A DNA stretch of 52,186 bases, counting the filler, from Catajapyx aquilonaris (taxonomy: Eukaryota), in NCBI GenBank assembly GCA_000934665.2. It is 2 parts of 2 records of this genome, joined end to end, with 100 filler letters (N's around TTAATTAATTAA, not from the genome) between each part and the next. Parts side by side here need not be neighbours in the genome. Positions count along the whole stretch, not along the records: positions 1 to 26,067 come from JYFJ02005266.1; 1 more part is not named here. The stretch is one strand, 5' to 3'. Shown here piece after piece: positions 1 to 52,186 of the stretch. Made by a program: the position numbers and the translations under genes. How positions within the stretch are numbered: the first letter of the stretch is position 1; every line of letters starts with the position of its first letter. Below the pieces are notes generated by a model that had not been told where the DNA came from, did not search any database, and worked only from the letters and a program-made list of their open reading frames with translations.

Positions 1-467
1 AGTACAAGGCCCTGCCACACTTCTCCTGTGGCGCGGGGGAGCGCCCGTCTGTGATTGGCCGGATAGAAGAGCCATGTTCCTCTGGCCAGACGATTGTGAA
101 TTGCCGGGCAAAGATGGTCAAGTTTCACCCACTTGCCGCCAGATGCCCTCACTCTTCAGTCTGCCGCTCTCACCACGCAAGATCTCTGGTATGTGACTCC
201 ACATTTGGCAACCTTGCTAGAGAGAATGTTCTCCAGTTGCATTTCCTGTTCCTCACCTCGTCGCCGGTCTGCCCCGTATTCTGCCCCGTGCTCGGCCCCG
301 GGTCTGCCCAGTGTCTGACGGAAAGGAGGTGGGTTCTGTTCGGGTCAGTACCAGGGTCTCTCCCCCCAACTCAAAGTCACAGTGCACACTCGATTATTCC
401 AGCACATTCCAGAACACGCCCTAAGCTTAGTGAGGGTTGCTGGTCTCCAGTCGTGTAGTGCTGGACC

Positions 468-3400
468 ATGGCTCGGTGGGATGGGCAGCCGGCGGTGGGG
501 ATCCTTACTGAGGAGGAGCTGCAGCGGAGGGACGCAGAGGCCAGTTCCCAGCTGCAGGTGCTTGGAAACAGGCTTCGCTGGCGGGAGGACAGACGCCAGC
601 CGCACATAGAGCTCGCCATCAAGAAGGAGGTCCTTCGATACCAACAAAGTGCTAGGGGGCTCAACCGTGAAAGAAACTACATCCTGGGGAGGATGAGAAA
701 TCTGTCCCGCATGTCCGAGGTGGAGAGGAAAGTTATGTTCACGGCTGATGTGGGCATTTTGAAGGAATTGACCCGCATGTTTAAAGAGGGTGCCTCCTTC
801 CTGGAGAGGGTGGAGGCCTGGGACGCACTGATTGAGCAGGAGGGCAGCACGTACGGGCAAGAGAAGCGTCGCCTGTGCGTGGCCCTTCTGGACACCCATG
901 GCAACATAAGGGACCTCACATCACTACCAACTGACAATCAGCAGGTGGCACAGGGAAATGAGGATGGGCAAGCTGGACCTTCTCGCAAGGAGGATGAGGG
1001 ACAAGCCAATGGGGATGTAAGTCGTTCATGCAGTTAACCATTTCAGGAACATTTTTACCAAGTGACCAAGGGATTTGATCCGAAGCCTGGTTCTTCCCCC
1101 TTCATCTTTGGCCCCTAAAGCATTTACCCCAAGACACATTTTCCTTTACCACCAATTCCCACTCGGCCAATTTCATTTACCACCAGATGTCCTGGCAGGC
1201 AAAATCTTTGGAACATGGTTTGGCTGGGGGCCAGAGAATCCCACTCAAGGGGTTATTCACGTACATTTTTTGCATACGCGGACTACCCAGACTTCCCTCG
1301 AACTACCTACCCTTAGTGAATAACCCCTTGATCCCACTAGTAGGGGTGTGCCATGTGGGGCTGCGGCTGGCTGGGATCAACCATGGCAACAGCCAAACGC
1401 CCTGATAGCCAATTGTTCTCTGATGCTTCAAAACCATTCTGCAAAAGCAGTTATTTTCTGGGGTGCCAACTTTGTATACTTGCTGCAAAAATTGGGGACA
1501 GCATACGCCATAGAGAATATAGAAGTGGGTGAATTACTTTAATTTCCTTGGCACAAGAATAAACTTTTGGATGTTTACTATTCGTGAGACCCATGGCCTG
1601 TAGAGGCGCTGAAGTAGAATCCAAGATGTCCGGCGGGTGGGGTACTCGAGCAGGTAGGGCATGAGCTTGGCACGAGGCAGGGACAGCAGTAGACAAGGCT
1701 GAGCACATGCAATGTGGACAGGCAGGGAGGAGGGGTACACATGGCCAGAGTGGGCCGGTGGGGCAGACCCCGGGCCGAGACAGATGAGGTAGCCGGTGTA
1801 CCTATGCAAGTAGCTGCGAGAGCGGCGCGACATGATACGGGGCCCAGCCAGTGTGGCTGTAGGGGAGTGGACCCAGACGTGCAGGGTGACATTTGGGAAT
1901 TAATTGCGGCCAAACTAGAGGTAGGAGGAGGGTGACAATGCCCCTGCCGTCGAGAGGAGATTTCGATTGTTCAGGCGACATCCACAAATAAAGCAAATAC
2001 CCACGGGTTATTTTATGAGGGAATTAAATAGGGAATATCTCGGCCAAAACCGCTGGACAAGAGAGGGCTGGTTGACTAACCGTCTGGGTCCAGAATGCAG
2101 AGTGACCTTTGGGAATTAATTACAGCCAAACTAGGATTCAGAAAAGGGTGACAGTGTTCCCATCATTGAGAGGAGATTTCGAATGTCCCGATGTTGTCCA
2201 TAAGTAAAATAAATTCCTACGAGTAATTTTACGAGGGAATTTAATAGTGAATTTCTCCGCAAAAAGTGGGGCTTTGTCTCGGGACGACACGACGACTGCT
2301 ACTTATGGACTTCAAGACTTCCACAAGGAGCAATCCTGCTCATAAAGAATGGTATGACTATGGACGAAATGTTCATCCACAATGCCCAGCAGTTTTTCCT
2401 ACCTTATTTCGATGCGACCTTAAGGAAAACCTTTTCTGGTCCTTGGGTGACTCGGATGACCCATCCCGAATTTAAAATAAAAAATTTTATGACCAAAATG
2501 TTCAACCAGGTATAGTGCTTAAAACTAAACAGCAATCTGACGTCATCAGGGTTTCCATGGAAATACCCTCGCAGAACAATGTAAGTAAACAGTGTCAACA
2601 AAAAGCGTCAATGGAAGAAACGATGACTTCAGATCGTCGATTGGTTTTCTGCACTATACAATGCTCACGTAGATTTAATGTGAATTATCTCCCTAAAATT
2701 TTGCTACTTTGCCTTGATTCCCCTTTCCCGGACTTCCTTGCAACATGCTGGTGACCCAGGGCAGGGGTTGGAACAGGATAAACATTTCGTCCATATTGAG
2801 TCGTACCATTCTTTATGAGCGGTAGGCTACTGATACAATCATAAGAACATCGAGTTTCATCCCACCATGAAAGATAATTTGTTACTTGTCAGTTGTCACC
2901 ACTTGACTCCCTTTTCCATTCCCGTGCATGGCAGGACTCTGACAGTCAACCCCTTGTGTCTGCCATTACTCCGTTCCGTGGCCGTCGCCAGGTGTCACCC
3001 ACTTCTGCGGGTGTTCTACGGTTGCCAATTTGTCACACAAACGATTTCTTGAGCCTCGATAGTGGCCAAAATAAGGTTTAAATTTGAAAGCTAACTTAAT
3101 TTTTCCCAGTTTATTTGTCGTGCAATGAGTATGTTGCTAAATCAGCCGCTGCCGCAGCGACCGCAGTAGTTGAGCGCATTGTTGTTGATTTAATTAACAC
3201 GGGTTGCTAGGCGAAGCGACTTTCGCGTAGGGCGCCTTGTTCCATTTTGCCAGGCGAATGGCAGCCATCTTGGAATAGCGGAACTAGGCAGCGAAAACGT
3301 CAAACTCAGGGAAGATCGACCAATCAGCGAGCTCAGCAGTGCTGACAGCGGCTGCAGCAGCCACTGAGTTTAGCAACGTTCTCAATGTTAGGTTAATTAT

Positions 3401-6400
3401 GAGATACAAAGTTCATTGTACAGTGCTGGACATTAATTCCGTCTTACTGCTAGCAACATTTCCCGATGCGGCACAGGTGCACATCTAAGTGATGGAGTGC
3501 GAGTGAAGCAGTGTTTACACGTGAGCATTTTGATGAGCGAAGTCTTCGCTGAGCAATAACATTGCTGAGTAACCCGAGTAACCAATATTGCGTGAGGTGA
3601 AAGCAGGGCCTATTACTTAGGTCGCGCAACTCCCTCCCCCTATGCGTGAGCTTAGTTGCGCACCGTCTTGGTGCTGCCGTCCTCCACAGAGCACAACTTT
3701 GACGTCACGTTTGGGTGGCTGGCTCTGCGACTTTCCCTACTGACCCAGCTGCATGGTTCAGGTTGGTCCAGAAAAGCGTCCGCCAGAACGTGACCTGAAC
3801 GTGACGTGTAAGTTGTTCTCTGTGGAGCGACGCCAGTGCCAAATAGAACATTCTACCATGGGGGGGAGTGCAACTAAGCTCATGCCCTTCCCCGTATGGC
3901 TAGATAGGGAGTTGCGGGAGGCTGGGTGAAAGTAACAATCTATTTTTGCCTCAACAATATTGGTTACATGGATTACTCAGAGATGTTATCACTCTGTGAA
4001 GACTGTGCTCGTCAAATTGCTCACATGTAGAAGCGGCTTAAGAAATGGTATGCCTTGGGTGATATCACCGGCTGGAGACACGCCTTTTTCTTCATTGCTC
4101 CCAGCCGGCGACGTCACCCAAGGCCAATATTTTGATGCAGCATTTTTCCAGTTTCGCCGGCAACTTGCAATTGCTGTATGTTGCTCATAGAGTATATGAA
4201 GCACATTATAATCCCCACAAGCTACTTGAAACGTGTCATCATGCATTGTTGCAGTGGTCTACATCATTGCGAATGGGGAAGAGGGGTGCATTGGCCAAGT
4301 CCCACGTTGACGACGATTAAGATGCAGGGGAAGTAGATGAGTTTTGCTGCATTGTTTATCCCAGCAACCAGGTGGAAGTGATCCATTGCAATAATAAACG
4401 ATGAGGGTTATTTTAACCTGTAGTGATTGTTGATGGGTGTTTATAATTCGTTGCTGGGGTAAACAAAGAGTGACGTATCCTACCACCCCAGTGAACTGTA
4501 CCACCCTCATCTGACTACAGCAGTGCACAATGGCCTAGTCAGTGGAAACTGCATGTCAACAGTGTGCCGCATTTGTTGCCCATGCCGAGACCTTTATTCT
4601 TGCGTGGCACTGGCATCGTCATTCTGACATGTTCCCTTGGTCCAAGTCTTGTGATGAACCTGCTGAAAAACGTGCCCCAATTCCGCAAAAATGTGAAATA
4701 GATATATGCAAATAAAGGCGACATGTGATCAAGCGATCCGGAATATATTCTCTGGAAAAGGCCTCCCAAGGCCACATGAGCTTCCTAGAATTTTATTACA
4801 GCACGTGGGTTGAATTAAAGAGTGGGCAGACTATGACCTTGCACTTGTTCAGATAAGCTAATGGTCTTGATAAGCTGTACCAGCAATACCTTACATTCAC
4901 GATTCACATAATCACCTCTCCCCCTACATCACCCTCCCTCCCTCAAGTCCATCCCCGCTCAAAATAGCAGGTCAGCTGAGTCATGGAGGAATTCGCACAA
5001 CCTCATCTGCACCTGCCCCCACCTCACCCATTTATCCCACCCATTCCCCCACTGGTCACTTGTCCAGGTCGCATGTGAACCATGTGTTGATACTGTATCA
5101 ATGGCCACTATACCTGTCTTGATACTGGCAGAACCCCTTGCGGTACCAGGGGTCACCGCCTAACTCACCTAGAATTAGTAAACCACCAGATGACAATATT
5201 TTATGCCGTGATTGTACATAAATGCAACTTGGCCTCTAGGCTAATAACGAAAAAGGCTGTGCCCGTTGTGTTGGTGTCATCTGTATGGCTTTGGGGTGAC
5301 TGCACCAATACTGTCCATCTTGTGGCCCTGCCAGGCATGGTATGTCGCCTGTGCATGAAACTTCAGTTGATGCGGCGCTATTATGAGTTTTGAATCTGCA
5401 ACATTTACTGTCCATCTTGTGGCGCCGCAGGCCAAAGAACACTATTGTGGCTTTGCCAACCGTCAACCTGATGCTGATATATGTAATTGTGCCCTTGTGT
5501 TCGATTTTCATTACGAACGATTTGATGCACATCAGCCAATCTCGTTTGGCAACATTGTCGTTGTCCCAAACAACCTGCAGTCAGTTGACCCGCAGACAAA
5601 TGACACAGAAGCCAGTTGACCTGTGGCCAGTTGCCAGGCAGCGAGTTGACCCGACAGCCAGTTGACTTGCAGCCAGTTGTCGTAGATTCGGTTTTTTTGC
5701 TTTAGAAAATTAATTACATCTTGATTTGTCAACTGAGATTTTATTACACATGAAAACAATCATGACATAGACTACGTGAATATTTACATGACAGGTGCAA
5801 CAGTGAAGTCTAAGCCACTCCACCTTCCATATTCACTTTTCTTGAGTCAGTTGGCAGCTAATTGTTTTGGTGCGCAGGAAAATAGGCTGCGCAGGAATTG
5901 GCGATAAAATTCTTTTGGCTGTCAGGGAGGCAACTACCACATTTCATGGAGAGTTAGATCATCTTTGGCTTTGTCTAAGTAAGGTGGTATATCAAGTGGA
6001 CCAATGACCTGAGTGCAGAAGTACAAAATGACCCACCCTTCCAAGTCCTCTTTGGGAAAAGCCCCCTTTTTAAATTCCCAATTTGGCAATATTATTCACA
6101 ACAGCAGATGCAAGGAAGGGCAGATGTTTCATTTTCATTTTTTGAGCAATAGTAGAATTTGATTTATTTTTTGAGATGCCAATTGTTCATCAACTGGAAG
6201 TAATATTAAGACGTCCAAAGTCAAATCGTGACGCCATTCGAACCTATGTACCAAGTGTTGCAAAATAATTTATTTCATTAAATGTGTCTCCTAGTCAAAA
6301 ATAGGCAACTCAAAAAATCAATTGTTACATACCATTGAGTCAAAACCTTACGGAAATGCTCTAACTTTGCATCCTTGGGAAAAAACCACAAAGCTGAGAA

Positions 6401-9400
6401 TTTGAACTGCATTTTTGTACAAAACCGGTATCTTTAACCATGTGTCTCCAGGGGCCATATTTGTGATATTTTAATTATCACAAAAAACAATCCCTATGGA
6501 ATTGTAAAAAAAGGAAAGTAAGATCTAAGCGACGGATAGAAATTGCTGAAACAAGACTGGGCTGCGTAAGATCTTCACCATATGGGTAAATGTAACCCAG
6601 AGATCTTACTTCCGCATTTAACGCTTTACAAGATGGTGTTGATCAAGTCATCTTTGTGCTGGGTGTTAGTATTAGTGATTGTAGGGCTGAGAATAGTATT
6701 CCCAAGGGTGTATAGGCTGGTGTTTTGAATGATGATTGGTTAAATACTTATGACTTGCTAACAGTCTGGTTGGTTGGAGATTGGTTGTTCGGAGGGTTGT
6801 TTTTTTCTTTGTTGTTCCATTGATTAAATGAGGTGCTGGTTGGTTGATTTATTTATTGGTTAATCGATTAGTTGGGGGGCTAGGATGTTAATTGGTTAAC
6901 AGAATGGTTTATTAGACTCTGGATCTTTTAGACAATTTCTAACCTGACATCTTGTAAAACGTTAAATGCGGAAGTAAGATCTGTGGGTTACATTTACCCA
7001 TATGGTGAAGATCTTACGCAGCCCAGTCTTGTTTCAGTAATTTCTATCCGTCGCTTAGATCTTACTTTCCTTTTTTTACAATTCCATAGGGATTGTTTTT
7101 TGTGATAATTGCAGTTATTTTTTGACAAAGCAATATGAACAAGCAGTTATACTCATTAATGTATTCATGTTTAGAAGAGATGCATATTGCATTCGTTGTG
7201 TACGATTAAATTTTTTTTATAATGTTTTGAAAATGGGTATAAATAATTTGCTTACGTATCACATATTTTATTTGGAAACTAAGAAGGATGGGTTGTATCA
7301 GCCTTCAGAGAGGTAGGAGAAATATGCAGACTGCGTCCCTAATCATTATCCTCGGATCCGAATTAGTGGTTATCTGCTGGTCGTTAAAGTGTAGCCAACT
7401 ACCTTCACCCTTCACTAAAGCAGTGTAGTGGTTGTAATTCATTGAGACTCCATGGTGTAATAGGATTGCACTGCTTTTGAATTGCTTGAATCCAATTGAT
7501 ATATGGTCTCTTAGGTCGAAATCTGTTATGCTGGCGTCCGACCTTTCCCCTCCACTTTCAAGGTGCAGGATGAGGCAACCTTGTACGTTTCTTAAAATGC
7601 AGGTCTTGGCAGCTACCCCAGTGCGCTTACAAGACGGGCATGGTACTCCTTCGTCCCTCTGCTGCAACAGGATCAGAGAGAGATACCGCCGAGTTTCCTC
7701 TGCCCCTTCCCATCTGGCGTGGCAGAAGGAACACTCATATTCATCGTGGCATCGGTGAGTGCCCCAGTCTCTTAGGTGTAGGTACAGGCAAATCTTCGAA
7801 CAGGAATTGGATGAACTCTTAAGAGTCTTGCTGTTTCTCCCCGTCGAATCCTCTACCCAGAGCTCTTCTGACCCCGAATGACGAGGGAGCGACGACGTCA
7901 TTAGTGGCCGGTGCCGTTGTGTTGGATACTCTCCTCTTCGCAGGGGGACGCTGAGAAGGTCGGTGTTGTGCGCGAGCTGTTTTTAGGGCCCTTAAAACGC
8001 TGCTGCTTCCCTTCGAGGCCGAGATTCTTGTCCTGAGGTCTGGCTGCGCGAAGAGACATACCAAGGCAGCGTTGGCATAGCAAGAAACATTTGGACTTGG
8101 ATTGTCGAACCCCCTAAGTGATATTTCTGATGCGGAGGAGACTGCATGTGGCCGCTTCGTTGTTTTCCTGGGTAAGAGCAATGGAGGAGAGCAATGGAGT
8201 CTATTGTGTTCCCTCACACAGCTCACGTCGGCCTTGATGCAGCGTTCATCTAGGCGAAGGATGTATAGTCTGCCCAGCGCCTGGACTCTCGAGAGCGCGA
8301 CGTACGCCATTCCTCTTGCGAACACGGACTTGCTGAGGTCCACCAAAGCGGAATCCAGAGTGAGCCCCTGAGATTTTGTGGATGGTGATGGCGTATGCTA
8401 GTATCAGTGGAAACTAAGGGTGCAGTTTAGAGCCGCAAGTCTTCCAGGTTTCTATATATTTTCCGAATCTACTCGATGAGATGAGTCGAATGACACTATT
8501 CCTAGTGTGCGGAAATGCTTGGTGCAAGAGTAATTGAATTTTGAAATTGCAAGTAATAACAATGAATGAATGAAAATAAACAAGTGTTCCTTTGTTGAAA
8601 CAGTTTACTCCCATTGTTGAGTGAATGAATATCCATGGTAATTTTAAACGTAGTTTGGGGGTTGTGTGTTCGCAGAAATACTGTCCGCCTTGTGGTGGCG
8701 TAGATGTGGGTGTTGCGGATGTGGATGTGGCGAAGCCACAATAACGTTCGTTGGCCTGCGGCGCCACAAGACGGACAGTAAATGTTGCGGATACAGAAAC
8801 CCACAATAAGCGCCCAGCTCCGCTATCGCTCCGCAAAAACTAAAAATATCACGCACAGGCACGTGCCTGGCAGGGCCACAAGACGGACAGTACTGGTGCG
8901 GTCACACCAACGCCTCACAGATAACACCAACACAATCAGAGTGGGGCATGCCTTGAGTAAAAGCTTAGGATTCATTTTGTTGGCGGGCAAGAGGCCTCGA
9001 GCAGTGGCCCAGGAGACACCAAGCAACCTCCCTCATTACTTCCAGGGAGGCTTGCCCAATTATTCCTGATAAGCACCGATGCAATGCCTCGGCCATGGAC
9101 GCTCCTGAATGATGTTAAATTAAACTCCTACACTCATCTCGTTCTATGTCCAACGAACCAAGAACAACCGTTTATTTACATCATTCAGCATCCCTCACAG
9201 CACGTTTCCACGGAGAATCACCTGACGCAACAATGGGAGTGAACAGTCTCAACAAAGGAACACTTGTTTACTTTCATTTTATTCATTGTTATTACATGCA
9301 ATTTCAAAATTCAATTACTCGTGAACCACACATTTCCGCACACTAGGAATAGTGCCATTCGACTCAGCTCATCGAGTAGATTCAGAAAATGTATAGAAAC

Positions 9401-10942
9401 CTGCAAGATTCTTGCGGCTCTAAACTGCACCCAAGCCGAAACTGTTTCCATATATATGTTGGAGCCGAGCTCGAACTTGACAACACACCTGCAGATCGAC
9501 TTTTCGTCGTTTGGGATGTTGTCAAAGTTGATCTTGACTGACGAGATGCGGCGGTTATTCTCCATCCTCCAGCCAGACACGGTGCACATTGCGCCGTTCA
9601 CCAGTCCTTCCTGCACGTCGATGTTGTGTCGCAGCATGACGCGGCAACAACCAACTCCCAGGATGAGGACAGTCTCGAGGCCGGCCGTATACGCGAGGCG
9701 TCCTCTCGCAGACTCTCTAGGTGCTTGCTTCCCCTCTTCCAGCCAGCCTTGTTGCCTGCTGTGAGCTTGTCCTCTGCCTCCAGAAGGACAGTATCCAGGC
9801 ACGACGCACGAAGCATACGGTGGTTGAACTCGTGGCACATGTCGTTGGTTGGGACTGGGAGGAGGCACACGGGATTCAATCCTTCTGCCTTGCACCTGCT
9901 GTAGATGCTGACGCATGCTTCGTTGTTGTCTTTGGATGCCAGCGTGGTGCGGACCCTGCTTGCCAAGAGATGGAGGGTTGACTCGGAGACTATAGGCCCA
10001 CTCGCACCTCGGCCAGAAGATGCTGGTAGACGGCCTGCTTCTTATGAATAACCTCCTGATTCTTGCTATTGTACCGAGTTTTTCGGCTCGACTTACCGGA
10101 CATGAATATGAGATGTAACATGATAGGAAGAAGTCACACGTTCCAATTCGCTAACTCAATTCGTAATGTCTGTGGAGGTTAATTTTTATGCTTCGGCCTC
10201 TATAGCAATCAGTTGTGTCAGTTCTATAGAAACGAAATGGTGTGGGTTACGCGAGGTATTTGTTGATATGAGTTGCGTGGCAATTAGAAAATAAAATAAA
10301 CTTAATTTAATTGATTTTTTATTTAATTTTTTATTTAATTTTTTAATTGGCTGTGAGATGAAATAGGCTAATTTGCATAGAGGTTAGGGGGATAAGTTGG
10401 TGCAGTACGGAGGTATGTTCAAAACTTGAAGTCTCTGTGTGCAAGGATAAGGCCTGTAGAGCTCGGCAAAAAATCGTCCCAACAAGGCAAAAAAATTAAT
10501 TGTTGGAAAACTACCTGACGATCTTACTTATAGGGACTATCGTCCCTACAATATCACGTGACAGAATAATGTTTTAAAATTCATTGGTATCATCCCGATG
10601 GGAATTTTTTCACCATTGCCTTATGTAACTCTTCTAGTTTCTACTTGTATGTTCATGAGCATTTAACCACCTGCGTGAAATTTTTAATGTCATGACGTCA
10701 TAGGCCAAAGGTCTTGTTCATTGTAAACAAACACTTACTGCACGAATTTATATCGACATAGCTCCTTGCTGCATGTTTCACAATGGTAAAGTGGACATGC
10801 AGCTGCTACTTACTTTTCGCCCGGAGAAAAAATCAGAAAGATCTGTCGAGGGTAGGCAAACTCCCCTGCCACCATTGCAGCCGTAAAAAGTGTCCTTGCT
10901 CCTGATTTTCCAGGCCGAGTGCTCCAAGCTGGGGGGGGGGGN

Positions 10943-10986
<44 letters not shown>

Positions 10987-13900
10987 GGCCGCGTGCCACC
11001 TGAGCCATTTTTAAAAAATGCACCTGGTGGCTCACATTACCGCCTTTCAAACTGGACCTTTAAAATTTTGTACCGGTTTGCTCCATAAATTCCATAGGCT
11101 ATTATTTGTTCATGTTTGAAAATTTTGAAAGTGTGTGACTATGTAAATTGAGGCTATGTAGGTTAGGGCCTGCCTGTTTATGTGGCAACAAAATTCCGGA
11201 GATCTTTTAATGTTGCCATTTATTCATCCTTTTTAGGAAGGGCCAAGTGATTCAGTAGAGCACATGAACAGCATGGATGGCCATGGACTTGTGCAGCATC
11301 ATGTCACAGATGGACACCATGAAGGTATCATTTTGATGGTATCATTTTCTTGCATGGGCTTATCAGCAGGGCACACCTAATGATGATGATGTGGATGGTG
11401 TTATGCAATAATGAGCCAACCAACATGAGAACAGTTTTGAGAAAAAGGGTATTTGCAGGTCATACCTGTGAAATTAATCGAGTGTTCTTTTCAGTCATTT
11501 ATGACTGAAGTATGCAGATTTCACCACATGATTTTAACTGAATGAAATAGCATGCCTTTAGGTATATGTTCCTGGGCTTAGCTCAATTTTGACATTATTG
11601 TGAGTTGACCCATTATTGCTTAGCGCCGTCCAAATTATGTTGAGCATACCCCTTTTTGCCTTGGCCACCCTCCCACTCAATACCATTAGCAAATGAGTAC
11701 AAGTGATTGCAAGTCAGTCGATGAAATGAGTTTACATCCTGCCGATCTTCAGAGCCGAGAAGTTTCACTTCACACATTCTTTTTGCTATGAGCGGGCCAC
11801 TCTTGTCTCTTTTGTATAGCCCGCGAAGTCTTTTACTGCATTACCTCGCATAAAGCGACATGGTGGTATAAAACGGTTGAGCAGCATGCTGGTATGACCC
11901 GGGGGTGCTGGCATGCTGCAATCCCCGAGGTAGATTTCCGTAATTTTGATATTTATATTTTTTTTATGGAATGCTTCTAGTGCAGTACTGAAATTATGTT
12001 AACGATGAAAATGGGTGAGTTACTTTTTACGGTAGTTCGGTCCGTTGCTTTCCTATCCACCAGTGGGGAGGCAGAAAAGCTGGCCGGGGTGGTGGCTGGA
12101 GAGTGAGGACAGCACCTCTTGCGGAGTCAGACGAAGGACCTCGCTGCTTTCCTGCCTCTCCCATTGGTGGAAATGGAAGGGAAGGTCGGTAGCTCCGATT
12201 GGTTCATGGTACCGTTTCGTTTGTTTCGTATGCTACCGTCAGCTAGTGTGAACTCTGCTTAATGTAACTTATGTGAAAACGTCGCCCTCTACCGGCATCC
12301 CTCGCCCTATACTGGCATACCGACATAGCCACCAGATCGTGCATAAAACTGGTTAACCTCGGCTACACTGGCATGCCGCTTTATGTGAGGTAATATGGTA
12401 TCTTGTTGCCACAACTGATAATAGTGTGTTTACTTGAATTTGTCATGTGGTCGATTGAGGCTCCTGGGTTTGGCACTCATGGACTCATCATATTCTATCA
12501 CCCAAATGAGACAAAAAATTACATCCTGAAACGACCATGAGAAAGCTCGTCACAGAATTAGGGAATTCGTGGTATGATGTTGGGTAACACCCTTCTTCCA
12601 CTGGCCCATCAATTATTATCTGTACAGCCTGACCTGAAATGTTCTGGATACTGTGTGTGACTCCTTAAAAAAAACGTAAGGTCTATCAATAGACTTTAAT
12701 TTTAGGTGCTGCAAATGATGCTTTGACAGAAAGAACCAAGGAGCTTGGTGATGGTCTGCAGGAAACTCATGCAGGAGGCAGTAACTCAAATGACTTGGCA
12801 ATGGGAGCCAACAGTAGTCAACATGCCACCAGGTCTTTACAGGATTAATATTTTTGGGTTTGAAAGTGCGAATGACTGATACAGTAAAGATCAGAACCTA
12901 ATGATGAACCTCCTAAAGAGTATCAGAGCTGTTAATGGCAACGGTGCCAGGGGTTGGGCTGACTGTGGTAGGCTGTGGCACAGAAGTAGGACCAGTCATA
13001 ATGTATCTGCCTTGGGCCTATAGCAGGTGGGAAATTGGAATTTATAAAATAATTATCCAGGAACAATTTTAAGGATCTCTCTTTTTGCATTTTAGACAGA
13101 AAATGTGACCTGTCAGTCGGCTAAAACCTACATGTTTTCATATGTTGCATCCCGGCAATAACAGGGGCACAAGTCCAACAATGACGATTTTGACTTACTA
13201 CTAGAGCAGGGTCCATGACCGTGTGCACATTCAGAATGCATATTCTGATTTAAAAAAATTAATAATTAATAATTCTAATTATTCGAATGCTGCATCAATA
13301 CCTGATTTATGATAACACTGTACCAACACTATACAACTTTCAAAGTGCTCTCCTGAGAAATTGACTTTTTGGACTTGTGCCCCTGTTACTGTTATTGCCG
13401 GGGTGCGATGTGATTCATGCCAGACATTGTCACAAATAGTCCCATGGAAGCCCATTTGTATGTATGGAGGAGATGTCCTTACAAAAGTTGCTGAATTATC
13501 TTATAAAGTCCACTTCCCCACCAGCCATAAGCTCGAGGTGGGTAGAGAAGAACTAGTCGTACTTCTCTGCCACCGCCTACCATTGTAGGTCCAAACCCTA
13601 GCACTGTTACCCTTTGCAACTCTGCTATTTTTTTTGGGAGGTTCTGATTTCTACTATAACATTTCTTTTTAGTAAGAGGCCTTTGAGTACAGATGGCGTT
13701 GAGGACTCGGGAAGTGAAAGCAAGCGGGCAAGAATGAATGAGGAAGCAGAGGATGGGAATCATGATGACAATGTACCTAAAGGACCTTTGCTTTCTTTTA
13801 GCATACCGTAAGAAATGATAGCAATTTTATATTTTATTGATATTCAGGTCTGACAGCCTAAGTAAAGACCCTGTAACTCGGCTTTTTGTCATTATGGGAT

Positions 13901-16900
13901 ATTTATGGTTGAAGTTCCATTGATGTTTCCATTATCACGTATGCAAGTGCATGGTTTCAATGTGGCCAAAACGTTGCAAGGGTTGCGCCTACAGTTGCAG
14001 GTGTTGTACCAACGTGTCTTGCAAGGAGGGGTGCAATGGTGCATTTGTCTCAATTTACGTGATTTTGGACGATACGGGGTTTACACTTGGGCTGTCAGAG
14101 GTGGCACTTGTGAAAATTAGCCTTTACCTAGTCGGGGAGACCGGGGCTAGATGGCACACTTTTTACATTTCATTTTTTTCTGAGGCCAGTTAAGAATTAT
14201 TCAGTGTAATTTTTAAACTGATAAACACCTCAGACTTCTGAGCATACATGTGCTATTTTCACATGTTTGCATTTTAAATATACTATCCACTAGAAAGCCT
14301 CTGCATGTGTGCCATTGTGACCCTTGCCTGGGGCACGATGGCACAAGGCATGGGGCATGATAGCACAGTAATATAAGGCTAAGGTAGGGCTTATTAAATA
14401 ATATGACAATCACTTCCACACACATTATCGATTCATACCCATATCCTCCTGAGACCTGAGAAGAATTTTTAACGCAATGTCAGTTCTTAAATATTGCATT
14501 TTCTGAACATTTTCCCAATAAGAAACAAGAAAAAAAAATTTAGTTTTAAAATATTGACAAAAATAGTGACAAACAACCAATGAGAACATTAGGACCCAAT
14601 ATTGCTGCTACAAAAGCAGAACGGATGAAAGCTGAAAATTTAAATACCACTTAATGGATCACTAACATAGTGCTCTATCCTCAAAACAGTGTTTTTAAAA
14701 TTCATTTGTGGAATTCGTGGTCGCAATTCTTCTTCTCAGAAGACAATTAAAGATAACTGAAATTATTTTTGAATGCCACCACTCCAGGCATGGGGCTTGC
14801 TCCTTCCCTTCTTATCCCCTAACATGGTACCTCGCAATCTAGATTTTAAAACTGAACTGCATAGTGCAAAGCACACTTCCTTATGGGTGTACAGGTACAG
14901 GCACTTAAAGAAACGCCACAGCCCATTCAGCTAAAAATAATAATTTCGGATGCCCATTTAAATGGGCATTTGGTCTCAGGAAGAAAAGAAAATTACCAGT
15001 TCTCTACAGCAACAAAGATTGTCACACACACATCTTTTCGTATTTCCTAATGGACATTCCTTGATAATCCCAGGTCCCTCAAATGGTCAAAAACAAAAAA
15101 AAATGGGTAGGCCTACTGCCGCCGACAGTCTTTTGCGATTGAAAATAGGCTATAATGTGGAGCAAGTCTGTCTGCACCTACCACATAAGCATCATGTCCA
15201 TGAACTAATAGCCTCTTCAAAAATTTGACTGTGCCATCGTATCCCTGTACCCATCGTGCCCCAGTCGCCCGCCCCTATATATATTGACATGTACTTCCTT
15301 GAAATGTAGGGATATTCGTAGAATGACTCCGTTAATGAAGAGCGTGAGGGATGGACACTATGAACTTGTGGAAGTCTTTGTGGAAGCTGGATCAGACATC
15401 ATTGTGCTGGAGGAATTGTGGAAATATCTTCCACTGTACTGGACATTTACAAACCGTAACAACAGGCAAGTTACAAGAAGCCAGTACAGGCAGGCCTCGC
15501 TAATATGATGGTTGAGAAACCAGACTCTCTCCACAGGCTTTGCTTCACTTCCCACAACATATCATAGCCTTAAGACAAGTTTACACTCTCGTATACAGTG
15601 TGTTTCTTACTAGTCCAGCCAATGGCCGTCAGCGTATTCCTTGGGCAAAAACAAGTCGAAAATGTAGGGGGGAGAAATGTCGAGGGACCAACCGTTAACC
15701 AGGTAGACGACCAGAAACATTAGGGGGTGGTTGCCGAAGTTGCAGGATATGAGTGGTGATAGTCACTTCTGTGAAAGAGATGACCTTGCAAATCCCGACA
15801 GTCGCAATTTTCACGCTCATATCCTGCTCCTTTGGCAACCATTGACCAATGTTTCTGGTCAAGGTCGTGACTCATGACATATTAAAGGTTTCTCCCTCGA
15901 CATTTCTCCCCCCTACATTTTCGCCTTCTTTTGGCTCAAGGAATACGCTGACGGCCGCTGGCTGGACTGGTAACAAACACCCTGTATTAAGTGTGTAACA
16001 GCTGCATGCTGGAAAATTGATGTAGAAATAATAAATTTAAGTTGGTGCAAGGTTTACTCACTTGAATTAACTCAGATTCAGGTAACGCATGCATACACTA
16101 GTCTACACTAGTGTAGCTCCACAGACAGATAATTGGTAGGATTTATTCATTTATTAATATTGCACGTGGAAAACTGGCTGCTTGCAACGTGGTCAACTAG
16201 TATACAATATAGCAACATGTTGTAATGGACATTGACCTTCAGTTCAGGATTAAGCGACAATTATGTGAAGTTCCTCAAAAAGAGTTACGAAAAGGTATTG
16301 TATCAGATTACAATGTATCATTTATTGAATGATGAAACTCCAGTTAAATCTAGTGTGAATACAAACCAGAGATGTTGAATTACGCCCAAGTTAGAACAGT
16401 GGTCCATTCAAATTTCAGTTCCTATCAGAGCTTGCTACATTTTTTGGCATGCCCAAAGAAATTGTTGAGTGTACACTGTCGTCGTCATGTCGTGCTGCAC
16501 TGTAAATGAATAAAATAGGCAAGAGATATTTAAGGCAGCTAAGGGACTGCGTTCGCTATCTTCCTGAATGAAGGGCGGTACTGGCGTATTCCTTCCACAA
16601 ATTTCATGCCATCCTTGTTGATAACTTGCAGAGGCTCAGGTGTGCCAATTTGATCACATCCTTCAGTTTCCTGGTCTTGGGACATCTCACATTTTGCTAA
16701 AATTTGTCTAATTGTCTTTAAATTCATCACTGTCTTTCACTGTGGCACTGCATAGTGTCGTCAATGGATGCAAGCGGCATAATTTGCCAGTTTGTTTGTT
16801 TGTTTGTTTTGTGCTTTATTTAGTCCGTCGGCCTGCAGCTAATGCCGCTTGGCCGACCCTCCTCTTTCCTCACATGATTGCATTTACATTTATCGACATT

Positions 16901-19900
16901 CTACATTCTACATTTACATTTTTTTACATAATTCCATTTTCTCTCACTCCCTCCCCCTGTCTCTCCAAAATTGCATCCCTCCTCTTTTTCACCACACCAT
17001 ACAAATACTTACACAGCGCACCCCTTTTTCTTACATTCTTTACAAAGCTATACACTTCCCCATCCTCCATCTCCTCCACCGCCGGTATCCATTTCCTCCT
17101 CTCCTCCTTCATTACCCTACAATCCCTCACAATATGTCCCATATTCTCCTCCCCCTCTCCACACAATAAACAGTTCCTCTCAGTTTCTGACAGCCACGAC
17201 CAGCTAGCCCTGCACAGTGTCCCACATCTTAGTTTCGCCAACACCTTCAGAAACTTTATGTTCTCTTTGTCCAAATATCGGTCTTCTTCTCTCTAATTTG
17301 CCAGTTATACATGCCATTTGACCTCAAAAATGTGATCCATCAAGTGGCATTGGCTGACTTAGAAGCGAGGTAGTTATCTGTTGGTTTTGTTGCTCACAAT
17401 TTGGTCTCATTAGCAACTGGTTTGATTAACTGGTGGTCACCACAAGCAAAAGTGTCCAACTTGCTTGAACATACTGACACTACTTTTTAATTTCCAGCCA
17501 AGAGGTACTTCCCATCATGATGAAAAATGGATTCAACCTTGCTTCTGAATGCTACCAGATCATTAATAACAGGTTTCACACGGATGTGTGCATAAAGCTA
17601 CTGCCCGATGATATGCCACCTTTTAGAGCGTACCCATTTGAGACTATGTTTGACCTAAGAATGTTCATGGTCGCAGAGTATCATTATGCTATGCCCATCA
17701 CACTTCTACTCGAGTACCATGATCAAGAGGTGCAGCTCAGGGCACTCGAGTCATACTTGGATGCAGGTATGGTGTTTACCTGAAATAGTTGCATGTTGTC
17801 TGGCACTAATAAAATGCATATCTGGATTCCAGGTTTGCAGATAAACCCAACCCGCCTGGATGTGTTCCCTCCTCTGACCCTATTCCTCTTGCATCTTGAA
17901 AGCCCTGCTGTTACAGACACCCTCCACATGTCCTTCCTCCGCCTGCTGGAATCTCGAGGTCTAGACCCAGACTACACGTCCAGCTGCAACACCTTTGGGG
18001 TGCCAGATACTCTTGTGGCTGCCAGCTTAAGTGACCCCCGAGCCCTGGCCTTTCTCCTGACATTCTCTAAGACCACACCAGAGCAGATTATTGACAGGTG
18101 CCTATGATAACAAGATTATCTAGATGTTAATAGTTTCTCTCATGCTACGAACATCTGCACAAATTCCAACAGGTGGACAGTGTTACTGATGGGCAGTGAT
18201 GATGGTGGTGGTGTGAGGATTGTGAGGCGGAATCTGCGCAGGGCTATTTCAGCCCACTTGAAGGCCACTTGCAGAGTGGCAGTGGAGTTGGCAGGGAGAT
18301 GTTTGGGCCATGATCGGGTGAAGAGGTTCCAAGAAGCAGTGGAGGCAGTGACTGAGAGGAAGGCTGACTGGGAGGACCTGTACGAGCGCATGAGTGAGAA
18401 CATCTATTTTTTTCCCTACCATTCGGAAGTTTATGTTTGACACTTGAATGGAAAACATAGGCAGGCCTAGAAAAAGCAGGAATTATGGAAGGTTGTACCG
18501 GACTTACACTGTGCAGCTTGTCTATAGGCAGGCCATGCTAACTTCCCATTGATTTCATTGTATTACATAGCATCTCGCAGGCAACAGAAATCTGCCGAAC
18601 CACTGGAACCTCCCACTTTTCATGTTTCCCATGGAGATGAAAAATGTCTCGGGACAGCCCCAACCGAGGACCCGTACCCCCTCGCCTGCGCGCCATCGTG
18701 CGGATCGCCTGCGCACCATCGCCTGCGCAGCATAAGAATCCCCATCGGAAGAAGCAATACTAGCGATGGCTGCTGTAGTGTATTGGTAGCGCCCTGGCCT
18801 ATAGATCAGAAGGCTGCAGGTTCGATTCCCCGTTAGGCATATTTTTTTCCCCCTCTTTTTTTCGTCGTCTTTGCTTACGTGAAGATAGGGCTGTATCTGC
18901 AACGAGTGAAGGTTAGGTTTGGTTAGGTTGGGTTAGTACATCGTACCCCTACCCCCTGCCCACATCACATCAAGCAGTGAATATTAATATTCGCATTCGT
19001 GAAGATAGGGCTGTATCCGCTGAAGATAGGGCTGTATCCGCAACGAGTGAAGGTTAGGTTAGGTTGGGTTAGTACATCGTACCCCTACCCCCTGCCCACA
19101 TCAAGCAGTGAAAATTAATATTCCAGCACCCGGCCTTCCCGCCTTCCCGCACGATGGCGCGCAGGCGAAGGGGTGCGGGTCCTCGGTTCGGGCTGTCCCG
19201 AGCCGCTTGTATGGAGATGCCCTCTTCCAACAATAAGAGTAAGGAGTGTCTTGTTGACACTCCTTACTCATATTGTTGCGTGAGGGAATCTTCATGGAAA
19301 CTTGAAAAGTGGGGGGTTCCGGGGGTATGCGTTCGGCAGATTTCCATTGAATAGGAGTTGCTAAGTGAGATTATGACGTCCCCGTCAAGAAAGGGTGGGC
19401 CGCCTATGTATATCAGGCCTAAAGCGGACCAAAAATTTAAAAATCCGTATATCAATTGTCCATTTATATCTCAGAAGCTACTCTTAGCATTAAAAGTATG
19501 GGGCCATGCAGACGGGCCAAGCACGGCCGCGACGGTTCACACCTAAGGGGCCCCCTAGCAATGCCACGGCCAGGCCACGGGCCAACTTCCTGGAAGTTGG
19601 CCAGGGCCGCGGGCAGCCGCGGCCAAGCTTGGCCCGTCTGCATGGCCCCTATGAAGCACCGGCCTGTGCTGTTTATTTCAGCTGATTTCTAAATGTGGTG
19701 ATTATATTGGATTGGCAGATAGCAAGCGCGTTCCACGCCTGAAGCACATGTGCAGGTTGGGAATACGCCGAGCACTGTCCCAGTCTCTCCGTCCAGGCCA
19801 GCTGGTTAGGGACGCTTTGGATCAGTTGAAGGTTCCTCCGATGCTGAAGCCCTTTCTGCTCTATTCTGATGTTGACCTGATGCAATTTCCTATGGAGTAG
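468..19900 (+). CDS. ASB-like coiled-coil / ankyrin-repeat / SOCS-box protein, ~663 aa; predicted exons 468-1016, 11237-11324, 12706-12832, 13673-13807, 15310-15465, 17498-17766, 17833-18097, 18173-18393, 19719-19900
   Basis: All 8 junctions are phase-compatible (0,1,2,2,2,1,2,1) and the exons total 1992 nt. Ankyrin repeat TPLMKSVRDGHYELVEVFVEAGSDI; terminal SOCS box VPRLKHMCRLGIRRAL...LDQLKVPPMLKPFLLY. Exons 1, 2 and 5 have homologues in the paralog at 23446-24718. Exons 3-4 are less certain (weak donor at 12833). Confidence 0.7.
1866..2265. repeat. Diverged tandem duplication, ~215-bp period (about 1866-2050 and 2085-2265)
   Basis: Shared blocks GTGACmTTTGGGAATTAATT, GCCAAACTAG, GAGAGGAGATTTCGA, GAGGGAATTwAATAG. 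Confidence 0.8.
2336..2822. mobile_element. MITE with ~45-bp terminal inverted repeats (probably Tc1/mariner-type)
   Basis: GCTCATAAAGAATGGTATGACT..ATGGACGAAATGTT at 2338 and its reverse complement ending at 2820; TA follows the right end. Confidence 0.7.
3127..3383. mobile_element. PIF/Harbinger-like MITE
   Basis: Imperfect TIRs GAGTATGTTGCTAAA / TTTAGCAACGTTCTC extending ~60 bp; 3-bp flanking duplication AAT. Confidence 0.65.
3419..4130. mobile_element. Partial copy of the Tc1/mariner MITE at 20425-20788, with a nested inverted-repeat element (~3620-3920)
   Basis: TACAGTGCTGGACATTAATTC start and ACGTCACCCAAGGCC are shared with 20423-20790; internal IR TGAGCTTAGTTGC / GCAACTAAGCTCA. Confidence 0.55.
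5260..5470 (-). mobile_element. Degenerate internal fragment of the Merlin-like family (8415-9437, 21790-22874), opposite orientation
   Basis: TACTGTCCATCTTGTGGCCCTGCCAGGCA and TTTACTGTCCATCTTGTGGCGCCGCAGGCCAA match the reverse complement of 8750-8935. Confidence 0.75.
5578..5682. repeat. Short tandem array, ~15-bp period, core CCAGTTGAC
   Basis: About six units of (C/G)AGTTG(A/C/T)C at ~15-bp spacing. Confidence 0.7.
6473..7110. repeat. Long inverted repeat: 163-bp arms (6473-6635, 6948-7110) around a G/T-rich 312-bp spacer
   Basis: Arms are reverse complements with about 3 mismatches on manual comparison. Confidence 0.9.
7305..8120 (-). pseudogene. USP / peptidase C19 deubiquitinase domain fused to the helicase C-terminus; disrupted
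   Basis: Cys box LRGFDNPSPNVSCYANAALVCL (Cys codon 8082-8080), QQDS*EFIQFLFE box, CSFC and CPSC zinc-finger pairs, His box HHGVSMNYNHYTALVK...WLHFND (His codon 7430-7428). One in-frame stop and one frameshift. Confidence 0.85.
8121..10104 (-). pseudogene. PIF1-family (Helitron RepHel-type) helicase, C-terminal half, frameshifted and interrupted by a MITE
   Basis: YQHLLAEVRVG, VCLLP, TAGLETVLILGVGC-RVMLRHNIDVQEGLVNGAMCTV, then after the insertion FPLILAYAITIHK/SQGLTLDSALVDLSKSVFARGMAYVALSRV. No Walker A/B or Rep (HUH) domain seen. Confidence 0.9.
8415..9437. mobile_element. Merlin-like non-autonomous DNA transposon, copy 1 (inside the helicase)
   Basis: ~200-bp TIRs (TAAGGGTGCAGTTTAGAGCCGC / GCGGCTCTAAACTGCACCCAAGCC); target duplication GAAACTGT at 9438-9445, partly deleted on the left (GAAAC 8410-8414). 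Superfamily assignment is inference. Confidence 0.8.
10943..10982. repeat. (AG)n microsatellite after a poly-G run
   Basis: Direct reading. Confidence 0.95.
11836..12398. mobile_element. TA-flanked MITE (pogo/Tigger-like) with a nested Harbinger-like fragment (~12027-12255)
   Basis: ATTACCTCGCATAAAGCG / CGCTTTATGTGAGGTAAT. The nested part ends TTCGTATGCTACCGTCAGCTAGTGTGAAC, matching 33445-33485 inverted. Confidence 0.65.
13145..13408. mobile_element. MITE, family shared with 43118-43381
   Basis: TIR CCCGGCAATAACAGGGGCACAAGTCCAA; interior nearly identical to the inverted copy at 43118-43381. Confidence 0.9.
15596..15984. mobile_element. Tc1/mariner-type foldback MITE
   Basis: TA-CAG(T/G)GTG termini; arms complementary over most of the length. 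Confidence 0.85.
16793..17293 (-). mobile_element. 5'-truncated non-LTR retrotransposon (3' end)
   Basis: ORF 16924-17274 carries a C-terminal CCHC motif (CLLCGEGEENMGHIVRDC); AATAAA then (AAAC)n tail; 13-bp TSD TAATTTGCCAGTT at 16780-16792 and 17294-17306. Confidence 0.9.
18587..19344. mobile_element. Long-TIR non-autonomous element carrying a tRNA-like segment and (GGTTA)n repeats
   Basis: GAAATCTGCCGAAC / GTTCGGCAGATTTC plus inner arms 18650-18703 / 19148-19200; A/B boxes in 18769-18838; internal tandem duplication within ~18880-19120. Confidence 0.75.
19500..19649. mobile_element. PIF/Harbinger (Tourist-like) MITE
   Basis: TIR GGGGCCATGCAGACGGGCCAAGC; 3-bp TSD TAT. Confidence 0.85.
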
Positions 19901-20424
19901 GGTTAAGAGAATGCATGACTGCAGATTTGGAAAAGTTGTACTTACAAATGGAAGAAGTGAGTGTTCCTGTTGTTGTCTGATTTTTAAATGCCAGCCTCCT
20001 GGGTCTTGTTACCTCAGAGAATTAAATGTGTGTTTCTGTAGTAAGGCTATTTGGCATTGTATGCTTGGGCATCATGGACACTTTTTAAACAGAATTAATA
20101 GACATTCCACTGTGCCATAATTCCGCTAGCCAGCCGAGCTGGAGGTCTTGGGGTCAAATCCTGTCCCCATGACCTTCCCTTGGTCTGGTCTTTTCCAGCC
20201 TCTCACTTGATGTATCCAGGCAAAATTGCACCACCTTCTAATTCTCATTTACAGTAATGGAATAAACTATGTACTACTGTACCCCAGCAAAGAGTGCCAA
20301 GCATCCAGGCAAGCTGGTGCAGATGGAAGCATAGCATGAAGCAACTCTCTTCATGCATGCTTCCGCACCTTCATCTGCTTGCTGCGGTACAGTACAAGGC
20401 AGTTTTTTCCAATAGTGTACACTA

Positions 20425-20788
20425 CAGTGCTGGACATTAATTCTGTTGTACTGCAAGCGACATTTTCCGATGCAGCAGAAGTGCAAATACAAGTGATAGA
20501 GTAAAGAACGACAGACGGAGGAAGAAGGAAGGTCCTCTCCTGAGGGATTATCTGGATCGCAACCTGTCCGACATCCTAGACGGGACAACAGTAGCGGTAA
20601 GAAATGGTAGGCCTTTGGTAACGTCACTGGCTGGGGGCAATGGAGAAAAAGGCTTGTCCCTAGGTGGTAACGTCACCCAAGGCCTATGATTTCTTACTCG
20701 CACGACTGGCACTCAATCATGTCTATTTGCACTTCTGCCGCATGGGAAAATGTCACTAGCAGTACGATGGAATTAATATCCAGCACTG
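20425..20788. mobile_element. Tc1/mariner-type MITE
   Basis: TA-CAGTGCTGGAyATTAATTC TIRs, imperfect over ~80 bp. Confidence 0.8.
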
Positions 20789-20832
20789 TACATAGATTCA
20801 GTACTGACGCAGGAGTACTTTTTATATTCAGG

Positions 20833-20919
20833 TAGGGTGAAGTGGGGGAAGTGCACACCCGGGGTAAGTGCACATATTGTGCACTTACCCCGGGTGTGCA
20901 CTTCCCCCACTTCACCCTA
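20833..20919. repeat. Perfect palindrome, 42-bp arms with 3-nt loop (collapsed TA-flanked MITE)
   Basis: TAGGGTGAAGTGGGGGAAGTGCACACCCGGGGTAAGTGCACA-TAT-exact reverse complement. Confidence 0.95.
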
Positions 20920-21789
20920 ATTGAATATTATCATAAACAGAAATTCTGCCAATATCTCGAAACTCAGGTTATGCAGCAATAATCACGGGACAATGTTGTG
21001 CTACATGAATCAGTGACAATAATGTTTTGCATGCTTGGTAAGCTGCTTGTGCCATATCATTACTCAAATTATTGGAGTGTTACAAAAAAAAAAATTGAAA
21101 GTGTAATTTTTAAATATTAAAAAATTGACAAAAAAGTGTTACTTTCTTATTTTTTTACAGATTGATGTTAAAATCAGTTCATCTCATGACTAAAGCTTGT
21201 AACTATAGCAATGGGACGAAAATTCAACCCTATTTAATTGTCCACTGATCGTCACCAGATGCTTTGGGATGTAGGATGGAGAAGCCCATTCCAGCTGATT
21301 CATTGAGACTCAGATACTTTCGTGGCCTTTTTGGGCTTTAAAATGATAATACCCATCAATGCAAATGAGGTGGTGGCTGCCAAAAGCGGCCAAATAAAAT
21401 GCAGGGAAGAACTGACTCTGTCAGTCGCTGAACTGTATTCTCAAAATCACAACTAAAAATATACACTTGAACATGCCCACCTGTACATTTTTTTTTTTTT
21501 TTTTTTTTTTTATTATTTACTTCACGGCAAAATAATCCCATAGAGGGGTAGCCAGCGGAGTACAGGTTGCCCCTGTCCCCCTCGTATGACCTACAAAATG
21601 ACACTCTGGTGGATGGTCAGGCCACGCAGAGGGTTAATGTACCTGTACATGCCAACCAAAAAAAGATCGACAATATCCCAGGGTTAACAACTGGCATGCA
21701 CCTTGTCATCATATTGATAAGAATGATCGTTACTTGCTTTGGTACTCTACAGTAGAAAACAAGTTTTGTAAGTCGGTACTGATCGATTT

Positions 21790-35613: not shown

Positions 35614-36993
35614 CATATACTGTGTGTTCTGAGTATTAGGACCACAAGAAAATGCTCCATGTCAAACTTTGTACAATTTTGTAACATTGAAAATTTGGAC
35701 TCTGAATTCATTCCATCTCAAATCAGATGATGATGATGGCATCCGACCATCTCGAATATTGTTTAAACAATTTATGGGTGTGCACACCTACGACCTAACA
35801 TGAAATGCCAAGTTTGAACCCTATGGCAATACCATGGGCAAAGGAACCATGCTGAAAATTGAGCTCACAGAGGCAAATCAGAAAAGGAAGCAAAGAAGGA
35901 TTCATTGTCTGCTTTAATGCAGCTCCAATGCCTGGATATTTGTCCTAGGAAGTCCAGTTGGAGAGCAGCTCCTACCCCATGCGACCTCTCTCCCCCTCTC
36001 CTTTCCTGTAGTTCCCTTTGTTCCCTCTGGTCAAGTCTGTAAGTTATGAGGGCATTTCCATGATGCATCCGTCCGTTCGTAACACAAGTTTTGCCTACGT
36101 GCACAAGTGTATTTTATTGTAACAATTCCAGGATGCATGCACTGCATGCTGAATCCATTTCATGCAATGTGTGTGTATTGTTACAATAAAATACGCTAGT
36201 ACATGTCAGCAAAACCTGCATGTCTGTGTTTTCATGGAAGTGCCCATGAGGAAAATGCCTGAGAGGGAGGGGACGGGTAGGAGTCCTTGGAAGGTTGCAT
36301 TCTGTGGATCATGCTGTGGATTAACAGCCTGTTCTCTGTGTTTGCTGGGTTCATGAGTTTTTCACCATGCTCTAACTATGAAGTTTTGAAGGTGGAATGT
36401 GCCTCACGTATGATGAAATCCATATACACTACTGCCCAATTTGATCCTTTACAAATTCATCTTAATTTTTAATGACCTTACCAAGTGTTAATAATAGACT
36501 GAGCCTTACACTAAGACCTGGCTGGACGAAAGTAAATTAGGGAAAATCTCTGATTATGTAATCCACAGTACATAATCCAACACAATCAGAAATTTTCTTC
36601 TTAATTTGCATTCACACAACCAGGCCTGAGTCCCCTAAGTGCATTATTTCTATTTTCTTCTGCAAATTTTTCACTTCTGAAAGAGGAATAAAGAGGAAAT
36701 GCAGAGACAATTCAAATTCCGTAATAGCCTTGTAAGTCACATGGATTTGATCCTGCAAGGTCTCCTTCAAGAGTGGACCCTAACTATCAATTTTAATTAC
36801 AGCAATTCAGACTTCTGGAGGTCCCTCAGCAGAGGAGCTTTTGAAGTTACTGGACCAATGTGACCTAAGCAATTCATACTGCTCCACTCCATGCATCTCT
36901 CCCTGTCCATCACTAGTTGGATCAGGTGCAAGGCTTAAAGCTGCCAATGTTGTCTTCCTGAACCAGTCTCAATTTGGAACAGAGCCTGATTAA
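28123..36993 (+). CDS. KCTD3: KCTD3/SHKBP1-family BTB-WD40 protein, 5'-partial; exons 28123-28608, 29447-29540, 30150-30346, 30499-30702, 32240-32356, 32426-32565, 33955-34141, 34656-34752, 34816-34997, 36803-36993
   Basis: Family motifs [109 protein letters not shown]; all splice phases consistent. BTB-coding exons are absent from the window. Confidence 0.95.
28828..29266. mobile_element. MITE with ~42-bp TIRs and an internal 28-bp tandem repeat
   Basis: AGCAGTTTTTGACGTGAATATGTC..GGATCAGTA vs TACTGATCC..GACGTATTCGCGTCAAAACCTGCT. Confidence 0.75.
30838..31120. mobile_element. piggyBac-like MITE
   Basis: TTAA on both sides; TIR CTCTGGAACC; subterminal IR TGGGGTCTTTTAGGACCCCA. Confidence 0.8.
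31313..32059 (-). mobile_element. Internally deleted Tc1/mariner (rosa/DD41D-like) transposon
   Basis: TA-flanked ~90-bp TIRs CAGGGTGTTCCAGAGTTGACGACTC; N-terminal HTH ([11 protein letters not shown]...FDETGSV) joined directly to the C-terminal [10 protein letters not shown] segment; catalytic core missing. Confidence 0.9.
32626..32879. mobile_element. MITE with ~36-bp TIRs
   Basis: GCTGGAAGGTGTTATGCAGTAACCATGTAACCCACAA and its reverse complement; TA flanks. Confidence 0.85.
33190..33842. mobile_element. Tc1/mariner foldback MITE (~240-bp arms) with a Harbinger-like MITE at its centre (~33441-33600)
   Basis: TA-CAG(G/T)GTGATTCTC termini; arms complementary to ~33430/33605. Confidence 0.9.
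34287..34394. repeat. Near-perfect ~108-bp hairpin (mini-MITE)
   Basis: TGTACTATATCGCyCAAAAAGATAGAGACGATT...AATCGTCTCTATCTTTTTGAGCGATATAGTACA. Confidence 0.9.
35183..35607 (+). mobile_element. tRNA-derived SINE (family B) with compound (ATG)(TTG)(ATT) tail
   Basis: A box TGGCGCTGCGG, B box GGTTCGATCCC; ~21-bp TSD ATTAATCATATrCTGTGTGTT. Confidence 0.9.
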
Positions 36994-39323
36994 GTTCACC
37001 ATCATTCAACCTCTACTTGCCATTTGTTTGGTGGGTTTGGATGCAGTAATGGTGGCTGGTGTGAAGTTTCTTTCTATGGACTCATAAGACAATGGCACTT
37101 CATTTTATTTATTTTTCTTTTGCTCAAGAGTAGATATTCACAAAATTTAAGTGGTGTATAATCCAGTGTGGACCTGTAGAGTAGATTTTCTGGAATACAG
37201 GTTTTAACCATTTTCTCACCTTCTCCTTGCCATCCATATGGATTCTCATAGCCCACAGATTATATTGCATATATGAATGTAATTTATTACTCATCACTTG
37301 TGGAGATTGGATAATGAATCTGAATACTGGAGCTGTGATATGAGTTGTTGTTGTCAGTAATTGATTTTCTTTGGCATTGATGTCAAGAGATATATATATT
37401 TTTGGGAAGCTGTATGTGGATGAATTACTGACTTTGTGGAAACAGTTATGCCATTTCTAGGCAGTCGTGTGTTGTTGAGTAACAAGAGTTTTTGAATGTT
37501 AGGAGCTAAGGAAGTTGCGCTCCAAAATATCATATTATCAGTATGTGTTAATTGTTAAGTGCTTGTGTTATAATTTCACCAATTAAAGTGGTATGATGGA
37601 TGTAAACTTGCATATTTGACATTAACAGGGACCACCCAGAGTATTATGCAATGCTTATGATTTTGTGTTCTGTTCTTTTCGTATTAATAATATATGTTAA
37701 CTTGGAGCATTAGCCATGCAGATTTGTCATTAAGTGCCAAATTGTTGCCCTAAAATATACTCCAACAGTAACATTTTGTAACAGCTACAAAATTAATTTT
37801 GGTCTATGCCAGCAGGGAAGGCCAGTGCATCTATTGTGAGCTCATTTCTTTCATGCAAGTGATGTATGGATGAATCAAAAAATAATAAAATATATGTCTC
37901 TTAAGTTTTTATTACCTTAACTATGTGTGATTATGCCATATTACTGCATATAAAGAAAAATGCTGGTGAAATTGGGCATGACCATATCACCATTCTGGTA
38001 CAAAGCAGGGTTTTGTCTATATTTTACACGCAAAACATTGGTCAGTGTTGACGAGTCATGCCTTTCTTGGTGTTCTCCTGTAAATCACTTGCCAACTTTC
38101 ACAATAAAAGGTGCCTGCGCCTCCATCCTCGTTGATCTATCATATTATGTAATCAGCTTGGTGGCAGGAACATTGTTATATTGTTGACTTCTTTACAAAA
38201 ATTAATGGTTATTTAGGTAGCATATTAATGTACGAAGTTTCGAATGTCTTTGCAAGCAATAATTTTAATTTAATAAGTTCATGAAATTGCCTATTTTTGT
38301 ACCAATGCTACCACAGCCCAGTCCAATCAAAGTTGGCCAATGTCAAGATTTGGATTTGTTTTCAAAGGTTGTCTGCACCATAAAAGGTAAAGATCATGCA
38401 TATTGATCACCTACGAGCAGTGCAAAATATTGAAACATTGCCTGTGAGGCAATAACTCGTATGGCCATTTCATCATGTCTAAAATTTGTACTGATTTTGT
38501 AGGGAAGGAGTAAATCTCAAAAATTACCCCAATAACCAGCTAGCTGGTTCCTTCAGGGTATACTGGCCCCTTGGTCAATCCCAATTTATACCAGCATGCC
38601 AGAGTATAAGCAGTAATATGGTAATAGTACCAAATGGAAATTTAAATGAATTATAAATGAGTCCAGTAACTCTTTCACTGGGAAAGATATGTACCGTAAT
38701 TAAAAATCAATTTTTCATTACTACCATTCCACCTGCATAATTTTCTCCGTGTCATGGTTGTTGTGTACTATTTGTTTTTGAAAGTATGATAACTTATCAG
38801 ATGAAAAGCAGGGAACAAGCTTTTAGCTGTAAATTCTTTAATATTAGCTCCACTATTAATTTTTAACAAACCAAATTGACCTGTCACAATTTCATTCCAC
38901 CCTTCCCTGAGGTGCTACTTTGTATGTAATTTTTTTTAAATATGTGGGTTGTAGGGAAGAGATCCTGACTGAGAAAAATATGCAGTATTGCAACACAGTA
39001 TTTCCAATATATGGTGCTAATACTGCTAACATCTCAATTTTTCCAAAGAGCAAAGATTACAAGGCAATATTTTTGGGTGGCAAATTGGCACAAAATTTAT
39101 ATGTAATATGAGCAGGTATAATCCAAAGTGCTGTATCTATGGTTTGAATTAATTGATGAATAGCCAAATAATGACGACAAGTTCATTTCAATTTGTAATG
39201 CCCTGACTTTCTCTTTTCAATCAGTTCTAAAAGTTTCAAAACTACTCAACAGAAAAATGGTTCTCCGTCAAAATGATTCAATCTGATTTATAGGTGACTG
39301 TTGACTGAACCTCCTCATGTACA

Positions 39324-39763
39324 GTACCAGCTGAACCACACACAGGCTTTGATCCATGGTCGTGAGCCCAACCCGATTGTAGAGGAACGGCTACTATTTC
39401 ATCGCACCTTCTCCGACAAAGTGCCAAGCATCTTGGCCAACAATTTCGATGTCAGGTTGAGCGGAGGTAACTGCGGGGCTACGTATGGGCAGGGTGTGTA
39501 CTTCTCATCAAGAGCAGAGTTAGCTACACAATACTGCCATCCTGGCGATGCCCCCCAAGTTGTGTTCTGCTGCCGAGTGCTATTCTGTCAGATCATACAA
39601 GGCAGCTGCAGGCAGCTGCGCCATGTGGCGACCACCGGCAGAGTTCACATCCGGACGGGAGGCCATAGCGGCTGTGGACAAACTGGACCAGCCACAAGTG
39701 TTTGTCAAGTTTTACGACCACATGTTCTATCCTGAGTATCTCGTCAAGCTTGTGCCTGTTTAA
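39324..39763 (+). pseudogene. PARP catalytic domain, mono-ADP-ribosyltransferase type (PARP7/12/14/15-like), frameshifted
   Basis: EERLLFHRT, NNFDVRLSG, ATYGQGVYFS, QY, VFCCRVL in ORF 39301-39735; AAVDKLDQPQVFVKFYDHMFYPEYLV* in a second frame (39548-39763); CAG acceptor at 39323. Confidence 0.85.
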
Positions 39764-39956
39764 TTAATCCAATTATTAGGTACTCCCAATGACAGTAGAA
39801 CCCTGATTATCCATCACCCACGGGTCGGATAACAGAAAAGGTCGGATAATAATCCGAGGAGTAAAATAACTTTATTGAAACACAACAAAAAACATGAAAT
39901 ACGTACAATATTGTGGCTTTCTAAGAAATAGTGGAGTACCAGTATTTATCTTTTAC

Positions 39957-40309
39957 GAGGTGCAGTCAAAAATTACTTGAGCATAATTTTTTTAGCCATT
40001 GCGCATGATATTTACATATTTGCATTTAAAGACAGAAGCAGTTTGGTGGAGTGGTTATAGGGTCCGACTGGTAATCGGGAGGTCCTGGGTTCGAGCCCCG
40101 GGGCCGGCAACTCTAACCGTGGTTTTCTGTGGTTTCCCATGGTCCCTCCAGGAGAATTCCGGGGTTGCTTCCTAATTAAAAAGGCCACAGCTGCCTCCTT
40201 CCTTCCCTATCCCATCCCAAAAAGCAAAAAGTAAACATGTAAGCATGAGTTCCAGACAAAACAAAAATCCCCCCCTAAAGAGCCGAAAAAGGCTGATAAT
40301 GGGGTAAGA

Positions 40310-40391
<82 letters not shown>

Positions 40392-40645
40392 TGCATTTAA
40401 AGGAACATGAAATCCAACCCATGTGGGATTTTTTGATATATGTTTCAAATTTCGCGCTGACCGGGTGTCTGTTTCGCAGCACCGACACTAGCATAATGGC
40501 AGACTTCAGCAAAGCCGATCAGCGTGTTGTGATGCTATTTCTTTTTCTGCAAGGGAAAAGTGCTCCTGTGATCCTCAAAGACATGCAGGCCATATGTGGG
40601 AACTCCGTCATGCCCTTACGGACGATCCAGTGGTGGGTGGAAACA
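39957..40645 (+). mobile_element. 5' fragment of a mariner element, interrupted by a SINE
   Basis: TA-CGAGGTGCAGTCAAAAA end; transposase HTH start MADFSKADQRVVMLFLFLQGKSAPVILKDMQAICGNSVMPLRTIQWWVE. Confidence 0.8.
40032..40387 (+). mobile_element. tRNA-derived SINE (family C), full length
   Basis: TGGTGGAGTGG A box, GGTTCGAGCCC B box, long (ATT)n tail, 15-bp TSD TATTTGCATTTAAAG. Confidence 0.9.
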
Positions 40646-40868
40646 TGTTGACTCACCGCCACCCAAAAAATATGAATATAACAAATGCTGACGGTCATAA
40701 CGACATAACTGTAAACAATATTTTAAAACATAATTCAATATGCCATACAAAGACACAATCATGCAATCGCAGCAAAACACTATGACATATATTTTAAAAG
40801 TGGTTCACAAAAGAAAAGAACTTGTGACACCCATGGAGGGCAGAATTTACATAAACAAACAGTAAAAC

Positions 40869-41160
40869 CTAGAACTGCCTCACTCCAGTAATGTGCTCGA
40901 TGAAGACATTGTGTGACCACCGCAGGCAGTCACTGGCACACAACTTCTTGAATAACATAAGGGATAAGGTATGATCTGCCACAGAGCCTTCTCATTACCT
41001 GATCATCATTGGCTGGGTCCCAGCTGCCCAAGGTCCCAACTGCAACAGCATCTATGGTGACCCTCCTGAAGTTGTGCCGATAATGGTCAGCAATGGCCGC
41101 GTACTTGACCTCCTTCAGCCTTTGGGCTTCTGCCAACGCCTCCGGACGGTTCTCAAATGG
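40869..41160 (-). mobile_element. NeSL/Utopia-clade non-LTR retrotransposon, restriction-like endonuclease C-terminus
   Basis: PFENRPEALAEAQRLKEVKYAAIA...AVAVGTLGSWDPAND...(frameshift) LFKKLCASDCLRWSHNVFIEHITGVRQF*. Confidence 0.85.
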
Positions 41161-41715
41161 CGTAGTCTGTTTCCTATTCCAAAGACCTGTTTGACTTGGG
41201 TGGCCCTACCAATAGACGAAGCTCGCTACCACCGGCGTAGCTCTGGGGTCGCAGGAGAATGCAAACCCCACCACCATGATAAGGTGAAGGCAGTCAAGAT
41301 GCCAATGGGGTGGGGGTGGGGGGCTTGAGAGTAGTAGTGCATATGATTAATGTGTGCAGTACCAGTCCACGACTGATAAGTTATATCATTTTGTCTCGCA
41401 GGATATATATATGAAGGTGTTGAACAAACAAAAGTAGGCAGTATTTCTGCCTATTGTGCTGAGGATGGTAAATATGAGATAATGCATTGTAGGTTGAACC
41501 ATTTAGTGGGGAGAGACTGTTTGTGATCATCATCAATGATCATAAACTGGATGAGCCATCTGATGAAAGTGGTTTGGGATAGGCCAGGTCTCCACTTGCC
41601 TGTGTGGGTAAATGTTTGTTAAGTATATTTGCAAAGTTTTGCACTCTAGCATTCAGATCTCTGATCATCAACAAACGATTATCAGTAAAACTTCTATAAG
41701 TCGACTCTCCATATA

Positions 41716-41901
41716 TGGTTTCCCATGGTCCTTCCAGGAAAATTCCGGAGTTGCTTCTGTAATTAATAGGCCACAGCCCCTTCCTTCTGTCCCTATCCTA
41801 TCCCAATGAGCACAGTAAAATGAAAGCAAAGAGTTCCAGCCAAAACAAACTTCCCCCCTAAAGAGCCGATGGCTGATAACGGGGTATGAATTATTATTAT
41901 T
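41716..41901 (+). mobile_element. 5'-truncated copy of SINE family C
   Basis: TGGTTTCCCATGGTCC...CCCCCCTAAAGAGCCGA...GGCTGATAA + ATT tail, matching 40130-40320. Confidence 0.85.
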
Positions 41902-43117
41902 AGTTTCAGAGAATCTTGAATAGCCAACATCAGCAAACTGCAAACTCTATAGCTAGCATAACAATGTACAAGAGTAGGCTACCTGCCTAACAAGTTATAA
42001 TAAGTCTCTTCTGAATCTCATTTAATTTTTTAATCCTTATCTAGAGCCATGAAGTAAAAAATTGTTAATTAAAGGGGGGCATTTGTCGCACCCCCCACAA
42101 AGATTTTAAGAGCGAGCAGCTCTTGGAGCGAGGTACTGCTGTACCGTACCATAGAAGGTCACATGTGCAATAATAACTAAAATATAAATATATATTGTGG
42201 TGAACTATTTATGGTTTATACAGGGTTTTAAAACCTCCCAAATTTACTTTCAAAACTGAGGTTAATGGTGGCACAGGTCATTTACTATCATTATAGGTAC
42301 AGTATGTAGTGCTGGTATATAATCAAACGAAATGTGTGTGTGTGAGTGTGGCTTTAAATGCGATTGTTACCTAGGCTCTGTTGCATTAGCTGGCAATTTG
42401 AAAACATGCATTATTGTATATGAAACATCATTATGAGAATTGGAGGGAAAACCCGTTGTTCTCACTGACGATTGGTCAGATTGGTCTAGTGCGCATCGCG
42501 ATGTGCAAGTGTTGTCCGCGCCTTTTCCAACCCATGTATAATTTAAGGTATGGCCACCTCATCCATTGACCACGAGGGAAATGGTTGGTACTATGTTGTA
42601 CCTTTTACAACATTATCTGAATTCTTAATCACACTATATGTCATCAATTCAATATTAAAAATAATGACCGACTTATTGTTTTTTATTGTCCCTCTTTTGC
42701 AAAGTTGGTAAAGAATGCTCATATTAGCTGGGTCTAAATATAACTGCTCTTTCAATAATTACAAAAGTAACGGCTATTTTAATAGCTCTTTAGTGCAGTG
42801 CAGTACAGTACGTACCGGTGCGTACAGTAAAGCGAGTACAGCAATGTGTCGTTTAAGAGACGGATATATGCCTAATATGGCTTTTCCAATGTTTCTGCGC
42901 ACCATCAGCGAAAAATTAGCGTCCGCGAGCTGTTTACGTTCAATAACACACTGTCCCTATCATTTGGAAATCCGTGCAAATCACATATCAAACCAGCTTA
43001 TTATTTTCTTCAATAGTGGTTGTTATGAGAAAGCCAACCATTATGACCAAGCCCGTTATGATTGGCCTGTATCTCCACTCGATCAATAAGGCAGAAGTAA
43101 ATATAGCGAGGAGATTA

Positions 43118-43381
43118 TCGCATACCCCGGCAATAACAGGGGCACAAGTCCAAAAAGTCAATTTCACAGGCGAGCACTTTGAGAGTTGTATAGTGTTGGT
43201 ATAGTGTTCTCATAAATCAGGTATTGATGCAGCATTCGAATAATCAGAATTATTAATTTTTAATTATTTTAAATCAGAATAATTATGCATTCTGAATGTG
43301 CACACGGTCATGGACCCTGCTCTAGTAATAAGTCAAAATCGTCATTGTTGGACTTGTGCCCCTGTTATTGCCGGGATGAGA
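43118..43381. mobile_element. MITE, inverted copy of 13145-13408
   Basis: Same TIR and interior. Confidence 0.9.
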
Positions 43382-43699
43382 TTTATATACACAGCATCAT
43401 GTAAGGGATGAAGCTCATTATATATTCCCTGCGGACTTTACATCTTGGTCGTGTCCAGTACAGCAAGTCACTGGCGAATCATGATTCCCTGCTTTAAGCT
43501 CAGGCTGAGGCAATTTAGATCCATTGTTGATTGAACTAGCAAATCAATCGTATCAAGAGCTCGTATCTCAGTGGCGCGCAGTACCGTTTGCAAATAGCTA
43601 TAACTTTCGACTTATAGCTAATATCATTTTCTAATAAATATTTGACGGGCCATGCCCACTCAGAAAATCATTCATGTAATTGGCCAGTACGGAATTCCT

Positions 43700-44132
43700 A
43701 AGTCTGTGATACGCTGTGAGTATTAATAATACCCGCCCACTTCATCGCGCACACATGCTGTCAGCTTGCAGCGTGTAAAACCTATGGCCTCAAAATGTCA
43801 CCCATCACGTGCTCAACCCTAGATTGTGCCAAACTCTCTCGATTTACATGGGCAAGCGGGACGGCTGTGTAGGAACAAGAACGGACTAGTGTGGCGAGGA
43901 AACGGGGGCGAGACGGCTGCAGCTCTCCCGCCTTCCTCCGTTTCCGTCATTTCTGGCGTCGTAACGTTCCAATACAGCGTGCACTAGTCACGCTGTCTGG
44001 TCAGTACTTCTCTGGCCAACGAGGACCCAACGACGGACGCTGTCTCCACATCAGGCCTTGTGCAAGAGACGACTAATCCGTGTGCTCTTGGTAGAGGAAG
44101 TAAGGGGAAAGGGCACGGGCAGAGTTACGACC
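43700..44132 (+). promoter_or_regulatory. CpG-rich putative promoter / 5' UTR of BAZ1A
   Basis: Local CpG enrichment directly upstream of the ATG versus CpG-poor gene bodies; GC-box-like CCCGCCC at ~43732. Confidence 0.5.
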
Positions 44133-47100
44133 ATGCCTCGGCTCAATCGTAAGCCCTTCCGGAGGGTCCTTCCTCCGTCGGACCTGGGTCCGGAAGAAAT
44201 GCTCTTTTACTGCAGACTGACCAGGGAGGCATATAGGACCTACGAGTGAGTATTAACATGGTTCACCCACATGGCACAAATGCCTGTCTTGCTTTGACCC
44301 TCTCGGCGGTGGTGGCGGGTGCTAGGCCTAGGGCTAGCTTGCTTTGTGGTCAATGATGGGGAAATGGACAGTAAACCAGCCACAACATTTTTTGAATTAC
44401 AGAGTGAAAGAGGTAGCTACATACAAGTCACTAGGATCAGGGAGCATTTGGTGTTGCCAAGGGGTCAGTGGTCAGTCTGGGCCAATGAGATGCTGTCATG
44501 TAATGCAATACATGCCTACCAGCACATCTTGTTCCCCATGTTCAAAGTGGTGGCTCTGAATTGGACCAGGGCAGTGGCATGATCACCTGAAAATGTTGCA
44601 TATTAATAAAAGCGGGCCAAACTGACACATATTCAGACCAGTTCTCAGAGTGCAAACACTTCTTCATTTATGTTTTATAACAATATTCAATGAGCCACGT
44701 GAAGACAACTCAGATTGTGTGGCAAATAATGCAGGTGTGTTTCTGCTTATACATTTTTGACTTCATACAGTCTGTTACATGTAGGCTTACAACGCATTTT
44801 ATGGGTAAAACTCTTTGTTGTCTGATGGAGTCAGTGGTGAAGTCCGCAGACATTTGCACAGTACTGGAAAAAAAAACTACCTTGTACCCCAGTGAGCAGT
44901 GACACTGCAGGCACAGGTGGAAGCATGTGCAAGTGGATTCATACACCTTCCACCCATTCCTGCTTACTTGGCACTGCTTGCAGAGGTACAAGTGCGTGTT
45001 TTTTTTACAGCACTTTACCTGCCTAATGGTCACTCCTACATTTTACTGGCATGCCACTCTATGTGTGAAAACGCAGATTTTAAGCTTACTGGTGATGGCT
45101 GAATGAGCAAGGTTTCTGTAAGCAGTATTCCTCTTGTGTTGGACTGCCCTGTGCAAGTCCTTTTGCAATCTCACATAGCATAGTTGCCCCTTCCACAGTT
45201 TATTCCAGCCCCCGGACACTTATACTACATTCTGGTGTTATCAGCTGCCAAGGCATTTTGCAGGGGGTGCTCACCTGAGAGCGCCATGAGACATCTCAGT
45301 CTCCGGATAAGTGGCGACCCTACCGGACTATAGGCTGAACTTTATAGGTACAAAAGAGAAGCGCTACATTGGGGGACCCAACATGGTCGCCGGTGGCCAT
45401 TTTGGGCCCGCATGTAGCCCTTCCCTTTTGTACCTATAAAGTTCAGCCTATTGTCCGGTAGGGTCGCCACTTATCCGGAGACTGAGATGTCTCATGGCGC
45501 TCTCAAGTGAGCACCTTCTGCAAAACGTGTCGGCAGGGGGTGGGTGGGAGTGTCCAGACCTTATCTTCTATGGCCGTGGTTTATTCAGACTACCACATCT
45601 TCCAGCTAGCAAAGAATCTAACATGACAATAAGAAAATCTGACATTCTAATCCCAAAATATGCTCAGCTTCACGTAAGTTTTCAGTACCAGTACATTTTG
45701 ATATGTGTATAAATACGGTATGCATATTGATTGATGGCTACCCCATACACGGACAAGACATGGTACGAAAGAAAGAGTGGATGAATATTGTGTAATTGGA
45801 TTGTGTGGAGGGGATAACTGAAAGGGAGTTATGTGTTGACAATATAATGTTATTCAACAGTCAACTCAAAGGATGTCATCTGGGATTGATTTTGCTGTGT
45901 GATGGGATAATTTTTATTGGAAGTTTTCCCAATGATAATATATGAAAAAGTGAAACTCATATATTAAATATCTGTCTTCTAAGTAGTGTAAAGCTGGGCA
46001 CGAAAGTTGAGAATTTATCTTCTTTTTTTTGTTGCATGAAATGGCCACAGGTATGGGACTTGGAATCTTCTAGAATTGCTAGTTTAATTAATTTATAATT
46101 CAGGAACTACTTTTGCACATGTAAACAAACCCATATTACTTTTAAAGTGGTTTGGAGATATTACCACATTGTTCAACCAACATTGATTTAATATAAGTTT
46201 AAGCATGAGAACCAGAAGTTGTTAAGTCCATTTTTGCCATTTTTCAGGGGAGCAGTTTGAAAGTTTCAAATAATGTTTGACATACCTTTCATTGACATTA
46301 AAGTCTCGCTAATTTTTCTGTGATATCACTACGATTGTATGGTAATGTAATGTAAAAATGGAGTATCTAGTACCTACACTGCAGGAGAAAAAAAAATAAT
46401 TTCTGTCTTGGACTGAGCAACTTCTGGCTTGTAGAAATTTTGATTTTAATTTTTTAGCCACTTAAATGAGGAAATGCAGGGAAGTAATATCTCCTAAATT
46501 AATTTTAGTTCTTTTATTAGGCCTGAATGGGATGACAATAATTCTAAATACGTTTTTATGAAGGCTCTTTTTGGACTTATCAACATCTGGCACGAATTTT
46601 CTCTTCAGTGCTAAGAGTATCCCGGTCTGAACAGGGGACTAGTAATCATCTGGCAGGGATAAAACATTTTTCTATGAACATATGCCTGATCTGCCGTCAG
46701 ATGTAAGAAGACCATAACTCAAAAACTAGTAAGGGTGAAAGTCGCATGGATGTCCTGCACTAATCCCCCCTGACTCAGAGAGGATTAGTGCAGGCCATGC
46801 ATGCCACTTTCACCCTTACTAGTTTTTGAGTTACAGTCTCCTTAGATCGGACAGCAGTGTTAGAGGCCTAGAATTTGCCCTTATCTCAAAATCGCCAAAA
46901 ATGGACTTAGCAACTTCTGGTTCTCGCTGCTTCAATTGTCTTAAAAAATCACAGTATAATGTGTAATATAAATGCAAGGTTGCTAGCACATTCAGTGGCC
47001 ATTTCAAATCCAAAAAAATTGCAAATTATAAACTTTTTGGCCCAGGTTTTCACTACACAAACAACAGATTACGAAAAACTTGAGTTTCACTTTTTCATCT

Positions 47101-50100
47101 AATACAGTAAAACTTCTATAAGTCAAATCTCCATGGGACCGGGAAAGAACTTCTAGTTATAGAAGATTCTAGTTAGAGACGTTTGGATTTTTTAAAGCAT
47201 AGAACTCTATAAGGAAGCCTACCTTTATATCCAGCGACGAAAGGTTTTCAAAACTTAAAAATAACTCTCACGATCACACGTACAATGTTCCTCGTTGTTT
47301 GGGTGTAAAAAAAACTCCGTGATGGACATTTGCCTACTCTTAGATTCAAAGATTCAATTGTCACAATTGAGTCAAACACTTCTTTTGGTACGTCTGGTAG
47401 ACAGAGATCAGAAATTGAGCCTTTCTGTACTATCGGGTTCAAATACTTTTGGCCACTTTATCCTGGTCTTGAAGCAACCCTTCACACACACACACACACA
47501 CACATGTTATAAAGTGCTATCCTTGTGAGGGTCTGGCAAAAATAAAAATTTAAAACTAACCTAACCTAACCTAACCTACAAAATACACACGAAATTTTGG
47601 TGACCTATTTTTTCACAGTAAAAAGGAGGTCTTGGTTTGATTTTCCGCCATCCTTGTGAGGACTGTGTACGTTATGAGGGCCTGAAAAAAGTCCTCGTAA
47701 GGTTTTCGGTCCTCACAAGGATAGGAAACTTGCGAAAAATATCCTCACAAGGATAGCAATGTCTGACCACACACACACACACACACATACACACGCCACC
47801 TTAACGTGGGGTATGTGCAAAGGGTTGCTTCAAGACCAGGATGTAGTGGCCAAAAGTATTTGAACCCAATATGTACATGTGGCCTACTCTCGACCCTTCG
47901 GCTGGGAAATGAGACAATTTTCCGTCCTCGCCAACATGAACTTCGACTTAGGGAGACTGAAAATGCGTTGATATCCCATCATAAGGCCTTCCCTGCACTT
48001 CGAGTTATGGAGAACTTTGAGTTATAGAAATTCGAGTTAGGGAAGTTTATTTCCTACTATTTTACATTGTGACCAACCAAGCTCATCATTTTCTTCGACT
48101 TATAGAGAACTTCGACTTAGGGAAGTTCGACTTATAGAAGTTATACTGTATTATTAGGAAAAACTTCAAATAAAAATTATTATGGTATACCTCAAAATCG
48201 ATCCCGGAAGAGATCCTTCATTGCTACTGAGGGCCTTAATGGATTTTTAATTCAAGGGTAGCACTATAGTGTAGTGATTAGTGCCTCTGAGGTCCCAAAT
48301 TCAATATGTAGTAGGTTGAGTGGAGGGTTTTTTCACGAGTTTTCTGAGGATTCTCCTATTTCCTCCCACTATCAATATTCATCACAGTGCAGACTGAATA
48401 GTCAGGTGTTGAAAGGAAGATTCCCTAAAAGGGCTCTCATGGGGTATCCTATAATTCAGGGCTATTCAACTACGAGGGTCGTTCGGAAATGATCCGCACT
48501 CGATTTTTTTTTGGCCACTACATGTACCAGCAGAGGCTGAATCACACTTGGGCTGCCTCAATGTATTCTCCACCGAGGTCGATGCACCGCTGCCACCTTC
48601 CTGGCAACTTCATGATCGTCTCACGGAACCAGTCTTTTGGTGCCCTCACCACCCAGTCATGGACAGCTCCTTGGAGCTCAGCTGCATTGGCAAATCTTCG
48701 TCCACGGAGGGGTTCCTTCATCTCGTCGAAAAGTCCGTAGTCAGAAGGTGCCAGGTCCGGGGAATAGGGTGGGTGTGACAACACAGTGTAACCCAGCTCG
48801 AGCAGTGTTTGTGTCGTTGTGCGGCTTGTGTGAGGCCGCGCGTTGTCGTGCAGGAGCAACACCTTTCGCGCCCATTTCCCCTTGCGCCGTTGCTGAATCC
48901 TCCGACGCAGACGATGCAGCAGGATGCAGTAGGTGGCACTGTTCACTGTGGACCCCTGCTCCAGCCAGTCCAGCAGAAGAATTCCCTGTGCATCCCAGAA
49001 CACTGATCCCATCCGCTTTCCGGCTGACGGGGCTGTCTTGAACTTCTTCGGCCTCGGACTGCCAACGTGTTTCCATTGCATCGACTGGCGTTTTTTCTCC
49101 GGTGTGTGGTTGGAACCAAGATTCGTCCCCAGTGACGAGTCTTGCAAAAAACCCTGCGGGATCTGCGTCATGAATTTCCAGTAACTCTCGGCACCTCTGG
49201 ACTCGCACCTCTTTCTGCTGCTGGGTGAGATCACGCGGAACCCAATGCGCGCACACTTTTTTAAAGCAAGATCCTCATGAATGATGACATGCAGGGTGGC
49301 CCGACCTAGGCCAGTGTCAAGTTCCAGTTCATCGAATGTGATTCGACGATTTTCCATGATCAAGTCGTTAACCTTCCCCACCATGACAGCTGTCCGAGAA
49401 GTCGACGGTCTGCCTACACTAACCCCCTTTTCCACTGTGGCATGGCCTGCCTTGAATGCCTGGATCCAGTCGTAAACTGTTCTGCGGCCTGGAGCCAGCA
49501 CTTCTCCACACACAGCCACAAGACGACGGTGAATGTCCGCTGCTGTCACACCGTCTTTCCACAAGAACCAGGCTGTCCACCGTTGGCCGTGATAGTCGCC
49601 CTCCATCTTGTCCACGCTAGTCGACACCCTCCCGCGTTTCAAGTGGCGCTGTCGCTGACCTGATGCGGTGATTATGGGAAACTTTTTACAGCGTGTAGGG
49701 TACAGTGGCCCCCACTGTTGAGATAAATACCAACTTCGTGCAGCCACGTATGCCGCGACAATAAATTGAGTGCGGATCATTTCCGAACGACCCTCGTAGT
49801 TTATTACAAGGTCCAGTATTTACCTTTTCTGGGCCACTGAAGGTNGACAACACTTTAGATCAACGCGGTTGCCCGGATTTACCCCCCCCCCCCCCCCCAA
49901 ATGGATTTTATATGGTACCACAGGGTTCATTTTTGAAAATATAAACATGTGCAGCAAGGGTGGAAGGGCCTATCAAGACAGGATGTATTAAGACATTTGC
50001 ACCCTTTATGATGTCCTGTACAGGCGCGTAGGCAGAATATTTTTTGGAGGGGGGCCCATTTCATAAGCACAAGGTGAACAAGCCGTAGAATTGGGGGGTT

Positions 50101-51101
50101 TCAAGGTGGTGAATGTGAGAGATTTGAATGGGTGTGTATTTGATGAAATTGGTGGAACTTTTTCCAAAAAATCATGAATTAGTAATTTCTAATGCTATTT
50201 CAAACGGTCATGTATATCGTCGCGGTCTGGACAAAGTCCGGTCCGTGGTCCGTCAGTTGAATAGCCCTGCCATAATTCTTCCATTCAGGAACTAATATTT
50301 AAAACTGCTAGAAGCAGTTGTTTGAAAATAACTGCTTAATAATAAGCCACTTAGTGCCAACATGAACATTTCAAGAGGAACGCTCTACTCATAGAAGTAA
50401 AACACCTTATCATGCTCTGGTTCCAACTTGTTATTAAATACAATAATTTAATTTTCACAGGGAATTCTTCGACAGAGTGATTTTATGCAACTCCTTAGTT
50501 TGGTCATGCTCAATGACCGGAAAATCAAATTTGACCTTTCAAGAGGCTCTTGATAGTGAGGATAAGGCCAGGCAGACTCTAGAAGACTTTACATTTGAGG
50601 TAAGGTTGTGATTTGGGATTTAATTTCTTGACTCATCATGTATGGTGCCATGTTTTTCAGATCAAGCTGCCATTACTATACTTGGCATCACTTACCAACA
50701 GAGGTCGCATGAGTGATGTGTGCGATGATGTGCTCTACTATGCACGGGATCGGTATTTCAAAGGAGAGCTTGTCCAGGGAGTGATAGATGATATTTGGTA
50801 AGTTAACCTTGAAGGAGAACTTATGGAATTAAAATTCATCACCATTAAATCTCAGTTAACTGAACTAATTATTGCCCATTTAATAAATGCAGTCACCTCA
50901 CTGTAGGTGGCAGTGGAACCAATCCTTTTGTGTGTGTGTAGGCAGGGTATTCATTCCCTGCATTTAATTTTGCTTATAGCGCTATCATGCCCAAAGACGA
51001 GAAAAATCACCAGTCATAATTCTGTATTTTCGAAACAACCAGTGTGACTTCTGAACACATGGGAGTGTTATGTTGGTGAAGGGAGAAGGCTGTGTTGGGG
51101 G

Positions 51102-51138
<37 letters not shown>

Positions 51139-51598
51139 CTGCATGGGCAGGTAGCTGTAAATACTAAATTGTCCATATGTAAACCTGCTTGTGTGGTTGT
51201 GTGAAAGTAATTCGAGATTATTCTTTTCAGGTGTACATGTCGAATTCTGAAGGTGATCCCTCCAGCACAAAATGACCTTATTGAATACAGAGCAGCTGAA
51301 ATGAGACAGGACAGGTGAGAATCATTAGTGCAGGACTTCTTCCTTTGTCTAACTCATGAGAATCATAATTAATAGCCCTGAAGAGAAAGGAAAGCTAGCT
51401 GATCGCAAGTTCTGGCCACCAGCATCTCTCTTCCACTATGAAGTGGAGGATCTGGACCCAGATGATCCATCCCAGACCATATTTTCTCTGGATGCAGGAT
51501 CTCTTAGAAGACCTAAAGGCTATCTCACTCGAGGGAAGGTGACACTGTACCTGAAGCAATGTATGAAATTCACCAAACAGGGAATCTTCACAATTAAG
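44133..51598 (+). CDS. BAZ1A: BAZ1A/Acf1 (bromodomain adjacent to zinc finger 1A), 3'-partial; exons 44133-44245, 50461-50599, 50661-50797, 51231-51314, 51376-51598
   Basis: WAC domain MPRLNRKPF...FYCRLTREAYRTYEEFFDRVILCNSLVWSCSMTGKSNLTFQEALDSE, then YARDRYFKGELV; GT-AG junctions phase-consistent. Confidence 0.93.
45256..45525. mobile_element. Foldback MITE, ~115-bp arms
   Basis: GAGAGCGCCATGAGACATCTCAGTCTCCGGATAAGTGGCGACCCTACCGGAC and its exact reverse complement. Confidence 0.9.
46200..46933. mobile_element. MITE with an internal ~119-bp hairpin (46715-46833)
   Basis: GAGAACCAGAAGTTGyTAAGTCCATTTTTG TIRs; inner TAACTCAAAAACTAGTAAGGGTGAAAGT inverted repeat. Confidence 0.75.
47105..48148. 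mobile_element. Three nested MITEs: Tigger-like outer (47105-48148), Tc1-like middle (47430-47873), (CA)n-flanked inner (~47505-47767)
   Basis: TIR pairs CAGTAwAACTTCTATAAGTC; GGGTTCAAATACTTTTGGCCACT; GCTATCCTTGTGAGG. Confidence 0.85.
48457..50269. mobile_element. hAT-like MITE hosting the mariner
   Basis: TIR CAGGGCTATTCAAC / GTTGAATAGCCCTG; 8-bp TSD CTATAATT / CCATAATT (1 mismatch). Confidence 0.8.
48473..49796 (-). mobile_element. Full-length mariner (DD34D) transposon, 1324 bp; transposase 49606-48542 with two compensating frameshifts
   Basis: Perfect 29-bp TIRs CGAGGGTCGTTCGGAAATGATCCGCACTC, TA TSD; motifs WVPR and VTGDESW (alternate frame), HDNARPH, HPPYSPDLAPSDY. Confidence 0.97.
51104..51133. 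repeat. (GA)n microsatellite
   Basis: Direct reading. Confidence 0.95.
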
Positions 51599-51870
51599 GT
51601 AGGGAGGAGGTGCACGTTATGATATTCAATCCTGCCATATGGGAATTATGCATGCGTAAGAATAAATTTTTTTGGCTGATGTATTATTTGTCCGCATCTC
51701 AGCAATGCGGGCAGGGTGGCTATTTTAGCCAGCCAAGCATCCAGGTCTGTGAGAAAGGTAAAAGTGACTGAGAGGGGAGAAAAATATTTAGGCTACATAT
51801 ATGACAACAAATTTGATGATTTATTTACCCCCAAAACATTCAAACAGGTGGAATACTTGTGTAGATTTAC

Positions 51871-52036
51871 CGAAGCAGGTTGGTGGAGTGGATAAGGCGT
51901 CCGACTGCTAATCGGGAGGTCCTGGGTTCGAGTCCCGGGGCCGGCGATCCTGACCGTGGTTTTCTGTGGTTTCCCATGGTCCTCCCAGGAAAATTCCGTA
52001 ATAATAGGCCACAGCCGCCCCCTTCCTTTCCTATCC
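51871..52036 (+). mobile_element. SINE family C, 5' portion
   Basis: Matches 40036-40215 including A and B boxes, then diverges. Confidence 0.85.
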
Positions 52037-52186
52037 TTGGCCCATCCATGGGGAGGTGCGGTGTCGGTGGGGGTGTCTGACCTGCACCTGGGTAAATCCA
52101 CGTGAAGGCGATCACTCATAAACCCTTACCTCACCGATTTTGAGGAAATTTGGTACAGTTGTAGGTCTCATTGAGATATGTAGCCA

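Follow-up and report, generated by a model that had tools for sequence, protein, structure and literature searches.

On the minus strand of the window, the whole stretch of 52,186 nucleotides from Catajapyx aquilonaris analysed here, the final third of a PIF1-type helicase runs in frame into a USP (peptidase C19) domain at about 7305-10000. This raises the question of how a helicase and a deubiquitinase came to share one reading frame, and what the protein that once combined them would have done. The locus is very probably a pseudogenised, 5′-truncated remnant of an autonomous HLE2-group Helitron-like element (Helitron2-like, without AP endonuclease), retaining roughly the final 30% of the coding sequence. 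The window copy itself does nothing; it is a decayed relic that contributes nothing functional.

Extent and decay of the relic

Read in the direction of translation, the relic starts at a 5′ truncation point around 10000-10040, and tblastn with 22 relatives (E <= 1e-3) found no further Rep or helicase piece across the 52 kb, and nothing upstream of about 9990. The first preserved helicase segment (9769-10000, minus strand, in the frame of ORF 9598-10041) was placed by tblastn, in which residues 1503-1571 of the 2160-residue P0072 and residues 60-123 of P0029 match 9990-9769. Following a frame change around 9770, the helicase 2B (SH3-like) segment occupies 9438-9784 (minus strand, frame of ORF 9311-10150). 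It matches 20 relatives at 31-56% identity in tblastn, was also aligned with P0001 and P0002, and is detected in the window by the Pfam profile Pif1_2B_dom at E 3.9e-4 and 20.5 bits, under the 23.9-bit cut-off. A 5-nt indel is located around 9445-9452, where the window has three letters and the compared DNA contigs have eight.

The helicase is split by a foldback or MITE-like insertion (8415-9437), bounded by long terminal inverted repeats and a 5-bp duplication, GAAAC, at its flanks. The arms pair 8418-8439 with 9411-9432 (100%), 8440-8570 with 9278-9408 (92%) and 8569-8622 with 9225-9278 (91%), and a second foldback copy, matching at 91% over 1087 nt, is found at 21792-22874. DNA contigs of organism A run from 8415 to 9453 without the insertion. 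The earlier note had advised removing 8415-9445, an interval that overshoots the inserted element by only a few letters.

Beyond the insertion, the helicase segment FPLILAYAITIHK, the start of motif V (8366-8413, minus strand), was read from the sequence and matches 19 relatives at 50-81% identity in tblastn. Just after FPLILAYAITIHK, a +1 frameshift lies in an A-run around 8375; it is not an assembly error, since contig X2 record 10 shows no gaps over 7671-8415. Motifs V and VI, followed by the C-terminal helicase helix (8200-8376, minus strand, in ORF 7819-8397), read KSQGLTLD ... GMAYVALSRV and were recognized by tblastn, with identity up to 53% (P0056), and by alignment with relatives. Both motifs align with those of the relatives, and the hallmarks of a PIF1-type SF1B helicase are found in the window for the C-terminal half only. 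A basic linker of 35 residues, read from the sequence at 8101-8199 (minus strand) and containing PRKTTKRP, connects the helicase to the USP, whose thumb part, from the Cys box to the QQD box, was assigned to 7822-8100 (minus strand) by hmmalign to the family USP profile. An in-frame TAA stop in the QQD box region (7819-7821, minus strand), seen by reading the ORF and by DNA comparison, interrupts the domain there. It is private to the window's version, position 7820 being A instead of T in all four compared DNA runs, which abolishes the stop. The same frame continues downstream of it as EFIQFLFEDL, before a 1-nt frame change around 7770-7800 leads into ORF 7305-7982 (minus strand). The fingers and palm, with two CxxC zinc-ribbon pairs, the His box and the Asp, were located at 7308-7800 (minus strand) by Pfam UCH, phmmer and the columns of the family profile, and the ORF ends at a TGA at 7305-7307.

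The accumulated damage comprises at least three frameshifts, the 5-nt indel, the TAA stop, the 1,023-bp foldback insertion and the missing 5′ end. Interrupted seven times, and without the Rep domain and the ATPase half of the helicase, the relic is dead. The earlier description of one stop and one frameshift is accurate for the USP part, but not for the helicase part, which is damaged at about 9770, 9445-9452 and 8375 and has lost its 5′ portion. After the stop codon, a comparison of 200 nt with shuffled sequences (7105-7310) revealed no HLE2 3′-end hairpin or inverted repeat (z = -0.54). Another foldback element occupies 6473-7110, and it may have disrupted the 3′ end of the relic.

The stop-to-stop ORF 7819-8397 (minus strand) encodes 192 residues that include helicase motifs V and VI, the linker, the Cys box NPSPNVSCYANA (catalytic Cys codon 8080-8082) and GEKQQDS. 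The reading that motif VI and the Cys box share one uninterrupted ORF was therefore well founded, the interval 7819-8346 given at the time lying inside the stop-free stretch. ORF 7305-7982 contributes CSFC, CPSC, the His box HHGVSMNYNHYTA (His codon 7428-7430) and WLHFND (Asp codon 7380-7382). For the names and roles of these boxes, we take what is established for C19 peptidases to apply here. Aligned to the family USP profile by hmmalign, the N, C-Y-A-N and QQD residues fall in consensus columns, and the His, the Asp and the second CxxC in family columns. As had been claimed, the QQD box, the two CxxC pairs and the His and Asp boxes follow the Cys box, and the Cys, His and Asp are all present in catalytic columns, but they are spread over two reading frames with a stop between them.

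The C19 assignment, which the earlier note had left to be checked, is borne out by Pfam UCH (PF00443), which matches fragment 7308-7982 at E 3.2e-6 and 27.4 bits against a cut-off of 23.9, the match spanning only profile positions 201-241. Against PDB sequences, the 16 best matches (E <= 0.001) of the 225-residue fragment are all USP catalytic domains (USP15, USP21, USP2 and USP4), and phmmer aligned USP15 over residues 114-221 of the fragment. An identity as a SUMO-specific, USPL1-type protease (Peptidase_C98) was rejected, the match being sub-threshold (E 0.016, 15.4 bits against a cut-off of 27). A word-index search with the USP fragment against longer proteins gave no match, a blank that is weak evidence from a search of this kind.

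Architecture of the fused family

A HMMER search of 1.84 billion representative proteins, with the fused relative P0002 as query, returned 12,755 matches (E <= 0.001). Among the 150 best, many cover both the helicase and the USP, a fusion carried by both P0001 and P0002. The junction thus recurs in other copies and is not a one-off capture, the outcome that would have told against the original proposal. Members with the shared fusion are less than 50% identical to each other, and one relative comes from the whitefly Bemisia tabaci. The family USP profile is matched by 78 of the 176 retrieved proteins, and Pfam UCH by 31 of the 34 aligned members. The USP part of P0002 gave no match among longer proteins in the word-index search, weak evidence given that the index-free search found the family. 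The 80 metagenome loci picked by a generic helicase motif matched in the helicase part only, and tblastn with five USP queries found a USP in none of them.

Pfam scans covered the 22 long matches of the P0002 search. Helitron_like_N and PIF1 occur together in 12 of them, and DUF6570 in 11 of these 12 Rep-bearing relatives (E <= 1e-3), the exception being P0170, which is truncated at the N-terminus. Pfam UCH is present in ten of the 12, C-terminally in nine and N-terminally in P0176, and the remaining two, P0054 and P0103, match the family USP profile. The proposed rolling-circle family with a USP-bearing transposase is supported by 12 of 12 Rep-bearing long relatives, each having PIF1 and a USP, and Pfam UCH matches among the relatives are as strong as E 5e-22. 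Exo_endo_phos (AP endonuclease) was detected by Pfam in none of the 22 long relatives, none of the 34 aligned members and nowhere in the window; given its absence from the Rep-bearing relatives, the family is classed as HLE2 or Helitron2-like. In comparisons with solved structures, the P0002 helicase matches human PIF1 (3e-17) more strongly than it does Helraiser, an HLE1 transposase (8.5e-8), a difference that is expected for HLE2 versus HLE1 and is not positive evidence.

In all likelihood, the intact family encodes a single long ORF consisting of DUF6570, an HUH Rep (Helitron_like_N), a PIF1-type helicase, a basic disordered linker and a compact C-terminal USP. The proteins occupy 83-98% of their own contigs (P0056, 2245 residues on 7852 bp; P0170, 1553 residues on 4768 bp), and the USP ends a median of 2 residues from the protein C-terminus. 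In relatives, a median of 110 residues, with about 15% K+R, separates motif VI from the USP, and the linker is predicted to be disordered in a structure model (pLDDT < 50, residues 132-170).

Across 48 near-full USP domains, the Cys is kept in 42, the His in 46 and an Asp or Asn in 42, leaving the full triad in 36, while the zinc-ribbon cysteines are retained in 47, 39, 45 and 45. This conservation spans members that share under 50% identity, arthropod ones among them. The 12 domains that lack some triad residue may represent dead copies or a non-catalytic use. An AF2 model of the relative P0130 (pLDDT 83) is predicted to adopt the thumb-palm-fingers USP fold, its best Foldseek matches being USP35, USP21, USP46, USP2, USP30 and USP1 (E down to 1.2e-18, TM 0.67-0.75); every match among those listed is a USP catalytic domain. 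The nearest clusters in the ESM Atlas are plain UCH families, some of them from giant viruses, an observation that serves as a lead only.

Origin of the relic and role of its protease

Neither the HUH Rep domain (Helitron_like_N; tblastn with 22 relatives, Pfam on other long ORFs) nor the HLE2 marker DUF6570 (tblastn, Pfam on other long ORFs) was found in the window. Since the window is without a Rep domain, the rolling-circle origin of the relic is drawn by homology to the fused family only, and since what it holds is truncated, HLE2 membership is by descent and not by an intact feature. The absence of the Rep domain and of the N-terminal half of the helicase is also what would be seen if the source of the relic were a helicase-USP gene without Rep, whether a gene of the host, a domesticated one or a non-autonomous derivative, and four scanned relatives (P0036, P0045, P0058 and P0117) do carry PIF1 and UCH without Helitron_like_N. 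These four may be fragments or else a Rep-less lineage, but their contigs are short (3.6-6.7 kb for P0045 and P0117) and they are possibly just cut, the USP is present in 12 of 12 Rep-bearing long relatives, and the frameshifts, the stop and the transposon insertion show that the window copy is not a maintained host gene. We consider such a Rep-less source quite improbable. Helitron-like elements are known for gene capture (excerpts of PMC11417382), so that a USP exon of the host, captured once in this lineage, or a chance juxtaposition, could in principle have come to lie beside a helicase pseudogene. This is scarcely credible: the same in-frame junction with a homologous USP recurs across dozens of proteins that share under 50% identity, one of them from Bemisia tabaci, and the helicase-USP proteins recovered by the HMMER search, the Pfam scan and the family profile refute it. 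Descent from a full RepHel-USP transposase is the origin that we retain, and the relic is of use only as a record of the past presence of the family in Catajapyx aquilonaris, an arthropod genome.

In live elements, the USP would be an active isopeptidase tethered to the transposase. Its substrates would be the transposase itself or host proteins present where rolling-circle transposition takes place, and it would free them of ubiquitin or of a ubiquitin-like modifier. Such deubiquitination would shield the transposition machinery from degradation or silencing, by analogy with what earlier work has proposed for the OTU and tegument-like (VTD) enzymes that Helentrons encode. A bolder view, to which we give a little less than even odds, is that the USP is a third, independently recruited HLE2 deubiquitinase class after OTU and VTD, translated within the RepHel polypeptide, tethered to the helicase, acting in cis and required for transposition; in an equally tentative example of this cis role, the transposase, or replication or chromatin factors, would be relieved of ubiquitin at the donor site. 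The family USP might instead have no host targets as a deubiquitinase and serve as a self-processing protease or a non-catalytic ubiquitin-binding module. Excerpts of PMC4067079 suggest that Helentron OTU proteases cleave Rep/Hel/EN subunits, and the triad residue missing from 12 of 48 domains would suit a non-catalytic module. However, a USP-cleavable [LIVM]xGG motif (an LxGG-type processing site) is found in the linker of only 1 of 32 members and is not conserved, the triad is whole in 36 of 48 domains, each zinc-ribbon cysteine of the fingers, which hold ubiquitin, is retained in 39-47 of 48, and the modelled fold is predicted to superpose on ubiquitin-bound USPs. Self-processing or mere ubiquitin binding is accordingly unlikely, and a deubiquitinase tethered to the transposase would be the likelier role.

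The USP-bearing rolling-circle transposase is real and widespread, but its kind was already listed in the 2024 HELIANO survey, as excerpts of it indicate (PMC11417382). With OTU, VTD and USP, three mutually unrelated classes of deubiquitinase are now on record for HLE2 rolling-circle transposons, and only VTD has been assayed. This recurrence argues that ubiquitin removal is a general need of HLE2 elements, as it is for herpesviruses. With a compact, well-understood enzyme class fused to the transposase, the USP branch would offer a convenient handle on which ubiquitin-dependent host control these elements may escape.

Relation to known systems

Cellular USP cores (USP2, USP21, USP15/4, USP46/12, USP30 and USP35) share with the family the thumb-palm-fingers organization, the Cys, QQD and His boxes, the CxxC pairs and the Asp. 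Identity to them is only 12-17%, and the family core is short (about 270-290 residues), tethered to a helicase and free of DUSP, UBL or UBP accessory domains. No particular cellular USP stands out as donor in sequence and Foldseek comparison. Helraiser (HLE1, PDB 7lcc) likewise combines Rep with a PIF1-type helicase, P0056 aligning to its residues 1024-1483 at E 1e-31, but as an HLE1 element it has neither DUF6570 nor a protease domain.

In the family, the USP stands at the extreme C-terminus, where Helentrons have their AP endonuclease; a C-terminal AP endonuclease, which defines Helentrons sensu stricto, is absent, and the USP takes its place. The title of Capriglione et al. 2014 reportedly speaks of 'three deubiquitinase-like domains' in Helinoto, a Helitron2 from the icefish Chionodraco hamatus (PMID 25178533); if these domains are USP-type, the same kind was already described there. 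According to excerpts of the respective papers, the Helentron VTD and OTU proteins (PMC9741609; Thomas et al. 2014, PMC4067079) share with the family a papain-fold deubiquitinase on an HLE2-type rolling-circle transposase, the deubiquitinase class being VTD or OTU there and USP/C19 with zinc-ribbon fingers, of predicted activity, here. Helentron VTD domains were biochemically shown to be active deubiquitinases, and OTU and VTD domains were proposed to prevent the degradation of proteins needed for transposition, as passages of the same work report (Erven et al., Nat Commun 2022, PMC9741609). Literature searches turned up no Helitron USP that had been put to a biochemical or genetic test.

The closest match is to the UCH-bearing HLE2 elements of the HELIANO survey (Li et al., NAR 2024, PMC11417382), excerpts of which describe UCH as a stable inclusion found almost exclusively in HLE2, with enrichment in subgroups c and d, and DUF6570 as an HLE2 marker. 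The novelty that the earlier note had left unverified is thus partly lost: the family is catalogued there, though not characterised. As far as these excerpts go, c and d elements resemble the family described here in having DUF6570, Helitron_like_N, PIF1, Pfam UCH and no endonuclease. The hosts differ, subgroups c and d being host-specific and mostly from lungfish and axolotl, in contrast to Catajapyx aquilonaris and the Bemisia tabaci relative here. The placement of UCH differs as well: the excerpted survey text puts it in a different ORF from RepHel, and this disagrees with the in-frame fusion seen here.

Reading frames and identity of the relic

The minus strand at 7305-10150 of the window contains five overlapping stop-free frames which, when pieced together, read as one protein: a PIF1-type helicase, represented by its C-terminal half, followed by a ubiquitin-removing peptidase C19 (USP) domain. 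The two parts meet in a junction ORF (7819-8397, minus strand, 192 aa), in which helicase motifs V and VI (KSQGLTLD...GMAYVALSRV), a basic linker of 35 residues, the USP Cys box NPSPNVSCYANA and, downstream, GEKQQDS are read without a stop. The earlier note, which placed motif VI and the Cys box in one uninterrupted ORF with the QQD box, CxxC pairs and His box following, described this layout accurately. The ORF is closed by a TAA stop (7819-7821, minus strand), beyond which the frame goes on as EFIQFLFEDL. The USP C-terminal ORF (7305-7982, minus strand) carries CSFC, CPSC, HHGVSMNYNHYTA and WLHFND, its terminator being TGA 7305-7307.

The last piece matches Pfam UCH (PF00443) with an E-value of 3.2e-6; its 27.4 bits exceed the cut-off of 23.9, and the match is confined to the profile's His-box part. 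When the same 225 residues were compared with all PDB sequences using phmmer, the 16 matches at E <= 0.001 were all USP catalytic domains (USP15, USP21, USP2 and USP4). These two results show that the similarity does not arise by chance, and the fit to peptidase C19 profiles anticipated in the earlier note holds. A match to Peptidase_C98 (SUMO-specific USPL1; E 0.016) fell below threshold and was given no weight. When aligned to a family USP profile based on ten of the members' domains, the Cys, His, Asp and second CxxC pair of the window copy fall in the profile columns; the first pair (CSFC) is left unaligned by hmmalign, yet is plain in the sequence.

Decay of the locus and its surroundings

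The locus is a dead fragment. In tblastn searches of the full 52 kb of the window with 22 relatives, homology starts at about 9990, corresponding to residue 1503 of the 2160-residue relative P0072, and neither a Rep nor a helicase ATPase part was found elsewhere in the window or, using Pfam, in its other long ORFs. Listed in the gene's 5′-to-3′ direction (minus strand), the lesions are a truncation (about 10000), a frame change (about 9770), a 5-nt indel (about 9445-9452), a 1,023-bp insertion (8415-9437), a +1 in an A-run (about 8375), the TAA at 7819-7821 and, after EFIQFLFEDL, a 1-nt frame change (about 7770-7800).

The insertion, a foldback or MITE-like element that splits the helicase, has terminal inverted repeats of roughly 200 nt that are 91-100% complementary, and is bordered by a 5-bp duplication; a further copy lies at 21792-22874 (91% identity), the element measuring about 1.0-1.1 kb. 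Its interior (about 8715-8815) reaches a word depth of up to 62,000, compared with about 500 in the flanks, and therefore harbours a highly abundant repeat; inverted segments related to the element are present at 5266-5458. An unrelated second foldback (6473-7110; 163-nt arms, 98% complementary, 312 nt apart) sits downstream of the USP, about 200 bp past its stop codon, and may account for the loss of the Helitron-like relic's 3′ end.

Contigs from four public DNA runs of the same organism, compared with 7200-10200, carry a slightly different version of the same relic. The foldback in the helicase is missing (one contig joins 8415 to 9453), which indicates either an insertion polymorphism or an insertion later than a duplication; position 7820 is A, which removes the TAA stop, and several private indels are seen, such as a 2-nt loss at 9688. 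At most variant sites the runs show only the other letter, so the contig version is taken to be an allele, or else a nearly identical duplicate, carried by another individual. It does not represent an intact master copy. There are zero gaps over 7671-8415, and both versions thus have the frameshifts located at about 8375 and about 7780. The comparison shows that these common frameshifts are genuine rather than products of assembly, and that the gene was already dead when it acquired the insertion and the stop.

Among the other features of the window, a stop-free 425-aa frame at 48542-49819 (minus strand) contains the mariner/Mos1-type transposase domains HTH_48, Transposase_1 and DDE_3 and may be an intact copy; a second HTH_48 occurs as a fragment at 40235-40651 (plus strand). 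A PARP catalytic domain frame at 39298-39735 (plus strand; Pfam E 1.5e-12) could derive from a poly(ADP-ribose) polymerase gene, as an exon or as a fragment, and a frame at 31620-32156 (minus strand; E 1.1e-7) matches DUF4817, a helix-turn-helix typical of transposase N-termini. N characters occur singly at 10942 and 49845 and as 44-N runs at 26068-26111 and 26124-26167, the one at 10942 having a C-run on one side and a (GA/TC)n microsatellite on the other, some 900 bp upstream of where the relic is truncated.

Relatives of the helicase-USP protein

A word-index search with the junction ORF recovered two proteins, P0001 and P0002, that share one order of elements: helicase 2B domain, motifs V and VI, linker, Cys box, QQ box and two CxxC pairs. 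With P0002 as query, an index-free HMMER search covering 1.84 billion representatives yielded 12,755 matches at E <= 0.001, the majority of which are plain PIF1-like helicases, and many of the best 150 of these 12,755 cover both helicase and USP. The junction is thus not a one-off capture, and the helicase-USP fusion is a family. In a Pfam scan that took in 22 of the longer P0002 matches, Helitron_like_N (the HUH Rep nuclease) accompanies PIF1 in 12; DUF6570 is present in 11 of these 12, the exception (P0170) having a cut N-terminus, and UCH in 10, being C-terminal in nine and N-terminal in P0176. As the family USP profile also matches P0054, P0103 and a C-terminal USP in P0176, all 12 Rep- and PIF1-bearing relatives match one profile or the other, which supports the rolling-circle family with a USP-bearing transposase proposed in the earlier note.

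UCH is likewise found in 31 of 34 further aligned members, and AP endonuclease in none of these 34 or of the 22 long relatives by Pfam; the family USP profile matches 78 of the 176 proteins examined. The USP extends to within a median of 2 residues of the protein's end, and the long proteins occupy 83-98% of their own contigs (P0056, 2245 aa on 7852 bp; P0170, 1553 aa on 4768 bp), so that introns or another gene would hardly fit. A Bemisia tabaci member (CAH0382899.1, P0105), named 'ATP-dependent DNA helicase' at source, has two tandem USP domains. Rolling-circle elements form tandem copies, and P0079, with three helicase-USP units at a 1215-residue period, and P0176, with a USP at both ends, look like gene models spanning such copies.

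Of 48 near-full USP domains, taken from 45 representatives that are pairwise <50% identical by library construction, 42 retain the catalytic Cys, 46 the His, 42 the Asp or Asn and 36 the whole triad; the four zinc-ribbon cysteines are kept in 47, 39, 45 and 45. An AlphaFold2 model of one relative, P0130, based on a 34-sequence alignment (mean pLDDT 83), consists of a helicase C-terminal part, a disordered linker (residues 132-170, pLDDT < 50) and a domain that is well defined (pLDDT above 90). Foldseek matches this model to USP35, USP21, USP46, USP2, USP30 and USP1 (E about 1e-18; target TM-score 0.67-0.75, identity 12-17%), and no donor stands out among the cellular USPs. In the relatives, motif VI and the USP are separated by a median of 110 residues, about 15% of them Lys+Arg; only one of 32 members has an [LIVM]xGG motif there, which lends no support to self-cleavage at a ubiquitin-like site in the linker.

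Predicted role and comparison with known elements

The USP, whose architecture, in-frame tether, fold and residue conservation we have demonstrated, is predicted to be a cis-tethered isopeptidase on the transposase, which would free the transposase or host factors of ubiquitin or a related modifier in the course of rolling-circle transposition. This prediction leans on Helentron VTD domains, described in PMC9741609 as active deubiquitinases preferring K48, K63 and K11 linkages, on the proposal that OTU or VTD domains keep proteins required for transposition from being degraded, and on the ability of OTU, another deubiquitinase class, to stand beside VTD or replace it (PMC9741609).

The 2024 HELIANO survey lists UCH among 20 domains 'stably included' in Helitron-like elements (PMC11417382, Table S11), almost exclusively in the Helitron2-like group HLE2 and enriched in its subgroups c and d, mostly from lungfish and axolotl; it also puts forward DUF6570 as an HLE2 marker and assigns the endonuclease to subgroup b, the Helentrons. 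The family described here fits the survey's UCH-bearing HLE2 elements, so its kind is already catalogued. According to the survey text, all added domains but four lie in ORFs other than that of RepHel, the Rep-helicase transposase, and UCH, being outside the four exceptions, would be 'encoded in different ORFs'. In contrast, UCH is in frame with the helicase in the window's junction ORF and in the database proteins, and hosts here include arthropods such as B. tabaci. A 2014 paper on Helinoto, an icefish Helitron2, reports 'three deubiquitinase-like domains' in its title and may have described the same feature before. The earlier note knew of no functional description, and full-text searches outside subscription journals likewise found no functional study of a Helitron USP. 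On these sources, the helicase-USP combination is a listed but unstudied feature of HLE2 elements. At the level of the family, the USP would constitute a third deubiquitinase class on rolling-circle transposases, one that is fused in frame, has conserved catalytic residues and is open to the assays that established the VTD class.
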